Positions 1 to 64,000 of a stretch of DNA of 64,000 nucleotides are shown piece by piece. A program made the translations under genes and the position numbers. The stretch lies in assembly GCF_045037415.1 (NCBI RefSeq), contig NZ_CP173438.1; one strand, written 5' to 3'. The notes beneath the pieces were generated by a model. It was given only the letters and a program-made list of their open reading frames with translations. It was not told where the DNA came from and did not search any database. The DNA is from Escherichia coli. Lineage in GTDB: Bacteria > Pseudomonadota > Gammaproteobacteria > Enterobacterales > Enterobacteriaceae. Positions within the stretch are counted from its first letter, which is position 1. Each line of letters begins with the position of its first letter.

Positions 1-419
1 ACCTGCCCCAACTGCTCTACACCGCGCAATCGTAGCTCCATAAAGAACTCAAATTCCGTCATGTTGGAGTTATTGAGTTTCGACCAGGCCAGCTCGCCGT
101 CTTCAATAATGACAACCGGCTTGCCTTCCAGAAGATCTTCCAGTTTTTCACTGTGCGCCATCAACCACATTACCAGGCGGTATAACAACGCCAGAGTAAT
201 AAAGACGATAAGTACCGGGACCATCGGCACATCATCATAAAACGCCACATCTCCCGCCGCTGAACCCAGTGTCAGAATGATTAACACTTCAAACAGCGAC
301 ATCTGCCGCACACCGCGTCTTCCGGTCATTTTGAGGAACAAAAAAACCAGTACAAAGGTATAAAGACTACGTAGTGCAACTTCGCCAAGGAAATCAAAAG
401 GCACTTTATCAAATGCCAT
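1..419 (-). CDS. ycaP: YcaP-like inner-membrane protein, N-terminal part; gene runs off the window start
   Basis: Minus-strand ATG at 419-417 gives MAFDKVPFDFLGEVALRSLYTFVLVFLFLKMTGRR..., hydrophobic; position next to ycaO matches the K-12 order as I recall it. Not in the ORF track because it is truncated. Confidence 0.6.
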   Translation of the reverse strand, partial: MAFDKVPFDFLGEVALRSLYTFVLVFLFLKMTGRRGVRQMSLFEVLIILTLGSAAGDVAFYDDVPMVPVLIVFITLALLYRLVMWLMAHSEKLEDLLEGKPVVIIEDGELAWSKLNNSNMTEFEFFMELRLRGVEQLGQ

Positions 420-572
420 ACGGTGGAGATCGAACGCCTTCATTTTTATGCTCTTATCGTGGTTTATCCGCTAAAAGCATAGCCAACAGTTCATCGGCAT
501 GGCGGCGGTGATAGCGCCTTTGAGATAAAACCCGTATTATTGCGCGCTTTCCGTACGACTAAAGTGATTTTC

Positions 573-2333
573 ATGACGCAAACATTTATCCCCGGCAAAG
601 ATGCCGCTCTGGAAGATTCCATCGCTCGCTTCCAGCAAAAACTTTCAGACCTCGGTTTTCAGATTGAAGAGGCCTCCTGGCTGAATCCCGTGCCTAATGT
701 CTGGTCTGTACATATTCGCGACAAAGAGTGCGCACTGTGTTTTACCAACGGTAAAGGCGCAACCAAAAAAGCGGCGCTGGCTTCTGCCCTCGGTGAATAT
801 TTCGAGCGTCTCTCAACCAACTACTTTTTTGCGGACTTCTGGCTGGGCGAAACCATCGCCAACGGCCCATTCGTGCATTATCCCAACGAAAAATGGTTCC
901 CACTGACCGAAAATGACGATGTACCAGAAGGGCTGCTCGATGACCGTCTGCGCGCATTTTACGATCCGGAGAATGAACTGACCGGTAGTATGCTGATTGA
1001 CCTGCAATCCGGTAACGAAGATCGTGGTATTTGCGGTCTACCGTTTACGCGCCAGTCCGACAATCAGACCATTTATATTCCGATGAATATCATTGGTAAC
1101 TTGTACGTTTCTAACGGTATGTCTGCTGGCAATACCCGTAACGAAGCACGCGTTCAGGGGTTATCCGAAGTTTTCGAACGTTACGTGAAAAACCGCATTA
1201 TTGCTGAAAGCATCAGCTTGCCGGAAATCCCGGCAGACGTGCTGGCACGTTATCCAGCAGTAGTTGAAGCGATCGAAACGCTGGAAGCGGAAGGTTTCCC
1301 GATCTTCGCTTATGACGGTTCGCTTGGCGGCCAGTATCCGGTGATTTGCGTGGTACTGTTCAATCCTGCTAACGGTACCTGCTTTGCCTCATTCGGTGCG
1401 CATCCTGATTTTGGCGTTGCACTGGAACGTACCGTGACCGAGTTGCTGCAAGGTCGTGGCCTGAAAGATCTGGATGTGTTTACTCCACCAACCTTCGATG
1501 ATGAAGAAGTCGCTGAACATACCAACCTCGAAACGCACTTTATCGATTCCAGCGGTTTAATCTCCTGGGACCTGTTCAAGCAGGATGCCGATTATCCGTT
1601 TGTTGACTGGAGCTTCTCCGGCACCACGGAAGAAGAGTTCGCCACGCTGATGGCTATCTTCAAAAAGGAAGATAAAGAAGTTTATATTGCCGATTACGAG
1701 CATCTGGGTGTCTACTCTTGCCGTATTATCGTACCTGGCATGTCCGATATTTATCCGGCTGAAGATCTGTGGTTGGCGAATAACAGTATGGGCAGCCATT
1801 TACGTGAAACGATTCTGTCACTGCCCGGTAGCGAGTGGGAAAAGGAAGATTACCTGAACCTCATCGAGCAACTGGATGAAGAAGGTTTTGATGACTTTAC
1901 CCGCGTGCGTGAACTGTTGGGCCTGGCGACCGGGTCGGATAACGGCTGGTACACTCTGCGTATCGGTGAATTAAAAGCCATGCTGGCGCTGGCTGGTGGC
2001 GATCTGGAACAGGCTCTGGTCTGGACCGAATGGACGATGGAGTTTAACTCATCAGTATTCAGCCCGGAACGCGCCAATTATTATCGCTGCCTGCAAACAT
2101 TGTTATTACTGGCGCAGGAAGAAGATCGCCAGCCGCTGCAATATCTGAATGCGTTTGTTCGCATGTACGGCGCAGATGCCGTGGAAGCCGCCAGTGCAGC
2201 AATGAGCGGCGAAGCGGCGTTTTATGGCTTGCAACCAGTAGATAGCGATCTGCACGCGTTTGCTGCACATCAGTCGTTGTTGAAGGCCTACGAAAAGCTG
2301 CAACGCGCCAAAGCAGCATTCTGGGCAAAATAA
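573..2333 (+). CDS. ycaO: YcaO, ribosomal protein S12 methylthiotransferase accessory factor
   Basis: ORF 540..2333; start moved to ATG 573 (MTQTFIPGKDAALEDSIARF...), matching the recalled 586-aa E. coli YcaO. Confidence 0.9.
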   Translation: MTQTFIPGKDAALEDSIARFQQKLSDLGFQIEEASWLNPVPNVWSVHIRDKECALCFTNGKGATKKAALASALGEYFERLSTNYFFADFWLGETIANGPFVHYPNEKWFPLTENDDVPEGLLDDRLRAFYDPENELTGSMLIDLQSGNEDRGICGLPFTRQSDNQTIYIPMNIIGNLYVSNGMSAGNTRNEARVQGLSEVFERYVKNRIIAESISLPEIPADVLARYPAVVEAIETLEAEGFPIFAYDGSLGGQYPVICVVLFNPANGTCFASFGAHPDFGVALERTVTELLQGRGLKDLDVFTPPTFDDEEVAEHTNLETHFIDSSGLISWDLFKQDADYPFVDWSFSGTTEEEFATLMAIFKKEDKEVYIADYEHLGVYSCRIIVPGMSDIYPAEDLWLANNSMGSHLRETILSLPGSEWEKEDYLNLIEQLDEEGFDDFTRVRELLGLATGSDNGWYTLRIGELKAMLALAGGDLEQALVWTEWTMEFNSSVFSPERANYYRCLQTLLLLAQEEDRQPLQYLNAFVRMYGADAVEAASAAMSGEAAFYGLQPVDSDLHAFAAHQSLLKAYEKLQRAKAAFWAK

Positions 2334-2664
2334 AATCAAATAGCCTACGCAATGTAGGCTTAATGATTCGTCTGAGTTATATTACGGGGCGTTTTTTTAA
2401 TGCCCCGCTTTACATATATTTGCATTAATAAAATAATTGTAATTATAAGGTTAAATATCGGTAATTCGTATTTAATAAATACGATCGATATTGTTACTTT
2501 ATTCGCCAGGTGCTCCCTTTTAATTAACTGTTTTAGCGGAGGATGCGGAAAAAATTCAACTCATTTGTTAATTTTTAAAATTTATTTTTATTTGGATAAT
2601 CAAATATTTACTCCGTATTTGCATAAAAACCATGCGAGTTACGGGCCTATAAGCCAGGCGAGAT

Positions 2665-2678
2665 ATGATCTATATCAA
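2665..2678. promoter_or_regulatory. FNR-type half-site pair (aTGAT-N4-ATCAA) in the focA-pflB promoter region
   Basis: Sequence atgatctatatcaa matches TTGAT-N4-ATCAA at 9 of 10 positions; a tataat hexamer lies at 2688..2693; the focA-pfl operon is known to be FNR-activated. Confidence 0.45.
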
Positions 2679-2738
2679 TTTCTCATCTATAATGCTTTGT
2701 TAGTATCTCGTCGCCGACTTAATAAAGAGAGAGTTAGT

Positions 2739-3596
2739 GTGAAAGCTGACAACCCTTTTGATCTTTTACTTCCTGCTGCAATGGCCAAAGTGGCCGAAGA
2801 GGCAGGTGTCTATAAAGCAACGAAACATCCGCTTAAGACTTTCTATCTGGCGATTACCGCCGGTGTTTTCATCTCAATCGCATTCGTCTTCTATATCACA
2901 GCAACCACTGGCACAGGTACAATGCCCTTCGGCATGGCAAAACTGATTGGCGGCATTTGCTTCTCTCTGGGGTTGATTCTTTGTGTTGTCTGCGGAGCCG
3001 ATCTCTTTACTTCCACAGTGTTGATTGTTGTTGCCAAGGCGAGTGGGCGCATCACCTGGGGTCAGTTGGCGAAAAACTGGCTAAATGTTTATTTTGGCAA
3101 CCTGGTCGGCGCACTGCTGTTTGTACTTTTAATGTGGCTTTCCGGCGAGTATATGACCGCAAATGGTCAATGGGGACTAAACGTCCTACAAACCGCCGAC
3201 CACAAAGTGCACCATACTTTTATTGAGGCCGTCTGTCTTGGTATCCTGGCAAACCTGATGGTATGTCTGGCAGTATGGATGAGTTATTCTGGCCGCAGCC
3301 TGATGGACAAAGCGTTCATTATGGTGCTGCCGGTCGCGATGTTTGTTGCCAGCGGTTTTGAGCACAGTATCGCAAACATGTTTATGATCCCGATGGGTAT
3401 TGTAATCCGCGACTTCGCATCTCCGGAATTCTGGACCGCTGTCGGTTCTGCACCGGAAAATTTTTCTCACCTGACCGTGATGAACTTCATCACTGATAAC
3501 CTGATTCCGGTTACGATCGGTAATATTATCGGCGGTGGTTTGTTGGTTGGGTTGACATACTGGGTCATTTACCTGCGTGAAAACGATCACCATTAA
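2739..3596 (+). CDS. focA: FocA formate channel
   Basis: ORF 2400..3596; in-frame GTG at 2739 gives MKADNPFDLLLPAAMAKVAEEAGVYKATKHPL..., the FocA N-terminus; polytopic membrane protein. Confidence 0.9.
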   Translation: MKADNPFDLLLPAAMAKVAEEAGVYKATKHPLKTFYLAITAGVFISIAFVFYITATTGTGTMPFGMAKLIGGICFSLGLILCVVCGADLFTSTVLIVVAKASGRITWGQLAKNWLNVYFGNLVGALLFVLLMWLSGEYMTANGQWGLNVLQTADHKVHHTFIEAVCLGILANLMVCLAVWMSYSGRSLMDKAFIMVLPVAMFVASGFEHSIANMFMIPMGIVIRDFASPEFWTAVGSAPENFSHLTVMNFITDNLIPVTIGNIIGGGLLVGLTYWVIYLRENDHH

Positions 3597-3650
3597 TGGT
3601 TGTCGAAGTACGCAGTAAATAAAAAATCCACTTAAGAAGGTAGGTGTTAC

Positions 3651-5933
3651 ATGTCCGAGCTTAATGAAAAGTTAGCCACAGCCTGGGAAGGTTTTACCAA
3701 AGGTGACTGGCAGAATGAAGTAAACGTCCGTGACTTCATTCAGAAAAACTACACTCCGTACGAGGGTGACGAGTCCTTCCTGGCTGGCGCTACTGAAGCG
3801 ACCACCACCCTGTGGGACAAAGTAATGGAAGGCGTTAAACTGGAAAACCGCACTCACGCGCCAGTTGACTTTGACACCGCTGTTGCTTCCACCATCACCT
3901 CTCACGACGCTGGTTACATCAACAAGCAGCTTGAGAAAATCGTTGGTCTGCAGACTGAAGCTCCGCTGAAACGTGCTCTTATCCCGTTCGGTGGTATCAA
4001 AATGATCGAAGGTTCCTGCAAAGCGTACAACCGCGAACTGGACCCGATGATCAAAAAAATCTTCACTGAATACCGTAAAACTCACAACCAGGGCGTGTTC
4101 GACGTTTACACTCCGGACATCCTGCGTTGCCGTAAATCCGGTGTTCTGACCGGTCTGCCAGATGCTTATGGCCGTGGTCGTATCATCGGTGACTACCGTC
4201 GCGTTGCACTGTACGGTATCGACTACCTGATGAAAGACAAACTTGCACAGTTCACCTCTCTGCAGGCTGATCTGGAAAACGGCGTAAACCTGGAACAGAC
4301 TATCCGTCTGCGCGAAGAAATCGCTGAACAGCACCGCGCTCTGGGTCAGATGAAAGAAATGGCTGCGAAATACGGCTACGACATCTCTGGTCCGGCTACT
4401 AACGCTCAGGAAGCTATCCAGTGGACTTACTTCGGCTACCTGGCTGCTGTTAAGTCTCAGAACGGTGCTGCAATGTCCTTCGGTCGTACCTCCACCTTCC
4501 TGGATGTGTACATCGAACGTGACCTGAAAGCTGGCAAGATCACCGAACAAGAAGCGCAGGAAATGGTTGACCACCTGGTCATGAAACTGCGTATGGTTCG
4601 CTTCCTGCGTACTCCGGAATACGATGAACTGTTCTCTGGCGACCCGATCTGGGCAACCGAATCTATCGGTGGTATGGGCCTCGACGGTCGTACCCTGGTT
4701 ACCAAAAACAGCTTCCGTTTCCTGAACACCCTGTACACCATGGGTCCGTCTCCGGAACCGAACATGACCATTCTGTGGTCTGAAAAACTGCCGCTGAACT
4801 TCAAGAAATTCGCCGCTAAAGTGTCCATCGACACCTCTTCTCTGCAGTATGAGAACGATGACCTGATGCGTCCGGACTTCAACAACGATGACTACGCTAT
4901 TGCTTGCTGCGTAAGCCCGATGATCGTTGGTAAACAAATGCAGTTCTTCGGTGCGCGTGCAAACCTGGCGAAAACCATGCTGTACGCAATCAACGGTGGC
5001 GTTGACGAAAAACTGAAAATGCAGGTTGGTCCGAAATCTGAGCCGATCAAAGGCGATGTCCTGAACTATGATGAAGTGATGGAGCGCATGGATCACTTCA
5101 TGGACTGGCTGGCTAAACAGTACATCACTGCACTGAACATCATCCACTACATGCACGACAAGTACAGCTACGAAGCCTCTCTGATGGCGCTGCACGACCG
5201 TGACGTTATCCGCACCATGGCGTGTGGTATCGCTGGTCTGTCCGTTGCTGCTGACTCCCTGTCTGCAATCAAATATGCGAAAGTTAAACCGATTCGTGAT
5301 GAAGACGGTCTGGCTATCGACTTCGAAATCGAAGGCGAATACCCGCAGTTTGGTAACAACGATCCGCGTGTAGATGACCTGGCTGTTGACCTGGTAGAAC
5401 GTTTCATGAAGAAAATTCAGAAACTGCACACCTACCGTGACGCTATCCCGACTCAGTCTGTTCTGACCATCACTTCTAACGTTGTGTATGGTAAGAAAAC
5501 TGGTAACACCCCAGACGGTCGTCGTGCTGGCGCGCCGTTCGGACCGGGTGCTAACCCGATGCACGGTCGTGACCAGAAAGGTGCTGTAGCGTCTCTGACT
5601 TCCGTTGCTAAACTGCCGTTTGCTTACGCTAAAGATGGTATCTCCTACACCTTCTCTATCGTTCCGAACGCACTGGGTAAAGACGACGAAGTTCGTAAGA
5701 CCAACCTGGCTGGTCTGATGGATGGTTACTTCCACCACGAAGCATCCATCGAAGGTGGTCAGCACCTGAACGTTAACGTGATGAACCGTGAAATGCTGCT
5801 CGACGCGATGGAAAACCCGGAAAAATATCCGCAGCTGACCATCCGTGTATCTGGCTACGCAGTACGTTTCAACTCGCTGACTAAAGAACAGCAGCAGGAC
5901 GTTATTACTCGTACCTTCACTCAATCTATGTAA
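3651..5933 (+). CDS. pflB: Pyruvate formate-lyase (formate C-acetyltransferase)
   Basis: 760-aa ORF; glycyl-radical region RVSGYAVRF near the C-terminus; RBS aagaaggtagg upstream. Confidence 0.95.
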
Positions 5934-5975
5934 TTAGATTTGACTGAAATCGTACAGTAAAAAGCGTACAATAAA

Positions 5976-6001
5976 GGCTCCACGAAAGTGGGGCCTTTTT
6001 T
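5976..6001 (+). terminator. Intrinsic terminator downstream of pflB
   Basis: ggctccac-gaaa-gtggggcc stem-loop followed by a T run. Confidence 0.55.
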
Positions 6002-6124
6002 AGCACGAGAGCCTTTTTTGTCAGCTATCTATACTTTAAGGTGACTGCCAAAACAGACTCGACGTAGCCTTCGAGCTGCGCACCAACACGGCCTCAGATG
6101 GGCCACATCTGGAGAAACACCGCA

Positions 6125-6865
6125 ATGTCAGTTATTGGTCGCATTCACTCCTTTGAATCCTGTGGAACCGTAGACGGCCCGGGTATTCGCTTTATCACCT
6201 TTTTCCAGGGCTGCCTGATGCGCTGCCTGTATTGTCATAACCGCGACACCTGGGATACGCATGGCGGTAAAGAAGTTACCGTTGAAGATTTGATGAAGGA
6301 AGTGGTGACCTATCGCCACTTTATGAACGCTTCCGGCGGCGGCGTTACCGCATCCGGCGGTGAGGCAATCCTACAAGCTGAGTTTGTTCGTGACTGGTTC
6401 CGCGCCTGCAAAAAAGAAGGCATTCATACCTGTCTGGACACCAACGGTTTTGTTCGTCGTTACGATCCGGTGATTGATGAACTGCTGGAGGTAACCGACC
6501 TGGTAATGCTCGATCTCAAACAGATGAACGACGAGATCCACCAAAATCTGGTTGGAGTTTCCAACCACCGCACGCTGGAGTTCGCTAAATATCTGGCGAA
6601 CAAAAATGTGAAGGTGTGGATCCGCTATGTTGTTGTCCCAGGCTGGTCTGACGATGACGATTCAGCGCATCGCCTTGGTGAATTTACCCGTGATATGGGC
6701 AACGTTGAGAAAATCGAGCTCCTCCCCTACCACGAACTGGGCAAACACAAATGGGTGGCAATGGGTGAAGAATACAAACTCGATGGTGTTAAACCACCGA
6801 AGAAAGAGACCATGGAACGCGTGAAAGGCATTCTTGAGCAGTACGGTCATAAGGTCATGTTCTAA
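6125..6865 (+). CDS. pflA: Pyruvate formate-lyase activating enzyme (radical SAM)
   Basis: ORF 6098..6865; start at ATG 6125 ([23 protein letters not shown]...); CxxxCxxC motif CLYCHNRD. Confidence 0.9.
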
Positions 6866-6877
6866 TTTCCCCGTAAA

Positions 6878-6907
6878 GCGGCAACTTTATTGAGTTGCCG
6901 CTTTTTT
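6878..6907 (+). terminator. Intrinsic terminator of pflA
   Basis: gcggcaact-ttattg-agttgccgc hairpin followed by tttttt. Confidence 0.6.
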
Positions 6908-6911
6908 GTGC

Positions 6912-6952
6912 ACAGAAAAGCAGAGTGTGAAACAGTAAGTTCACACTCTGCT
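6912..6952 (-). terminator. Hairpin terminator of ycaD, facing the pflA terminator
   Basis: 13-bp inverted repeat agcagagtgtgaa / ttcacactctgct with a T run on the minus strand. Confidence 0.5.
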
Positions 6953-6961
6953 TGAATTCAT

Positions 6962-8110
6962 TTACACGTGAGCCACGGGTTTCGGCGTATGGCCGGCGTT
7001 GCGAAGCAGCATCAGCAAATAGATAAACGATACGCTGGCGATCATGATAAACAATAAATTATCGGAGAAATTCTGCATTAGCATAGCGGTAAATGACGGG
7101 CCAAGCAGGCTTCCCACGGTATAGCTCAACAGTAAGGCCTGGTTCATCGCCACCAGTTGATGATGTTCAACTTTCTCACAAGCCCAGGCCATCGCCACCG
7201 GATATAGCGTAAAGCCAGCGGCACCGAGGATGAATAACGCTGGGGCCATCGCCGCCTGGCTAAGCATCGCAATACTGCCGAGAATGACGACAAAGACCTG
7301 AACACGCAACACCAGCAGTCGACCAAACTTATCCGCCAGACGTCCAATCGGCCATTGTCCGAGGATACCCGCACTGACCAGTACCGCCATCCAGAAACCA
7401 ATGCTGGCATTGCTCACCCCTTTGTGATTGAGGTACAGCGGCATCAGGCCATATAGAGATCCCAGCACGATTCCTGAGATAATGCAGCCATTCACGCCAA
7501 GCCGCGCCTGACGGAGTTTTAGCATTGACGTAATTGACGTCGAATCATGGTTTTCAGTCTGCTGATTCAGGACACGCGTAAACAACAGCGGTAAGATTCC
7601 TGCCAACGTCAAACCTGTAACCCACGGCAATACACTCATCAACTCGGTTGAGACTTTGCTGACCAGTAACTGGCCTAAAAACGTTCCGACGTAATAAACC
7701 ATCATATACGCAGCAAGCAACCGCCCGCGGTTACGCGACGTCCCACTGCACATCAGCGCACTCTCAACAACCACCCAAATCATGGCACAGCCGATGCCAG
7801 CGACAAAACGCCACGCCAACCAACTCCAGAATCCAATCATCAGGCCAAGGCCGGCACAGCCAGCGGCAAAAATGAAGGAGGCCAGATAATAGCTGCGGTT
7901 AAAGCCAATGCGTTTAATGACATACCCTGTCAGCAATGTACCGACAAGGTTGCCGGTAAAATAGGATGAGCTGACAACGCCTACCTGCCATGTAGACATG
8001 TGTTCCTGGGCGAGCCAAAGCGGCACGAGTGTATTTAACACCGCGATCGCCAGAGTCAACAAAAGCAGGCCAGACAGCAAAAGCATGACAGGCCGGGTAT
8101 ACGTGGACAT
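6962..8110 (-). CDS. ycaD: MFS transporter YcaD
   Basis: 382-aa polytopic membrane protein [37 protein letters not shown]..., matching recalled YcaD. Confidence 0.85.
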
Positions 8111-8423
8111 GAATTAAAACCGTGAGGAAGTTCAAATTTCATGCGCATCATGCCACCGCCAAAAACATTGTCAATGGGTGAAAATACGCGCATATCGCAG
8201 CGGCGGTATTATCGATTTATATTACTCATTCATAACGCTAATGCTGAAGAGACGATTAATCTCATCTGATTGTTTTTATTGATCTAACACAAATTTCATA
8301 CGCTTCGTTCAGTCGAAAAATTTCATGGTCACAGCAAACTCATATTTCCCGTCTATGCTTTCAGAGCAATGCATCGCGTCTGACCGATTTAGACGTACCA
8401 CTGACTCTCGAAAGGAGAAGAGG

Positions 8424-9050
8424 ATGACCAAACCGTATGTTCGTCTTGATAAAAATGATGCTGCCGTTTTGCTTGTTGATCACCAGGCTGGTTTACTTTC
8501 CCTTGTACGGGATATCGAACCCGATAAGTTTAAAAATAACGTGCTGGCGCTGGGTGACCTGGCTAAGTATTTCAACTTACCAACTATTCTTACCACCAGT
8601 TTTGAAACCGGTCCTAACGGCCCATTAGTTCCAGAACTGAAAGCACAATTCCCCGATGCACCTTACATTGCTCGCCCGGGAAATATTAACGCCTGGGATA
8701 ACGAAGATTTTGTAAAAGCTGTCAAAGCGACAGGTAAAAAACAGTTAATTATTGCCGGTGTGGTAACCGAAGTTTGCGTGGCATTCCCGGCGCTTTCAGC
8801 CATTGAAGAAGGGTTTGACGTCTTTGTCGTGACTGACGCGTCAGGGACCTTTAATGAAATTACCCGGCATTCGGCATGGGATCGCATGTCGCAAGCTGGT
8901 GCGCAATTGATGACATGGTTCGGCGTGGCGTGCGAGCTGCATCGCGACTGGCGTAATGATATTGAAGGACTGGCGACGTTGTTCTCTAACCACATTCCTG
9001 ATTATCGTAACTTGATGACCAGTTATGACACGTTAACGAAGCAGAAATAA
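8424..9050 (+). CDS. ycaC: YcaC isochorismatase-family hydrolase
   Basis: ORF 8325..9050; start at ATG 8424 with RBS aaaggagaagagg (MTKPYVRLDKNDAAVLLVDHQAGL...). Confidence 0.85.
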   Translation: MTKPYVRLDKNDAAVLLVDHQAGLLSLVRDIEPDKFKNNVLALGDLAKYFNLPTILTTSFETGPNGPLVPELKAQFPDAPYIARPGNINAWDNEDFVKAVKATGKKQLIIAGVVTEVCVAFPALSAIEEGFDVFVVTDASGTFNEITRHSAWDRMSQAGAQLMTWFGVACELHRDWRNDIEGLATLFSNHIPDYRNLMTSYDTLTKQK

Positions 9051-9085
9051 AAGCGAACCGGGGCCGAAACCCCGGTTGTTACTGA

Positions 9086-9949
9086 TTAATTTGCGACAGC
9101 CATCCCCACGGTCATATGCAAACCATAGAATACGCCACGACCGATTAATTCCCCTGCCAGAAGCAGAATGAATGATACAGAAAGTAGCGGAACCGCAGGC
9201 TGATAACCTTTTAGCTGTGGTGCAATCCACACGCACAGGGCAACGGCCAAAAGCACGATCCGCCAGGACATCAGCGCACCATAGTCCGGCACCAGCGCTG
9301 CGGCCTGCTGCACAGAGCTATGAATAGTCGCCAGCTCTGCGCCCTGCATCACTGACATCACGCCACTCACTACCAGTGCCAGAACAGAAATGGCTGGCAG
9401 CAGACGCATCGCCCAGCCATCGACGCCAGCCAGACTCAGCAACAGGTAACCCAGTAACGGGCCGCCCATAAACATCGTCAGGAAGAAGCCCATCGGTGTC
9501 CAGATGCTGTACCAGGTGGGTACTGTATCGATGCTGTTATACACACGCACCATCATCCAGACAAAGACTACGCCAAGAACCATCGTCACCACCAGCCAAA
9601 GCGTACGCAATGCCGGTGAAAGCTTTTTCAGCATTGCCAGCAACCAGCCGATGCCGCCTACAGCAAAAAAGATCGAACCGCTGGCGATTTCGTTACTGAG
9701 TGCTGAAGCCCCTACCCGATTGAGCGAGTTAAAAGCGCGCATCGGTGAACCAAGATGAAGCATAGAGGAGATAAAGCCAATGCCCATCAGCACCCATAAA
9801 CCCAACATGCAGGCGATAACACGCTGCTGGGCTTCTGCTCGCAGGTCGCCTTTGAGCAGCGCCAAAGCCAGAACGATAAAACCACCCGCGACACATTGCC
9901 CGAAGACCGTGAAGATCATCAGCGGCCATTCATGCCATCCACTTCCCAT
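9086..9949 (-). CDS. dmsC: DMSO reductase membrane anchor subunit
   Basis: ORF 9086..10012 trimmed to the MGSGWHEWPLMIFTVFGQ... start; polytopic membrane protein directly downstream of dmsB. Confidence 0.85.
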   Translation of the reverse strand: MGSGWHEWPLMIFTVFGQCVAGGFIVLALALLKGDLRAEAQQRVIACMLGLWVLMGIGFISSMLHLGSPMRAFNSLNRVGASALSNEIASGSIFFAVGGIGWLLAMLKKLSPALRTLWLVVTMVLGVVFVWMMVRVYNSIDTVPTWYSIWTPMGFFLTMFMGGPLLGYLLLSLAGVDGWAMRLLPAISVLALVVSGVMSVMQGAELATIHSSVQQAAALVPDYGALMSWRIVLLAVALCVWIAPQLKGYQPAVPLLSVSFILLLAGELIGRGVFYGLHMTVGMAVAN

Positions 9950-9950
9950 C

Positions 9951-10568
9951 TCACACCTCCTTCGGGTTTGCCAGATAGCCAGTGGTATCCCCGGTTGGGC
10001 GGCTGTTGGCATTGGGTTTGATCACAATATTCGGTTTGGTAAAGTGAGCTCGCGGCAACGGCGCAACGGCCGCCAGATCGCCATGTTTTTTACGCAGCTC
10101 GTCGATAGGGCCGAAATCCAGCGCCCGTAGCGGGCAGGACTCTACGCAGATCGGTTTTTTTCCCTCCGCAACACGGTCATAACAACCATCGCATTTGGTC
10201 ATATGGCCTTTCGTTTCGTTATATTGCGGTGCGCCATACGGGCAAGCCATATGACAGTAACGGCAGCCAATGCATACATCTTCATCGACCACAACAAAAC
10301 CATCTTCACGTTTATGCATCGCACCGCTCGGGCAGACTTTAGTACAAGCCGGATCTTCGCAGTGGTTACATGAAATCGACAGATAGTAGGCAAACACGTT
10401 CTGGTGCCAGACACCGTTATCTTCCTGCCAGTCGCCACCAGCATATTCATAAATGCGGCGGAAGCTGACTTCTGGCGTCAAATCTTTGTAGTCTTTACAA
10501 GCCAGCTCGCAGGTTTTGCAACCGGTGCAACGGCTGGAATCAATAAAAAATCCATACTGGGTTGTCAT
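9951..10568 (-). CDS. dmsB: DMSO reductase iron-sulfur subunit
   Basis: 205 aa with four ferredoxin-type Cys clusters (CTGCKTCELACK, CNHCEDPACTKVCP, CIGCRYCHMACP, CDGC...C). Confidence 0.9.
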   Translation of the reverse strand: MTTQYGFFIDSSRCTGCKTCELACKDYKDLTPEVSFRRIYEYAGGDWQEDNGVWHQNVFAYYLSISCNHCEDPACTKVCPSGAMHKREDGFVVVDEDVCIGCRYCHMACPYGAPQYNETKGHMTKCDGCYDRVAEGKKPICVESCPLRALDFGPIDELRKKHGDLAAVAPLPRAHFTKPNIVIKPNANSRPTGDTTGYLANPKEV

Positions 10569-10578
10569 CGGTTACTCC

Positions 10579-13023
10579 TTACACCTTTTCAACCTGAACA
10601 AGGTTTGTATGTGACGGATTCCCCTTAGCGAGAGGAGACGGACGTTGAGTGGTCAGTACGTTAATACAACCGCCCTTATCGACACGTTTTGTATCCGGGT
10701 CATACCAGGCACCTTCACCCAGTGCGACCACACCCGGCATCATTCGTGGCGTCACTTTCGCCTCAATATGAACCTCACCACGATCGTTAAAGATCCTGAC
10801 TTTATCGCCGTTGTTGATACCGCGTTTTTGCGCATCAAGCGGGTTGATCCACATTTCCTGACGGCAAGCTGCTTTCAGCACATCAACGTTGCCGTAAGTT
10901 GAGTGAACGCGAGATTTATAGTGGAAACCCGTAAGCTGCAGCGGATACTGTTTGTTCAGCGGATCCTGATAACTTTCAAAACCCGGCGTATAGATCGGCA
11001 GTGGATCGATCACATCACCTTCTGGCAATTCCCAGGTAGCGGCAATGTCAGCCAGCGCCTGCGAATAAATCTCAATTTTCCCCGATGGCGTGGTCAGTGG
11101 ATTTGCCTGCGGATCTTCACGGAAAGCTTTATAAGCAACGTGATGCCCTTGTGGGTCGCGCTTTTTAAAAATCCCCTGCTTACGGAACTCTTCAAACGTT
11201 GGCAGTTCAGGAATCGCTTCCCGCGACTGGGCATACAGATGCCGCATCCACTCTTCCTGGGTACGGCCCTCAGTAAACTGTTGCTCAACGCCAAGACGTT
11301 TTGCCAGTTCGCTGGTCATTTCATAGATGGTCTTACATTCAAAGCGCGGTTTAATCACCTGATCGTTGAAAATCACGTAAGACATATTCCCGCAGGATGC
11401 ATCCAGTGCAAAGTCCATCTGTTCTGAAGCGGTGCAGTCAGGCAGCAGGATGTCAGCATATTTCGCCGATGAGGTCATGTGGCAGTCGATAACCACAATC
11501 AGCTCGCACTTCTTATCATCCTGAAGGATTTCATGGGTACGGTTGATTTCAGAATGCTGGTTAATCAGGCAGTTACCGGCATAGTTCCAGATCATTTTGA
11601 TCGGCACATCCAGCTTATCTTTCCCGCGCACACCATCACGCAGCGCTGTCATTTCCGGGCCACGTTCAATGGCATCGGTCCACATAAACATCGAAATGCT
11701 GGTCTGGATCGGGTTTTCGAGGGTCGGCATACGGACAAACGGTAAGCTGTATGAACCTTCACGCGCGCCGCTGTTGCCTCCGTTAATACCAACGTTACCG
11801 GTCAGAATCGCCAGCATCGAGATAGCACGGGTTGCGATTTCACCGTTAGCGTGACGCTGCGGGCCCCATCCCTGGCTGATAAACGCCGGTTTGGTACTAC
11901 CGATTTCACGAGCCAATTTGATGATTTTGTCTGCCGGAACACCAGTGATTTGCGAGGCCCATTCCGGCGTTTTAGCCACGCCATCTGGCCCTTCACCCAG
12001 AATATAAGCTTTATAGTGACCATTTTTCGGCGCACTGGCTGGCAGTGTTTTCTCGTCGTAGCCAACGCAATATTTATCGAGGAATGCCTGATCCACCAGG
12101 TTTTCGGTGATCATGACATACGCCAGACCGTTAACCAGTGCGGCATCTGTTCCCGGACGAATAGGGATCCACTCATCTTCGCGCCCGGCACCGGTGTCGG
12201 TATAGCGCGGATCGATGATGATCATGCGAGCATTAGATTTCTGGCGCGCCTGTTCAAGATAGTAAGTCACCCCACCGCCACTCATTCGCGTTTCGCCAGG
12301 GTTATTACCAAACAGCACTACCAGTTTACTGTTTTCGATATCCGACGGGCTGTTACCATCTGCCCAGCCGCCGTAGGTATAGTTCAAACCTTCCGCAATT
12401 TGCGCGGAAGAGTAGTCACCGTAATGGTTCAGATAACCGCCGCAGCAGTTCATCAGGCGCGCGACCAGGGTATTTCCCGGCGGCCAGGAGCGGGTCATGG
12501 TGCCACCCAGCGTACCGGTGCCATAGTTCAGATAGATGGATTCGTTGCCGTACTCTTTGATCAGGCGCTGCATATTGGTCGCGATGATGTCGTAGGCTTC
12601 TTCCCAGCTAATGCGCTCGAATTTGCCTTCACCGCGCGCCCCGACTCGTTTCATCGGATATTTCAGGCGGTCGGGATTGTAAACGCGGCGACGCATGGAA
12701 CGACCACGCAGACAGGCGCGCACCTGGTGCAGGCCGTCATAGTTGTCATCGCCAGTATTATCCGTTTCAACATATTTGATTTCACCGTCCACGACGTGCA
12801 TACGTAGCGGGCAGCGACTACCACAGTTAACTGTACAGGCGCTCCAGATAACCTTTTCGTCTGATTTTGTTGGAATGGCGCTATCGACAGCGTGCGCAAT
12901 CCGACTAAAAGGTAATGTTAATGCGCTGCTGGCCATTGCCAGGCCGCCGATCGCTGTCGTTTTTACCAAACCACGGCGACTCACCTCAGCAGCCAATACC
13001 GCATCAGGGATTTTCGTTTTCAT
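10579..13023 (-). CDS. dmsA: DMSO reductase catalytic subunit (molybdopterin), Tat signal peptide
   Basis: 814 aa; N-terminal twin-arginine motif SRRGLVKT; molybdopterin oxidoreductase Cys motifs. Confidence 0.9.
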   Translation of the reverse strand: MKTKIPDAVLAAEVSRRGLVKTTAIGGLAMASSALTLPFSRIAHAVDSAIPTKSDEKVIWSACTVNCGSRCPLRMHVVDGEIKYVETDNTGDDNYDGLHQVRACLRGRSMRRRVYNPDRLKYPMKRVGARGEGKFERISWEEAYDIIATNMQRLIKEYGNESIYLNYGTGTLGGTMTRSWPPGNTLVARLMNCCGGYLNHYGDYSSAQIAEGLNYTYGGWADGNSPSDIENSKLVVLFGNNPGETRMSGGGVTYYLEQARQKSNARMIIIDPRYTDTGAGREDEWIPIRPGTDAALVNGLAYVMITENLVDQAFLDKYCVGYDEKTLPASAPKNGHYKAYILGEGPDGVAKTPEWASQITGVPADKIIKLAREIGSTKPAFISQGWGPQRHANGEIATRAISMLAILTGNVGINGGNSGAREGSYSLPFVRMPTLENPIQTSISMFMWTDAIERGPEMTALRDGVRGKDKLDVPIKMIWNYAGNCLINQHSEINRTHEILQDDKKCELIVVIDCHMTSSAKYADILLPDCTASEQMDFALDASCGNMSYVIFNDQVIKPRFECKTIYEMTSELAKRLGVEQQFTEGRTQEEWMRHLYAQSREAIPELPTFEEFRKQGIFKKRDPQGHHVAYKAFREDPQANPLTTPSGKIEIYSQALADIAATWELPEGDVIDPLPIYTPGFESYQDPLNKQYPLQLTGFHYKSRVHSTYGNVDVLKAACRQEMWINPLDAQKRGINNGDKVRIFNDRGEVHIEAKVTPRMMPGVVALGEGAWYDPDTKRVDKGGCINVLTTQRPSPLAKGNPSHTNLVQVEKV

Positions 13024-13193
13024 AATGGCTCACTCAAGCTTGCTCACGATTGATTCCAGTAACAAACCGTATTGTGTAATTATTTCTATAGCAGATCGCT
13101 ATATAGGCTTGTATACATCGAATAATTTGAAAATCAAAGAGATAGGTGGATTTTCACTCGAAAGTAGTATTACTTGTAAGTGAGGAGTAATTA

Positions 13194-13207
13194 TTGTTCG
13201 GTATCAA
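13194..13207. promoter_or_regulatory. FNR-type site (TTGtT-N4-ATCAA) upstream of dmsA
   Basis: ttgttcggtatcaa about 170 bp upstream of the dmsA start; dmsABC is a classical FNR-activated operon; the site lies 13 bp outside the prophage attL core. Confidence 0.45.
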
Positions 13208-13219
13208 AGGGAGACAAAA

Positions 13220-13239
13220 AAAGCGCCCGCAGGCGCTTT
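13220..13239. repeat. attL core (20-bp direct repeat aaagcgcccgcaggcgcttt)
   Basis: Exact copy of the sequence at 51877..51896; contains the gcgcccgcaggcgc terminator palindrome. Confidence 0.8.
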
Positions 13240-13322
13240 AACGTTTCTTGCCCCTCCTGATGATTTACTTATTTTTCAACGAATAAGCCAAAACAGGGGG
13301 AACAAATTAACACAAATTATAA

Positions 13323-14315
13323 CTAATCGATGGACAGTTTATGGACACTTTCAGCCAGCGGATTAAAGTTGATCGCGTCCAGTAAAAAGTCCGGCGAAAA
13401 ATGAGCGTACGTCATTGTTTGCTGAATCGTTGCGTGCCCCAGGATTCGTTGCAACGTAACAATATTTCCGCCATTCATCATAAAGTGTGTGGCAAATGTA
13501 TGACGCATGACATGCGTAGCCTGCCCCTTCGGCAAATCCGGTTTCACCTCCTGAAGAATCTCCCGGAACTTCAGATAATCAACCTGATACAATAACCCCG
13601 TTCGACGGGTTTTAATCAGAGGCACGACCGAATCCGCCACAGGAACCGAACGGGATTTTCCGTTTTTGGTGTTAAAGAACGTCACCCGGTTGCCAACGAT
13701 ATGCTCTCCACGTAGTTCCGATGCTTCACTCCATCGGGCACCAGTAGAAAGACACAGAATGGCAACACGACGCACATCACCCTCCAGTCGCTCAAGAAGC
13801 CGTTCAATCTCATCATCAGAAAGAAAGGCCATCTCTGTGTTCTGAACTTTCAGTTTTCGTATACCGCGTACAGGGTTCGCGTTGTGAAAGACCTCAGCTT
13901 CAATCAGCACCGTGAACATGGTAGACAGTACGCATAAGTCACGATTAATACTGGACGGCATTAATCCGGCCTGTAATTTCTCTGACCGATATTCAAGCAT
14001 AAATTTTCGCGTCATCTGACTGGCGCGAGGATCTCCCATTTCACGAACAACCTTCCCTAGCCTAACCCTGTAGCTATCCCCGTAAGCCTGATTACGCCCA
14101 TCAAGCATCCACCACGCATCAAGCAGCTCTGATAATCGCCGCTGATCAGCTGGCTTAGCCTGCCATGGCTTGTCATGAAAGTTCTGTAACACATACTTCT
14201 CAAACTCCTGAGCCTTTGATTTCAGGGCAAAGATTTTTCGAATCCGCTTTCCTTCCGCCCCCTGCGGTCTGACATCGACCTGATAACGTCCGTCTTTGAG
14301 TTGCTTAATCGACAT
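13323..14315 (-). CDS. int: P2-type tyrosine integrase
   Basis: ORF 13323..14330 trimmed to MSIKQLKDGRYQVDVRP...; closely parallels the recalled P2 Int (MAIKKLDDGRYEVDIRP...), with ILCLSTGARW, HVMRHTFATHF and LGHATIQQTMTYAHF catalytic motifs. Confidence 0.9.
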   Translation of the reverse strand: MSIKQLKDGRYQVDVRPQGAEGKRIRKIFALKSKAQEFEKYVLQNFHDKPWQAKPADQRRLSELLDAWWMLDGRNQAYGDSYRVRLGKVVREMGDPRASQMTRKFMLEYRSEKLQAGLMPSSINRDLCVLSTMFTVLIEAEVFHNANPVRGIRKLKVQNTEMAFLSDDEIERLLERLEGDVRRVAILCLSTGARWSEASELRGEHIVGNRVTFFNTKNGKSRSVPVADSVVPLIKTRRTGLLYQVDYLKFREILQEVKPDLPKGQATHVMRHTFATHFMMNGGNIVTLQRILGHATIQQTMTYAHFSPDFLLDAINFNPLAESVHKLSID

Positions 14316-14384
14316 GATTAGCCCCTCCAACGGATAAATTAACTAAACACTCCTTGCGATATGTAATTCGCTCAATGTGTAGAG

Positions 14385-14726
14385 TCAGCCAACATTGCGG
14401 CCTGATCGGGGTGATTTTTGGGTAATACCGATTGAAACCTGATCGCCCTCCGACTGAATAGATCCATCAAGAGAGAGAGCCGGAGCAATCTGCCCGGCGA
14501 CAGGTAGCGTCTTATCTTTTATTAGCCACAGCATGTATTTTTCAAAGCGATCGACTTGCAGAACCGCCTCAACGATTTTTGCTCTAGCGTTCTTTTGCCC
14601 CGATTCGTAATTCCTTATGGTTGCCAAAGACAACCCAGTAATATCCGCAAACTGCTTTTGTGTTAACCCTTCCGCCTTACGTATCTGACGTAACTTTTTT
14701 GCGTAGTCTATTGACAAGATAACCAT
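14385..14726 (-). CDS. P2 C-like immunity repressor (HTH)
   Basis: ORF 14385..14780 trimmed to MVILSIDYAKKLRQIRKAEGLTQKQFADITGLSLATIRNYESGQ...; C-terminal GQIAPALS motif resembles recalled P2 C; divergent from the early operon. Confidence 0.75.
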   Translation of the reverse strand: MVILSIDYAKKLRQIRKAEGLTQKQFADITGLSLATIRNYESGQKNARAKIVEAVLQVDRFEKYMLWLIKDKTLPVAGQIAPALSLDGSIQSEGDQVSIGITQKSPRSGRNVG

Positions 14727-14830
14727 TTGAGTATTAACCTCTCGCACAAAGATAACCTTTTGGTTATCTTTACAAGCCAAAACAAACCATCACAAGGCGC
14801 GACAAGCGCACCAACGCAAGAGGATAACAA

Positions 14831-15352
14831 ATGCGGGACTTCATTGCCGATAAAGAGTTATCTGACCACCAACCACTTCAGGAAAGTGACGCACTCAGCG
14901 GATCCATTGATGCCGCCAACGACGACGAGCACGAAGAAAACAAGAAAAAGCGTTCCTACAAAAAAGGAGCGACTTTGCGGCTGGATGGTCCGATCGCCGG
15001 GCTTTGCTCTCTGGAAAAAGGCGCGGCATATATTGGGCTAACAAAATCTGCACTGCGCGTAGCCATTCATCGCGGTCAAATGCCGGGACACAAGACGCGC
15101 ACAAACCCGGAAGATGAAAACTCAGACGGAGTATGGTGGTTTAACGCCAAAGAGTGGGACAAGTTGGCTGATGAGCTACCAGAGCACGAGCCCCCAGAAT
15201 GGCACAACTGGAAAAGTTACTGGACGTATGACCGCCAGAAAAGGAAGTTCTCTCCAGCTAATAAAGAAGACTGCCAGACCATTAACGGTAAGCGAGTTTA
15301 TACAGGCAGAAGCTCAAAACTGGACCAACTCAGAAACAACAGAGGCAACTAA
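14831..15352 (+). CDS. Early HTH protein, possible Cox/excisionase-like regulator; start uncertain
   Basis: Contains helix-turn-helix-like segment AYIGLTKSALRVAIHRGQMPG; first gene divergent from the repressor. Confidence 0.4.
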   Translation: MRDFIADKELSDHQPLQESDALSGSIDAANDDEHEENKKKRSYKKGATLRLDGPIAGLCSLEKGAAYIGLTKSALRVAIHRGQMPGHKTRTNPEDENSDGVWWFNAKEWDKLADELPEHEPPEWHNWKSYWTYDRQKRKFSPANKEDCQTINGKRVYTGRSSKLDQLRNNRGN

Positions 15353-15356
15353 TCGT

Positions 15357-15779
15357 ATGAAAACAAACACGTCAGATTTCACAATAACTATTTCAAAAAA
15401 TGACCAAGCATTAATTGATAACCTGAAATACCTTGCGGAAAAACATAATAACGGACGAATTGCAATTAATTTACGACACATCACAGGAGTAACAATTGTA
15501 ACCAGTTACTGGCATCTATATCTAATCGCTAAATCAGTACTTGAAAACAAAGATTCTGTTGTCAATGGAAGAGATATAGATACTCTTCCTGCACAAATCA
15601 AACCGATAGCCTATCAATTGCGTAATCGTTTTAAAAATGAAGGTGGGATTATATTTGACTTTCCCGCAGCTGTAGCCGTGAGCTTCTCTCGGGGGGATAT
15701 ACTTCACTCATTTCGTTTTGCTCTATCAGGTGACGAGACATTATGGCAGCTAGAAGATGCCGGGAGCAGCCCGGCATAA
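15357..15779 (+). CDS. Hypothetical protein, AT-rich cargo gene
   Basis: ATG at 15357 (MKTNTSDFTITISKNDQALIDNLKYLAEKH...), about 140 aa; visibly lower GC than neighbours; no motif recognised. Confidence 0.45.
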   Translation: MKTNTSDFTITISKNDQALIDNLKYLAEKHNNGRIAINLRHITGVTIVTSYWHLYLIAKSVLENKDSVVNGRDIDTLPAQIKPIAYQLRNRFKNEGGIIFDFPAAVAVSFSRGDILHSFRFALSGDETLWQLEDAGSSPA

Positions 15780-15785
15780 ATCAAA

Positions 15786-15977
15786 TTAAAAATCAACCAG
15801 TTGTGTGACAGGTGGGTATTTACGCTGAATTTTGTCAGTTACTAACGCCAGTAATATATGAATCTCTGTGTTTAATGCGTCTTTATCACCCGTCGTTTTT
15901 ACCCTGGGAGGGTTAATGTTATCCAGAGCAGCACTAAGTTCACTCAACAAATTAACAACTTTTTTATCTTCTGACAT
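15786..15977 (-). CDS. Hypothetical small protein (63 aa), convergent with the preceding gene
   Basis: ATG at 15977 preceded by RBS aagagg; MSEDKKVVNLLSELSAALDNINPPRVKTTGDKDAL... Confidence 0.4.
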   Translation of the reverse strand: MSEDKKVVNLLSELSAALDNINPPRVKTTGDKDALNTEIHILLALVTDKIQRKYPPVTQLVDF

Positions 15978-16114
15978 GAAAACCTCTTAACAATTTAATT
16001 AAACATAAGCCAGGACCTGAACCGGCCAGTCCAAGTCCTAGACACACAAAAAAAATACCACAAATCAATACAAGGTGACACGAGTACACCTTACCGAAGG
16101 TACAGAGTTTTAAT

Positions 16115-16465
16115 ATGAAACTACAGCGCAATTCTTCACAGCAGCGCTTCCGCAACGGTGCGGAACGCCATGCTAACCGTTTCGCTACCAGTGCATCACG
16201 TAGCAACTCTCGCTACAGCCTGAGCGAAACACACGCAACGCCGGATGGCTACCCAGTAAAACAAATTGGTGAACACACTTGGCTGATTGAAAAAGCAGGA
16301 ATCGTGGTTCACAGATGCCAGCGCAACCCATTTACCGGAAACCGCATTTTTGCACTGAGCAACGGCGACAATCAGTTCGGGCAGGATTTCACATTATACG
16401 AAGCACTTCGCACGGTTGATCGTCTGCTTCACGGGCAAAGTTTTATTAAACAGGCTGATTTATAA
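16115..16465 (+). CDS. Hypothetical phage early protein
   Basis: 116-aa ORF, first gene of a co-oriented early array running to gene A. Confidence 0.45.
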   Translation: MKLQRNSSQQRFRNGAERHANRFATSASRSNSRYSLSETHATPDGYPVKQIGEHTWLIEKAGIVVHRCQRNPFTGNRIFALSNGDNQFGQDFTLYEALRTVDRLLHGQSFIKQADL

Positions 16466-16475
16466 CAGGTGCTTT

Positions 16476-16754
16476 ATGACCAAAGAGCATGCACAAGGTG
16501 TATTTATCCGTTTTATTGATTTTCGCGGTGAACTGTTATTACGCGCATCAGCCATTGACGGAGTTGTTCCATCCGAAAAAAATGCAGCTACTTACGTTTA
16601 TCTGAACGGCACGCGCCTGACCGTAGAACTTCCGTACCAGACTGTACACGAAATCATTAGCGAAGCGGAAAAAGCACGTAAGACTAATGGCGATGAACCC
16701 TATATCGAAATTATTTGTATGGATTCAGAAGCAGAAATTCAGAAAGCAGATTAA
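16476..16754 (+). CDS. Hypothetical phage early protein
   Basis: ATG 16476 (MTKEHAQGVFIRFIDFRGELLLRASAIDGV...), 92 aa. Confidence 0.45.
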   Translation: MTKEHAQGVFIRFIDFRGELLLRASAIDGVVPSEKNAATYVYLNGTRLTVELPYQTVHEIISEAEKARKTNGDEPYIEIICMDSEAEIQKAD

Positions 16755-16765
16755 AGGGCGTTGCG

Positions 16766-17008
16766 ATGGGCAAAGAATATAAAACTCTCATTAACAAAGC
16801 ACTTGAGCGTTTTTATTTTCGCTTAAGTGCATCAGGCGCTCATGCTGAACGTGCAGCCCGTGACTCATTGACCAGGGCAATCCGGAGTCTGTATGACGTG
16901 GCTTTTTACGCTGATGATCTGGATGCACTTAACGAACTTTCCGAGCTGATCTGTGCCGCAGAATGCGGGGAACATATTGAACCGTATAAGCTGGGGAATA
17001 TCGCATGA
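16766..17008 (+). CDS. Hypothetical phage early protein
   Basis: ATG 16766 (MGKEYKTLINKALERFYFRLSASGAHAERAARD...), 80 aa. Confidence 0.4.
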   Translation: MGKEYKTLINKALERFYFRLSASGAHAERAARDSLTRAIRSLYDVAFYADDLDALNELSELICAAECGEHIEPYKLGNIA

Positions 17009-17118
17009 GTATATTTATGTCATGGATTGTTCTGATTATTTCAGTGGTCTGCGCAATTGGCATTGTGCGAATTATTCATTCAGTAAAAAAGATTGAACGT
17101 TTTTTCACTGGTGAATAA
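17005..17118 (+). CDS. Small hydrophobic peptide (37 aa, single TM)
   Basis: ATGA overlap with the preceding stop; MSIFMSWIVLIISVVCAIGIVRIIHSVKKIERFFTGE; below the ORF-track length cut-off. Confidence 0.3.
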   Translation: MSIFMSWIVLIISVVCAIGIVRIIHSVKKIERFFTGE

Positions 17119-17211
17119 CGATACAAATAAAACATCAAATTAAATAAGAAAACGTGAAAACCATCCGTATTAACGGAGGTATTCGCACACGCAAATAACG
17201 GAGATACAAAA

Positions 17212-17622
17212 ATGCACGCAAAAGAAGAAGGTATCATCAGAGCACTGAAAGAAATTTCAAAGACAGAAAACGAAGTAGCGAAAAAAGCCATAGCAAATAA
17301 TCATATGGACGTCGCAACCCACACACTGATAGTCGCAAGAGTCACGGCAGAAGCAGCCGAAATTATCGCAAAACAGGATGCTGAACTGGCGGTTCTCAGA
17401 ACACAACCAGTCACCGGACTGGATTTGTCTAACACCGGACGCCTTATTTACACAATTGGCTCGGAGCTACAGCGATACACCATTATCGCCGGGTTACAGG
17501 ATAAATACCTGATCACTCCTCACCCCATAAGGGAATCAGAAATTCTGACAAATCTCCGCCTGATAGAGCGCTCTCAAGTCGCATTCATTGATGACGCACA
17601 GTGCACCGTATTTAACGCATAG
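17212..17622 (+). CDS. Hypothetical phage early protein
   Basis: 136-aa ORF with upstream aacggaga RBS-like sequence. Confidence 0.45.
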   Translation: MHAKEEGIIRALKEISKTENEVAKKAIANNHMDVATHTLIVARVTAEAAEIIAKQDAELAVLRTQPVTGLDLSNTGRLIYTIGSELQRYTIIAGLQDKYLITPHPIRESEILTNLRLIERSQVAFIDDAQCTVFNA

Positions 17623-17645
17623 AGTTACTGGACAAAGGGGGCGCA

Positions 17646-17849
17646 ATGGCAATTAAGCATTTTCCCGTCGTTCGCTTTACCTCCAGAGGGCGCGAATACG
17701 AGGTCGACGAACGCCTGATTACCACTATCGACAAACATCGTTCGGAAAAGGATGCACACCACATCTACCTCACTGACGGCACTTACTTCTGCGCCACTAA
17801 TGTGGCGCGGGTAAACCTTATCCGACAGGTACAGGAGCCACGCAGATGA
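17646..17849 (+). CDS. Hypothetical phage early protein
   Basis: 67-aa ORF with upstream RBS aaaggggg; ATGA-coupled to the next gene. Confidence 0.4.
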   Translation: MAIKHFPVVRFTSRGREYEVDERLITTIDKHRSEKDAHHIYLTDGTYFCATNVARVNLIRQVQEPRR

Positions 17850-18112
17850 CCATTCTGGACTACATCGCTACTCATCCGGGGTGTAGCGGCGGAGAGATCG
17901 CCGCAGCACTGAATACTCCAACCACAGCCATTAATGCTGAGTTACGCCAACTTTGGCGCGGCGGCTTAGTCATCAGAACAAACCGCAGCACAGGTGGTCG
18001 CGCTCGCAAAACTGGAGGCCAGGCTTCTTACCACGTAAACCCGATGCCGTTCGGGTGTAGCAATCCACTTACTCACATGTTTAACCAGCTACTGAAGGAA
18101 GCCAGAACATGA
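17846..18112 (+). CDS. Winged-helix DNA-binding protein
   Basis: MTILDYIATHPGCSGGEIAAALNTPTTAINAELRQLWRGGLVIRTNRS... is a wHTH-like pattern; translationally coupled to its neighbours. Confidence 0.45.
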   Translation: MTILDYIATHPGCSGGEIAAALNTPTTAINAELRQLWRGGLVIRTNRSTGGRARKTGGQASYHVNPMPFGCSNPLTHMFNQLLKEART

Positions 18113-18408
18113 GCACCATCAACCACCAGAAGCTACGCGAACTGGCATTTGCCCTGCAACGAATGGCAACACCTCAAAAATTACTGGCATTTCGCGCAAT
18201 GCTCTCGCCGTCTGCTGCGCTGGCATTGCTGGATGAGCTGGAGCACGCCAGAACCACGGCTCCTGCCATTCGCCTGACGCTCCATCATGAAATCGCTGAT
18301 TTCTGCGCGACATTGGAGGTGCCAGGCGAACCGGAAACGCCGGAAGCAATACAGCAAGAGCTGCTGCAACGTATTGACAAGGTTTTTGATTTTTTTCTGA
18401 ACCAGTAA
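18109..18408 (+). CDS. Hypothetical phage early protein
   Basis: 99-aa ORF with ATGA overlap to the upstream gene. Confidence 0.4.
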   Translation: MSTINHQKLRELAFALQRMATPQKLLAFRAMLSPSAALALLDELEHARTTAPAIRLTLHHEIADFCATLEVPGEPETPEAIQQELLQRIDKVFDFFLNQ

Positions 18409-18730
18409 GAAACCAGAGCATGCACACACAAAAAAACCGCTTGCCATGCCGCAATCAGTCAGGTTACATTTCCGCTGCACCTCATAAAACGGGTGCCGGG
18501 TTTCGCAGCCTGCTGACTACACAAGCGCACAACCGCGCCAGCGGTTTTTTTGTGCGTACTGTATTGCCACGTTTTTTTCGCGTCAGAATTATGGCGGGGC
18601 GTACGGGGCCGACTTCGGTCGGGCCGGGTTCTTGTGTAGCCGGTACTGCGAACCTCGTACGTCTCGCCACCCACAGTTTCGCAGCTCTGGATGGTGAGTT
18701 TTCACAACTTACTACACAAGGGGCCACACC

Positions 18731-18961
18731 ATGGCAAACCGCAAACAGCACCGCGCTATCGCGGAGCGTCGTCACATCCAGACTGAAATCAACCGCAGAC
18801 TTTCCCGCGCATCACGCGTCGCGCAAATCATGCACATCAATATGCTGCATGAGCGCAGCCACGCACTATCAAACATTTATTCCGCCTCTGTTTTCAGCTA
18901 TCTGGCGGATGATCTGCACGAGCTTCAACAGCTCATCCAGCAGCAAAACAAACTCCATTAA
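18731..18961 (+). CDS. Hypothetical phage early protein
   Basis: 76-aa ORF after a 300-bp structured noncoding stretch. Confidence 0.35.
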   Translation: MANRKQHRAIAERRHIQTEINRRLSRASRVAQIMHINMLHERSHALSNIYSASVFSYLADDLHELQQLIQQQNKLH

Positions 18962-19033
18962 TTCCTGTTCCGGGCCTTTCCTGCACCTTGCGGCGGGAGG
19001 CCTTCGCACATCTGTAACAAGAGGATTGCCGCA

Positions 19034-19399
19034 ATGATTCTCGCCAACGACTTTCTTGAATACCTGCTCAATACAGAACGTGATCTTGCCGCTCGCGTGC
19101 GTGATCGTTATGACATGTACCTGAAATCCCTGCCTGTACCGCAGCTCGCTGACGGAAAGATTGTTATTGATGGTCGCTACATGATTGACAGCCACGAGGG
19201 AAATTACAGGCTTTACCGCATTGAAGGTGGCACCCCGTCCGTTATTGGCATTTACCAGCGCCCATCCTCTGCAATCGTCGATGTGATTGCCGACAGCATC
19301 CGCATCACACATCGCCATGCCGACACAGAAGACACCGTGCTGGAAATTCAGCGGCTGGCTACAGTCTGCCGCGACACCCTGAATGGCATGACGAAGTAA
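19034..19399 (+). CDS. Hypothetical phage early protein, immediately upstream of gene A
   Basis: 121-aa ORF; position is analogous to P2 B or the orf80-83 group. Confidence 0.4.
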   Translation: MILANDFLEYLLNTERDLAARVRDRYDMYLKSLPVPQLADGKIVIDGRYMIDSHEGNYRLYRIEGGTPSVIGIYQRPSSAIVDVIADSIRITHRHADTEDTVLEIQRLATVCRDTLNGMTK

Positions 19400-19405
19400 A
19401 TCACT

Positions 19406-22228
19406 ATGACGGCAGAGTACCTCAGGGACTGGCAACAACCGCGCCACGCAGTGGGGCGTGAAGGAACGGGGATCCCCGCTCCTGAATCCGCGCTTTCCTC
19501 CTGGCTGGATGCCTACCGGGCAGAGAACGAGCGCCGCCAGGAAATGGCTGATGCGGCGTTCTCAGCCACGCCGCTGGGCAACCTGATTAATAAAAGCCTG
19601 GACGCACAGGAAAAACAGGACAAAACCATCACACTGGCAGGAGACGCCAGAAAACAGGCACGTGGCGCGGTGGATGAAGCCATGGCCTCGCTGCGCCTGC
19701 TGCCGTCCTATCTGCGCGATCCGCTTATTCGCCACCTCTCCTTCCTGCGCAAAAAACAGGAAGCCGATCGCCGGAAAGGCAAAAAGAGCTGGCAGGCGGA
19801 ACGCTATGCACGCGGAACCCTGCGCAAAATATTCGAACGTCTGGATAGCACTGACGGACGCTGGCTGACACCGGGTTATCGCTCCCTTGCCGGACGCGAA
19901 CGCCTGGACGATTTGCTTTACCTGCCGCAGCTCAACAAACACCAGATACAGACGCTGGCCACCATGACGGCGGCGATGTTCAGCAGCACCTTCGAAAAAC
20001 TCTGCGATGGCTTTGGCGCGACCGATGGCGAGCTGACCATGGATGTAACCCTGAAGGCGTATCAGATGCTGGCCCGCATGGCGTTACACCTGCACGCCAT
20101 GCCTCCACATTATGACGCACTGACAACAGACAAAGACCGGAGGAACGAACCGGACACGGAGCTGCTGCCGGGCGCAATCCTTCGCCTGACCTGTGCGGAA
20201 TGGTGGAAACGCAAACTGTGGCTGTTACGTTGCGAGTGGAGAGAAGAACAACTCCGCGCCGCCTGTCTGGTTTCCAGAAAAACATCACCCTATCTGAGCC
20301 AGGACGCGTTAAGCGAGTTTCGCGCACAGCGCGAGAAAACACGCGATTTCCTGAAAAGTTTCATGCTGGAAAATGAAGACGGGTTCACGATTGATCTCGA
20401 GACAGTGTATTACGCGGGAGTAAGTAACCCGGTTCACCGTAAGGCAGAAATGATGGCCACCATGAAGGGACTGGAACTTCTGGCCGAAGCCCGTGGCGAC
20501 AAAGCGGTGTTTCTGACTGTCACCTGCCCGTCAAAATACCACGCCACAACGGAGAACGGTCATCCGAATCCCAAATGGAACGGGGCCACAATGCGCGACT
20601 CCAGCGATTACCTGGTTAACACGTTTTTTGCGGCGGTCCGCAAAAAACTGAACCGCGACGGCCTGCGCTGGTATGGCATCCGCACGGTGGAGCCTCATCA
20701 TGACGGCACCGTGCACTGGCATATGATGGTCTTTGCACATCCGGAAGAAATCGACACCATTGTGTCCCATACCCGCGATATTGCCATTCAGGAAGACCGC
20801 CACGAGCTGGGCAATGATATTACTCCGCGCTTTAAGGTGGAGTATGTCGACGGCTCAAAAGGCACGCCAACCAGCTACATCGCCACCTACATCGGAAAGA
20901 ACCTGGACAGCCGCGCCGTGGATGGCATCGACCCGAAAACGGGCAAGCCACGCGTGGACCACGAAACCGGAAAATCAATGGCCGAGAGCGTGGAGCGCGC
21001 CATCGGCTGGGCGCGCCTTCACCGGGTCCGTCAGTTCCAGTTCTTTGGCATCCCCTCCCGTCAGGTGTGGCGTGAACTGCGCCGCCTTGCCAGCCAGATG
21101 GCACGCAATCCGGAAGGCCCGCAACGGCTGAAAGATGATGCAATGGATGCGGTACTCGCTGCCGCCGATGCCGGGTGTTTTGCCACCTACATTGAAAAAC
21201 AGGGTGGCGTGCTTGTTCCACGCAAGGACTACCTGATTCGCACCGCCTACGACCTCGCAGATGAGCTGAACGATTACGGCGAACAGAGCGTACAGATTTA
21301 CGGGATCTGGTCACCACTCATCGGGGAATCCTCCCGTGTGTGCACGCATCCGGATAACTGGAAGCTGGTAAGACGTAAACCGGAAGCGGAAGACAGCGCC
21401 CGCGAAAATGGTTTTGACCTTCAGGGCGGCCCTGCCGCCCCTTGGACTCGTGGCAATAACTGTCCCCGTGTACAGGAAACGGACAACAACGGGACAGAAC
21501 AGCCGGAAGAACGGCCAGCACCGTGGCCGCAGCTCCCTGACGGCGTTGAAGTGAACGAATGGATGCGCTCACTGAAACGACACGAACGCCGGGCGCTGAT
21601 GCGTTCGCTTCGTGACAAACAGGCAAAAAACAGCAGCGATGAAATGCAGAGCTGGACACAGAGCCGCAAACAGCAGCGGCCTTTGCCTGATAACCACGAA
21701 TTACTCGCTAAAGAATGGCGGGAGTCTGCTGAATCTCTCGGCCTGCATATCGGTGAACAACAGATGCAGCACCTGTTACGGGGCGGCAGTCTGTACGTTG
21801 ACGGCAGCATCATTGCACCGCAGGGATTTGAAATTGTACGCAAACCGGATACCCGCCCGGACAGCCGAATCACGCAGCTCTGGCAGCGCCTGAGCCGTAA
21901 TCATGGCGTAAGCAGCACGGAGATCCGCCATAACCCGGTCGCCAGCTATCTGGCACAGCTGGGGGCATCAGACCCTGAAGCCGCCGCACGCCTGGCATCC
22001 ACACTTCAGCAGGGCCAGAACACCATGAAAACACCCGTTACCGTGCTTTCTGACATGCTGCGCGCCATCCGCGACGCAGAGCACGCACAGAGAATCAGTG
22101 AAACCACTGAACGCGCCAGCCGCAAAGCAGACCTGCTGCGGGGTGGCCTGACCAGTGGAAACAAAAAACAGACAGAAACGGGACTTACGAATCCCGTAAA
22201 TGAGCAAAAAACGCGCAGCGATATATGA
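19406..22228 (+). CDS. P2 gpA-type rolling-circle replication initiation endonuclease
   Basis: 940 aa; HxH metal motif in TVEPHHDGTVHWHMMVFAHPEE, typical of gpA/gene II Rep proteins; longer than P2 A as I recall it (about 760 aa). Confidence 0.8.
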   Translation: MTAEYLRDWQQPRHAVGREGTGIPAPESALSSWLDAYRAENERRQEMADAAFSATPLGNLINKSLDAQEKQDKTITLAGDARKQARGAVDEAMASLRLLPSYLRDPLIRHLSFLRKKQEADRRKGKKSWQAERYARGTLRKIFERLDSTDGRWLTPGYRSLAGRERLDDLLYLPQLNKHQIQTLATMTAAMFSSTFEKLCDGFGATDGELTMDVTLKAYQMLARMALHLHAMPPHYDALTTDKDRRNEPDTELLPGAILRLTCAEWWKRKLWLLRCEWREEQLRAACLVSRKTSPYLSQDALSEFRAQREKTRDFLKSFMLENEDGFTIDLETVYYAGVSNPVHRKAEMMATMKGLELLAEARGDKAVFLTVTCPSKYHATTENGHPNPKWNGATMRDSSDYLVNTFFAAVRKKLNRDGLRWYGIRTVEPHHDGTVHWHMMVFAHPEEIDTIVSHTRDIAIQEDRHELGNDITPRFKVEYVDGSKGTPTSYIATYIGKNLDSRAVDGIDPKTGKPRVDHETGKSMAESVERAIGWARLHRVRQFQFFGIPSRQVWRELRRLASQMARNPEGPQRLKDDAMDAVLAAADAGCFATYIEKQGGVLVPRKDYLIRTAYDLADELNDYGEQSVQIYGIWSPLIGESSRVCTHPDNWKLVRRKPEAEDSARENGFDLQGGPAAPWTRGNNCPRVQETDNNGTEQPEERPAPWPQLPDGVEVNEWMRSLKRHERRALMRSLRDKQAKNSSDEMQSWTQSRKQQRPLPDNHELLAKEWRESAESLGLHIGEQQMQHLLRGGSLYVDGSIIAPQGFEIVRKPDTRPDSRITQLWQRLSRNHGVSSTEIRHNPVASYLAQLGASDPEAAARLASTLQQGQNTMKTPVTVLSDMLRAIRDAEHAQRISETTERASRKADLLRGGLTSGNKKQTETGLTNPVNEQKTRSDI

Positions 22229-22270
22229 AGCGCGCACAAAACAGGCAAAAACGGGATTTCAGAATCCCGT
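22178..22270. repeat. Two 20-bp palindromic direct repeats (acgggaYttMMgaatcccgt) spanning the gene A stop, upstream of parM
   Basis: acgggacttacgaatcccgt at 22178..22197 and acgggatttcagaatcccgt at 22251..22270, each within a conserved ~27-bp context. Confidence 0.5.
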
Positions 22271-22304
22271 AAACGATTAATTAATCAACATAAGGAAAAG
22301 CGAC

Positions 22305-23264
22305 ATGAAAATTTGTATCGACGACGGCTCCACCAACATCAAGCTGGCATGGACTGAGAATGGCGAACGCCGCAACGCCATCAGCCCGAACAGCTTCAAG
22401 TCGGAATGGTCTGCGCCGTTCGGTGGCATGCAGCCCGCGAACTACATGCTTGATGGCGTGCGCTATGGTTTTGATCCGGTTAGCGATCGCTTTGTCCAGA
22501 CGACCGACACGCAATACCAGTACAGCGATGTGAATGTAATCGCCATTCATCACGCGCTGGTCAAATCAGGCATCACGCCACAGGAGGTGGATGTGGTTGT
22601 CACCCTGCCACTGAGCGAGTATTTCGACACAAACGCACAGCCGGACATGGCCAACATCAACCGCAAAAAAGCGAACGTTATGCGCCCGGTGGAATACCAG
22701 AACGGCGAAGCATTCACTATCCGTAACGTGCGGGTTATGCCTGAATCCATTCCGGCTGGCTTTAAAGCACTGGCTGACATGAGTCCGTTTGAATCCCTGC
22801 TGATTGTGGATTTAGGCGGAACCACGCTGGATGTGGCAAAGGTTCAAGGGCAACTGGCAGGTATCAGCCAGGTGTTTTGCGATCCACACGTAGGCGTTTC
22901 CCTGATGGCCGATGCCGTACTGTCGGTGATGGCCACTAACGGTATGCGCACCAGTCACCACATCGCCAATACCATTATCGAACATCGCCATGATGAAGCC
23001 TGGCTGCGCCAGCACATCCACAATGACGCGCATTACGCCAGCCTGATGGCGGTTATTCGTGAAAAGGAAGAAACACTGAAACAACGCGTGATCCGCTCGC
23101 TGGCGGTTTTTTCGGGTTACGGGCGGGTGATGGTTGTCGGTGGAGGGGCGGAGATTGTGGCACCCGCTATCCGCGAAGTCTGCGGAGTTAATGCGACTTT
23201 CATCGCGGACGGGGTGCCACAGTTTGCTCTGGTTAATGGGCTGTACGCAATGGACAAGGAGTAA
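22305..23264 (+). CDS. ParM/StbA-like actin-family partition ATPase
   Basis: MKICIDDGSTNIKLAW...ISPNSFKSEW...YSDVNVIAIHHAL...VVGGGAEI parallels recalled plasmid R1 ParM (MLVFIDDGSTNIKLQW...ISPNSFKREW...YSDVNVVAVHHAL...). Confidence 0.8.
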   Translation: MKICIDDGSTNIKLAWTENGERRNAISPNSFKSEWSAPFGGMQPANYMLDGVRYGFDPVSDRFVQTTDTQYQYSDVNVIAIHHALVKSGITPQEVDVVVTLPLSEYFDTNAQPDMANINRKKANVMRPVEYQNGEAFTIRNVRVMPESIPAGFKALADMSPFESLLIVDLGGTTLDVAKVQGQLAGISQVFCDPHVGVSLMADAVLSVMATNGMRTSHHIANTIIEHRHDEAWLRQHIHNDAHYASLMAVIREKEETLKQRVIRSLAVFSGYGRVMVVGGGAEIVAPAIREVCGVNATFIADGVPQFALVNGLYAMDKE

Positions 23265-23268
23265 ACCA

Positions 23269-23583
23269 ATGACGACACCAACCAGACGGATAAGTTTCTA
23301 TCTGAAGCCCGCCGCCGTCAAGAGTGAACAGGAGGCGTGCAATTACCTCGATAGCCTGCCAGCCTCCGAACGCAGCCGCGCGCAACGCGCGGCCTTTCTG
23401 GCTGGGCTAGCGCTCATAAAGCGCAACCCAGCATTTGCCTACTGGATGGCCGAATGGCCAGAGGACAACCTCCCCTTCAATACCGTTAGCATCAAGGAAA
23501 CATACCAGGATAATCAGCCTAGCGGAGTTGAATGCAATTTTTATAAAATAAAAAAGAATATTCAGACCTTATTCCCAGAATAA
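23269..23583 (+). CDS. ParR-like centromere-binding protein
   Basis: MTTPTRRISFYLKPAAV...LDSLPASERSRAQRAAFLAGLAL parallels recalled R1 ParR (RTIAFKLNPDV...LDSIPQGERSRLNRAALTAGLAL); directly follows the parM-like gene. Confidence 0.65.
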   Translation: MTTPTRRISFYLKPAAVKSEQEACNYLDSLPASERSRAQRAAFLAGLALIKRNPAFAYWMAEWPEDNLPFNTVSIKETYQDNQPSGVECNFYKIKKNIQTLFPE

Positions 23584-23666
23584 TCTGATAATTGTATGTG
23601 AACTAATAAAATACAGACCAACACATCATTCTGGCACCCTTGCTAACAGGGTGCCAATGTTTCAAA

Positions 23667-24509
23667 TCATGATGAAATTGCCGAAGTTTTTTTATCGTGC
23701 TGAAGTACCGCAAATGCCATTAAAACCTCAAGAGAATAGCGGCGATAATACTTAACAAAACCATAATAAAATACTCGGGATGCAGCAATACAAAACAAGA
23801 GAAGAAAACAAAAAGGTAACAGTCTGATATTTATATCTATTAAAAAGGATAGAAGGAGCAGGAACATAAGCAACCAGACTGAAGCGAGAAAAACAAATGT
23901 AATGTTTCTACAAAAACCATACAAAGCAACATAGTTTTGCATTTTCACCTGATGATTTTTAGAATGTTCATACACATAATGATAAGCAAGGCGAAAAAGA
24001 TCGCCCCTCAAGCCCTTACGTCGATATAGCGTAGATACAGAAAAAACATTTATATAACCATCTCGTATTTGCGGCCAAAAGACTTTAATAAGTATAGAAT
24101 GCAGTGTGGTTTTATGATGTTCTGCTTTATCAAAAGCTGATACAGGAAATAAAAAAACTCCACGAATAAAATTAACTATACTGAACTTAGTATTATGTCG
24201 TTTTATTTTCAGGGAGCTTCTTTTAGAAAACAGATAAATTGAAGGATACCCAAGTTTACTGTTCATGTATTTTTCAATTAAACAGGATGATAGAATAGAT
24301 ATGAAGTGACCTGAAATATATGATAGAACGATTAATACCACATATATAAATACACTTATTATTTCTTTATATTTCAGGATATGGTTAAGAATACCTTCTA
24401 TATAAACAGGGTTAATTTCAATAGAAAACAAAAAAAGGATAAACAGGAATAACCCACCTGGAATTAGATAGCCCAAAAAGTCATAAAATGAAAACGGATT
24501 CTGTGTCAC
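23667..24509 (-). CDS. Polytopic membrane protein (280 aa, at least 4 TM), unknown function; second gene of the AT-rich cargo operon
   Basis: GTG start with RBS aggggg; two N-terminal and two C-terminal hydrophobic helices around a basic ~130-aa loop; about 32 percent GC by eye. Confidence 0.6.
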   Translation of the reverse strand: MTQNPFSFYDFLGYLIPGGLFLFILFLFSIEINPVYIEGILNHILKYKEIISVFIYVVLIVLSYISGHFISILSSCLIEKYMNSKLGYPSIYLFSKRSSLKIKRHNTKFSIVNFIRGVFLFPVSAFDKAEHHKTTLHSILIKVFWPQIRDGYINVFSVSTLYRRKGLRGDLFRLAYHYVYEHSKNHQVKMQNYVALYGFCRNITFVFLASVWLLMFLLLLSFLIDINIRLLPFCFLLLFCIAASRVFYYGFVKYYRRYSLEVLMAFAVLQHDKKTSAISS

Positions 24510-24548
24510 ACTTCCCCCTGTGTTACTTGTAAATTAAAGGGTAAAACA

Positions 24549-25046
24549 TTATTTGTTTTTCCGTAAAGGATTAGCTTTCCATCTTCTTACTAACCATTCG
24601 AATTCTTGATATGTAGTATCCGAATTAATGCTTTCTCTGATTGCTTTAATTAATGGCTCGGCAATATCATATGTCTCTACAACTGTTGTGTAAGATGTTC
24701 TTTTTATCATTTTTTCATCATAAATACCTTCACGAATACTTACAGCAACTCGCTCGTAAAAATTTAAAATATATTGAAATTTTCGACGCTCGGCCATTTC
24801 TTCATCTGTTATTATGCAACCATCACAAGGAAAAACATAAGAACGAAATGATTTGCCTGAACGATGCACTTGTTTCAGGGTATGCAATGACTCTATATAT
24901 TGCATATCTTGCCGACTCTCAAAAAGAAAGTTGGCCGTTTGAGTTTTTTTTGCGGTACGCACATTGTAGATAATGGTTCCAATGGCAACCAAAACGCCAA
25001 GCAGAACAATAGCATTGCTGATGATTTGTAGTGTTATTGGGTTCAT
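24549..25046 (-). CDS. N-terminally membrane-anchored protein (165 aa), unknown function; first gene of the AT-rich cargo operon
   Basis: MNPITLQIISNAIVLLGVLVAIGTIIYNV (one TM) followed by a ~140-aa charged soluble domain; AT-rich. Confidence 0.6.
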   Translation of the reverse strand: MNPITLQIISNAIVLLGVLVAIGTIIYNVRTAKKTQTANFLFESRQDMQYIESLHTLKQVHRSGKSFRSYVFPCDGCIITDEEMAERRKFQYILNFYERVAVSIREGIYDEKMIKRTSYTTVVETYDIAEPLIKAIRESINSDTTYQEFEWLVRRWKANPLRKNK

Positions 25047-25057
25047 CCTATTTCATC

Positions 25058-25088
25058 CATAAAAAAGGCGGGGAGCAAATCCCCGCCT
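25058..25088 (-). terminator. Intrinsic terminator / candidate attenuator directly upstream of the 165-aa gene
   Basis: Minus strand reads ggcgggg-atttgct-ccccgcc then tttttt; the T run ends about 12 nt before the ATG at 25046. Confidence 0.55.
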
Positions 25089-25107
25089 CATTAGAGGTCA
25101 ACGTAGC

Positions 25108-25143
25108 TTAGAAACCATCAAATTCATCATACATTTTTTTCAT
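25108..25143 (-). CDS. Candidate leader peptide (11 aa, MKKMYDEFDGF)
   Basis: Strong SD gaggggg 5-6 nt upstream of the ATG; stop codon 18 nt before the terminator stem. Confidence 0.35.
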   Translation of the reverse strand: MKKMYDEFDGF

Positions 25144-25195
25144 ATCAACCCCCTCATAGAAATCATAACCACGTTTTGTGGTTTTTGTGACGTAT

Positions 25196-25224
25196 AAACT
25201 ACATCAAAGGCAAGCCACGGTCAA
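25196..25224 (-). promoter_or_regulatory. Candidate sigma-70 promoter for the leader and membrane-protein operon
   Basis: Minus strand: ttgacc, 17-bp spacer, tagttt; followed by the palindrome ccacaaaacgtgg before the leader RBS. Confidence 0.3.
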
Positions 25225-25769
25225 ATATATAGGCATGCTTACCTGCACAAAAGTGCACAAATTTGCACAATTTTTTTGAACGACTTTTTACCCTTCCGGC
25301 CCGCATGGCGGCTGGATCCGTCAAGGATCCGTGCGTGCACAAAAAAACGCGCTTTTTCTGCGCGCAGGTGACGGGGGAACAGCCCGCGTTTCAGGGGGTA
25401 AATAGCATTCCCTGAACGATGTCGCAGAGACACAACAGAATGGCCATATTTCTCACGCTGAGCATGAAAAAGGCGTGAGGGCTTTTGATTTGATGGGGTG
25501 AAAGGTAAGGCCGTCAAAATCGCACTGAGGCAGCGAGAACATGCAGTCAACGCGGTGGAATTGCGTAAGAGTCTGACCGTCGATGGTGGCGATAAACTGG
25601 AAGGCGTCGTGAAATTATCTGATTGATACAGGAGCTGGAGAGCCGGGGCATAAATTTTTTATGCCCCGGCGAAGCAGCAGACAAGCGAAGCGCGTCAGCG
25701 ATACGGCACCTTGCCGACCATACTTCATAAGTGCAAAATACGAGCAAAGAAATCAATGGAGGCTGTCTT

Positions 25770-26294
25770 ATGGTCATTAATTACAAGCAGTTAAGAGAAA
25801 AACGGGAGCAGGTAAAGGAGAGCTTTCGCCGCAATGAAGATCTGACCCCGCTTGTACGCCTTGCCCAGGGCATTGTTGATGCTTATGAAATCTCGCTGGA
25901 GCTGCCATCACAGACCTGGACAGATAGCGACGGTAATCGCCAGCATTACGTTTCATGCGGACTGGAAGCAGCCGAAGGATTTCGCAGAATGCCTTTATCC
26001 CAGATCCCTGCCGCTACCCCCAAAGCACGGGGCAGCAATGATGAGCGAAAACTGACTTTTAGTATTGAAACGGTGGTTGACGACACACCTGGCGAAGTCG
26101 CGTTCGTGCACACTCCTGTTTCGATCGCAATGTATAACGATGAAATACAGGTTCGCGTTAATAATAATATCGTGCCACTTAAAGAAGGTAATTCACCCTA
26201 CACCACCGTTTGTGAAGCCATTCAATATTACGTTCTCTCTGAAATTGATAATCTCAAGCCTGACGGCACCCAGAAAATGGTTCAACTCTGGTAA
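25770..26294 (+). CDS. Hypothetical protein (174 aa), convergent on the portal gene
   Basis: ATG 25770 with RBS ggagg; MVINYKQLREKREQVKESFRRNEDLTPLVRLAQGIVDAYE...; no motif recognised. Confidence 0.45.
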   Translation: MVINYKQLREKREQVKESFRRNEDLTPLVRLAQGIVDAYEISLELPSQTWTDSDGNRQHYVSCGLEAAEGFRRMPLSQIPAATPKARGSNDERKLTFSIETVVDDTPGEVAFVHTPVSIAMYNDEIQVRVNNNIVPLKEGNSPYTTVCEAIQYYVLSEIDNLKPDGTQKMVQLW

Positions 26295-26308
26295 AAAGGA
26301 CAGCCCCA

Positions 26309-27355
26309 TCACGGGGCTGTTTTTTCATCAAGAAGAGCATAAGAGTTAAAACGGATCACCTCTTCGCCAAGCCAGTCATTGATGTGCTTCATAGCCTCCA
26401 TAACGGGCATCAGCTCGTTAATTGCGTAAACCCGCGCTGCCTTCTCCACATCGCCAAACGCACTTTTTTCGCCCGGCATCGCCCCCATCAGTTGCGGCGG
26501 AACGCGGTGCGCAGCCAGCACATCATCACGGGATGCCGCCTTAACATTCATGAATTCATCTTTTGCGGTGATCTGCTGGAACGGCAAAATTTGCACCCCC
26601 TCTTTGCCCCCGTTGGGCGCATGAATGAGCACGTTTTTAAACGCACCACCACCACGTGCCCCCTGTAGCGTTTCTTTCAGGGAGTCCATGCTTTCGCGGT
26701 TTACCTGCGCTGCACCGATGTAGATGATGCACCCGGCGTGGGATCCGTTGTCGTAGTACAGTTTTCTGAACATGTCCGCCGAATGAGAAAGGCTGGCCGA
26801 GAGTAATGCGCCAAGATATTCCGGCATGCCGTAGATTTCCTGGTTAATATCCGGATTCATCAGGTGGCACACTTTGCCAGGACGAAACTGAAACGCGTCC
26901 TTGCCATCCTGCACATACCACCATGATTCAAGATCGCTTCCGCGTCGCATGTATTTCGCCAGGGCGTGCCGTAATTTAAGCGGTTCGCCGAGCATATTGC
27001 TTCGAAGCTCAAGGAATGCGTTACCGAACACAAACCAGTCCAGCGCCAGCGCCGAGAAATCCTGCCGGGAAAGCAGCGGGTGCGGGATGTAGCAACCGAG
27101 TAATACATTGCGCTTAAAGTAAAGCGCAGACTGATGCCAGGACGTTTGCCGGGCTGCTCTTGCCAGACCGTACCAGTCCACCGGGGTTTCATACCACCGC
27201 CCGTTATCAGCACAGTACATATTGTCCAGCAGGTCATGCCCGGTCAGGCGATAAGGACCATCAAATGTGAATGCACTGAGCGATGATTCTTTCCTGAGCG
27301 CATCAGCGAGATCAATGCGTGAACTCATGCGCACTTTTTTATTTTTTCTGCTCAT
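26309..27355 (-). CDS. Portal protein (P2 gpQ-like)
   Basis: 348 aa (P2 Q is about 344); ATGA-coupled downstream of the large terminase, as in the P2 QP operon. Confidence 0.85.
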   Translation of the reverse strand: MSRKNKKVRMSSRIDLADALRKESSLSAFTFDGPYRLTGHDLLDNMYCADNGRWYETPVDWYGLARAARQTSWHQSALYFKRNVLLGCYIPHPLLSRQDFSALALDWFVFGNAFLELRSNMLGEPLKLRHALAKYMRRGSDLESWWYVQDGKDAFQFRPGKVCHLMNPDINQEIYGMPEYLGALLSASLSHSADMFRKLYYDNGSHAGCIIYIGAAQVNRESMDSLKETLQGARGGGAFKNVLIHAPNGGKEGVQILPFQQITAKDEFMNVKAASRDDVLAAHRVPPQLMGAMPGEKSAFGDVEKAARVYAINELMPVMEAMKHINDWLGEEVIRFNSYALLDEKTAP

Positions 27356-29106
27356 CAGAACTCCATAACCATGAAACGCTCGTTTTCTCCTTCGCCGCCA
27401 ATTGGTTCGTTAATGACAGCAAGCATGGTTGCCCACGCAAGGTCGCCGTGGCTGATCCCCCTCGCGCGGTCCGTTTCGTAAGTGATAAAGCCGCCCGGTG
27501 TTTTCACCTTACGCACGGCGTTAAAGGCCGCGACCAGCTCGCGTTCGGCGCGATCGTATTCCCACCGCCCGGCACGCATTATTTGCAGCATTTTCAGTAC
27601 CAGCGACCGTTTTGATGACAGCGTGAAGGTGTACGGAATAGCAGCAGGGAAAAACCGCTTCACTATCTGATAAACAGCCTCCCCGTTCCCGCCCGTCACA
27701 TCAATGCCGATGTGTTCCACGTTGTAGCGACACGTGAACTCTTCAATGACTCTGGCCTGTTCTTCAAACTCCAGCCCCTGAACGCGTCGCGTCTCCACCG
27801 TTCGAAAACGGCCGCCAGGAACAGCCGGAGGAACCACCACGGACACAGCGCCGCTGTCGCCGTTGCCACTACTGCCGTTTGCGTCATACCCAATCCATAC
27901 CGGACGATTCCCCATCGGGCGGGGAGCAAAAGGTTTCCAGTCTTTCCAGTCGTCGTATCCGTCAACACCGCAGCCAATCAGGATATTCAGGTTAAATGCC
28001 GATTCCCCTTCGCGGACAAACTCACACATATAGAGATTGAGGAACTCGTCTTCGGTGTTTTCATCACGAATTTCGTCGATATCGGTGTGTTTCCAGCCGT
28101 GATTAACCACATCTTCCAGCGTGACAATTTGCCGCCACGTCCGGTCAGGGCAGATAAGCCCATTATGCAGCGTTTTCCAGTCCACAGAAAAACGCTGGCG
28201 TTTATGCGAGGCCTTTTTCTCGTTCCAGCGGTCGCCGTTCCAGTAGGCGTATGCCTCGTGCGTTTCGGTGGATGGCGTGGAGAAGTAGGTGCGCCGCAGT
28301 CCGCTGAGGGTTGCCATAGCGCCAGCCACCTTGCGCAGTTCAGCAAAGCGACTGACCCAGAAAAATTCATCAAAATAAAAATTGCCCGTATAGGACTGTG
28401 CCGACGCAGCAGAAGTGCCGAGAAAATGCAGCTCTGCGCCGTTGGAGAGGATGATTTTATCGCCCCCTTTCAGCTCCACATCAACTTCAGCCGCGGCCTT
28501 CTGAATAATGCTTTTAAACTGGAACGCCTGACGACGCGACGCAGACAAAAAAATCTGGTTACGCTGGTAAGGTTGCGCCACATCGTCACGCAGCGCCATC
28601 AGCAGTGCTTCCTGTGCAAAATACCAGGTCGCCCCAATCTGTCGGGATTTCAGGATCATCCTGTTACGTATCCCGGCTTCCCTGCAAAGGGTCAGGGAGT
28701 CAAACCAGCCCCGCTGATGCCACTCCAGCCTGCTGATGATTTTTTCCCGCAGTGCGGCAATCTGTTCCGGCGTGAAATGATTTTTGAGTTTTTTCGCCCG
28801 GCCTTTCTTTCCTGCGGCCATCACATCCGGCTGGCCATCATGCAGCTTTTTAAGCTGCCGGGTCAGCAGGTCTATTTCCTTAAAGTCACCGCCTGTTTTA
28901 TTCTGTTTTTCAGTAAGCTGGATGAGGCGCGCATCGATGGACTGCGTGACACGCTGCACGGGTGGCGTTTCATCCCACTGGTCACGTTTTTTCCACGCAT
29001 AAATCGTGTTCGGGTTTATTCCCATCAGACGTGATATTTCTGCGGGCGGATAACCCTGCCAGTAAAGTTGCCGCGCACGCTGGCGCACAAAAGCGTCCTG
29101 AATCAT
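27355..29106 (-). CDS. Terminase large (ATPase) subunit (P2 gpP-like)
   Basis: 583 aa; Walker-A-like KSRQIGATWY; divergent from the O-N-M-L operon. Confidence 0.85.
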   Translation of the reverse strand: MIQDAFVRQRARQLYWQGYPPAEISRLMGINPNTIYAWKKRDQWDETPPVQRVTQSIDARLIQLTEKQNKTGGDFKEIDLLTRQLKKLHDGQPDVMAAGKKGRAKKLKNHFTPEQIAALREKIISRLEWHQRGWFDSLTLCREAGIRNRMILKSRQIGATWYFAQEALLMALRDDVAQPYQRNQIFLSASRRQAFQFKSIIQKAAAEVDVELKGGDKIILSNGAELHFLGTSAASAQSYTGNFYFDEFFWVSRFAELRKVAGAMATLSGLRRTYFSTPSTETHEAYAYWNGDRWNEKKASHKRQRFSVDWKTLHNGLICPDRTWRQIVTLEDVVNHGWKHTDIDEIRDENTEDEFLNLYMCEFVREGESAFNLNILIGCGVDGYDDWKDWKPFAPRPMGNRPVWIGYDANGSSGNGDSGAVSVVVPPAVPGGRFRTVETRRVQGLEFEEQARVIEEFTCRYNVEHIGIDVTGGNGEAVYQIVKRFFPAAIPYTFTLSSKRSLVLKMLQIMRAGRWEYDRAERELVAAFNAVRKVKTPGGFITYETDRARGISHGDLAWATMLAVINEPIGGEGENERFMVMEF

Positions 29107-29260
29107 TGCTCCCCCTGAGTAATTACAGGAAGATTACCCGCGCGCGAAACTGTTCTCCTTAACCCTCTGTTCTGACTGTTTTCTTACAACAAAAGCCCTT
29201 TGTATCAGCCTGTTACGCTTTGCCATCATGACTGAAGAACCAGTCAGAGGGGCAAAAACT

Positions 29261-30097
29261 ATGGCTAATGAAAAAAAGACATCCCGCAAAAAGTTTCGCG
29301 TGGCTGTCTCCGGATCAACTGTTGATGGCCGTGAAATCAGTCCGGTGCATCTGCGTGAAGCCGCCGAGAACTTCAACCCGGATGTTTACGCTGCCCGCGT
29401 GAACGTTGAGCACTATCTCTCGCCATGTCCGTCAAGCGAATTTTCCGCAATGGGCGATGTCACCGCACTGAGTACGGAAGACATTACGGAAGGTCCGCTG
29501 GCCGGACGTACTGCGCTGTATGCAGAAATCGAACCGACCGAGCGCATGAAGCAGCTTGTCGCTGACGGCAAGAAAATCTATTCCAGTATCGAACTGCACC
29601 CGCAGTTCTCCGTTAACGGGCGCGCCTATCTGGTCGGGCTGGCGATGACCGACACCCCGGCAAGCCTGGGCACTGAGCGCCTGAAATTCACGGCACAGCA
29701 ACGTCAGGCGGTGATGACGTTCAACAGTATCCAGGGTGAAGCACCGCTTATCTCCGAAGCCATCGAGTCTGAAATCATCGAAATGGCAGAACAACGCCAG
29801 GAAGAAGGCACCCAGTGGTTTAACCGCGTAATGGGGATTATTGGTCGTGGCCGCAAAGCGGATGACGCCAGTTTCTCCCGAATTCAGGAAGCGGTGGAAG
29901 GCGTTGCAACGTCACAGGCCGACATTATCGACCGTTTTAATGTGCTGGAAACCCGCCATCAGCAGGACCGCCAGAAAATCACGTCACTGACCACAGAGCT
30001 GACAGCATTGAAGGAAAAACTGCGCACGCAGGACGGCGATCCGCAGAACCGCTTCACCGCAACGGGCGCAGCCTCCGACCAGCTGGCTGACTTCTGA
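29261..30097 (+). CDS. Capsid scaffolding protein (P2 gpO-like)
   Basis: ORF 29228..30097 trimmed to ATG 29261 with RBS agagggg (MANEKKTSRKKFRVAVSGSTVDGREISP...), similar to the recalled P2 gpO N-terminus. Confidence 0.8.
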   Translation: MANEKKTSRKKFRVAVSGSTVDGREISPVHLREAAENFNPDVYAARVNVEHYLSPCPSSEFSAMGDVTALSTEDITEGPLAGRTALYAEIEPTERMKQLVADGKKIYSSIELHPQFSVNGRAYLVGLAMTDTPASLGTERLKFTAQQRQAVMTFNSIQGEAPLISEAIESEIIEMAEQRQEEGTQWFNRVMGIIGRGRKADDASFSRIQEAVEGVATSQADIIDRFNVLETRHQQDRQKITSLTTELTALKEKLRTQDGDPQNRFTATGAASDQLADF

Positions 30098-30120
30098 TAA
30101 GACAAAGGAGCAAATTTTTT

Positions 30121-31173
30121 ATGAATCTGGTGATGTCAGATATTACCCGCAACAAGCTGGGTTGCTATATGGCGCAGCAGGCGTCGCTTAACAATATCCC
30201 GGTATCTGCACTGGTATCGCGATTTACCGTGGAACCCGCGGTGCAGCAGCGTTTTGAAAACGCCTCAAAGGAAAGTACCGAATTTACGAAAAGAATTAAC
30301 GTGATCGGCGTGACCGACCAGAAAGGCGAAAAAATCCTCCTGGACACCACCGGGCCAATTGCGCGCACGAATAGCAGTTATGACGGCATCAAACGCCGTA
30401 ACCCGAATAACGTGATCGATATGAAGTCTCGTCAGTACCAGTGCGAACAGGTGAACTACGATACCTTTATTTCGTACCCACAGCTTGATACCTGGGCGGC
30501 CCACAGCGATTTTCAGTCCCGTATCAGTACACAGATCGCCCGGCAGGTAGCGCTTGATCGCATCATGATTGGCTTTAACGGCACATCCCACGCCTACGAG
30601 TCTGATTTTCACACCAACAAGCTGCTTCAGGACGTTAACGTGGGCTGGCTGGAGCACATCAGAACCGATGCCAGCGAGCGCGTAATGAATGACGTGACGC
30701 TGACCTCCCGCAACATGGACAACACTGTGGCGCACGCGGGTAAGTATGCGAATGCCGATGCTCTGGTACAGGATGCGCGCTCATCCCTGCTGGATGAATG
30801 GCACAAGGAAGCTGACGACCTCGCGGTGATTATGGGGCGCAACCTGTTTAACTCGCTGCGTCTGCCCGTGCTGAACAGCATCAGCGGCCAGAATCCCAAT
30901 GCGGAATTACTTGCCGGGCAGCTCATCCTGTCATCGCGCACCATTGGCGGGCTGGGCGTGTTCCTTGCGCCGTTCTTCCCGGATGCAACGATGCTTATCA
31001 CCTCGTTCAACAACCTGTCGATTTACTGGCAGAAAGGTTCAATGCGTCGCCTGATGAAAGACGAGCCGGAATACAACCGCATCGCCACCTACCAGTCCAT
31101 CAATGACGCTTATGTCGTTGAAGACTATGGCAAGTGCGCGATGGTCACTGGCCTGAAGTTCGCCGACAGCTAA
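30121..31173 (+). CDS. Major capsid protein (P2 gpN-like)
   Basis: 350 aa with RBS aaaggag; follows the scaffold gene as in P2. Confidence 0.85.
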   Translation: MNLVMSDITRNKLGCYMAQQASLNNIPVSALVSRFTVEPAVQQRFENASKESTEFTKRINVIGVTDQKGEKILLDTTGPIARTNSSYDGIKRRNPNNVIDMKSRQYQCEQVNYDTFISYPQLDTWAAHSDFQSRISTQIARQVALDRIMIGFNGTSHAYESDFHTNKLLQDVNVGWLEHIRTDASERVMNDVTLTSRNMDNTVAHAGKYANADALVQDARSSLLDEWHKEADDLAVIMGRNLFNSLRLPVLNSISGQNPNAELLAGQLILSSRTIGGLGVFLAPFFPDATMLITSFNNLSIYWQKGSMRRLMKDEPEYNRIATYQSINDAYVVEDYGKCAMVTGLKFADS

Positions 31174-31218
31174 TCAACTCACGGCGGGCATCATGCCCGC
31201 CTGTAACGGAGAGAAAAA

Positions 31219-32019
31219 ATGATTACTCCTGCACAACAACACTGGCAGAACGTGATGGCACAGCGCGCAGGCCGGGCGAATGAAGGTGTGGACCACGCCG
31301 CGTGTACCGCGCATGAAGAGGTGCTGTATCGTCTGCGTCTGGCACAGGCCAGGCTAAAGGCCATACAGGCCAGAAGCGCGAAAGCCGCCATCAAAAAAGA
31401 GTTGTTGCCGGACTTTTCCGGCTGGATTGAGGGAACGCTGGAGGCTGACGGCGGGCAACAGGACGAAGTAATTGCCACGCTGATGGTGTGGGCGATTGAC
31501 TGCGGCGATCTTCCGCTGGCGCTGCGTATTGGTGCATATGTGGTCCGTCACAACCTCATCATGCCGGATAACTTTGGCCGTACTGCTGCCACGGTACTGA
31601 CCGAAGAAATCTGCAACCCGGTACTGACGCAGGCTGGGACGGATGCCGACGCGGATTTATCCGCCTTTATCGAACCACTGGACACACTTTGGGAAATTAT
31701 CGCCAACCAGGACATGCCGGACGAAGTGCGCGCCAAATTATGCAAGGCGTGTGCCTTTGCCCGTCGTGGCCTGACCGATGCAGACAACATGGCCTCATCA
31801 CTGAAGCTGCTGCGCGAAGCGATGCACCTGAACCCGAACGCAGGTGTGAAACGCGAGATTGCAACCCTTTCCCGCGCCCTGAAAAAAGCCGATTCCGCAG
31901 CCGAACCAGAAGACGCCAGCGCACAGCAGGCGCAGGACGAAAGCAGCAAAAGTAAAAAGACAACGCGGAAGCCTGCAACACGAAAAACCACCGCGACGCA
32001 GAAGGCAAAGCGCGGTTAA
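31219..32019 (+). CDS. Terminase small / endonuclease subunit (P2 gpM-like)
   Basis: 266 aa with a basic Lys/Thr-rich C-terminal tail; position after N. Confidence 0.8.
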   Translation: MITPAQQHWQNVMAQRAGRANEGVDHAACTAHEEVLYRLRLAQARLKAIQARSAKAAIKKELLPDFSGWIEGTLEADGGQQDEVIATLMVWAIDCGDLPLALRIGAYVVRHNLIMPDNFGRTAATVLTEEICNPVLTQAGTDADADLSAFIEPLDTLWEIIANQDMPDEVRAKLCKACAFARRGLTDADNMASSLKLLREAMHLNPNAGVKREIATLSRALKKADSAAEPEDASAQQAQDESSKSKKTTRKPATRKTTATQKAKRG

Positions 32020-32120
32020 CGACTGACCCCGTCAGCGGGCGGCGTGCGCGGTGTTCCGGTTTGACTCCGTGACCGTTTACACCGCGCACCCACCGCCCGA
32101 TTTTTTCAGGAGTGAACCCC

Positions 32121-32615
32121 ATGAGTATGGTTGCCAGAACTAACCCCGGCCCCGCAGAGGACGACATCACCGACACCGATGATGGCGATACCCGTATTTC
32201 AGCGGGTGCATTCTGGCCGGATATTGTGCTGCGCGAGCTGCGTCTGGCGGTACGACTGCCGGGCCGCGTGACCACCTCCCGCCTGCTGCATACCGCCACC
32301 GGGGCCATAGCACACGTTACCCGCGAGCTGGAAGCATGGCAGCAGGAACAACAGGCGGCTGGCTATCAGACGCTGGCCGATGTTCCGGCCCCTGTAATTA
32401 ACGGAGAAAGCGTCAATCTCTGGCACTGGCGCAATGCTGTTTATACCGCCACACGCGCCCTGATTCTGGAGCGTTACCGCGATGCGGACACAACGGACAA
32501 GGGCGACCGCCGGGCGGACGCACTGGATATACAGACATCGGATTTGTGGCGCGATGTGAGCTGGGCCATCTCTGACATTCTGGGACGACCGCGAATGTTT
32601 GCGGAGCTGTGCTGA
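32121..32615 (+). CDS. Head completion protein (P2 gpL-like)
   Basis: ORF 32112..32615; ATG 32121 with RBS caggag; position and size (about 165 aa) as for P2 L. Confidence 0.75.
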   Translation: MSMVARTNPGPAEDDITDTDDGDTRISAGAFWPDIVLRELRLAVRLPGRVTTSRLLHTATGAIAHVTRELEAWQQEQQAAGYQTLADVPAPVINGESVNLWHWRNAVYTATRALILERYRDADTTDKGDRRADALDIQTSDLWRDVSWAISDILGRPRMFAELC

Positions 32616-32815
32616 TGAAAGTGAAGGCACTGGAAGGCGACACCGTGGATTCGCTCTGTTTCCGGTACTACGGCACGACACAGGGCGTCACCGAAAAGGT
32701 GCTGGATGCCAACCCCGGACTCTGTCAGCAGGTATTTCTGGACGCCGGGCAGGAAGTGGAGATGCCGGAGCCGGAGAAGAAGAAACGAGAAATGATTCAG
32801 TTGTGGGGGGAGTAG
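32615..32815 (+). CDS. Tail protein X (P2 gpX-like)
   Basis: ATG 32615 overlapping the L stop; MKVKALEGDTVDSLCFRYYGTTQGVTEKVLDANPGL..., about 66 aa. Confidence 0.75.
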   Translation: MKVKALEGDTVDSLCFRYYGTTQGVTEKVLDANPGLCQQVFLDAGQEVEMPEPEKKKREMIQLWGE

Positions 32816-32817
32816 CA

Positions 32818-33141
32818 GTGAGCACCATTCAAACAGGGATCACAGAGCAGGTTATTGCGTGGCTCTTTGACCACCTGCCAACGGTGTATGCAGTAGGCGC
32901 GGCGGTCAGCATTTCCGCGCTGATGAGTCTTTATGACGGACGAACACTGGTTCAGACCGTAACGGGATCGCTGGCGTGCGGCGTTCTTGCCATGGCCGTG
33001 GCCGGGTCGCTGCGCTTCTTCGGGATCCCTGAGGATGCAGTGACGTTTTTTGGTGCCTCAATCGGTTTTATGGGCGCAGAGAAAGCACGCGACAAGGTTA
33101 TTGCAATATTTGATCGCAGGGTGAAGGAGAGGAACGAATGA
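32818..33141 (+). CDS. Holin
   Basis: GTG start after RBS ggggggag; about 107 aa with hydrophobic helices; directly upstream of the endolysin. Confidence 0.65.
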   Translation: MSTIQTGITEQVIAWLFDHLPTVYAVGAAVSISALMSLYDGRTLVQTVTGSLACGVLAMAVAGSLRFFGIPEDAVTFFGASIGFMGAEKARDKVIAIFDRRVKERNE

Positions 33142-33530
33142 GCAACACATTTAAATTCAGCAGCCGGAGCGAAAAGAATTTGCAGGGTGTAAATCCTGAT
33201 CTGGTGAAAGTGACCCGACGGGCGCTGGAAATCTCGGAAGTGGATTTTGGTATCACCGAAGGATTGCGCAGTCGTTATCGTCAGAAGCAGCTCGTGACCA
33301 CAGGCAAGAGCCAGACCATGAACAGTCGCCATCTCACAGGGCATGCCGTGGATGTTGTGGCTTATGTCGGCAACCAGGTGTCATGGGAATGGCCGCTGTA
33401 CGAAAAAATCGCAGCAGCATTCAGACAGGCCAGCCAGGAACTGAATATTCCGGTGGAATGGGGCGGCGACTGGAAGACCCTGAAAGACGGACCGCATTTT
33501 CAGTTACCACACGGAGCCTATCCGGCATGA
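33138..33530 (+). CDS. Endolysin, peptidase M15-type (L-alanyl-D-glutamate endopeptidase family)
   Basis: 130 aa; metal-binding pattern SRHLTGHAVDV is typical of M15 peptidases; ATGA-coupled to holin and Rz. Confidence 0.7.
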   Translation: MSNTFKFSSRSEKNLQGVNPDLVKVTRRALEISEVDFGITEGLRSRYRQKQLVTTGKSQTMNSRHLTGHAVDVVAYVGNQVSWEWPLYEKIAAAFRQASQELNIPVEWGGDWKTLKDGPHFQLPHGAYPA

Positions 33531-33922
33531 AGCTCTGGCCCACGCTTGGCGTCGCTTTCCTTCTGATTACATCCATGCGTCTGTCGTGGTCGCTGGGCCG
33601 GGAGAACGCCAGAAACGAAGCGCAGGCCAGCACCCTGAAAAGTACCGTCGACACACTGAATATCATCAGCGCCGGGGTACAGGATATGCAGCAGGTGCTG
33701 GCTCAGCTCCGCGCGGAAAATCAGCAACGCAATCAGGACGGAGAGGTAAGACGTGAACAGCTACGCAACGATATTGCAAAAGATGAATGCGCCCACGCTT
33801 TGCCTGACGCTCGTTTTACTGACAGGTTGCGCAGGCACGCAGAACGCGCCAGGGCCAGCGCCGTCAGTCCGGCTTATACCGCAGACGCTGACCATGCCGG
33901 TAACGCCTCCCCCCTTCCCTGA
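33527..33922 (+). CDS. Rz-like i-spanin (LysB-like)
   Basis: N-terminal TM (MKLWPTLGVAFLLITSMRL) followed by a coiled-coil-like region. Confidence 0.65.
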   Translation: MKLWPTLGVAFLLITSMRLSWSLGRENARNEAQASTLKSTVDTLNIISAGVQDMQQVLAQLRAENQQRNQDGEVRREQLRNDIAKDECAHALPDARFTDRLRRHAERARASAVSPAYTADADHAGNASPLP

Positions 33923-34064
33923 CCCACCCACATGGGGAAACCTCGGAATATGGGGCGACCGCCTTCTGGATGCACTGGAAACCTGTAACGCGGATAAACG
34001 GGCCATTGCTGAACTGGATAAGAGAATAGCCGAACTGACACACCAGACGGGAGTAACACAATGA
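33783..34064 (+). CDS. Rz1-like o-spanin lipoprotein (LysC-like), overlapping the Rz frame
   Basis: Lipobox LLTGC in MNAPTLCLTLVLLTGCAGT; Pro-rich mature part; begins inside Rz in another frame. Confidence 0.6.
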   Translation: MNAPTLCLTLVLLTGCAGTQNAPGPAPSVRLIPQTLTMPVTPPPFPDPPTWGNLGIWGDRLLDALETCNADKRAIAELDKRIAELTHQTGVTQ

Positions 34065-35938
34065 CCAGTAAGAACTTTGCACTGATTACAGCCATGACAC
34101 AGGCTGAACTGACTCAAAAGGTGAATGAACATCTTGCGAAAGGGTGGCATCTTCAGGGGGAGACGCGGGTTGCCTACGAACCCGGCACCCCGTGGTATCT
34201 AATGCAGGCAATGGTGGCCGATGGCACTACAGACATCTCACCTGATTCCCCCCAGCACGGCAGCGTGCCGGAGTGGTATTACGTGGTGGTACTTGCTGGT
34301 CAATCCAATGCCATGTCATATGGTGAGGGAATGCCGCTGCCGGATTCTTACGATGCGCCCCACCCACGCATTAAGCAACTGGCCCGTCGCAACACAGTGA
34401 CTCCCGGTGGTAAAGCATGCGCATTTAACGACATCATTCCGGCAGACCACTGCCTGCATGATGTTCAGGATATGAGCGCACTGAATCACCCGAATGCAGA
34501 CCTGAGCAAAGGGCAGTATGGCTGTGTCGGACAGGGCTTGCATATTGCCAAACGCCTGTTGCCTTACATTCCACAGAATGCCGGGATTTTACTGGTTCCA
34601 TGCTGTCGTGGTGGTTCGGCATTCACCCAGGGCGCGGAGGGGACATTCAGCGAGTCCACAGGAGCCAGTCAGGATTCGGCTCGCTGGGGTGTGGGTAAAC
34701 CTTTATATCAGGACCTGATTTTGCGCACGAAGGCCGCATTGCAGAAAAACCCAAAAAACATGCTGCTGGCCGTATGCTGGATGCAGGGCGAATTTGACAT
34801 GAGCGCCGCTACGTACTCACAGCAACCTCCGCTGTTTACGGCCATGCTGAAACAGTTTCGTGCGGACATTACCGAGTTTAACACGCAGTGTCATGGAGGC
34901 AGAGCGGCAAGTGTGCCATGGATTTGTGGTGACACGACGTATTACTGGAAAAACACCTACGGCACGCAGTACGACACCATTTACGGGGCGTACAAAAACA
35001 GGGAGAGCGACAACGTTTTCTTTGTGCCGTTCCTGACCGATGGTAGTGGCAACAATACCTCCACCAACGCACCAACGGAAGATCCGGATGCTGCAAGTGA
35101 GGGATATTACGGTTCGGCATCCCGAACGAACAAAAACTGGGTATCATCAAATCGCCAGACGCATTTCAGCTCATGGGCGCGTCGTGGCATTATTCCCGAT
35201 CGTATGGCAACCGCTATTCTGAACGTAGCCGGTCGCACCTTAGCCTTCATCAGTGGTAAGGCACCGGAAATCAAACCCTCGCCCGGCGGCGACACGCCAT
35301 CGGGGCCGTCTGAAGATGCATCCGTACGCACAATCTCCCTGTTGCCGACAGCCGGAGATGCTGCTGCGCAGGGCTGGAGCATTAAGAATGGCGGAATTCA
35401 GTTGTCAGAGGGTGTATTTAAGATCACCAAGCAGAGCAATAAAGCCTGGTCCCTGACGCGCCCGGTGGATGACGCAGTCTCCCTGCTGACACGGGGTGGC
35501 AGACTGAGCTGTAAGTTTCGACTGTCAGGCGCACTGACCAACAATCAGTTCGGTCTGGGAATTTATCTGTATACCGATGTAGCGTTACCTGACGTCGTGG
35601 CGATGACCGGGACTGGTAACCCGTTCCTGATGTCGTTCTTCACCCAGACCACAGACGGCAAACTGAATCTGATGCATCACAAGAAAGCAGGAAACACAAA
35701 GTTGGGCGAGTTCGGGAATTACAGTAACGACTGGCAGACGCTGGAGCTGGTGTTCACCGCCGGCAGTGCCACGGTTACTCCGAAACTGAATGGAGTGGCT
35801 GGCCCGGCATTCCAGGTCATAAAAGACAGTCTGACACTGGGGCTGAATGCGCTGACGTTAACTGATATCACTAAAAATGCCGCGTACGGCGTCGATATCG
35901 GCAGCCTGGTGCTGGAAATCAATAATCCCGCAGCATAA
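34061..35938 (+). CDS. NanS-p-like sialate O-acetylesterase (DUF1737 N-domain plus SGNH/SASA esterase domain)
   Basis: 625 aa; N-terminus MTSKNFALITAMTQAELTQKVNEHLAKGWHLQGE resembles the DUF1737 start of prophage NanS-p proteins; GQSNAMSYGEG is the esterase active-site block. Confidence 0.7.
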   Translation: MTSKNFALITAMTQAELTQKVNEHLAKGWHLQGETRVAYEPGTPWYLMQAMVADGTTDISPDSPQHGSVPEWYYVVVLAGQSNAMSYGEGMPLPDSYDAPHPRIKQLARRNTVTPGGKACAFNDIIPADHCLHDVQDMSALNHPNADLSKGQYGCVGQGLHIAKRLLPYIPQNAGILLVPCCRGGSAFTQGAEGTFSESTGASQDSARWGVGKPLYQDLILRTKAALQKNPKNMLLAVCWMQGEFDMSAATYSQQPPLFTAMLKQFRADITEFNTQCHGGRAASVPWICGDTTYYWKNTYGTQYDTIYGAYKNRESDNVFFVPFLTDGSGNNTSTNAPTEDPDAASEGYYGSASRTNKNWVSSNRQTHFSSWARRGIIPDRMATAILNVAGRTLAFISGKAPEIKPSPGGDTPSGPSEDASVRTISLLPTAGDAAAQGWSIKNGGIQLSEGVFKITKQSNKAWSLTRPVDDAVSLLTRGGRLSCKFRLSGALTNNQFGLGIYLYTDVALPDVVAMTGTGNPFLMSFFTQTTDGKLNLMHHKKAGNTKLGEFGNYSNDWQTLELVFTAGSATVTPKLNGVAGPAFQVIKDSLTLGLNALTLTDITKNAAYGVDIGSLVLEINNPAA

Positions 35939-35961
35939 GGAAGAGCAGGAGAGCAAAACAG

Positions 35962-36429
35962 ATGCTTAAGACAAACAGTCTGCGAGAGTCCATGCTTCAT
36001 GGGTGTCGGTGGTGCCAGGCTAATCCCGAGAAATTCACCATTTTCGTGGAGAGCGGCAACATTGAAACGACCGGAGAAGCGCCCTCGTTTGTTTACCGCT
36101 ATCAGATGGTGATGTTTGTCATGGATTACGCCGGAGAGCTGGACGACCTCACGCTGCCGCTGCTGGCGTGGTTATCCGAAAATCAGCCACAGTTGTTGCT
36201 CAATCCGGAGCGTAATCAGGACATCAAATTTTCTGCCGTTATCAATGACGATGACAGCGCCGATCTCCTGTTTACGCTCCCCCTGCGGGAACGCGTTCGC
36301 ATCACGCGCAACAGTCAGGGCACACCGCAGGCAGAACACCTGCCGGAGCCAAAACCCCGTCTGCCTTCTTCCGAAGGCGACTGGTCGCATGTATTCCAGG
36401 ATGTGACGTGGGGTGAAAGCGATGGATAA
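35962..36429 (+). CDS. Tail completion protein (P2 gpR-like)
   Basis: 155 aa, same as P2 R; position before S-V-W-J-I. Confidence 0.75.
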   Translation: MLKTNSLRESMLHGCRWCQANPEKFTIFVESGNIETTGEAPSFVYRYQMVMFVMDYAGELDDLTLPLLAWLSENQPQLLLNPERNQDIKFSAVINDDDSADLLFTLPLRERVRITRNSQGTPQAEHLPEPKPRLPSSEGDWSHVFQDVTWGESDG

Positions 36430-37057
36430 GGCATTCACCCGCGTGGATGAAACCTTTGAGGCTATCCGCGACAGCCTGAATCAGCAGGCCATCAATAACA
36501 TCGCCAGAAAGCTGGCACAGGATTTACGTCGCGCCCAGCAGGCACGTATCCGGTCACAAAAAGCGCCGGACGGGACCGAATGGACACCACGCAGACGCCG
36601 CGTAACCCGGATACAGGAGCGCATTCGCTTTATCTGGAATAACGAAGCACGCACGCTGAAAAACTGGCATCACGACACAGGGAAATACGGGCGAACCATT
36701 ACCGGGTGGGATGAGGATAAAAACAATATCCGCACGTTTTACCGGGATGACATCGACCGTTTTCTGGAAATACGCACCCGGCGCATCAACCAGGACAGCA
36801 CAAAGCGCGTCCCCATGTTCGTAAAACTGCGCACCGCCCGCTACCTGAAAGCCCGTGCAGATGCCTCCGGTGTGACGGTGGGTTACAGCGGCGTGGCCGC
36901 ACGTATTGCACGCGTTCATCAGTTCGGTGAGCGCGATCAGGTTGCGCCGGGCATTTTCACCGATTACCCGGTACGTGAGCTGTTGGGTATCAGCCAGGCA
37001 GATGAGCGCCTGATTTATAACACGGTGCTGGGCCGGATTGCGGAGGCTGTACGGTGA
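36413..37057 (+). CDS. Tail completion / virion morphogenesis protein (P2 gpS-like)
   Basis: 214 aa; follows R and overlaps its end. Confidence 0.7.
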   Translation: MKAMDKAFTRVDETFEAIRDSLNQQAINNIARKLAQDLRRAQQARIRSQKAPDGTEWTPRRRRVTRIQERIRFIWNNEARTLKNWHHDTGKYGRTITGWDEDKNNIRTFYRDDIDRFLEIRTRRINQDSTKRVPMFVKLRTARYLKARADASGVTVGYSGVAARIARVHQFGERDQVAPGIFTDYPVRELLGISQADERLIYNTVLGRIAEAVR

Positions 37058-37635
37058 GCGCAGAACTCATGCGACTGCTGAGCAACATCATCCGCACCGG
37101 GATCATCTCTGAAGTTGATGAGAAGTCCTGGCGCGTGCGCGTTCGCAGCGGCGAACTGGAAACAGGCTGGTTGCGCTGGAACACCACGCGCGCGGGAGCC
37201 TTCAATGTGTGGCTGCCGCCATCACCAGGCGAACAGGTGGTAATTGCCTGCATTGGCGGCAACCCGGAAACCGCCATGATAATTGGCAGCCTGTGGAGTG
37301 ATGCCAGTCCGGCCCCCGGCAAAAGCCTGAAAGAAATCGTGGTCAGCGCGCCGGATGGCGCGGTGTTCCGCTACGACGCAGACGCTGGCGCACTGAGCGC
37401 CAGCGGCATGAAAACAGCCACCCTGCAGGCATCCGTCAGCGTGACACTGGATACGCCCGTCGTGGAATGCACAAACCTTCTGAGAACGGCGACGCTTGAC
37501 GTCACAAAAGAGGGAAAGATGAGCGGCAATATCACGCACAGCGGCGGCAATTTCACCTCAAACGGCATTACCGTGCATACGCATAAGCACGGTGGCGTTA
37601 AAGGTGGCAGCGATTCGACAGGAGGCCCGCAGTGA
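37054..37635 (+). CDS. Baseplate assembly protein V (spike, P2 gpV-like)
   Basis: 193 aa; GTG start after RBS ggagg; synteny. Confidence 0.8.
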   Translation: MSAELMRLLSNIIRTGIISEVDEKSWRVRVRSGELETGWLRWNTTRAGAFNVWLPPSPGEQVVIACIGGNPETAMIIGSLWSDASPAPGKSLKEIVVSAPDGAVFRYDADAGALSASGMKTATLQASVSVTLDTPVVECTNLLRTATLDVTKEGKMSGNITHSGGNFTSNGITVHTHKHGGVKGGSDSTGGPQ

Positions 37636-37982
37636 CAACCCGCTACACAGGAATGAACCCGGACGGGACGGGAAACCTGAACGATATGGAGCACCTGAAA
37701 CAGTCAGTCAGGGACATCCTGATCACCCCGCTGGCAAGCCGGGTTATGCGACGGGAATATGGCAGCCTTGTGCCTGATTTGATTGACGAACCCATGAATA
37801 ACACCACGCGTCTGCAATGCATGAGTGCTGCCGTGATTGCGCTGACACGATGGGAACCCCGCATTGCCCTGGACGCCATCGACGTTGTCTGGAAGGCAGG
37901 AGGCCGCGCCGGGGTGACGCTGTCGGGCACTGTCATGCAGACCATGCAGAATGTTGAATTAACCATCACGCTGAGAGAGTAA
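37632..37982 (+). CDS. Baseplate protein W (gp25-like)
   Basis: 116 aa (P2 W is 115); synteny. Confidence 0.8.
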   Translation: MTTRYTGMNPDGTGNLNDMEHLKQSVRDILITPLASRVMRREYGSLVPDLIDEPMNNTTRLQCMSAAVIALTRWEPRIALDAIDVVWKAGGRAGVTLSGTVMQTMQNVELTITLRE

Positions 37983-37985
37983 ATC

Positions 37986-38882
37986 ATGCCTGCTGTTGAT
38001 CTTTCCCAGTTACCGGAACCCGCCATCATCGCGGAGCCTGATTTTGAGGCAATTCTGGCTGACACAAAGGCCATGATGATTGCGTCCTATCCTGCCGAAC
38101 AGCGTGAAGCCGTCTCCGCCGCGCTGGAGCTGGAATCAGAACCCCTGAACGTTATCGCTCAAACCATGTCGTTTCGTGAAATGCTGTTACGCCAGCGGGT
38201 TAACGAGGGCGCACGCGCCTGCATGTTAAGCCACGGTTCAGGGACAAACCTGGACAACCTCGCGGGCAATATGAACACAAAGCGCCTGGTTATCACTCCG
38301 GCAACGGATACCACCGACGCGGTGATGGAGAGCGACACCTCGCTGAGACTGCGGGCGCAGCGGGCGTATGACGGCCTGAGTGTTGCTGGCCCGTCAGGTG
38401 CATACGAGTATTTTGCACGCAGCGCCAGCGGTCTGGTGCGTGATGCGCGGGCCATCAGCCCGTCTCCGGCCTGTGTGACGGTTTCCATTCTGTCCACTGA
38501 AGGCGACGGCACAGCAACGGAGGCGTTGCTTAATACCGTTCGCGCCGTTCTGAATGCAGAGGATACCCGCCCGGTGGCCGACCGACTGACCGTACAGAGC
38601 GCCAGCATCGTGACATGGCGGCTGAATGCAAAACTGTACTTTTACCCCGGCCCGGAATCCGAACCTATTCTGGCTGCGGCTGAATCGTCGTTCAGGAAGT
38701 GGCTGGCTGAGCAGGGGCTTATTGGTCAGGACGTGGCGTTGTCAGCCATTGCTGCCGCACTTCATGTGCACGGCGTGCAACGCGTGGAGATAATCGAACC
38801 CACACAGAATATGGCCATCAGCGACATACAGGCGGCGCGCTGTGAGTCATTCACCATCAGCGAAGGTGGGCGTAATGAGTAA
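37986..38882 (+). CDS. Baseplate protein J
   Basis: 298 aa (P2 J is about 302); synteny. Confidence 0.8.
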   Translation: MPAVDLSQLPEPAIIAEPDFEAILADTKAMMIASYPAEQREAVSAALELESEPLNVIAQTMSFREMLLRQRVNEGARACMLSHGSGTNLDNLAGNMNTKRLVITPATDTTDAVMESDTSLRLRAQRAYDGLSVAGPSGAYEYFARSASGLVRDARAISPSPACVTVSILSTEGDGTATEALLNTVRAVLNAEDTRPVADRLTVQSASIVTWRLNAKLYFYPGPESEPILAAAESSFRKWLAEQGLIGQDVALSAIAAALHVHGVQRVEIIEPTQNMAISDIQAARCESFTISEGGRNE

Positions 38883-39405
38883 TTCACTGTTACCGCCATC
38901 AGCCAGCAATTTCATGCGTTGCGCCGAAGCTGTCGGAGCGCGCATTACAGACATCCCGGTAGACCTCAACACGCTGTGGTCACCGGACACCTGCCCGGTG
39001 CATCTGCTGCCTTATCTCGCCTGGGCATTTTCCGTTGACCGCTGGGATCGCAACTGGCCGGAAGAGACAAAGCGACAGGTGATTCGTGATGCATGGCTGA
39101 TACACCGACACAAAGGGACCATCAGCGCACTGCGCCGGGCCATTGAGCCGCTGGGATACCTCATTCGCGTGTCTGAGTGGTGGGAGTTCGGCGGAGAACC
39201 GGGAACATTTACCGTTGAAGTCGGCACGCTGGACAGTGGCGTGACGGAGGAAATGTATCTGGAAATGGAGCGGTTGATTGCTGATGCCCGCCCGGTCAGC
39301 CGCCACATGACAGGGCTGAATATCATTCAGGAGATTCAGGGAGATATTTTCGCGGCGGCAGCAACTTACGACGGCGAAGTCATTACCATTTATCCGGACG
39401 ATTAA
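38875..39405 (+). CDS. Baseplate / tail protein I
   Basis: ATG 38875 overlapping the J stop; 176 aa as for P2 I. Confidence 0.8.
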   Translation: MSNSLLPPSASNFMRCAEAVGARITDIPVDLNTLWSPDTCPVHLLPYLAWAFSVDRWDRNWPEETKRQVIRDAWLIHRHKGTISALRRAIEPLGYLIRVSEWWEFGGEPGTFTVEVGTLDSGVTEEMYLEMERLIADARPVSRHMTGLNIIQEIQGDIFAAAATYDGEVITIYPDD

Positions 39406-39407
39406 GC

Positions 39408-41393
39408 ATGAGTACCACAACACGTAAATTTAAAACCGTTATCACCGATACGGGTGCCAAAAAATTAGCTCAGGCAGCCGCGCCAGATGGTAAGCCTGTC
39501 CGCCTGACTCATATGGCCGTGGGCGACGGTGGCGGCACGTTGCCCACACCAGACAGTAAGCAGACCCGTCTGGTGCATGAGGTGTGGCGACATACTGTTA
39601 ATCGCGTCATCCTGGACGCAACACATCAGAACCGCATTATTGCGGAGCTGGTTATTCCTCCTGAAACGGGCGGATTCTGGATCCGGGAAATTGGTGTATT
39701 TGATGAGCACGGCGATTTAATCGCGGTGGGCAATACTGCCGAAAGTTACAAGCCAGCCGTTGCCGAAGGGTCCGGTCGTGCACAAACATTTCGCACCATT
39801 CTGACCGTATCCAGCACTGCCACCGTGGTGCTTACCGTGGATAACACCATGGTGATGGCCACAGTGGATTACGTGGATGACAAACTGAAAGAGCATGAAC
39901 AGTCACGACGTCACCCGGACGCCTCGCTGACCGCAAAAGGCTTTGTTCAACTCAGTAGCGCCACTAACAGCGTGTCTGAAACGCAGGCTGCAACGCCGAA
40001 AGCAGTAAAGGCCGCGTATGACCTTGCTAACGGTAAATATACTGCGCAGGATGCCAGCACGACGCGAAAAGGCCTTGTCCAGCTCAGTAGCGCCACCAAC
40101 AGCACGTCTGAAACGCAGGCTGCAACGCCGAAAGCAGTAAAGGCCGCGTATGACCTTGCTAACGCAAAATATACCGCTCAGGACGCCACGACGGCACAAA
40201 AAGGGATAGTCCAGCTCAGTAGTGCCACCAACAGCACGTCTGAAACACTGGCCGCGACATCGAAAGCTGTTAAGGCGGTAATGGATGAAACGAACAAGAA
40301 AGCGCCCTTAAATAGTCCTGCACTGACCGGAACGCCAACAACACCAACTGCGCGACAGGGAACGAATAATACCCAAATCGCAAGCACGGCTTTCGTTATG
40401 GCTGCGATTGCCGCCCTTGTAGATTCGTCACCTGATGCACTGAACACGCTGAACGAGCTGGCTGCGGCGCTGGGCAACGACCCGAATTTTGCGACCACCA
40501 TGACTAACGCGCTTGCGGGTAAGCAACCGAAAGATGCCACCCTGACGGCGCTGGCCGGACTTACTACTGCGGCAGGCAAGTTTCCGTATTTTACGGGGAA
40601 TGATGTCGCCAGCCTGGCAACCCTGACAAAAGTCGGGCGGGATATTCTTGCGAAATCGACCGTTGCTGCCGTTATCGAATACCTCGGTTTACGAGAACTC
40701 GGCACAAGCGGGGAGAAAATACCGTTACTCAGTACAGCGAATACCTGGACCAATCGACAAACATTCAGCGGTGGCCTTTCTGGGGAACTGTCCGGCAATG
40801 CCGCTACTGCAACAAAGCTGAAAACAGCACGAAAAATTGCTGGAGTTGGTTTTGATGGTTCTAGCGATATTTCAATTAGTGCCAAAAATGTCAATGCATT
40901 TGCACTCCGACAAACAGGTAATACTGTTAATGGTGATACATCCGTTGGATGGAATTGGGATAGTGGTGCATATAACGCCATGATTGGTGGTGCATCTGCA
41001 TTAATTCTTCACTTTAATATAAATGCTGGTAGCTGTCCTGCCGTACAATTCCGTGTGAATTATAAAAATGGTGGCATTTCCTACAGGTCGGCTCGTGATG
41101 GTTATGGGTTTGAATTAGGTTGGTCAGATTTCTATACCACGACACGAAAACCTTCAGCGGGAGATGTTGGTGCATATACGCGGACAGAATGTAACTCAAG
41201 GTTTATTACAGGTATTCGCCTTGGCGGTCTGTCATCTGTTCAGACATGGAATGGTCCCGGCTGGTCTGACAGGTCAGGTTATGTCGTTACGGGTTCAGTT
41301 AACGGAAACCGTGATGAATTAATTGATACAACACAGGCAAGGCCAATTCAGTATTGCATTAATGGGACGTGGTATAACGCGGGGAGTATTTAA
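39408..41393 (+). CDS. Tail fibre protein (P2 gpH-like); C-terminal third lies inside the invertible segment
   Basis: 661 aa; internal 44-aa tandem repeats; the gix-like crossover site at 40672..40697 lies inside the gene. Confidence 0.85.
   Translation: MSTTTRKFKTVITDTGAKKLAQAAAPDGKPVRLTHMAVGDGGGTLPTPDSKQTRLVHEVWRHTVNRVILDATHQNRIIAELVIPPETGGFWIREIGVFDEHGDLIAVGNTAESYKPAVAEGSGRAQTFRTILTVSSTATVVLTVDNTMVMATVDYVDDKLKEHEQSRRHPDASLTAKGFVQLSSATNSVSETQAATPKAVKAAYDLANGKYTAQDASTTRKGLVQLSSATNSTSETQAATPKAVKAAYDLANAKYTAQDATTAQKGIVQLSSATNSTSETLAATSKAVKAVMDETNKKAPLNSPALTGTPTTPTARQGTNNTQIASTAFVMAAIAALVDSSPDALNTLNELAAALGNDPNFATTMTNALAGKQPKDATLTALAGLTTAAGKFPYFTGNDVASLATLTKVGRDILAKSTVAAVIEYLGLRELGTSGEKIPLLSTANTWTNRQTFSGGLSGELSGNAATATKLKTARKIAGVGFDGSSDISISAKNVNAFALRQTGNTVNGDTSVGWNWDSGAYNAMIGGASALILHFNINAGSCPAVQFRVNYKNGGISYRSARDGYGFELGWSDFYTTTRKPSAGDVGAYTRTECNSRFITGIRLGGLSSVQTWNGPGWSDRSGYVVTGSVNGNRDELIDTTQARPIQYCINGTWYNAGSI
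39937..40290 (+). repeat. Three tandem 132-bp (44-codon) repeats within the tail-fibre gene
   Basis: Units begin at about 39937, 40069 and 40201, each encoding KG-VQLSSATNS-SETQAATPKAVKAAYDLAN-KYTAQDA; the third is diverged. Confidence 0.75.
40672..40697. promoter_or_regulatory. gix/cix-like invertase crossover site (left)
   Basis: ttatcgaatacctcggtttacgagaa, compared with recalled Mu gixL TTATCCAAAACCTCGGTTTACAGGAA; in inverted orientation to the site at 43420..43445. Confidence 0.7.
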
Positions 41394-41395
41394 CG

Positions 41396-41929
41396 ATGAT
41401 GCACTTAAAAAACATTACTGCTGGCAACCCTAAAACAAAAGAGCAATACCAGCTAACAAAGCAATTTAACATCAAATGGCTTTATTCAGCTGATGGAAAA
41501 AACTGGTATGAGGAACAAAAGAATTTCCAGCCAGACACTTTGAAAATGGTCTATGACCATAACGGCGTTATTATTTGTATTGAAAAGGATGTTTCAGCAA
41601 TTAATCCGGAAGGCGCAAGCGTCGTTGAATTACCTGATATTACAGCAAATCGCCGGGCTGATATTTCGGGGAAATGGATGTTCAAAGATGGCGTAGTGGT
41701 AAAGCGAACTTATACCGAGGAAGAGCAGAGGCAACAAGCGGAAAATGAAAAGCAGAGCCTGTTGCAACTTGTCAGGGATAAAACTCAGCTATGGGACTCA
41801 CAGCTACGGCTGGGCATCATTTCCGACGAGAATAAACAAAAATTAACCGAGTGGATGCTCTATGCGCAGAAAGTCGAATCCACAGACACCTCCAGCCTGC
41901 CAGTAACATTTCCCGAACAACCTGAATGA
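41396..41929 (+). CDS. Tail fibre assembly chaperone (P2 gpG-like), variant 1
   Basis: 177 aa, [40 protein letters not shown]... Confidence 0.8.
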   Translation: MMHLKNITAGNPKTKEQYQLTKQFNIKWLYSADGKNWYEEQKNFQPDTLKMVYDHNGVIICIEKDVSAINPEGASVVELPDITANRRADISGKWMFKDGVVVKRTYTEEEQRQQAENEKQSLLQLVRDKTQLWDSQLRLGIISDENKQKLTEWMLYAQKVESTDTSSLPVTFPEQPE

Positions 41930-41957
41930 GACAAGGCCCGATAACGGGCCTTAATTT

Positions 41958-42485
41958 TTATTCAGGCTTTTGTGGCCATTCAGGATTTGCCGTATCCACA
42001 CGGTTGACCAGAACACTGTAGCGTTCCCATGCTTCCAGTCGTGTGCGTTCCTCGTCTGTTGCCATATTCAGCCTGACAGCGCGTTCCAGCGGCTGGATGA
42101 CTGATTCAGCTTCGGAAAGCAATGCGGCCTTTTGTGATTCGGCCTGTTGTTGCTGTTCGTCAGCCGTATAAATCCGTTTAACCACAGCTCCGTCCTTAAA
42201 CATCCACTTACCGGAATCATCGGTCCGACGATTGGCCGTTATATCGGGAACCTCGACGACGCTAAAACCTTCGGGATTAAGCGTGGAGGCATCTCTGGTG
42301 ATGGCGACAATAATATTATTTTCATCGTAAACAATCTTTATGGTGTCTGGCTGAAAGTTTTTCACTTCCTCATACCAGTTTTTTCCGTCCTCAGAGTAAA
42401 GCCAGATAACTCCGTGTTTCTTTGTTAACTCATACTGTTCCAGTGTTTTAGCATTACCCGCTTTTATGTTCTTTAAGTGCATCAT
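41958..42485 (-). CDS. Tail fibre assembly chaperone, variant 2 (alternative cassette)
   Basis: 175 aa, [40 protein letters not shown]...; a paralogue of the + strand G gene inside the invertible segment. Confidence 0.8.
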
Positions 42486-42486
42486 A

Positions 42487-43419
42487 TTAAACGCTCGCTA
42501 CATTATACCAGGTGCCATTTATATACTTTTGAACGGGTCTGTAATAAACACCCGCTATATTATCGGCAGAGTTAGACCCTGTATCCTGAACATTAATACC
42601 AGACAATACATGACCTGAAGGGCACTGGAAATTCCATGTTCGCCAGTTGTTCACTCCATAATATTGCTGTGAACCAAGTCGAACATCTTTCACATAACGG
42701 GAATCAAAGTTACCGTAATCCGAGGGATTAACACGCCCCGTAATATTTATGGTCTTATTACTTTGAATGCTTCCGGGAACAAAGCGCATAACATGGACGT
42801 AATTAGCATAAACATCCAGATTACCATCGCCATTTTGTTTAAAGCCCGTGTCATTATCACCCAATACAATCGAATTACCGCCAAGAGCACTGGATGTTCC
42901 GATACCCAGTGCACCATTCAGTTGACCACCAGATAACGGCAGTGCACCAACATCTCCTGCTGAAGGTTTTCTGGTGGTGGTGTAAAATTCGGACCAGTCG
43001 GCTTCAAAACCATAACCATCACGGGCTGAACGATAAAAAATACCGCCATTTTTATAATTAATCCGAAACTGAGCTGCAGGACAACTTCCGTCTCCCATAT
43101 AAAAATGAATAATTAACGTTGATGCACCACCAATATTTGCGTTATAGGCTCCGCTACTCCAGTTCCATCCAACTGCTTTATCATTCGCAACGGTGCTTCC
43201 TGTTTTCCCTAAGGCAAACGCACCAACATGACTTGCTTTTAATGTGATATCGGAGGAACCATCAAAAGCCACATTGCTTATTTTCCTGGCAGTTTTTAAT
43301 TTTGCAGCTGTAGAAGCATTGCCGGATAGTTCACCAGAAAGGCCACCGCTGAATGTTTGTCGATTAGTCCAGGTATTCGCTGTACTGAGTAACGGTATTT
43401 TCTCCCCGCTTGTGCCGAG
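42487..43419 (-). other. Promoterless alternative tail-fibre C-terminal cassette
   Basis: ORF 42487..43272 is the in-frame part; the reverse complement of 43300..43420 nearly repeats H codons at about 40700..40800; expressed only after inversion. Confidence 0.65.
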
Positions 43420-43445
43420 TTCTCGTAAACCGAGGTTTTAAATAA
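43420..43445. promoter_or_regulatory. gix/cix-like invertase crossover site (right)
   Basis: ttctcgtaaaccgaggttttaaataa, compared with recalled Mu gixR TTCCTGTAAACCGAGGTTTTGGATAA. Confidence 0.7.
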
Positions 43446-43499
43446 TGGCCGTTTCTGGCCTGCATGGCATGATTTGCGCTTTTGGACGGGAGATTCAGT

Positions 43500-44099
43500 G
43501 TGCTGATTGGCTATGTAAGGGTATCAACAAATGACCAGAATACAGACCTGCAACGAAACGCTCTTGTTTGTGCAGGATGTGAACAAATATTTGAAGATAA
43601 ATTAAGCGGGACAAAGACAGACCGACCGGGATTAAAACGCGCTTTAAAGCGCCTTCAAAAAGGTGACACGCTGGTTGTCTGGAAACTGGATCGCCTCGGG
43701 CGAAGCATGAAACATCTGATTTCTCTCGTCGGGGAACTACGGGAGCGAGGGATTAATTTTCGCAGTCTGACCGACAGCATAGACACATCTTCTCCAATGG
43801 GGCGTTTTTTCTTCCACGTGATGGGTGCCCTGGCTGAAATGGAACGTGAATTAATTGTTGAACGTACACTGGCCGGGCTGGCGGCAGCGCGCGCAAGGGG
43901 GCGCACAGGCGGACGTCGACCGAAGCTGACAAAAGAACAGCATGAGCAAATAGCAAGGCTAATCAAAAACGGGCACGACAGAAAACAACTGGCAATAATT
44001 TACGGCATTGGCACATCGACGATTTATCGTTATCACCCTGTAGGCGATATACAGACTGAAGAAACAACCGGGCAGACTCAGGAAAATGAAAACCGCTAA
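43500..44099 (+). CDS. Serine DNA invertase (Gin/Pin/Cin/Hin family)
   Basis: GTG start gives MLIGYVRVSTNDQNTDLQRNALVCAGCEQIFEDKLSG..., close to recalled Gin/Pin; catalytic Ser in VRVSTNDQ. Confidence 0.85.
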   Translation: MLIGYVRVSTNDQNTDLQRNALVCAGCEQIFEDKLSGTKTDRPGLKRALKRLQKGDTLVVWKLDRLGRSMKHLISLVGELRERGINFRSLTDSIDTSSPMGRFFFHVMGALAEMERELIVERTLAGLAAARARGRTGGRRPKLTKEQHEQIARLIKNGHDRKQLAIIYGIGTSTIYRYHPVGDIQTEETTGQTQENENR

Positions 44100-44120
44100 T
44101 CTGACCATTAGCGGTTTTTG
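44090..44120. terminator. Bidirectional terminator between the invertase and gpU
   Basis: ccgctaat-ctgacc-attagcgg hairpin with an A run on one side and a T run on the other. Confidence 0.5.
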
Positions 44121-44127
44121 TGTTAAA

Positions 44128-44622
44128 TCAGAACAGCCCTTTAACTGAACTGGCCGCGCTGTTAAGAGATGATGTCACCTTATCTTTGAAGCCGGACAGC
44201 ATATCACTGAACGATGAGGATTGCAGGCGCTCCCGCAAATCCTCATCACAGCGTTCAAGAGTCAGTGAAAATTCTATCTTTTTCGCCTTACCGTAGCGAT
44301 CAAACTCGGAGCGGGTCGTATTCGTTTCAGTCAGGACATACATGCCGTAAATCTGCCCGACGCCATCAATCAAAGGCCAGGGTCGTCCTGTATACGCCTG
44401 CGTGGTCAGCAGCGACAGCGACACTTCGCCACCTGTAATTTCAGGATAAAGCACACCAGAAAGAACGATGCGATCATCACCTGCACCGATATACTGCCAG
44501 CTTGCTGAACGGTTAACGCGTTCATTTTTCACATGCCGCCAGCTTTTGTTTTGCTGTAACTGCTGATGCGGCAGCGTGCGCAGCTCAAAAACAAACATGC
44601 CGTAGATCATCATCATGGCCAT
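44128..44622 (-). CDS. Tail protein U (P2 gpU-like)
   Basis: 164 aa; ...QQLQQNKSWRHVKNERVNRSASWQYIGAGDD... parallels recalled P2 gpU. Confidence 0.8.
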   Translation of the reverse strand: MAMMMIYGMFVFELRTLPHQQLQQNKSWRHVKNERVNRSASWQYIGAGDDRIVLSGVLYPEITGGEVSLSLLTTQAYTGRPWPLIDGVGQIYGMYVLTETNTTRSEFDRYGKAKKIEFSLTLERCDEDLRERLQSSSFSDMLSGFKDKVTSSLNSAASSVKGLF

Positions 44623-44628
44623 GACTCC

Positions 44629-47472
44629 TCAATCTTTATCGTAAAAACTGCCACGCCCGGCACGGGCGCGCCGTTCCATTTCTGCCCTGACCATTTCACC
44701 GACCAGTTTCGCCAGTTCGCGGGGATTCTGCGTAACAACGTTATGCAGATGAACATGAATTTCACCACCAAATCCGGAGGCAACAGGCTCCCGGTTACGG
44801 GAAGTTACAGGAACTGATGCCACTGGAGATCGTATAGCCTCCGCCACCGGGCGGGAGCTGGCCGCAACAACAGGGACCAGCGCCGGAGGCAGCGGAGCCG
44901 GGACCACGGGTGTGATATTAATTGCGGGGGCAGGCTTACTGACCTGCGCAATCTTCCGCTCCTGCCACTCCCCACGAACAGCAAGTGCTCGGGGCAGGTT
45001 TTTAAAGACAATATCGCCGGGGCCAATGCGTTTTTTCGTCTCCTCAACCAGCTTACCTGTGTTATCAGCAATTTTGCTGAGTCTGCGCAGCGTACCGGTA
45101 TTGCTGTCTGTGAGCGGTTTATTGTCTTTGGGGTTATCACCTCCGGTGCCATTGCCATTTTCCACAGGCTTCGGCGGATTGATTTTCGCCAGGTCCCCCT
45201 GAAGCAAGGCAACCTTGTCCTGAAGAATGGCCGCACGCTGTGCGTCTTCGATTTTCTTGCGCGCCCTTTCCGCTTCATCCGGAAGCACACCAAGCTTTTC
45301 AAGTATCCACGCCAGCGTATCCAGCAACATTTTTGCAGGTGTCAGAACAAGTTGTAACGCACCGCCAAGAACGTTACCGAATATCTCGCCAGCACTGGTA
45401 CATTTATCCAGAGTTTCCTTGCTGGACTCCATCGGAGACAGCAGCGATTTAAACCAGTTAAACACCTGGCTGATCCCACTCCCGATTGCGTCAAAAACAG
45501 GACCAAACCGTTCAAAGGTTTCGCGCAACGGGGTCAGCCTTTCCATAATCCCGCTGAACACCCCGGCAAAAAATGCCCTGATGGGATCCCAGTATTTCCA
45601 GATGAGAACGGCAGCTCCGGCAAGCGCAGCCACGATAAGGCCGACCGGACTGAACAACGCCCCGATAGCGCCCCCCAGTAACGAAACGGAACCCGTCACC
45701 ATTCCCCATAGTGCTGGCAGGAGTCTGACAGCATTCATTGAACCGGTCAGGAGGGAAAAGCCAAGACGCAGTTTTGCCAGCGGGCCAGCAAGCACACCAA
45801 TAGCCAGCGACAACGAGCCAACCGTTGCAGTCATTGCCAGCAACGCACCGCCTGCTATCAGTAGCTGGCGCGTCAGTACCGGATGGGCCTGCGCCAGCGA
45901 GGTGATTTTTTCAAGCACCCGCGTGAGCCACTGCGTGACAGAACGCAGCGGACCGTCAACCAGATCACTGATGCGAATACGAAGACCTTCCCATGCGCTG
46001 TCGAGATTTTTCAGGTCCCCATCAAGATTATCGGCCATTACTTTTGCAACGCGATCGGCCTCTCCCCTTGCCCCCTGCAATTCTCTGGTCAGTTTTTGCA
46101 GCTCTCCTGAACCAGCCGCCGCAACAAGCGTCTGCAAACCAACGAACGCCTCTTCTCCGGCGATGTCCTTGAAGAAGGAAACCTGGTCCACCTGTCCGTA
46201 TTTTTGTGTCGCCTTATAGAGATCAAGCAGCACATCCTCCATCGGGCGCATTTTGCCTCTGGCGTCAGCAACTGACACCCCCAGCTCTTTCAGCGCATCA
46301 GCCGCAGCTTTTGGCGGTGATGCAAGGCGGGACAGACTTGCGCGCATGGCCGTACCAGCATCGCTTCCACGAAGACCATTATTGGCAAGCATCCCGGCCA
46401 TGGCTGCCGCTTCTTCAAGACTGATACCAAGTTTTGCGGCAACCGGACCGGTATACTTCATGGTTTCGCCCAGCGCGCGTAAATCAGTATTGGTCCGGGT
46501 GAATGCCGCTGTCAGCGTATCGCCAACCCGGTCCATTTGATCGGCTGTCAGGTTGAACTGTGTGAGGATATTGGAGCCTATATCAGCCGTCTCGCCGAGT
46601 TCGACGCCACCTGCCAGCGCCATATTAAGAACACCGGGCAATGCGGCCTGAATGGCCTGCGGAGTAAAACCAGCCATTGCCAGAAAGCTCTGCCCACTGG
46701 CGGCATCACTCGCAGTAAACTGTGTTTCAGAGCCAAGTTTTAACGCCTGCTCACGCAGCGCCTTAAACTGCGGGCTGTTTTTGTCGATTCGCGTCAGCGC
46801 CTGAACGCGGGACATCTCTTTGCCGAACCCGATCGCGGGCTGCAAAAAACGCCCGGCAGCATAGCCGCCCGCCGCTGCCGCACCAATTGCCAGCGCACCA
46901 CCTGTTTTCAGTTTTCCCGCGGTTTCCTGCGCGCGCGAATACCGCTCACGAGCCTGCGTTACACGCGCAAGCGCCTGCCGTTCGCGTTCAAGCTGGTTGT
47001 TGTATTGTTCGGTGCGTCTGATGGCCTGCTGGATGGTGTTATCGCTGCCTGTCAGGGAAATGCCGTGGCGTTTCAGTTCTCCGCCAAGCTCCCGCATTTT
47101 CTGAATTTCCCGTGTGCGCGATTCATTCAGGCGTTCAAGCCGGGTGCTTAACTGCTGCATCAGCTTTTGTTGTTTTTCGCTGAGCACTGTACCCGTGCGT
47201 TGTAACTGATTAAGGGCGTTAAGCTGGCGTCGTGCTTTCACGATACCCGCATCCGCTTTACTGACAGCGTCGCGGGCGCGCTCAAATGAACGCGCCTGAC
47301 GCTCGAGATTTTTGATCGCCCCCTGCGTTCGCTGAATGGAGTCACCAAACTGCCCCATCAGGCGGCGGGCGTTTTCGGCAGGCCGGGTCAGCCTGTCAAC
47401 GGCGCTGAAAGCGACCCGGATGTCAAGAGTCTTCATTATCTGCATTCCCGCTGCGAAGTGCCGCCCGCTCAC
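44629..47472 (-). CDS. Tail tape measure protein (P2 gpT-like)
   Basis: 947 aa, Ala/Gly-rich with coiled-coil N-terminal region and hydrophobic centre; downstream of E/E'. Confidence 0.85.
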   Translation of the reverse strand: MSGRHFAAGMQIMKTLDIRVAFSAVDRLTRPAENARRLMGQFGDSIQRTQGAIKNLERQARSFERARDAVSKADAGIVKARRQLNALNQLQRTGTVLSEKQQKLMQQLSTRLERLNESRTREIQKMRELGGELKRHGISLTGSDNTIQQAIRRTEQYNNQLERERQALARVTQARERYSRAQETAGKLKTGGALAIGAAAAGGYAAGRFLQPAIGFGKEMSRVQALTRIDKNSPQFKALREQALKLGSETQFTASDAASGQSFLAMAGFTPQAIQAALPGVLNMALAGGVELGETADIGSNILTQFNLTADQMDRVGDTLTAAFTRTNTDLRALGETMKYTGPVAAKLGISLEEAAAMAGMLANNGLRGSDAGTAMRASLSRLASPPKAAADALKELGVSVADARGKMRPMEDVLLDLYKATQKYGQVDQVSFFKDIAGEEAFVGLQTLVAAAGSGELQKLTRELQGARGEADRVAKVMADNLDGDLKNLDSAWEGLRIRISDLVDGPLRSVTQWLTRVLEKITSLAQAHPVLTRQLLIAGGALLAMTATVGSLSLAIGVLAGPLAKLRLGFSLLTGSMNAVRLLPALWGMVTGSVSLLGGAIGALFSPVGLIVAALAGAAVLIWKYWDPIRAFFAGVFSGIMERLTPLRETFERFGPVFDAIGSGISQVFNWFKSLLSPMESSKETLDKCTSAGEIFGNVLGGALQLVLTPAKMLLDTLAWILEKLGVLPDEAERARKKIEDAQRAAILQDKVALLQGDLAKINPPKPVENGNGTGGDNPKDNKPLTDSNTGTLRRLSKIADNTGKLVEETKKRIGPGDIVFKNLPRALAVRGEWQERKIAQVSKPAPAINITPVVPAPLPPALVPVVAASSRPVAEAIRSPVASVPVTSRNREPVASGFGGEIHVHLHNVVTQNPRELAKLVGEMVRAEMERRARAGRGSFYDKD

Positions 47473-47586
47473 GCCAGCTAACCACTTCGCCGGGCGTCAT
47501 CATGAAGATTTCGGCGGGCGACCAGTTGAAAATGGCGGCAATATCCGCCACCAGATCTTCGATGTGCTCAAAGCACACCAGGGTGA

Positions 47587-47961
47587 TTACGCTGCCGTCT
47601 CCTGCACGCTCTTCGCGCCAGAGTCTGGCTCGCTCATAAAATTTACAGCCACAGCGCACAACTGAATAAAATCGCGTGACGACATTTTTTTAATCATCAC
47701 TTCATCCAGTCGTGGCGAGGTCACGCGAGGCAACAGCGTGAACATGGTATCCGCTTTCAGATTCAGCACATCAGACAGCGACAGACCACGCAGGGATCCC
47801 GCCTGCTCAATAGCCCCGGTGATCTCCACATATGTGATTTTTTCGGCACCACGCTCAATTGGCCGGGAAAGTTTTACACCACGTTCGACAGCCATATCCT
47901 CACCTGACGTCACATCATCCGCTACGGTGTTATTCCGGGTTTCAGTATCGATATCTTTCAT
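47587..47961 (-). CDS. Tail assembly chaperone E (P2 gpE-like) with overlapping -1 frame E' extension (47423..47659)
   Basis: 124-aa ORF whose 3' end overlaps a -1 frame ORF running into T; A7 run at about 47685..47691 near the start of the shared window. Confidence 0.7.
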   Translation of the reverse strand: MKDIDTETRNNTVADDVTSGEDMAVERGVKLSRPIERGAEKITYVEITGAIEQAGSLRGLSLSDVLNLKADTMFTLLPRVTSPRLDEVMIKKMSSRDFIQLCAVAVNFMSEPDSGAKSVQETAA

Positions 47962-48016
47962 CAGTTGTCTCCTTTTCAGTCAGAGGCGACGCACTGCGCC
48001 GCCTGCATATTACTTA

Positions 48017-48529
48017 TCAGCCAAGCCCAAGCGCGGAACGAATGCGGTCAGGCACAATGTCCTTGCCGTCCTTCCGGTAGATGTGGTTCAACAGGTCGAT
48101 TTCCCACAGCGGGCGATCGTTAACGCTCAGCTTGTAGTAGGTGTTTTTGACAGCGTAAGTGTGTGATGTGGCTTCGCCCTGTTTGGCCTCCCCCATATCA
48201 ATTTCCGTCACACGCCCGCGCATCTCGATTTCATACAGATCGCTTTCTGCATCGGTGTAATATTCACCCGCAAAACGCAGCAGCGTGCCGTCAATCGTGC
48301 CGCCATACTTAAGGAACAGTGCACGAACAGCTCCCCCCATGACAAAGCTCGCATCAAGCGCGGAGTCGTCCAGACCGAGATCAATACTTACTGCTCCCAT
48401 CATGCCACCACCACGATAGCTGTCGGTTTTGCGCGTCAGTTTGGGCGGCGTGACGGATGTCACTTTACCCACTTCGTTTTCACCATCCACAAACAACGTA
48501 AAAAAGCGAAGATGTTTTGGTACAGCCAT
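48017..48529 (-). CDS. Tail tube protein (P2 gpFII-like)
   Basis: 170 aa (P2 FII is 172); position between sheath and E. Confidence 0.85.
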   Translation of the reverse strand: MAVPKHLRFFTLFVDGENEVGKVTSVTPPKLTRKTDSYRGGGMMGAVSIDLGLDDSALDASFVMGGAVRALFLKYGGTIDGTLLRFAGEYYTDAESDLYEIEMRGRVTEIDMGEAKQGEATSHTYAVKNTYYKLSVNDRPLWEIDLLNHIYRKDGKDIVPDRIRSALGLG

Positions 48530-49713
48530 CAGGCACCTCCCAGCACCGCAAATGCGGGACCAAAGAATTCATCAGTAAACGTCTGGTAAAGCTCCATGTC
48601 TTCCAGCGGGGGAACGGGCGTATATTTGTAGCGAATACGCACACGCCCCTGACGTAAATCCGTGGTGCCGTTATCCACCACGTCATACCAGCACTCCGCG
48701 CCAATCAGTTTCCCGGCAGTAACCAGCGAATCCAATTTTGCCCTGATGGCACTGATAACATCCTTCACGTTCGCAGGCGTCAGTGGACTGTCGATGGTTT
48801 CAAACTGCGCTTCCGCAATTGAATCAGCCAGCACCTGTGCGGTTCGGGTATACACCTCAAAGATGTAGGCGTTCGTTTCCGGTGTGCGGTTGCCCCAGAA
48901 GCGGAACCCGTTACGACGAATAATGGTCGTGATTTCTTTGTTGTTGAGGCTGTTGGCATCACTGTCTTCGGCCTGTAACGACCAGAACACATGCCTCGAC
49001 ATCCCCAGCACATTTTTAACCGGAACGTTGGACAGCGATTTGTGCCAGCCCTGCTCATGGTCAATGTACGCACGAAGGCCGCACGCATAAGCAGGCGCGG
49101 GGAACGTTTCGTTTTTGCCACTTTTCGGGTTGTAGGCGATGAAGTCAGGCCATAAGAGCATCACCTCACGTTCGTTGAATTTCTGGCGGTAGGTAATCGC
49201 CTCAGCCATCGTGTTACAACCATGACATGTGGCATACACAAACGCGCGCAGTTTACCCGCAATCACGCACAGGGATTTTGTCACCGCCTCCGTGTCCAGC
49301 TCCGGCGCGGCCAGAATACGCGGACGGTATCCGATGCTTTCATCCTGCTCTGCAACAAGCAGCGCATACATCCCCGTATAGCTGCCGTCAGATTCAGAAC
49401 CACCGATAACCAGTTGATCCTGCGTCCTACCGCCTTCTTCTTTGTGTTCAGCCACGCGAACGACGATCACTTTTGTGCTCACCTGGTCTGCGATAGCCTT
49501 AAGCGCACGATAAAGCGTCCCCGTAGTCCCGCATTTTCCCAGCACGTCATTGACGCGGGTCAGCAGTGTGGGCTTGTTCAGCGGGAACAGCTCCGCATCC
49601 GCATCATCCGCCGTTGCCACGATACCGATAACGCTGGAATCAACATCATTAATCGCTGTTACCAGGTCGGTACTTTCCGTGACACGGGCACCATGAAAAC
49701 GAGTTTCACTCAT
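48529..49713 (-). CDS. Tail sheath protein (P2 gpFI-like)
   Basis: 394 aa (P2 FI is 396); ATGA-coupled to FII. Confidence 0.85.
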   Translation of the reverse strand: MSETRFHGARVTESTDLVTAINDVDSSVIGIVATADDADAELFPLNKPTLLTRVNDVLGKCGTTGTLYRALKAIADQVSTKVIVVRVAEHKEEGGRTQDQLVIGGSESDGSYTGMYALLVAEQDESIGYRPRILAAPELDTEAVTKSLCVIAGKLRAFVYATCHGCNTMAEAITYRQKFNEREVMLLWPDFIAYNPKSGKNETFPAPAYACGLRAYIDHEQGWHKSLSNVPVKNVLGMSRHVFWSLQAEDSDANSLNNKEITTIIRRNGFRFWGNRTPETNAYIFEVYTRTAQVLADSIAEAQFETIDSPLTPANVKDVISAIRAKLDSLVTAGKLIGAECWYDVVDNGTTDLRQGRVRIRYKYTPVPPLEDMELYQTFTDEFFGPAFAVLGGA

Positions 49714-49870
49714 AGCTTCAGCCCCTTGTATCCGTTAAATGATTCGGCAACAATCATCACCCACCACGCGCGTAATCTCACCCCTGCGCCGTTCTCCCGC
49801 CACGGCGACAACAAAAAGCAGTAACCCCCTCCGCACGCACATGCGACCATGCCGCACAGGGAGGGAGCAG

Positions 49871-50980
49871 ATGACCGACACCACCATGCAATTGCTCAGT
49901 CAGGGCACAGACCCCGTGAAAATGCCGGATTTTGATATTCTCGCGGAGGGTAAAACGCTGTCAGGCGTGGCAGAGCGCCTGATGAGCCTGTCACTGACCG
50001 ACAACCGGGGATTTGAGGCGGACCAGCTCACCATCACGCTGGATGATGCGGATGGTCAGTTGCAGCTACCGCCACGGGGCGCGCGCCTGACGGTTCTCAT
50101 TGGCTGGAAAGGAGAACCGCTGACAGAAAAAGGCACTTACATTGTTGATGAAATCGCTCACGAAGGACCGCCGGACAGGCTGACTGTTTCAGCCAGAAGC
50201 GCAGATTTTCGGGATGAATTTAACGTTAAACGTGAGGTGTCCTGGCATGATGTGACCGTTGAGCGTGTGGTATCCGCCATCGCTCATCGGTATGGTCTGA
50301 AACCGCAAATCAGCGAAATGCTGATGGATATCGAAATCGACCACGCCGACCAGACCGAAGAAAGCGACATGTCCTTCCTTACGCGCATGGCGGAAATGCT
50401 GGGCGCAATCACCACGGTAAAAAGCGGTAATCTGTTATTCATCATGCCCGGCGGTGGCGTGAACGCACAGGGCCAGCCGTTGCCATCGTTTGCCATCACA
50501 CGCAGCAGCGGCGATCGCCATCAGTTCCGCATTGCTGACCGCGAAGCGTATACGGGGGTACGCGCTTACTGGCTTGATCTTAATTACGGGAAAAAGAAAA
50601 AAGTCAGCGTGAAACGCCGTAAACCGCCAAAACCCAAAAAGGAGAAAAGCAGCAGCCGCGAAGGTGATTATATGGAAGGCGCGGAAGGCAATGTGTTTGT
50701 GTTACGCAAGACTTATCAGAACGAGCAGGCAGCAAGACGCGCAGCGGCGGCAAAGTGGCAGCAACTACAACGCGGAGCCGCATCATTCTCCATCACGCTG
50801 GCGCGTGGACGTGCAGAACTCTACCCCGAAATGCATGGCACGGTAACAGGATTTAAAAGCGAGATTGATAATCAGGACTGGATCATTGCAAAAGCCGAGC
50901 ACACCATTGATAACAGCGGTTTTACCACGCAGCTTGAGCTTGAGGCAAAAATCCCGGAATGGATAGCGGAAACAGAGTGA
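49871..50980 (+). CDS. Tail protein D (P2 gpD-like, late control gene D)
   Basis: ORF 49739..50980 trimmed to ATG 49871 with RBS gggaggg; about 370 aa; assigned by size and position next to ogr. Confidence 0.7.
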   Translation: MTDTTMQLLSQGTDPVKMPDFDILAEGKTLSGVAERLMSLSLTDNRGFEADQLTITLDDADGQLQLPPRGARLTVLIGWKGEPLTEKGTYIVDEIAHEGPPDRLTVSARSADFRDEFNVKREVSWHDVTVERVVSAIAHRYGLKPQISEMLMDIEIDHADQTEESDMSFLTRMAEMLGAITTVKSGNLLFIMPGGGVNAQGQPLPSFAITRSSGDRHQFRIADREAYTGVRAYWLDLNYGKKKKVSVKRRKPPKPKKEKSSSREGDYMEGAEGNVFVLRKTYQNEQAARRAAAAKWQQLQRGAASFSITLARGRAELYPEMHGTVTGFKSEIDNQDWIIAKAEHTIDNSGFTTQLELEAKIPEWIAETE

Positions 50981-51020
50981 GCAACTTAGAATAGGCAGCA
51001 CCACGTTAAGGGAGGTCGCT

Positions 51021-51281
51021 ATGTTCCGTTGTCCGCTTTGTGGCGCATCTGCCCGTATCCGCACCAGTCGTCCGGAAAATGATTCAAACACCGTGCGGCA
51101 AAAGTATTACCAGTGTAACAATCTGGAATGCGGCGTATGCTTCTCAACACTGGAAGCTTTCCATAAATTCACATCAAAACACGCCTCCGGCGTTCACTCT
51201 TCAGAAGGTATCCCGTGGCATGATCTGCCAGCTTCACACAGGGGAAACAATCAGATGAGTTTGCCTTTATCTCAGAATTAA
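51021..51281 (+). CDS. ogr: Ogr/Delta-type zinc-finger late transcription activator
   Basis: MFRCPLCGASARIRTSR...YYQCNNLECGVCF has the CxxC...CxxxxC pattern and parallels recalled P2 Ogr. Confidence 0.8.
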   Translation: MFRCPLCGASARIRTSRPENDSNTVRQKYYQCNNLECGVCFSTLEAFHKFTSKHASGVHSSEGIPWHDLPASHRGNNQMSLPLSQN

Positions 51282-51472
51282 CAGGCAGAATTGCCGGAGT
51301 AACAAAAAAGCGATAGATTACGTGCGGGTGCCTTTCGGCTGATGGTCGGAGGGAATACCCGAAGGCCAGATGTGGAAAGGCCCCGAGTCAACTTTAACGT
51401 TAACCCGAGGCCCTAACCATCTACCCTCAGCAAGTGATAGGTTAGCGCCTCCCCGAAAAAGGAGCAAGCGCT

Positions 51473-51613
51473 ATGTCGCAAAAATCGCTTACGGCCATCA
51501 CATTCTGCGTGACGGCAATCCTCATCATCTGGATGCTGCACGGTTCGCTGTGTGAAATACGGATGAGTTTCTGGGGAGCGGAGTTTGCGGCGTTCTTACA
51601 GTGTAAGCAGTAA
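51473..51613 (+). CDS. Hok/Gef-family type I toxin (46 aa), with overlapping mok-like frame 51370..51555
   Basis: MSQKSLTAITFCVTAILIIWMLHGSLCEIRMSFWGAEFAAFLQCKQ: N-terminal TM then the SLCEIR signature and an E-AAF block as in Hok; RBS aggag. Confidence 0.6.
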   Translation: MSQKSLTAITFCVTAILIIWMLHGSLCEIRMSFWGAEFAAFLQCKQ

Positions 51614-51707
51614 GGAAACCGCGACGGGGAAGGCAACTTCCCCGTCAATCGGTTGCCAGGGTAAAGGTCGAAAAGGCACCCTATTTCCAGTTGACGTGAA
51701 CAACAAG

Positions 51708-51739
51708 CCCGCAGCGTAAAAACTGCGGGTTTTCTTTTT
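51708..51739 (+). terminator. Intrinsic terminator downstream of the hok-like gene
   Basis: cccgcag-cgtaaaaa-ctgcggg followed by ttttcttttt. Confidence 0.6.
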
Positions 51740-51772
51740 GGTTCCCTCACTCATGAGGACACCAAAAAACAA

Positions 51773-51803
51773 AGCCCACAGCATAGAAGCTGTGGGCTTT
51801 TTG
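51773..51803 (+). terminator. Second intrinsic terminator
   Basis: agcccacagc-atagaa-gctgtgggct followed by ttttt. Confidence 0.55.
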
Positions 51804-51876
51804 CATTCAAAGATGGACGTTATATGGACACTTAAAAATAAAATCCATTTATTTTCAAATGATTAAACCTCTACTT

Positions 51877-51896
51877 AAAGCGCCCGCAGGCGCTTT
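51877..51896. repeat. attR core (20-bp direct repeat), also the serS terminator
   Basis: Exact copy of 13220..13239; lies about 22 bp downstream of the serS stop. Confidence 0.8.
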
Positions 51897-51918
51897 TTAG
51901 ATTCAGAAAAATTGGGTA

Positions 51919-53232
<1,314 letters not shown>

Positions 53233-53301
53233 TTAAATGGGAGATGTGGCCACAGCCTGCGACCACAGGGATACATTAACAACATTACCGCAACGATAAC
53301 A

Positions 53302-54645
53302 TTAACGGTAGCGTTTTATGGGGCTATTTTGATCCTGTTCAGCCAGCCAGGCGAGCTTTTCGCCAATCTTGCCTTCAAGGCCCCTGTTTGTCGGGAAATA
53401 ATAGCGTGTTTGTGCTATTTCCGGCGGGAAGTAAACCTCACCGGCAGCATAAGCGTTTGCTTCATCATGAGCGTAACGATATTCCTGCCCGTAGCCCATT
53501 TCCTTCATTAATTTCGTCGGCGCATTACGCAAATGAACCGGCACGTCATAATCCGGACGTTCGCGAGCATCGGCCAGCGCGGCTTTAAACGCAGTGTAGA
53601 CAGCGTTGCTTTTTGGCGCGCAGGCCAGGTAAACAATCGCCTGAGCAATGGCGCGTTCACCTTCCGCCGGGCCAACGCGAGTAAAGCAATCCCAGGCCGC
53701 AATTGCCACCTGCATCGCCCGTGGGTCGGCATTGCCGACATCTTCGGAAGCAATTGCCAGGCAACGACGCGCAACATATAACGGATCGCCACCGGCGGTA
53801 ATAATTCGCGCATACCAGTAGAGCGCCGCATCGGGTGCGCTACCACGTACCGACTTATGCAATGCGGAAATCAGATCGTAAAAGCGATCGCCTTTGTTAT
53901 CAAAGCGGGCGCTACGTTCACCGGCGATTTCGGTCAGTAATTCAGGCTTCAGGACCCGCTTACCGCTATCATCGACTTCGGCCATATCCGCCATCATTTC
54001 CAGCGTATTTAACGCCCGGCGCGCGTCGCCATTCACCAGTTCAGCAATGGCGCGTCGTGTTTCATCTGGCAGAACAATATCCTGACCACCATAGCCACGG
54101 GTTTTGTCTTCCATCGCCTGAGTTAGTACTTGCTCAATATCCTCTGTACTCAGGGATTTCAACAGATAGACACGGGCACGGGAAAGCAGTGCCGAATTAA
54201 GCTCAAACGACGGGTTTTCAGTGGTTGCGCCAATAAAAGTGATGGTGCCGTCTTCAATATGTGGCAGAAATGCATCCTGCTGGCTTTTGTTGAAACGGTG
54301 AACTTCGTCAACAAAAAGAATAGTGCGGCGACCTGCATTGCGGTTTTGCCGAGCGCGTTCGATCGCCTCGCGAATCTCTTTCACGCCAGAGGTGACGGCA
54401 GAAATACGTTCCACATCAGCGTTCGCATAGCGGGCAATCACTTCAGCGAGGGTTGTTTTGCCGGTACCCGGCGGCCCCCAGAGGATCATAGAATGCAGAT
54501 GCCCGGCTTCGATAGCGCGCGGCAACGGCTTCCCCACAGCCAGCAAATGTTGCTGGCCGATATACTGTGCTAAATTTTCTGGCCGCATACGCGCGGCCAG
54601 GGGTTGAAAAGTATTATCCGAAAAATCGAGCGACAGATTGCTCAC
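53302..54645 (-). CDS. rarA: Replication-associated recombination protein A (AAA+ ATPase)
   Basis: 447 aa; Walker [10 protein letters not shown]. Confidence 0.9.
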
Positions 54646-54655
54646 TCAGGTGCCT

Positions 54656-55267
54656 CTACTTACGTTGATCATCTACCGTGACGCCTTGCGGCGGGGTGAA
54701 GGTAAATTTCGCTGCATCCACAGCCCCATTTTGCTGGGATTTCAGCTGATAACTGCTGCGCTGATCGTCCTGCTCCACCGCGCTAAACTGATGGATTGTG
54801 CCATCACGTCCCACGTTAATGGTGAACTGCTTCAGATTGCCATTGCTGGCTTTCGGCGTCAGAACAAAGTCATCGCCATTCTGTTTGATATTGTACTGCT
54901 GCCAGTCGCTGGACTGGTTGCGGGCAATCAGCATAAACGGCGTATTACCGGTGGCATCTTTCAGCCAGGTTGCCGTAGCTTGCTCAACGAACGGGTTATA
55001 GAACCACAGTGTTTTACCGTCAGAAACCAGAATGCTTTCATCAGGTTGAGTCATATGCCAGTTGAATAAGTTTGGACGTTTCACCCACAGATCGCCCTGA
55101 CCTTCCTGCACCGCCGCGCCGCTACCGTCAGTCACTTTTTGTGTGAAGCTGGCGTGGAAGCTGCTGACTTTATCCAGGCGGCTTTTCAGATCGCTTGCGG
55201 CATCAGCCCAAACGCTGCTTGCTACTAAGCTTGAGAGTAATGCACAGGTGATGGCAATTTTTTTCAT
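54656..55267 (-). CDS. lolA: Outer-membrane lipoprotein carrier protein LolA
   Basis: Signal peptide [21 protein letters not shown]; about 203 aa. Confidence 0.9.
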
Positions 55268-55425
55268 CATTATTCCTCAAATTACGTCACTCCCGACCGG
55301 GAGCTCCCTCTACTCTCTATTCCAGGCTAATAATCAGCTTGAGGAAAGAAGAAAATACTGAATTTTCAGTTACCAGATTGCCGGATGCGACGCTACCGCG
55401 CCTTATCCGGCCTACGATGCATTAA

Positions 55426-58400
55426 TTAGTCAAACGGCGGTGGGGCCAGCACTTCACGATTACCGTTGTGCCCCTGTTCGCTGACAATCCCCTGCGCTTC
55501 CATCTGTTCGATAATACGCGCTGCACGGTTATAACCAATGCGGAACTGACGCTGTACGCCAGAAATTGATGCTTTGCGTTTTTCAGTGACAAACTGCACC
55601 GCCTGATCGAACAACGGATCCAGCTCTTCAGCGCCATCGAAACCGCCCGCGCCACCTTCGCTTTCGCTGTCGGAGGTGATGCCATCAACATACTGTGGGC
55701 GACCACGCGCTTTCCAGTCCTGCACCACGGCATGAACTTCTTGATCGCGAACAAAAGCACCATGGACACGTACCGGCAAAGTGGAGTTCGGCCCAGAGTA
55801 GAGCATATCCCCCATACCCAGCAGTGATTCCGCACCAGCCTGATCAAGAATGGTACGTGAGTCAATCTTACTGGATACGGTAAAGGCGATACGGGTCGGA
55901 ATATTCGCTTTAATCAGACCAGTAATAACATCAACCGATGGACGCTGCGTTGCCAGTACGAGGTGGATACCCGCGGCACGAGCTTTTTGCGCCAGACGTG
56001 CTATCAGCTCTTCCACTTTTTTACCTACCGTCATCATCAGGTCGGCAAATTCGTCCACCAACACCACTATGTACGGTTCTTTTTTCAGCACCGGATGCTG
56101 CGCATCCATACTATCACCCGGCTTCCAGTACGGGTCTGGAATCGGACGCATCATGCGATCGGCTTCAGCAATTTTTTCGTTATAACCCGCCAGATTACGC
56201 ACACCCAGCGCAGACATCAGTTTATAACGACGCTCCATCTCGTTAACACACCAGCGCAGCGCGTTGGCGGCATCTTTCATATCAGTAACAACTTCCGTTA
56301 ACAGGTGCGGAATGCCTTCATAAACCGAAAGCTCCAGCATTTTCGGGTCGATCATGATGAAACGCACATCTTCTGGCTGTGCTTTATAAAGCATGCTCAG
56401 GATCATCGCGTTCACCCCGACAGACTTACCGGAACCGGTAGTCCCCGCAACCAACAAGTGCGGCATTTTCGCCAGATCGGCAACCACCGGCTCACCGGCG
56501 ATATCTTTACCCAGCACCACGGTTAATGGCGACGGATTATCGCGGAATTTGGCGTTATCCAAAACCTCGCGCAGATAAACGGTTTGTCGTTTTTTATTCG
56601 GTAACTCCAGACCTACATAGGGTTTGCCAGGAATAACTTCAACGACACGCACCGCCACCGTCGAAAGTGAACGGGCAAGGTCACGTGACAAGTTAGAAAT
56701 GCGCGCCGCTTTTACGCCCGGTGCCAGGTTCAATTCAAAGCGAGTGATAACTGGCCCCGGAGAGTAATTGACAACATCGGCTTTAATACGGAAATCAGCC
56801 AGACGCGCTTCTACCAGGCGCGCCATTTGTTCAAGCGCAAAGGTATCTACCGGCTCCACTTCGCTCGGCGGCGGTGTCAGCAAATCCAGAGAAGGCAGTG
56901 GCGTCGTCGGTTTATGCAACGGACGGCTGTCGCCATTACGCATCAACAGCGGATGAAGCAGGGTATCCTGCGGCTGTGGCGCAACTGGCTGTTGCGGCTG
57001 CTGATATTGCGGCTGTGGTACAACCGGCTGCTGCGGCTGCTGATACTGCGGCTGCTGTGTAACCGGCTGTTGTGGCTGCTGATACTGCGGCTGCTGTGCA
57101 ACCGGTTGTTGTGGCTGCTGATATTGCTGCTGCGGTGCAACCGGTTGTTGCGGCTGCTGATACTGCGGCTGCGGTGCAACCGGTTGTTGCGGCTGCTGAT
57201 ATTGCTGCTGCGGTGCTACCGGTTGTTGCGGCTGCTGTACAGGTTCAACAATTGGCGTAAACAGCGGTTCGTGTGGACCATCATCCAGCAACGCTTTCAT
57301 TGGCGAAAATTCAAAATCATCCAGCGAGAACGGATTCGCCCCAGCCGGTTGTTCGCCGGAATAACGTTGTTGTTGAGTTTGAGCAAACTGACGAGCCAGT
57401 TCTGCCTCTGCCGCAGCATCTGCATCTTCTGTGTTCACGGGCACATCATGTTGATACTGTTCGCCATAGCGTTGCTGCTGCGTCTGGGCGAACTGACGTG
57501 CCAGTTCATCCTGCTGCATCGCATCGATTTCATCATCGTTGTACTGATCGCCAGAATCGTACTGATTACGCTGGGCTTCACGGGCTTTTTCTTCTGCCGC
57601 ACGCTGTGAGGGCAGCTTAATACCGTAAGACGCCAGTTCACGACGAGTTGGCACGCGGATGCGTTTCGGTCGTGGCAACTGCGGGCCAATCCCCTCTTTG
57701 ACCTGCGGACGCGGTCCACCGCTATTTGCCAGACTGAAGACTGGCGCGGCAACGGTTGCGGCAGCCCCCGTCGCCAGTGTCGCTTTTTTCACGCCAGATG
57801 CCAGCGGAGAAACGGCGGCAGCGGCTTCCACTGGAGGTACTGCTGCAACAGAAGGTGCTTTTAGCGAAGATTTGATCGGTTCTGGTTCTTTAACAGGTTC
57901 TGGAATCGGTTGATACCAGGCCGCAAGTTGTTCGCGTTCACGGGCTCGCTTCTCTTCCACTTCTTCAAAGTAGTAAAGCGGCGGACGCGTGGGTTTTGTC
58001 TCTTCTACAACGGGTTCAGGCTCCACAACAGGCTGCTGTTCAACAGGTTGCGGCTGTTGGTACAACGGTTCCTGAGCGGCTGGCTGCTGATAAGTTTGCT
58101 CAGTCTGGTATGTAGACTGTGGAGCAAAAGTGGATTGCTGCTCTTCGGCTTGCCAGGCGTTACCTGCCACCGCTTGTTCTGGCGCAGGGGCGTAATACGG
58201 CTGTTGCGCAGGCTGTTCCGCCGCAGTTGCGTAATACGGTTGCTGAACAGGTTGTTCCGCCGCAGGAGCGTAGTAAGGTTGTTGCGCAGGTTGTTCAGCT
58301 GCAGGTGCATAATACGGCTGCTGTGGCTGTACTGGTTGTTGCAGCGGCTCATTATATTGCACTGCAGGCTGCGCATATTGTGGCTGCTGTGGGTAACCTT

Positions 58401-59532
58401 CCGGTGCAGGAGCAATAACCGGTTCTCCCGTTTGCGGCCCCGGTACAGGCTGCCAGGCTACTGTAGATTGCGCAGGTGGAACATCAACAGAGGCAACTGG
58501 CGGCGTCTGAGTCACAGGTTCAACCGGTGCAGCCCAGCTTTGTGTCGCCGTGGTAGCAGCAGCTGCTACAGCAACAGGTTCGGTAATTGGCGCACCGTTT
58601 AATAATGGATCGTACTCGTCATATTCTGGCTGCGTTGCACGATTGCCCGAAAAGAGGACGTCGTCAGGGTCGGCAGCCACACCGCGTGCAGTGTAGGTAA
58701 TCTCTTCGTCATCATCCATCCGCTTACCGGAGAACAACGCAGCGTCTGTTTGCCGCCCCATCGGATTAATGAATTTTTCCGCCAACCGTTTACGACGCGC
58801 TAGCGCGCCGCGAAGAATACGGGCACGGCGTGATTCATGCTGTTTGCCGTGATTTTCATCTTCATACTCTTCGTCGTCTTCATACTCATCTTCATCGACC
58901 CAGGTATCATCGCGACGGGTACGATTACTGGCGAAGGTAAGAATATTTAAAATCCAGCCGCCGAGTTTTTCAGCAATGGTCACCCATGACCAACCGGTGA
59001 ACAGCGTCAGGCCCGCTGCCCAAACGCAGAGCAGCGCAATAGTTCCCCCGCTACTGTGTAGCAGTGGTTGTAGCGTAGTGCTTAGTAAGCTGCCAATGAC
59101 GCCACCGGAGGCAAAATACCAGATATCGTCAGCGTTGATTGCCGCCAGACCACAGGAGGTAAGGATGAGCGCCAAAACGCCAATGATGCGTAGCGAAACG
59201 GCAAAATAATCAATGTATTCGTCGCTGGACTGATGACGCCAGGCAAACCAACAACCGCCGACAATAATGACGGGAATGGTGTAAGCCATCACGCCAAAAA
59301 TAAAGAACAGCGTATCTGCCAGCCACGCACCGGGCATCCCACCTAAATTATGGATAGGTTCATGCCAGGCCGTTTGCGACCAGCTGGGGTCCGAAGGGTT
59401 AAAGCTTAGTAAGGCAGCCATCAACCAGACGGCAAACAGGACAATAAGGATCAGCAACGCCTCCAGAAGGCGGCGGCCGCTACTTAACTTTGTCAATGTG
59501 ACTTCTTTGTCTTCAGTGTATTCCTGGCTCAA
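55426..59532 (-). CDS. ftsK: DNA translocase FtsK
   Basis: 1368 aa; N-terminal TM domain, long PQ-rich linker, C-terminal motor with Walker A GTTGSGKS. Confidence 0.9.
56986..57240. repeat. Tandem ~39-bp repeats encoding the PQ-rich FtsK linker
   Basis: Repeated ggctgctgatactgcggctgctgtgcaaccggttgttgc-type units encoding [13 protein letters not shown] iterations. Confidence 0.7.
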
Positions 59533-59666
59533 GAAAGGCTCTCCAGGTTACAGGCTTTTCCTGCCCGATGCTAAAACGGACAACAGTACCAGGTTACCCC
59601 AGTACTGTTGCTGTATGGATTAACAGGAGTGTAATCAAAATACGCCGATTTTGCACCTGTTCCGTG

Positions 59667-60161
59667 TTAGCGCGTCTTAATAACCAGACGATTACTCTGC
59701 TTGACTTCTTCCATAACAACGTATGTCCGTGTGTCATTGACGCCAGGCAGACGCAGCAGGGTTTCCCCCAGTAACTTACGGTAAGCAGACATATCCGGCA
59801 CGCGTGTTTTCAACAGGTAGTCGAAATCACCGGATACTAAATGACACTCCTGAATTTCTTCAAGTTTTTGTACAGCGGTATTGAATTGTTCAAACACATC
59901 CGGTGCGCCACGATTCAGAGTAATCTCAACGAATACCAGAAGTGATGCATCCAGATAATGGGGGTTCAGCAGCGCCGTATAGCCCTGAATAAACCCTTGT
60001 CTTTCCAGCCGACGCACACGCTCAAGGCACGGCGTTGGGGAAAGTCCCACACGTTTAGAAAGCTCGACGTTAGAAATACGCCCATCCTTTTGCAACTCAT
60101 TAAGAATGTTACGATCGATACGGTCGAGATCTTTGCCAGGGCGCTTCTTGCTATCTACCAT
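59667..60161 (-). CDS. lrp: Leucine-responsive regulatory protein
   Basis: ORF 59667..60215 trimmed to MVDSKKRPGKDLDRIDRNILNELQKDGRISNVELSKRVGLSPTPCLERVRRLE..., 164 aa. Confidence 0.9.
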   Translation of the reverse strand: MVDSKKRPGKDLDRIDRNILNELQKDGRISNVELSKRVGLSPTPCLERVRRLERQGFIQGYTALLNPHYLDASLLVFVEITLNRGAPDVFEQFNTAVQKLEEIQECHLVSGDFDYLLKTRVPDMSAYRKLLGETLLRLPGVNDTRTYVVMEEVKQSNRLVIKTR

Positions 60162-60575
60162 TATTATTGTCTCTCTGTATTCCTTCCCTACTCCTGTCTG
60201 ACCCTGAAACATCACTGTTCAGAGTCGCTACCCGTCACGATAGACCGAAATCATGAAGATTCACGGCGCGCAATGCCTGGGTCTACGGTGAGAAGACCGT
60301 TGCCTTGTGGCAGCTATCGACATCACGAATGGCGTCTGTCCACGCCATACGTAGATTTCACTAGCACGGTAAACATGGTATTTACATGCATGGTTATGCG
60401 CATATAAGAATACTGTTTTTTTTCTTCCTCGAATGTTTTCGCAAAACACCAGGGGATTGTCAAAGCAAAACATCGATTTTTAGTACAACATGCCAGATAT
60501 TCATTAACAGGGGCGTTTATTCATCATTTAATCGGCTTATAAAGCGGGAAATTTAAGTAGCAGAGGTGATAATGA

Positions 60576-61670
<1,095 letters not shown>

Positions 61671-61792
61671 TTTTACAAATCAGTAACAAAAGTAAAGAAG
61701 GCGACACCATGCGACTATGGGTCGCCTTTATTTTTTCCCCGTTGTAACATTGCTCTGCAAATAATTCTGATAACTCACCTGCTAAGCGTGCA

Positions 61793-63559
61793 ATGAATAA
61801 ATCCCGTCAAAAAGAATTAACCCGCTGGTTAAAACAGCAAAGCGTCATCTCCCAACGTTGGCTGAATATTTCTCGTCTGCTGGGCTTTGTGAGCGGCATA
61901 TTGATCATTGCCCAGGCCTGGTTCATGGCGCGAATTCTGCAACATATGATTATGGAGAATATTCCCCGTGAAGCCCTGCTGCTTCCCTTTACGTTACTGT
62001 TTCTGACCTTTGTACTGCGCGCATGGGTGGTCTGGTTACGCGAACGGGTGGGTTATCACGCCGGGCAGCATATCCGCTTTGCCATCCGCCGTCAGGTTCT
62101 CGACCGTCTGCAACAAGCAGGGCCAGCGTGGATTCAGGGTAAACCTGCGGGGAGCTGGGCGACGCTGGTACTCGAGCAAATTGACGATATGCATGATTAC
62201 TATGCACGCTACCTGCCGCAAATGGCGCTGGCAGTGTCGGTGCCGCTGCTGATTGTGGTGGCTATCTTCCCCTCTAACTGGGCCGCGGCGCTCATTCTGC
62301 TGGGCACTGCACCGCTAATTCCGTTATTTATGGCGCTGGTTGGAATGGGGGCTGCCGATGCTAACCGACGTAACTTTCTCGCTCTTGCTCGCTTAAGTGG
62401 GCATTTCCTCGATCGCCTGCGCGGCATGGAAACATTGCGTATTTTTGGTCGTGGTGAAGCTGAAATTGAAAGTATTCGTTCTGCTTCGGAAGATTTCCGC
62501 CAACGGACAATGGAAGTGCTACGGCTGGCGTTTTTATCCTCCGGCATTCTCGAATTTTTTACCTCGCTGTCGATTGCTCTGGTGGCGGTCTACTTTGGTT
62601 TTTCCTACCTCGGCGAGCTGGATTTTGGTCACTACGATACTGGCGTGACGCTGGCTGCGGGTTTTCTGGCCCTGATCCTTGCGCCAGAGTTTTTCCAGCC
62701 ATTACGCGATCTCGGTACGTTTTATCATGCTAAAGCCCAGGCTGTTGGTGCAGCTGACAGTTTGAAAACGTTTATGGAAACCCCGCTAGCCCATCCGCAG
62801 CGCGGTGAAGCGGAATTAGCATCGACCGATCCGGTGACCATTGAAGCCGAGGATCTGTTTATCACGTCGCCGGAAGGTAAAACGCTGGCCGGACCGCTGA
62901 ATTTTACTTTGCCAGCAGGCCAACGAGCAGTGTTGGTTGGTCGCAGCGGTTCAGGTAAAAGTTCACTGTTGAACGCGCTTTCTGGTTTTCTCTCATATCA
63001 GGGATCGCTACGAATCAACGGGATAGAATTACGCGATTTATCACCGGAATCATGGCGTAAACATCTCTCCTGGGTTGGGCAAAACCCACAATTACCGGCA
63101 GCAACATTACGGGATAACGTACTACTGGCGCGACCTGATGCCAGCGAACAAGAGTTACAAACAGCGCTGGATAACGCCTGGGTCAGTGAGTTTCTACCGC
63201 TCCTGCCACAAGGCGTTGATACGCCTGTTGGCGACCAGGCTGCCCGCCTTTCCGTGGGGCAGGCGCAGCGCGTGGCGGTGGCCCGTGCGTTACTAAATCC
63301 CTGTTCGCTATTACTGTTGGATGAACCCGCTGCCAGCCTTGATGCTCACAGTGAACAGCGCGTAATGGAGGCGCTGAATGCCGCCTCTCTGCGCCAGACA
63401 ACGTTAATGGTCACCCACCAGTTAGAAGATCTTGCTGACTGGGATGTCATTTGGGTAATGCAGGATGGTCAGATTATTGAGCAAGGACGTTACGCGGAAT
63501 TAAGTGTGGCTGGTGGCCCATTCGCCACATTACTGGCCCATCGTCAGGAGGAGATTTAA
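61793..63559 (+). CDS. cydD: ABC transporter CydD (cysteine/glutathione export for cytochrome bd assembly)
   Basis: 588 aa; N-terminal TM domain and C-terminal ABC domain (GRSGSGKSS, LSVGQAQRVAVARAL). Confidence 0.9.
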   Translation: MNKSRQKELTRWLKQQSVISQRWLNISRLLGFVSGILIIAQAWFMARILQHMIMENIPREALLLPFTLLFLTFVLRAWVVWLRERVGYHAGQHIRFAIRRQVLDRLQQAGPAWIQGKPAGSWATLVLEQIDDMHDYYARYLPQMALAVSVPLLIVVAIFPSNWAAALILLGTAPLIPLFMALVGMGAADANRRNFLALARLSGHFLDRLRGMETLRIFGRGEAEIESIRSASEDFRQRTMEVLRLAFLSSGILEFFTSLSIALVAVYFGFSYLGELDFGHYDTGVTLAAGFLALILAPEFFQPLRDLGTFYHAKAQAVGAADSLKTFMETPLAHPQRGEAELASTDPVTIEAEDLFITSPEGKTLAGPLNFTLPAGQRAVLVGRSGSGKSSLLNALSGFLSYQGSLRINGIELRDLSPESWRKHLSWVGQNPQLPAATLRDNVLLARPDASEQELQTALDNAWVSEFLPLLPQGVDTPVGDQAARLSVGQAQRVAVARALLNPCSLLLLDEPAASLDAHSEQRVMEALNAASLRQTTLMVTHQLEDLADWDVIWVMQDGQIIEQGRYAELSVAGGPFATLLAHRQEEI

Positions 63560-64000
63560 ATGCGCGCTTTGCTACCCTATCTGGCACTGTATAAACGTCA
63601 TAAATGGATGTTAAGTCTTGGTATCGTGCTGGCAATTGTCACGCTGCTCGCCAGTATCGGTCTGTTGACACTTTCGGGCTGGTTCCTCTCCGCCTCAGCG
63701 GTTGCGGGGGTTGCCGGACTGTACAGCTTCAACTATATGCTACCCGCTGCGGGCGTGCGTGGCGCAGCAATCACCCGTACTGCCGGGCGCTATTTTGAAC
63801 GCCTGGTAAGTCACGATGCGACTTTCCGCGTGTTGCAGCATCTGCGCATTTACACCTTCAGCAAATTACTGCCCCTCTCCCCTGCAGGACTGGCGCGCTA
63901 TCGTCAGGGCGAATTACTCAACCGCGTGGTGGCGGATGTTGATACGCTCGATCATCTTTACCTGCGCGTTATCTCGCCGCTGGTAGGCGCTTTTGTGGTG
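63560..64000 (+). CDS. cydC: ABC transporter CydC, N-terminal part; gene runs off the window end
   Basis: ATG 63560 overlapping the cydD stop; MRALLPYLALYKRHKWMLSLGIVLAIVTLLASIGLLTLSGWFL... Confidence 0.8.
   Translation, partial: MRALLPYLALYKRHKWMLSLGIVLAIVTLLASIGLLTLSGWFLSASAVAGVAGLYSFNYMLPAAGVRGAAITRTAGRYFERLVSHDATFRVLQHLRIYTFSKLLPLSPAGLARYRQGELLNRVVADVDTLDHLYLRVISPLVGAFVV

What the first reader, a model, noticed from the sequence alone, without database searches (positions are those of the whole stretch)
47587..47691. Conserved E/E' overlapping-frame arrangement upstream of the tape measure gene
The E ORF and a -1 frame ORF (47423..47659) share a 105-nt window beginning just after an in-frame stop in the -1 frame. 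The window contains an A7 run (plus-strand T7 at about 47685..47691) and a TTTT run that could serve as slippery sites, as in the P2 E/E' frameshift.
Basis: partly seen in the sequence, partly recalled or inferred. Interest (0 to 1): 0.25.

Follow-up and report, generated by a model that had tools for sequence, protein, structure and literature searches.

The report
P2-type tail chaperone frameshift site

Summary
On the minus strand, gene E (47961..47587, 124 aa) is overlapped by a -1 frame that is open from 47689 to 47423. It lies between the tail tube gene FII and the tape measure gene T of a complete-looking P88-like (Xuanwuvirus, Peduoviridae) prophage next to serS.

The -1 ORF is a Pfam GpE (E') domain (2.9e-12). 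A fusion made by a -1 slip aligns end to end with P2 E+E' (8e-29).

The only in-frame X_XXY_YYZ heptamer in the overlap is A_AAT_TTT (47644..47638). All 86 related loci carry such a heptamer at the same conserved Phe codon. Amino-acid conservation switches from the 0 frame to the -1 frame there.

The P2-type T_TTT_TTG is absent here because TTG has become ATG. The sister P88 lineage has both heptamers, overlapping. The A7 run is not the conserved site, because P88-type relatives have a -1 stop between it and the heptamer.

No conserved stimulatory RNA structure was found. Public records annotate E' as a free-standing 51-aa ORF, which is probably an annotation error.

Verdict: a known mechanism and a new member of it, with a slip site moved by one codon. 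Interest is low.

The parts
47587..47961 (-). Gene E (124 aa plus stop), the tail assembly chaperone read in the 0 frame.
   Evidence: ORF list. phrog_103 'tail protein' 4.1e-36. Weak Pfam Phage_TAC_7 match, E = 0.003, below the cut-off. Aligns with P2 E. PGAP calls the same ORF 'tail protein'.
47969..47974 (-). Shine-Dalgarno-like AAGGAG, 7 nt before the E start codon.
   Evidence: Read directly from the sequence.
47638..47644 (-). Proposed slippery heptamer A_AAT_TTT (0 frame GTA AAT TTT; -1 frame AAA TTT).
   Evidence: It is the only in-frame X_XXY_YYZ in E. The same aligned codon carries a canonical heptamer in all 86 related loci. H_HH.U_UU.Y motifs are among the most efficient in E. coli (PMC4066793).
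47423..47638 (-). E' extension as read after the shift: first codon TAT 47638..47636, stop TGA 47425..47423, 71 codons. It gives a 179-aa E+E' of about 20.0 kDa.
   Evidence: Pfam PF06528 Phage_P2_GpE 2.9e-12. phrog_1756 1.9e-38 on residues 104-177 of the fusion. BLASTP of the fusion against P2 E+E' 8e-29, one alignment across the junction. Mass.
47423..47689 (-). The whole open stretch of the -1 frame (88 codons), bounded upstream by the TAA at 47692..47690.
47685..47691 (-). A7 run (0 frame AAA AAA A). It is not the conserved shift site, but it is indel-prone: some public assemblies have A8 here.
   Evidence: A -1 stop lies downstream of it in P88-type relatives. A8 alleles.
44629..47436 (-). 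Tape measure gene T. Its ATG at 47436 overlaps the end of E' by 14 nt.
   Evidence: Pfam PhageMin_Tail 1.6e-56. PGAP coordinates.
48017..48529 (-). Tail tube gene FII, immediately upstream of E.
   Evidence: Pfam Phage_tube 2.1e-45.

Best explanation
E and E' are the tail assembly chaperone pair of a P88-like (Xuanwuvirus) P2-family prophage.

Most ribosomes read E to its stop and make a 124-aa protein. A minority slip back one base on A_AAU_UUU (47644..47638). At that point tRNA-Asn in the P site moves from AAU to AAA, and tRNA-Phe in the A site moves from UUU to UUU. These ribosomes continue in the -1 frame to the TGA at 47423 and make a 179-aa E+E' protein with the junction ...AVAVNF|YERARLW...

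By analogy with P2 E/E+E' and lambda G/GT, both proteins would bind the tape measure protein through the shared E part. The E' part would recruit the tube/sheath assembly, and a fixed low ratio of long to short product would be needed for tail assembly.

Shown here: the gene order, the homology of both halves, the in-phase heptamer, and its conservation. Inferred: that the shift happens, its rate, and the protein functions.

Compared with P2, the slip site sits one codon further upstream. P2's U_UUU_UUG is destroyed here (TTG to ATG). The sister P88 lineage carries both heptamers overlapping (A_AAT_TTT_TTG), which looks like the intermediate in that move.
For: - **Gene order.** FI-FII-E-E'-T-U, with D and ogr nearby, and Pfam matches for each. 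Phage P88 has the same organisation.
- **E' homology.** PF06528 2.9e-12.
- **Fusion homology.** The modelled fusion aligns with P2 E+E' from end to end in one BLASTP alignment (33% identity, 8e-29; alignment A1). The same modelling rule reproduces the annotated 142-aa P2 E+E'.
- **Heptamer.** A_AAT_TTT is the only in-frame canonical heptamer in E.
- **Conservation of the site.** All 80 IMG/VR relatives and all 5 reference phages (P2 included), like the window itself (86 loci, 55 distinct junctions), have a canonical heptamer on the conserved Phe codon. It lies 45-51 nt before the E stop (66 nt in one clade, 21 nt in P2). Every sequence that lacks T_TTT_TTN has X_XXT_TTY one codon upstream.
- **Upstream -1 stops.** The -1 frame has a stop 0-10 codons upstream of that Phe in 22 of 55 distinct sequences, and directly adjacent in 5.
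- **Frame switch in conservation.** Mean pairwise amino-acid identity is 0.48 (0 frame) against 0.23 (-1 frame) upstream of the Phe codon, and 0.40 against 0.58 downstream. A conserved ER.GDG motif appears only in the -1 frame.
- **Motif efficiency.** In E. coli, H_HH.U_UU.Y motifs are among the most efficient and R_RR.U_UU.Y is singled out as efficient. U_UUG is a weak tetramer (PMC4066793).
- **A working phage has this junction.** Phage phiSM has the identical junction and forms plaques and lysogens (PMC6456863).
- **The allele is common.** The window-type junction is in 598 of 5426 complete E. coli genomes.
- **Co-transcription.** No minus-strand promoter-like or terminator-like site lies between E and T.
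Against: - There is no direct evidence of the fusion protein for this phage or any Xuanwuvirus.
- No conserved downstream RNA structure was found (RNAalifold gave 0 pairs). The local hairpin 8-14 nt downstream is not better than shuffles (z from -0.5 to -1.7). No obvious upstream Shine-Dalgarno-like stimulator is present. Efficiency may therefore be low, although P2 is also reported to lack a stimulator (PMC3091744).
- In a single sequence a heptamer in the overlap is expected 12% of the time by chance.
- The E domain matches Pfam Phage_TAC_7 only below its cut-off, and NCBIfam has no model for it.
- In this lineage the -1 frame is also open at the A7 run and at a U_UUU tetramer (47671..47668), so minor alternative shifts are not excluded.
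Confidence: 0.8

Rival explanations
1. The shift into the -1 frame happens at the A7 run (47691..47685). It could occur by ribosomal slippage of tRNA-Lys or by RNA polymerase adding an A. The product would be a 179-aa fusion ...MIKK|NVVTRFYSVVRCGCKFYERARLW...
For: In this lineage the -1 frame opens exactly at the run. A7 runs are depleted in E. coli genes, possibly because of transcriptional slippage (PMC4066793). Public assemblies with A8 encode exactly this fusion as a single ORF (P0001, P0003, P0004).
Against: In phase the run reads T_AAA_AAA, which is not a canonical heptamer. P88-type relatives keep the A7 run but have a TGA in the -1 frame six codons later. More distant relatives have no A run. 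The product would lose the conserved DF..L....F end of the E domain and gain 16 residues that are not conserved in the -1 frame (identity 0.23).
Confidence: 0.06
2. E' is a separate 51-aa protein that starts at GTG 47578, as PGAP and the phage GenBank records annotate it ('GpE family phage tail protein').
For: Annotation in RefSeq E. coli and in phages P88 and Chuche. An in-frame GTG exists.
Against: No Shine-Dalgarno sequence lies at a usable distance; the nearest AGGAG is 20 nt upstream. The start codon is not conserved: the Klebsiella/Reipivirus relatives read ACC GTT GCG there. The -1 frame is conserved upstream of that GTG (W..ER.GDG), which an independent start would leave untranslated. 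In P2 the same ORF is annotated as part of the E+E' frameshift product.
Confidence: 0.05
3. The shift happens by single-tRNA slippage on the other TTTT run (GAU UUU AUU, 47671..47668).
For: U_UU.U is a shift-prone tetramer when a stimulator is present (PMC4066793). The -1 frame is open there in this lineage.
Against: Most P88-type relatives read GAC TTT, which is not a tetramer, and have the -1 stop TGA at that spot. The product would lose conserved E residues. Tetramers without a stimulator were barely above background.
Confidence: 0.03
4. Nothing is expressed: the prophage is a relic and the overlap is inherited baggage.
For: One tail fibre gene next to the invertase is flagged as partial by PGAP.
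Against: The partial fibre ORF is the alternative end of an invertible segment flanked by 170-nt inverted repeats, as in P88. The region has the full P88 gene order across about 37 kb. All tail ORFs are intact. A phage that is 97.8% identical over this stretch is infectious.
Confidence: 0.04

Closest known systems
Bacteriophage P2 E / E+E' (-1 frameshift in the FETUD tail operon; Christie et al. 2002, cited in PMC3091744; annotated in NC_001895)
   Same: - Same position between FII and T.
- Both halves are homologous (33% identity over the whole fusion, 8e-29).
- The -1 extension ends a few bases inside T.
- The shift falls at the same conserved Phe codon.
- No conserved stimulatory RNA structure.
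   Different: - The heptamer is A_AAT_TTT, not T_TTT_TTG, and sits one codon upstream.
- E carries about 22 extra N-terminal residues (124 against 91 aa).
- E continues 16 codons past the site, against 7 in P2.
- E+E' is 179 aa, against 142 aa.
- The frameshift is not annotated in any Xuanwuvirus record seen.
Phage P88 and other Xuanwuvirus phages (P884B11, phiSM, 503458, Chuche)
   Same: Same genus-level genome organisation. The region is 85-98% identical in DNA. phiSM and P884B11 share the window's junction region at 97.8% identity, and phiSM has the same heptamer.
   Different: P88, Chuche and 500465-2 read A_AAT_TTT_TTG, which is two overlapping heptamers. The window has only the first, because TTG is ATG.
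Phage lambda gpG / gpGT and the conserved tail-assembly-chaperone frameshift of tailed phages (Levin 1993; Xu, Hendrix and Duda 2004, 2013, 2014; reviewed in PMC5009743)
   Same: Two proteins from one start by a -1 shift near the end of the gene that precedes the tape measure gene. A low, fixed ratio of long to short product. A chaperone role in tail assembly.
   Different: No sequence similarity to lambda G/T was tested or expected. Lambda has a non-contractile tail and uses G_GGA_AAG (my own knowledge). The functions of E and E' are inferred by analogy only.
X_XXU_UUY slippery heptamers measured in E. coli (Sharma et al. 2014, PMC4066793)
   Same: A_AAU_UUU belongs to the H_HH.U_UU.Y class, which is listed among the most efficient motifs in E. 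coli.
   Different: Those values come from reporter constructs with IS911 or IS3 stimulators. No stimulator is evident here.

Membership tests
P2-type E / E+E' tail chaperone frameshift pair | The gene pair lies between the tail tube gene (FII) and the tape measure gene (T). | tested here: met
   FII 48529..48017, E 47961..47587, T 47436..44629, all on the minus strand.
P2-type E / E+E' tail chaperone frameshift pair | The upstream ORF is homologous to gpE. | tested here: met
   BLASTP of the fusion against P2 E+E' covers the E part (8e-29). phrog_103 4.1e-36. Pfam Phage_TAC_7 gives only 18 bits against a cut-off of 25.
P2-type E / E+E' tail chaperone frameshift pair | The -1 frame extension is homologous to E' (Pfam PF06528). 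| tested here: met
   PF06528 46.3 bits against a cut-off of 23, E = 2.9e-12.
P2-type E / E+E' tail chaperone frameshift pair | An in-phase slippery heptamer lies in the overlap, at a position conserved among relatives. | tested here: met
   A_AAT_TTT at 47644..47638. 86 of 86 loci have a heptamer on the same Phe codon.
P2-type E / E+E' tail chaperone frameshift pair | The specific P2 slip sequence TTTTTTG. | tested here: not met
   The window reads AAT TTT ATG. TTTTTTG is present in P88, P2 and most relatives, but not in this lineage or in the Klebsiella CCCTTTC lineage. This is a property of P2 itself rather than of the family.
P2-type E / E+E' tail chaperone frameshift pair | Two proteins with a common N-terminus are actually produced, and both are needed for tail assembly. 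| not testable with these tools
   This needs protein analysis and genetics. The only indirect support is that phiSM, which has the same junction, is infectious.
Transcriptional slippage sites (homopolymer runs read with an extra base by RNA polymerase) | A long A or T run at the frame junction that is conserved among relatives and leads into the open alternative frame. | tested here: not met
   The A7 run is confined to Xuanwuvirus. In the P88 lineage it leads into a -1 stop. The proposed slip site has only T4.

The most novel reading that the evidence does not exclude
The A7 run at 47691..47685 could be a second, DNA- or RNA-level switch on the same gene pair. In this lineage only, the -1 frame is open from the run. 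Alleles with A8 occur in at least two independent public samples, where the extra A is the only indel in 1.3 kb. These alleles hard-wire an E-E' fusion and abolish free E. A7/A8 length changes, or polymerase slippage on the run, could then turn tail production off and on in a prophage population, on top of the ribosomal frameshift.
Probability: 0.05. Interest if true: 0.45.

Novelty: new member of a known kind. Interest (0 to 1): 0.15.

Why it matters
The main value is for annotation. In RefSeq E. coli genomes and in every Xuanwuvirus phage record seen, E' is either called as a free-standing 51-aa 'GpE family' protein or not called at all. About 1,400 of the 5,426 complete E. coli genomes carry this gene pair, so the correct 179-aa joined product is missing from a very large number of records.

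There is also a small evolutionary point. The family shows a slip site moving by one codon through an intermediate with two overlapping heptamers: T_TTT_TTG only, then X_XXT_TTT_TTG, then X_XXT_TTY only. This happened at least twice, in the AAA and CCC lineages. It suggests that in P88-type phages the upstream heptamer, which is the more efficient class in E. coli, may already be the working site. The mechanism itself is textbook.

Tried and rejected
- **Downstream stimulatory RNA structure.** Single-sequence folds of 53-100 nt gave z-scores from -0.5 to -1.7. RNAalifold on 18 diverse junctions gave no pairs. I rejected this as a conserved feature.
- **Upstream Shine-Dalgarno-like stimulator.** None was seen by eye within 20 nt upstream of the heptamer.
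- **Internal promoter or terminator between E and T.** None on the minus strand.
- **A7 run as the site.** Rejected; see the rival explanations.
- **Solved structures.** A profile of E+E' found nothing meaningful in the PDB (best E = 0.74, MarR). I did not run structure prediction because it would not bear on the frameshift question.
- **NCBIfam.** No model matches E or the fusion.
- **Christie et al. 2002 (PMC135442).** The paper is not held in the library. What is said here about P2 rests on the RefSeq annotation and on PMC3091744.
- **Full-length fusion proteins in the protein database.** I first took these as possible annotated frameshift products. They turned out to be ordinary ORFs from assemblies with 1-2 nt indels in the A or T runs.

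Full report
**What is there**

On the minus strand the window carries a P2-family tail operon:
- sheath FI (49713..48529);
- tube FII (48529..48017);
- a 124-aa ORF (47961..47587);
- tape measure T (47436..44629);
- U (44622..44128).

A DNA invertase, an invertible tail-fibre segment, D, ogr, a hok/gef gene and then serS lie around it. The DNA is 97.8% identical to Xuanwuvirus P884B11 and to Citrobacter phage phiSM, 85% identical to phage P88, and 100% identical to E. coli ST131 chromosomes. P88 has the same gene order, including D on the opposite strand. The arrangement is therefore native to the genus and not a rearranged relic.

**Checking the observation**

E runs from ATG 47961 to TAA 47589..47587 and is preceded by AAGGAG. 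The ORF 47659..47423 is in the -1 frame of E. That frame has a TAA at 47692..47690 and is open from 47689 to the TGA at 47425..47423. The A7 run is at 47691..47685. There are two TTTT runs, at 47671..47668 and 47641..47638.

**What it is**

The -1 ORF matches Pfam PF06528 (Phage P2 GpE, the E' part) at 2.9e-12. E matches phrog_103 at 4e-36 but reaches Pfam Phage_TAC_7 only below its cut-off.

P2's own record annotates E, E+E' and the site of the -1 frameshift at TTTTTTG. I joined the frames at an in-phase heptamer in each of six phages. This rule reproduces P2's annotated 142-aa E+E' and gives a 179-aa product for the window. That product aligns with P2 E+E' from end to end in one BLASTP alignment (33% identity, 8e-29; alignment A1).

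**Where the shift occurs**

The only in-frame X_XXY_YYZ heptamer in E is A_AAT_TTT at 47644..47638. On its own that is weak, since 12% of shuffles of the overlap contain one.

I fetched 80 related loci from IMG/VR and 5 reference phages, which with the window makes 86 loci and 55 distinct junction sequences. Every one has a canonical heptamer on the same conserved Phe codon. It lies 45-51 nt before the E stop (66 nt in one clade, 21 nt in P2). Among the 80 IMG/VR loci the types are:

| Heptamer(s) at the Phe codon | IMG/VR loci |
|---|---|
| TTTTTTG only | 19 |
| AAATTTT only | 17 |
| AAATTTT + TTTTTTG overlapping | 17 |
| CCCTTTC only | 15 |
| CCCTTTT + TTTTTTG overlapping | 8 |
| TTTTTTA | 2 |
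| TTTTTTC | 2 |

Three further results point to the same codon:
- Every sequence that lacks T_TTT_TTN has X_XXT_TTY one codon upstream.
- The -1 frame carries a stop 0-10 codons upstream of the Phe codon in 22 of 55 distinct sequences.
- Amino-acid conservation switches frame at the Phe codon. Upstream it is 0.48 in the 0 frame and 0.23 in the -1 frame. Downstream it is 0.40 and 0.58, with an ER.GDG motif only in the -1 frame.

The window lineage reads GTA AAT TTT ATG, whereas P88 reads GTA AAT TTT TTG. The P2-type heptamer is therefore lost here and the upstream one remains.

Measurements in E. coli place H_HH.U_UU.Y motifs among the most efficient. They rate the U_UUG tetramer as weak (PMC4066793).

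**The A7 run**

In phase the run reads T_AAA_AAA, which is not canonical. P88-type relatives keep the run but have a TGA in the -1 frame a few codons later. More distant relatives have no such run. A shift there would replace the conserved end of the E domain with unconserved sequence. I therefore reject it as the programmed site.

Some public assemblies do have A8 at this spot, as the only indel in 1.3 kb. They encode the corresponding fusion as a plain ORF. I cannot tell whether this is a sequencing error or a real allele.

**Stimulators**

No conserved RNA structure lies downstream. A local hairpin is no better than shuffles. This agrees with what is reported for P2 and the Burkholderia P2-like phages (PMC3091744).

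**Is the allele functional?**

phiSM has the same heptamer and E tail and is a plaque-forming, lysogenising phage (PMC6456863). The window-type junction occurs in 598 of 5426 complete E. coli genomes and the P88-type in 820. It is not a rare broken allele.

**How it probably works**

This part is inferred. Most ribosomes finish E. A minority slip -1 on A_AAU_UUU and make E+E' (179 aa, about 20.0 kDa, junction ...AVAVNF|YERARLW...). By analogy with lambda G/GT (PMC5009743) and P2, both proteins act as tape-measure chaperones. The extension links the complex to tube polymerisation.

**Comparison and novelty**

This is a member of the P2 E/E+E' family by position, by homology of both halves, and by a conserved in-phase heptamer. 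It differs from P2 in the heptamer (moved one codon), in a longer E N-terminus, and in a longer 0-frame tail. Variation of the heptamer among tail chaperone frameshifts is already well known, so this is a new member of a known kind.

The practical point is annotation. PGAP and the phage records call E' as a separate 51-aa protein from GTG 47578, or omit it. That start has no usable ribosome binding site and is not conserved.

Noticed in passing
window 47468..47501: A 34-nt stretch in E', just upstream of the T start, is 100% identical to a sequence inside the type I-E CRISPR array of E. coli GmM066 (NZ_CM183652.1 4375146-4375179, next to cas1e/cas2e). It looks like a spacer against this phage group.
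   Followed up: partly
window 47685..47691; loci L090 and L091 (A8 at L090 672..679): Public assemblies from at least two independent samples (ERR13669365, ERR13868096), and ENA-derived proteins P0003 and P0004, have A8 instead of A7. This fuses E and E' into one 176-179-aa ORF. In L090 and L091 it is the only indel in 1340 bp. It could be a real allele or a homopolymer sequencing error.
   Followed up: partly
window 47423..47578: RefSeq/PGAP and the P88 and Chuche records annotate E' as a free-standing 51-aa 'GpE family phage tail protein' starting at GTG 47578. The phiSM, ST16-OXA48phi5.4 and phiT5282H records omit it. None annotates the frameshift.
   Followed up: yes
window 40668..43449, with invertase 43482..44099 (+): This is an invertible tail-fibre segment. 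It has 170-nt inverted repeats (40668-40837 and 43280-43449, 89% complementary), two oppositely oriented tail-fibre C-termini and assembly genes, and a Hin/Gin-type invertase alongside. PGAP flags the inverted fibre end as a partial gene.
   Followed up: partly
window 51473..51613 (+): A hok/gef-family toxin gene lies between ogr and serS at the prophage end, as in P88, where it is annotated 'MokW-like host killing'.
   Followed up: no
L025 (IMGVR_UViG_2534681835_000034): This locus is a mosaic junction. It has P88-type sequence on both sides but ATG instead of TTG after the Phe codon. So the loss of TTTTTTG either arose twice or moved by recombination.
   Followed up: no
window 47962..48016 (-): The FII-E intergenic spacer contains a G+C-rich inverted repeat (AGGCGGCGCAGTGCGTCGCCT) with no T tract. 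It was not called as a terminator. Its function is unknown.
   Followed up: no

Follow-up and report, generated by a model that had tools for sequence, protein, structure and literature searches.

Near the right-hand end of a prophage in Escherichia coli (NZ_CP173438.1), a 46-codon open reading frame (ORF) is overlapped by a 61-codon ORF in another frame, which raises the question of whether this locus is a complete hok/mok/sok module and, if not, which of its parts are present and how they might act together. The locus was analysed within the whole 64,000-nt stretch of DNA in which it lies (the window), and the overall explanation, which is considered likely, is a prophage hok/sok-type type I toxin-antitoxin module that works by an R1-like mechanism without mok.

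The boundaries of the prophage are given by two copies of a 20-bp direct repeat, AAAGCGCCCGCAGGCGCTTT:

13220-13239, no strand: attL core, the twin of the attR core (direct repeat and K-12 alignment)
51877-51896, no strand: attR core, which is also the serS terminator (direct repeat and K-12 alignment)

When the window is aligned with the uninterrupted K-12 serS-dmsA spacer, the dmsA-side flank resumes at the left repeat and the serS-side flank at the right repeat. Because the flanks are split in this way relative to the empty K-12 site, the segment of approximately 38.6 kb between the repeats is an integrated element, and an integrase-sized ORF (13323-14330) is found at its left end. At the other end, the hok locus is preceded by a tail gene resembling P2 gpD (49739-50980) and by a zinc-finger gene of the ogr/Delta type (51021-51281), and is followed by serS (51919-53211, minus strand); the nearest phages are P88/Xuanwuvirus (P2-like). 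The hok locus itself is inside the prophage, 135-550 bp away from the attR core, and the location at the attR end proposed in the first-pass annotation is borne out by the 20-bp repeat and the alignment to K-12 serS-dmsA. In addition, many ST131-type chromosomes match the region 51280-51920 at 100% identity.

The identity of the toxin is the next point to be settled.

51473-51613, plus strand: hok toxin gene encoding a 46-aa peptide, MSQKSLTAITFCVTAILIIWMLHGSLCEIRMSFWGAEFAAFLQCKQ (Pfam, PHROG, RefSeq and homologs)

The SLCEIR and AEFAAF motifs from which the gene had first been recognized are both present in the peptide, and profile searches place it, as had been proposed, in the Hok/Gef family: Pfam HOK_GEF (PF01848) matches residues 7-44 on model positions 5-42 of 42 (i-E=4.8e-7), and PHROG 251, 'MokW-like host killing', matches with E=1.3e-22. 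The RefSeq entry for the peptide is WP_000078916.1, 'Hok/Gef family protein'. Among 5.8 billion proteins searched, there were 67 relatives; they come from Escherichia, Shigella, Salmonella and Klebsiella, all those with a name are called Hok/Gef or HokA, and nearly all full-length homologs are exactly 46 aa long. All seven residues conserved in more than 80% of Hok peptides according to the published logo are present, M1, C12, T14, L26, C27, E28 and E37 corresponding to logo positions M1, C16, T18, L30, C31, E32 and E41, and the second Cys is at position 44. Among the relatives of the ORF, codon position 2 is the least variable, as expected of a protein under selection. On the other hand, the peptide scores 34 bits with the HokA equivalog NF007290 (cut-off 89) and 21.6 bits with the Hok subfamily model NF007279 (cut-off 73). 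By its sequence, the peptide is a distinct cluster and not HokA, and it belongs to the Hok '60% identity cluster 72' of Escalera-Maurer et al., whose members include 72_1621 and 72_1589 (bioRxiv 10.1101/2025.08.07.668861). In fact, the peptide of 72_1621 is identical to the window toxin; it was drawn from a 'high abundance cluster' and cloned as LRP137 for toxicity testing (bioRxiv 10.1101/2025.08.07.668861). Only 19_179, 60_1482 and 69_1540 are reported to be non-toxic among the 45 Hok homologs tested, and 72_1621 is not listed with them (bioRxiv 10.1101/2025.08.07.668861). By that account 72_1621 is toxic when overexpressed, and a finding that the first-pass annotation had named as speaking against a Hok toxin, namely a peptide that is harmless upon overexpression, is not what the published test gave for the identical peptide.

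Since many ORFs of such length arise by chance in 64 kb, the 46-codon ORF might be imagined as a chance frame with a fortuitous hydrophobic segment and no gene at all. This possibility is ruled out by homology, with E-values down to 1e-22, by conservation in other genera and by the published toxicity test of the identical peptide, and its probability is considered to be practically nil.

The coordinates of the hok mRNA were calibrated by running the Rfam model RF01794 on K-12 hokB and hokC. This model is named 'sok' but in fact covers the first 157 nt of hok mRNAs: its position 1 is the mRNA 5' end (GGGUGC...), and its last three bases are the hokC AUG, the hokB AUG lying 3 nt upstream. In the window, RF01794 matches 51326-51486 on the plus strand end to end with 42.8 bits (E=5.4e-8), below its gathering score of 59; the corresponding scores are 47.9 for P88, 33.1 for the Stx copy and 110-118 bits for hokB and hokC, whose mok AUG is replaced by AUC in the window. 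Position 1 of the model aligns to 51326, and if the 5' end is at approximately 51326, the hok start is nt 148 of the mRNA. This leader length matches that of K-12 hokB/mokB/sokB and hokC(gef)/mokC/sokC, in which the hok AUG is at nt 147-151. The elements of the transcript are as follows:

51291-51319, plus strand: predicted hok promoter, with -35 TTGCCG (51291-51296), a 17-nt spacer and -10 TAGATT (51314-51319) (sequence reading and relatives)
51326-51742, plus strand: full-length hok mRNA, approximately 415 nt (5' end taken from the family, 3' end at the terminator)
51326-51339, plus strand: tac element, GGGUGCCUUUCGGC, pairing with fbi in the full-length RNA or with ucb in the processed RNA (folds, alifold and pair counts)
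51378-51384, plus strand: ucb, AGGCCCC, pairing with dcb in the full-length RNA or with tac in the processed RNA (fold and pair counts)
51407-51451, plus strand: Sok-target hairpin of the processed mRNA (fold and pairing in relatives)
51449-51464, plus strand: anti-SD CUCC (51449-51452) and hok SD GGAG (51461-51464) (sequence, folds and pair counts)
51617-51654, core 51622-51647, plus strand: 3' stem-loop, the presumed end of the processed active mRNA (five compensatory pairs; no plus-strand T-tract)
51666-51681, plus strand: fbi element, GGUCGAAAAGGCACCC, complementary to tac (folds, alifold and pair counts)
51705-51742, plus strand: intrinsic terminator of the hok transcript (terminator scan; compensating hairpin in relatives)
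51771-51800, no strand: second hairpin with A-run and T-run flanks, situated in the att arm of the phage, past the hok transcript (scored as a terminator on the minus strand only)

In 23 of 25 relatives, a hok -10 box (TAGAAT, TAGATT, TAAATT or TAGAGT) is located 6-7 nt ahead of GCGGGTGCC. A generic sigma-70 scan of 51200-51950 on both strands gave no promoter above threshold, and the hok and Sok promoter calls therefore derive from positional homology and conservation. The two strong terminators described in the first-pass annotation are reduced to one on the plus strand, at 51705-51742: the hairpin that follows the stop codon lacks a T-tract, and that at 51771-51800 would serve the minus strand only. 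The latter is also found in an E. albertii copy (L011) and is absent from P88 and from one other relative (L010).

To examine the folding of this RNA across the family, a whole-transcript alignment of 24-25 distinct relatives with their flanks was assembled from genomes and phages. In both the RNAalifold consensus and the minimum-free-energy fold, GGGUGCC (51326-32) pairs with GGCACCC (51675-81) plus an extension, the fbi core GGCACCC being near-invariant among relatives. The full-length structure is 95.9% paired across the relatives, compared with 30-47% when the partners are slid, and 17 pairs are changed on both sides in 24 relatives; compensatory changes affect four of the five pairs of the tac-fbi extension, three of the five ucb-dcb pairs and five pairs of the 3' stem-loop. 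The 5'-3' pairing of tac and fbi in a long structured 3' region, which the first-pass annotation had suggested should be sought, is thus found and is backed by covariation. Folding of 51326-51686 or 51326-51740 gives the closed tac-fbi form. Once the 3' tail is removed, folding of 51326-51657, a truncation point that is presumed, gives a tac-ucb stem together with the hairpin 51407-51451, and the unpaired probability of the Sok-target loop in the window sequence rises from 0.35 in the full-length form to 0.90 in the processed form. This processed structure is 94.9% paired across 24 relatives, and 93.6% of the cells of the target hairpin are paired. At the base of the hairpin GAGGC is paired with GCCUC, GAGGC being the mok SD in canonical loci, and the loop, CCUCAGCAA at 51425-51433, carries a YUNR motif at its start; such motifs are reportedly tied to U-turn loops. 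As modelled here, the predicted RNA switch of the window is the classic hok folding pathway (PMC9841398). The R1 counterpart of the 3' stem-loop, nt 345-358, protects the truncated mRNA (PMC9841398).

The translation initiation region behaves differently in the folds. The hok SD GGAG sits in a consensus AAGGAG, 7 nt before the ATG, and is enclosed in a conserved local hairpin, UAGCGCCUCC...GGAG...GCGCUA; in addition, the first codons form a helix with the EFAA codons. This hairpin and the coding helix hold the hok SD and AUG paired to about two-thirds to three-quarters, whichever state is predicted. Even where copies have otherwise diverged, the coding segments that form helices show no change, synonymous sites included, which points to selection at the RNA level. 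A scheme in which the SD becomes free upon truncation and is covered again when Sok binds finds no support from equilibrium folding of the 24 relatives, in which the unpaired probabilities of the hok SD and AUG barely shift (SD means of 0.33 in the full-length form, 0.36 in the processed form and 0.33 in the processed form with Sok).

Opposite this leader, a search of the minus strand, as had been suggested for a Sok-like RNA, yielded a predicted antisense RNA at approximately 51431 to 51373, close to the place suggested, with a predicted promoter ahead of it:

51431 to 51373 (approximate), minus strand: predicted Sok-like antisense RNA, approximately 58-60 nt (fold and alignment with sokB and sokC)
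51439-51467, minus strand: predicted Sok promoter, with -35 TTGCTC (51467-51462), a 17-nt spacer, -10 TAACCT (51444-51439) and the start 7 nt further on, at approximately 51431 (sokB geometry)

In the predicted RNA, a 5' tail of 12 unpaired nt is followed by a 16-bp terminator hairpin (-30.1 kcal/mol, z = -5.4), whose U-tract is short in the window allele (UUUCC). On alignment, the start and the hairpin of this RNA fall at the same positions as those of annotated sokB and sokC, which are complementary to mRNA nt 43-102, and the annotated sokB promoter geometry, TTGCCG-17-TAAGAT-7-G, is matched by TTGCTC-17-TAACCT-7-G in the window. The predicted promoter agrees with the consensus at 6 of 12 positions and falls below the generic sigma-70 scan. 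Among the 25 unique relatives, 21 have TAACCT as this -10 box and two have TATCCT; the other two, with TAAGCT, are degenerate copies (L033 and L034). Nowhere is the leader more variable among relatives than in the mRNA segment that faces the Sok tail, as expected of a specificity determinant. By these predicted elements, a putative Sok-like antisense gene with a conserved -10 box and a very stable hairpin faces the hok leader.

The remaining part of a canonical locus is mok, for which the overlapping frame had been proposed:

51370-51555, plus strand: 61-codon ORF proposed as mok and judged here to be allele-specific and non-conserved (frame survey of relatives)

This ORF does exist, in a frame other than that of hok and ending within it, and to that extent the proposal stands; no likeness to mok beyond the overlap was confirmed. 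In a canonical hok/mok/sok locus, the 61-codon ORF would be translated, its ribosomes would open the hok initiation region, and Sok would control hok through the ORF. Several features agree with such an arrangement: the frame relation between the ORF and hok is that seen for mokB, GAAGG lies 4 nt upstream of ATG 51370, the predicted unpaired probability of this ATG in the processed form of the window allele is 0.63, and the paired state of the hok SD described above is the very situation that requires mok in R1. However, ATG 51370 is located 103 nt ahead of hok, at mRNA nt 45; this places it on the 3' margin of the segment complementary to Sok and not beneath the Sok 5' tail. The mokC and mokB AUGs are at mRNA nt 89-94, 57 and 58 nt before hok and in the 5' part of the Sok target, and the same frame script recovers both of them (-57 and -58) as a positive control. 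Similarly, in plasmid R1 the mok AUG (nt 116-118) and the hok AUG (nt 174-176) are 58 nt apart. At the canonical mok position, the window has GAGG-8 nt-AUC (51407-51421), the AUC being at 51419, and no AUG, GUG or UUG is found there.

The frame survey of relatives gives the same picture. Of 31 related loci, 29 close the 61-codon frame ahead of hok and only 2 keep it open that far; among the 25 unique relatives, an ORF from ATG 51370 that reaches hok is confined to the window and E. albertii, and in 15 of the 25 no upstream ORF of any kind reaches the hok SD. None of six further E. coli alleles spanning the identity range has the frame open into hok, and these six include two (L036 and L037) whose toxin is identical to that of the window. 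ATG 51370 is present only in E. coli and E. albertii copies, the Salmonella, Klebsiella and Citrobacter copies having AAA or AAG in its place, and in the P88 and Stx-phage copies the frame is absent or closed early. The 61-aa product has no protein-family matches in NCBIfam, PHROG or PADLOC. Other leader ORFs were also considered, running from AUC 51419 or GUG 51434 to a conserved TAG (51443-45), and were set aside since their starts are not conserved (GUG in 13 of 24 relatives, AUC in few). A small probability that ATG 51370 is translated is kept because folding of the processed form predicts moderate accessibility for it in this allele; as an account of the locus, the canonical arrangement is regarded as improbable. 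Read from sequence comparison, the 61-codon ORF is a by-product of the window allele's sequence and not mok, and the cluster-72 hok subfamily seems to lack mok. A search of the openly searchable literature, a scope outside which older subscription-journal papers fall, found no description of a mok-less hok.

The preferred reading, a hok/sok module without mok, can be compared with the known systems. The window locus resembles plasmid R1 hok/mok/sok (parB) in its peptide family, its tac-fbi pairing, its ucb/dcb switch, its target hairpin and its 3' protective stem-loop, as well as in a cis-antisense Sok promoter within the leader, which is a predicted one in the window. It differs in that R1 has mok, its peptide is 46 aa long compared with 52 aa in R1, its hok SD is a consensus AAGGAG, an intrinsic terminator follows fbi, and it is carried by a prophage rather than a plasmid. 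K-12 hokB and hokC, on the other hand, share with the window the order of the hairpins and, going by the predicted Sok of the window, the Sok start, the promoter spacing and the position of the terminator hairpin. Another prophage system, hokW/sokW of the Stx2 prophage Sp5, is RNase III and Hfq dependent and speeds lysis and phage release after induction (PMC8621323). HokW is a 51-aa HokD-like peptide (MKQQKAM...) that differs from the 46-aa toxin of the window, and the possibility that the Stx-phage matches are the published hokW was ruled out, the hokW primers and sequence not fitting them. The cluster-72 copy of the Stx phages adjoins lom and, with 83% DNA identity to the window gene, is a true homolog. 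Since this lom-side copy differs from hokW, Stx phages carry two different hok modules.

The distribution of the module bears on whether it is maintained as a working unit. Without its flanks, it is present in 1542 of 5426 complete E. coli genomes (28%), in up to eight places per genome; it is almost always chromosomal and rare on plasmids. A scan of species-representative genomes gave only seven loci, of which three come from contigs that are probably contaminated or misbinned, and the diversity of the relatives was gathered through exact-protein look-ups. In P2-like prophages, relatives follow ogr at the distal end; in lambdoid prophages they come after tail-fibre genes at the end of the element, and in Stx phages they adjoin lom. 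Some relatives form tandem arrays of two or three. Because relatives recur at the same kinds of prophage position, which is typical of a moron, the cluster-72 hok module has the character of one, and in the window the hok/sok module is the moron that separates ogr from attR, its prophage being P2-like (Xuanwuvirus/P88-like) and integrated at the serS terminator. The published survey likewise reports that hok is enriched in prophages and also occurs in tandem islets, and states that Mok, Sok and the mRNA elements were left unanalysed (bioRxiv 10.1101/2025.08.07.668861). With the PADLOC defence-system models, neither the 46-codon nor the 61-codon ORF gave a match.

A further explanation is that the module is a silent passenger, whose toxin works if forced but which is natively unexpressed or unregulated, like the inactivated K-12 hok loci, and has no role in the prophage. 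This would agree with two promoters that are weak by consensus, with an SD predicted to be sequestered in every state, with the loss of mok, a frame that R1 needs in order to translate hok, and with the existence of the degenerate copies L033 and L034, in which tac is broken and toxin residues are altered. However, ORF length and sequence, both -10 boxes and every helix, the latter with compensatory changes, are kept across Escherichia, Salmonella, Klebsiella and Citrobacter, the synonymous sites of the helix-forming coding segments are invariant, and the module recurs at prophage ends, in tandem arrays and in more than a quarter of E. coli genomes. This conservation, together with the compensatory changes, the invariant synonymous sites and the recurrence, indicates selection on the complete module, and a silent passenger is considered unlikely, if somewhat less so than the canonical arrangement with mok.

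For the functional hok/sok module without mok, a mechanism may be outlined by analogy with R1. A weak constitutive promoter would give a stable full-length mRNA, which, closed by tac-fbi pairing, would be neither translated nor bound by Sok. Slow trimming of the 3' end to the stem-loop 51617-51654 would then remove fbi; consequently, tac would re-pair with ucb, and the freed dcb would make the Sok-target hairpin. As long as the prophage is present, the 5' tail of the unstable Sok RNA would pair with the target loop, and RNase III would destroy the duplex. Once Sok synthesis ends, either through loss of the element or through an infecting phage that halts host transcription, the processed mRNA would be translated, and the 46-aa peptide would depolarise the inner membrane. 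Given that the subfamily has its own strong SD, AAGGAG, and no mok, initiation at hok would be direct. The main effect of Sok would then be decay of the mRNA, release of the GCCUCC anti-SD so that it can pair with the SD again, or both. A more specific proposal is put forward tentatively, as one that deserves some weight but falls short of being probable: in cluster 72, a hok/sok lineage may have stayed functional after losing mok, with every RNA element kept and the old mok SD now serving as a purely structural dcb.

R1 hok/sok acts against T4, through abortive infection when the incoming phage shuts off transcription. By analogy with characterized systems, the possible roles of the module in its prophage are addiction, abortive infection and lysis acceleration, and it may thereby contribute to prophage retention, to abortive infection or to lysis timing. 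The finding as such is already known, since the gene, the family, the toxicity and the prophage enrichment are all on record; its practical value lies in the correct annotation of prophage accessory cargo in ST131-type strains. Beyond this, a common subfamily that has the complete hok RNA switch and seemingly lacks mok offers a natural test of whether leader-peptide coupling is obligatory, a question that covers both the expression of Hok and its control by Sok. If the reading without mok is true, the module would be a variant of the textbook hok mechanism in which Sok does not act by blocking a leader peptide.

The start codon at 51370, which opens the 61-codon frame once proposed as mok, arises from E. 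coli-clade substitutions that change AGAAAAGCGAAAG to AGATGTGGAAAGG (window 51366-51378). On the opposite strand, the same substitutions shorten the U-tract of the Sok antisense RNA terminator, from UUUCGCUUUUCU to UUUCCACAUCU. Consequently, judging from the sequence, Sok termination may be less efficient in the E. coli clade.

In Salmonella prophages, the hok module is present in two or three tandem copies, spaced approximately 498 bp apart and located immediately 3' of ogr (coordinates in each locus's own sequence):

1505-2641, tandem hok modules, Salmonella prophage loci L027-L029
3001-3635, tandem hok modules, Salmonella prophage loci L021 and L022

Every copy in these arrays has a separate leader, Sok promoter and terminator, and the Sok-target region has diverged. 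In the window, a strong hairpin with an A-run and a T-run at its sides (51771-51800) lies between the hok terminator and attR. This hairpin is similar to the terminator found in hok modules of the Salmonella type (AAAAATCAAAGCCCACGGC...) and could be the relic of a second module; alternatively, it could terminate a minus-strand transcript that has gone unrecognised.

Two further hok copies, L033 and L034 (2348-2780), have a degenerate appearance. They retain an intact fbi alongside a mutated tac (GGACACC), their Sok -10 element is altered to TAAGCT, and the toxin has the substitutions W20L/M21I/L22Q and F41I; these copies may represent a module in decay.

The Hok subfamily that includes the window's 46-aa toxin (cluster 72) also occurs in Stx phages, where the module adjoining lom is a second one, besides the published hokW/sokW:

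1670-1810, cluster-72 hok (46 aa) beside lom, Shigella phage 75/02 Stx (L003); likewise in 933W, VT2-Sakai and others

The database label of this Stx-phage gene, "MokW-like host killing", is misleading, because the gene is hok and not mok. The hok of the window was also seen on short contigs assigned to non-enterobacterial genomes, namely a Collinsella MAG (L008), a Planococcaceae MAG (L009) and a Xanthomonas pisi contig (L012), with identities to the E. coli peptide of 98-100% for L008 and L009 and 72% for L012. Most likely, all three reflect contamination or misbinning in public assemblies.

Elsewhere in the window, a 39-nt unit forms a tandem array of seven copies outside the prophage (56926-57276), and a 132-nt unit forms one of two copies inside the prophage late region (39935-40198). 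Three RNAs match Rfam families, isrK and C4 both scoring above the gathering threshold:

13114-13248 (+), sRNA STnc130, 137 bits
18477-18551 (+), isrK Hfq-binding RNA
18587-18674 (+), C4 antisense RNA

The 3' end of STnc130 is the serS terminator, which is also the att core; since prophage integration duplicated this core, the STnc130 gene is still whole at attL, and a 20-nt piece of it recurs at attR (51877-51896). The isrK and C4 RNAs adjoin each other in the prophage early region, and the pair suggests immunity or anti-repressor control resembling the P1/P7-type C4/ant system in a P2-like phage.

Follow-up and report, generated by a model that had tools for sequence, protein, structure and literature searches.

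A longer FtsK in an Escherichia coli genome: two in-frame 39-bp repeat arrays in the linker, one of them the typing locus CVN001

A 64,000-nucleotide stretch of Escherichia coli DNA (contig NZ_CP173438.1, here called the window) encodes an FtsK protein of 1368 aa, whereas that of K-12 has 1329 aa. An earlier note on this DNA gave these two lengths, and both the translation of the open reading frame and an alignment to NP_415410 confirm them. The question raised by this locus is whether the additional 39 aa reflect an assembly error, a functional change, or ordinary variation. The earlier note attributed all of them to an expanded array of perfect repeats in the proline- and glutamine-rich (PQ) linker, which it regarded as probably neutral but prone to slippage and mis-assembly. 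We conclude that the flagged feature is real but ordinary and already known, being a routine strain-typing marker that occurs here as a common allele. The array is very probably an in-frame, imperfect 39-bp minisatellite (CVN001) in the FtsK linker, whose copy number changes by in-register unequal recombination or slippage, giving rise to a lineage-associated and near-neutral polymorphism.

The gene and its conserved domains were located as follows.

55426-59532, minus strand: ftsK coding sequence with a TTG start, 1368 aa, 4107 bp with the stop codon included (open reading frame list and translation)
58960-59475, minus strand, aa 20-191: FtsK_4TM membrane domain (Pfam PF13491, E 5e-42), the N-terminal boundary of the linker
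55933-56898, minus strand, aa 879-979 and 987-1200: FtsK alpha domain (PF17854, E 1e-29) and FtsK/SpoIIIE motor (PF01580, E 9e-88)
55444-55626, minus strand, aa 1303-1363: FtsK gamma domain (Pfam PF09397, E 3e-28)

The open reading frame at 55426-59532 is the E. coli ortholog of the DNA translocase FtsK, an identity given by its domain order, its near-identity to the K-12 protein, and its neighbourhood. The four domains occur in the expected order (4TM, alpha, motor, gamma), and each scores far above its Pfam gathering score. The protein is 99% identical to FtsK of K-12 MG1655 (b0890, NP_415410, 1329 aa in RefSeq), which has the same domain order, TTG start, and lrp-ftsK-lolA-rarA neighbourhood. 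This gene order was found in every locus fetched, and the open reading frames that flank ftsK in the window are of matching size. A search of 5,426 complete E. coli genomes matched ftsK in 5,425 of them, and the matched feature is annotated as ftsK.

Since the Pfam domains end at aa 191 and resume at aa 879, where the alpha and motor domains form the C-terminal boundary, we define the linker as residues 192-878. Its P+Q content is 31%, and both 39-bp arrays described below lie inside it and outside all Pfam domains. Published accounts portray the FtsK linker as an unstructured, PQ-rich segment that differs widely between species in length and composition, that FtsK requires for full activity, and that makes contact with divisome proteins through some of its parts (PMC5357621, PMC3870252, PMC2680272). 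The N-terminal domain of FtsK is called essential (PMC2680272). The linker corresponds to that of FtsKL in the studies of Bigot et al. 2004 and Dubarry et al. 2010, a PQ-rich, unstructured region of ~650 aa between 4TM and motor, and this region holds both arrays. Another paper (PMC6113214) says nothing of the FtsK linker.

The earlier note was right to place a 39-bp tandem array in the distal part of this linker, and the array is bracketed by two published primers.

57332-57352, minus strand: CVN001 forward primer ECMLV4-F, an exact and single match in the window
56965-57237, minus strand, aa 766-856: PQ array, the MLVA locus CVN001, seven 39-bp units in codon register
56876-56897, plus strand: CVN001 reverse primer ECMLV4-R, an exact and single match in the window, with none expected by chance

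Tandem Repeats Finder reports this array at 56968-57237 with a period of 39 bp, 6.9 copies, 90% matches, and a score of 400. Each unit encodes 13 aa with the pattern QQPQQPV(A/T/V)(P/Q)Q(Q/P)Q(Y/D), six units ending in QY and the terminal one in QD. Proline and glutamine make up 77% of the residues, and 22 aa separate the end of the array from the FtsK alpha domain. The match at lag 39 is 0.897, compared with 0.50 +/- 0.03 (maximum 0.59) when the codons of this segment were shuffled 2000 times. A value so far above the shuffle range shows that PQ codon composition alone does not produce the periodicity. The units are not the perfect repeats that had been described: none of the seven is identical to another, pairwise identities range from 31 to 38 of 39 positions (79-97%), and at lag 39 no exact run exceeds 34 nt.

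An MLVA locus listed as 'CNV001 (ftsK)' is given with its primers in Table 1 of a typing study (PMC11773471). Because both CVN001 primers match exactly, one on either side, the PQ array is CVN001, a VNTR already known from generic E. coli MLVA, which the earlier note did not recognise. The primers are convergent and predict an amplicon of 477 bp in the window and 438 bp in K-12. This 39-bp difference is consistent with a repeat period of 39 bp, which Lindstedt et al. 2007 reportedly gave for CVN001. The locus (generic E. coli MLVA; Lindstedt et al., GECM-7/GECM-10) has been used in many typing studies. Nothing substantive sets the array of the window apart from it; MLVA reads fragment size only, and the window sequence adds the unit composition, which is ABCDEFG when each distinct 39-bp PQ unit is given one letter. 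In Swedish ESBL-producing E. coli, alleles 4, 5, 6, 7, and 8 were found by fragment size at 1, 40, 40, 13, and 5%, and O25b-ST131 was reported to be monomorphic at CVN001 (PMC5217547). MLVA profiles of ST131 begin with 6 (PMC3407997). If MLVA counting follows the QY convention, the six QY-ending units of the window correspond to one of the two alleles that are commonest in the published data.

Salmonella enterica has a similar marker in ftsK. Its VNTR STTR7/SENTR2 is likewise a 39-bp tandem repeat used in MLVA, with 9.3 copies in S. Enteritidis (PMC2430564), and a natural 28-aa linker indel in S. Enteritidis (aa 757-784) has a position in the protein close to that of the PQ array of the window (PMC6137255). 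The Salmonella locus differs in species and copy number, and position and period suggest that the arrays are orthologous.

The PQ array accounts for only a part of the additional length. Aligning the window and K-12 proteins leaves two gaps, one of 26 aa (columns 411-436) and one of 13 aa (columns 801-813). The attribution of the whole excess to the PQ array therefore stands for 13 aa and fails for the other 26 aa, which are two extra units of a second array.

58168-58323, minus strand, aa 404-455: second linker array, four 39-bp units with the pattern QQPYYA(P/T)A(A/P)EQ(P/A)x, detected by Tandem Repeats Finder at periods of 39 and 78

This second array lies about 1 kb from the PQ array within ftsK. 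Its units are identical to one another at 29-33 of 39 positions, and its lag-39 match is 0.761 against 0.36 +/- 0.05 in codon shuffles. The window has four of these units and K-12 has two. In the literature on ftsK VNTRs we did not find the array at 58168-58323 named as a typing locus. The PQ array differs between the two strains as well, with six QY-ending units in the window and five in K-12, so that K-12 has two units fewer in the second array and one fewer in the PQ array. An equal count in the reference, which the earlier note had named as its refutation, is thus not what K-12 shows. Comparisons with K-12 should accordingly examine both arrays and not just the conspicuous PQ array.

The PQ array of the window did not arise from that of K-12 by adding one unit in one step. 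The unit maps, ABCDEFG in the window and CHIJKL in K-12, have a single identical 39-bp unit in common, and we rejected a one-step, one-unit expansion of the K-12 allele. With so little in common, the two arrays are best regarded as diverged lineage alleles.

With 801-bp queries, each centred on one of the arrays, we searched the 5,426 complete E. coli genomes and read 60 rows at even steps down the score ranking, a sample that is not a phylogenetically corrected random one. For the PQ segment, 12 of the 60 rows could not be read from the spans alone. Among the 48 readable rows, a segment of the same length as in the window is commonest (26 rows), followed by a K-12-like segment shorter by 39 bp (15 rows). 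The rest are shorter by 24 bp (3 rows), 78 bp (2 rows), or 195 bp (1 row), or longer by 78 bp (1 row). Five of the 12 split rows were fetched and carry 3, 5, 7, 7, and 8 QY-ending units. The second array has four units in 21 of the sampled rows, three in 20, and two in 18. The PQ lengths in the genome sample agree with the published CVN001 allele frequencies. As its copy number is among the two commonest states, and is the commonest in the sample, the array of the window is 'expanded' only when K-12 serves as the reference and not for E. coli as a species.

The sequences of individual alleles reveal how the arrays differ. The alleles of the window, K-12, and 12 further genomes, 14 in total, carry 1-8 QY-ending units and 2-4 units of the second array, all in frame, and encode FtsK proteins of 1303-1381 aa. 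K-12 (CHIJKL) and CUVM53 (CHKL) differ by the in-register loss of two units. The O145 strain RM9872 carries MdaOJPQR (8 units, 1381 aa) and the O145:H28 strain RM13516 carries MR (2 units, 1303 aa), a difference of six interior units. This pair represents the largest in-register deletion among the alleles compared, and the PQ array can nearly vanish in a viable isolate. Strains ecoli019 and LD91-1 both have MZMZaObPc, in which the two-unit block MZ is duplicated. DETEC-P881 carries the window's allele minus one second-array unit, and its junction (aa 417-429) is a hybrid of window units 2 and 3, which is what unequal exchange inside a stretch common to both units would leave. The class shorter by 24 bp (SSGNw1 and two other sampled rows) is out of register, with an in-frame deletion of 8 aa inside the PQ array. 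Fragment-size MLVA would score alleles of this class as non-integer.

These end products suggest a mutational mechanism of unequal recombination or slippage. In this view the linker is a flexible, unstructured tether that joins the membrane/divisome domain to the DNA-translocase motor. The copy number would change when units with 79-97% identity recombine unequally in register or slip during replication, and each such event would gain or lose whole 13-aa units, leaving the reading frame and the flanking domains untouched. One 13-aa unit would alter the tether length by ~2% without touching a folded domain. The second 39-bp array, independent and within the same linker, would behave in the same way as the PQ array.

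Near-neutrality of these length changes appears probable, and the earlier note's core reading, neutral length variation through changes in repeat copy number, is supported. The length difference from K-12 represents a standing lineage-associated polymorphism without demonstrated phenotypic effect. The deletion studies of Bigot et al. 2004 and Dubarry et al. 2010 removed large blocks of the linker; we found no test of natural single-unit variants among the accessible FtsKL deletion studies, and no E. coli experiment in the literature searched that compares natural ftsK repeat-number alleles. Two S. Enteritidis strains whose ftsK linker alleles differ by 28 aa survived in egg white as before when these alleles were swapped, and this was the sole phenotype tested (PMC6137255).

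The alternative that fares best is that linker length is functionally tuned, with the number of units setting the reach and flexibility of the tether or the valency of its PQ motifs, and with lineage-specific optima under selection. We consider this unlikely. Such tuning would fit a linker that is needed for full FtsK activity and contacts divisome proteins with some of its parts (PMC5357621, PMC2680272). It would also fit the conservation of the units, as their peptides have stayed much more alike than their DNA and many differences between PQ units are synonymous, a pattern suggestive of some constraint on their sequence. Within lineages, moreover, the alleles seem to change little: about 550 records share at least 99% identity with the ftsK of the window, and O25b-ST131 is reported not to vary at CVN001 (PMC5217547). 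However, clonal inheritance alone accounts for such stability, and viable isolates span 1-8 QY-ending units, the two O145 strains having 2 and 8 units in total. The allele swap in Salmonella, which had no effect on the one phenotype tested, also speaks against tuning (PMC6137255). Compensation between the two arrays is not evident either, there being no clear negative relation across 14 allele pairs, a small and non-independent set.

A more specific version, to which we give slightly less credence still, is that the unit numbers of both arrays jointly set the tether length or the PQ motifs available for divisome contacts. Lineage combinations (4+6 in the B2 type, 2+5 in K-12) would then tune the timing and efficiency of the coupling between septation and chromosome unlinking. 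Were the tether's reach to depend on unit number, the natural alleles would form a ready series on how linker length couples translocation to septation; nothing in our data points there. We favour near-neutral variation of an in-frame minisatellite, in which two separate 39-bp arrays let FtsK length range over ~1303-1381 aa in E. coli. A departure from the 1329 aa of K-12 therefore signals neither error nor altered function.

Mis-assembly, in which short reads would have collapsed or expanded the array and left a wrong repeat count, is highly improbable. Tandem repeats do mis-assemble in general, and the PQ array is 273 bp long. Yet the entire 4107-bp ftsK, with both arrays, is 100% identical in independent complete genomes (SK1144, DFK.1, CREC-36, and AVS0756 among others), the 801-bp segment around the PQ array is 100% identical in further genomes, and the repeat count fits a PCR allele that is common in published data. 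The array also has a unique unit order, since no unit occurs twice. We thus reject this explanation, and the concern raised in the earlier note falls away. SK1144 is a phylogroup B2 strain (PMC12366417), and the window allele, with six QY-ending units, a terminal QD unit, and four units in the second array, is a common one of the phylogroup-B2 type. An ST131 assignment through the SK1144 literature goes no further than phylogroup B2, and no MLST gene lies within the region examined.

The least plausible alternative, a contingency (phase-variable) locus in which rapid repeat change would switch or modulate FtsK expression, is suggested by a tandem repeat within a coding sequence whose copy number differs between strains, but it is effectively refuted and was rejected. 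All length differences observed are multiples of 3 bp (39-bp steps and the class shorter by 24 bp) with none frameshifting, and all 14 alleles are full-length. Phase-variable genes have short, perfect tracts, whereas these units are imperfect and 39 bp long, and the N-terminal part of ftsK is essential for division.

A few further observations concern the gene and its linker. Among the 5,426 complete E. coli genomes, a single one lacks any match to ftsK, and nine matching places lie on plasmid-labelled records; replicons with wrong labels or fragments of the chromosome could be the cause. An antisense open reading frame of 260 aa (56827-57609, plus strand) spans the PQ array and is most likely an artefact, because CTG and CGG, the reverse complements of CAG and CCG, hold no stop codons. 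A dispersed motif occurs in two copies 35 aa apart in the linker (~57361-57508, minus strand, aa 676-724) and is identical in K-12. The acidic stretch of FtsK just past the membrane domain corresponds to a weak hexamer repeat on the plus strand at 58855-58896 (TTCATC x7, 66% matches).
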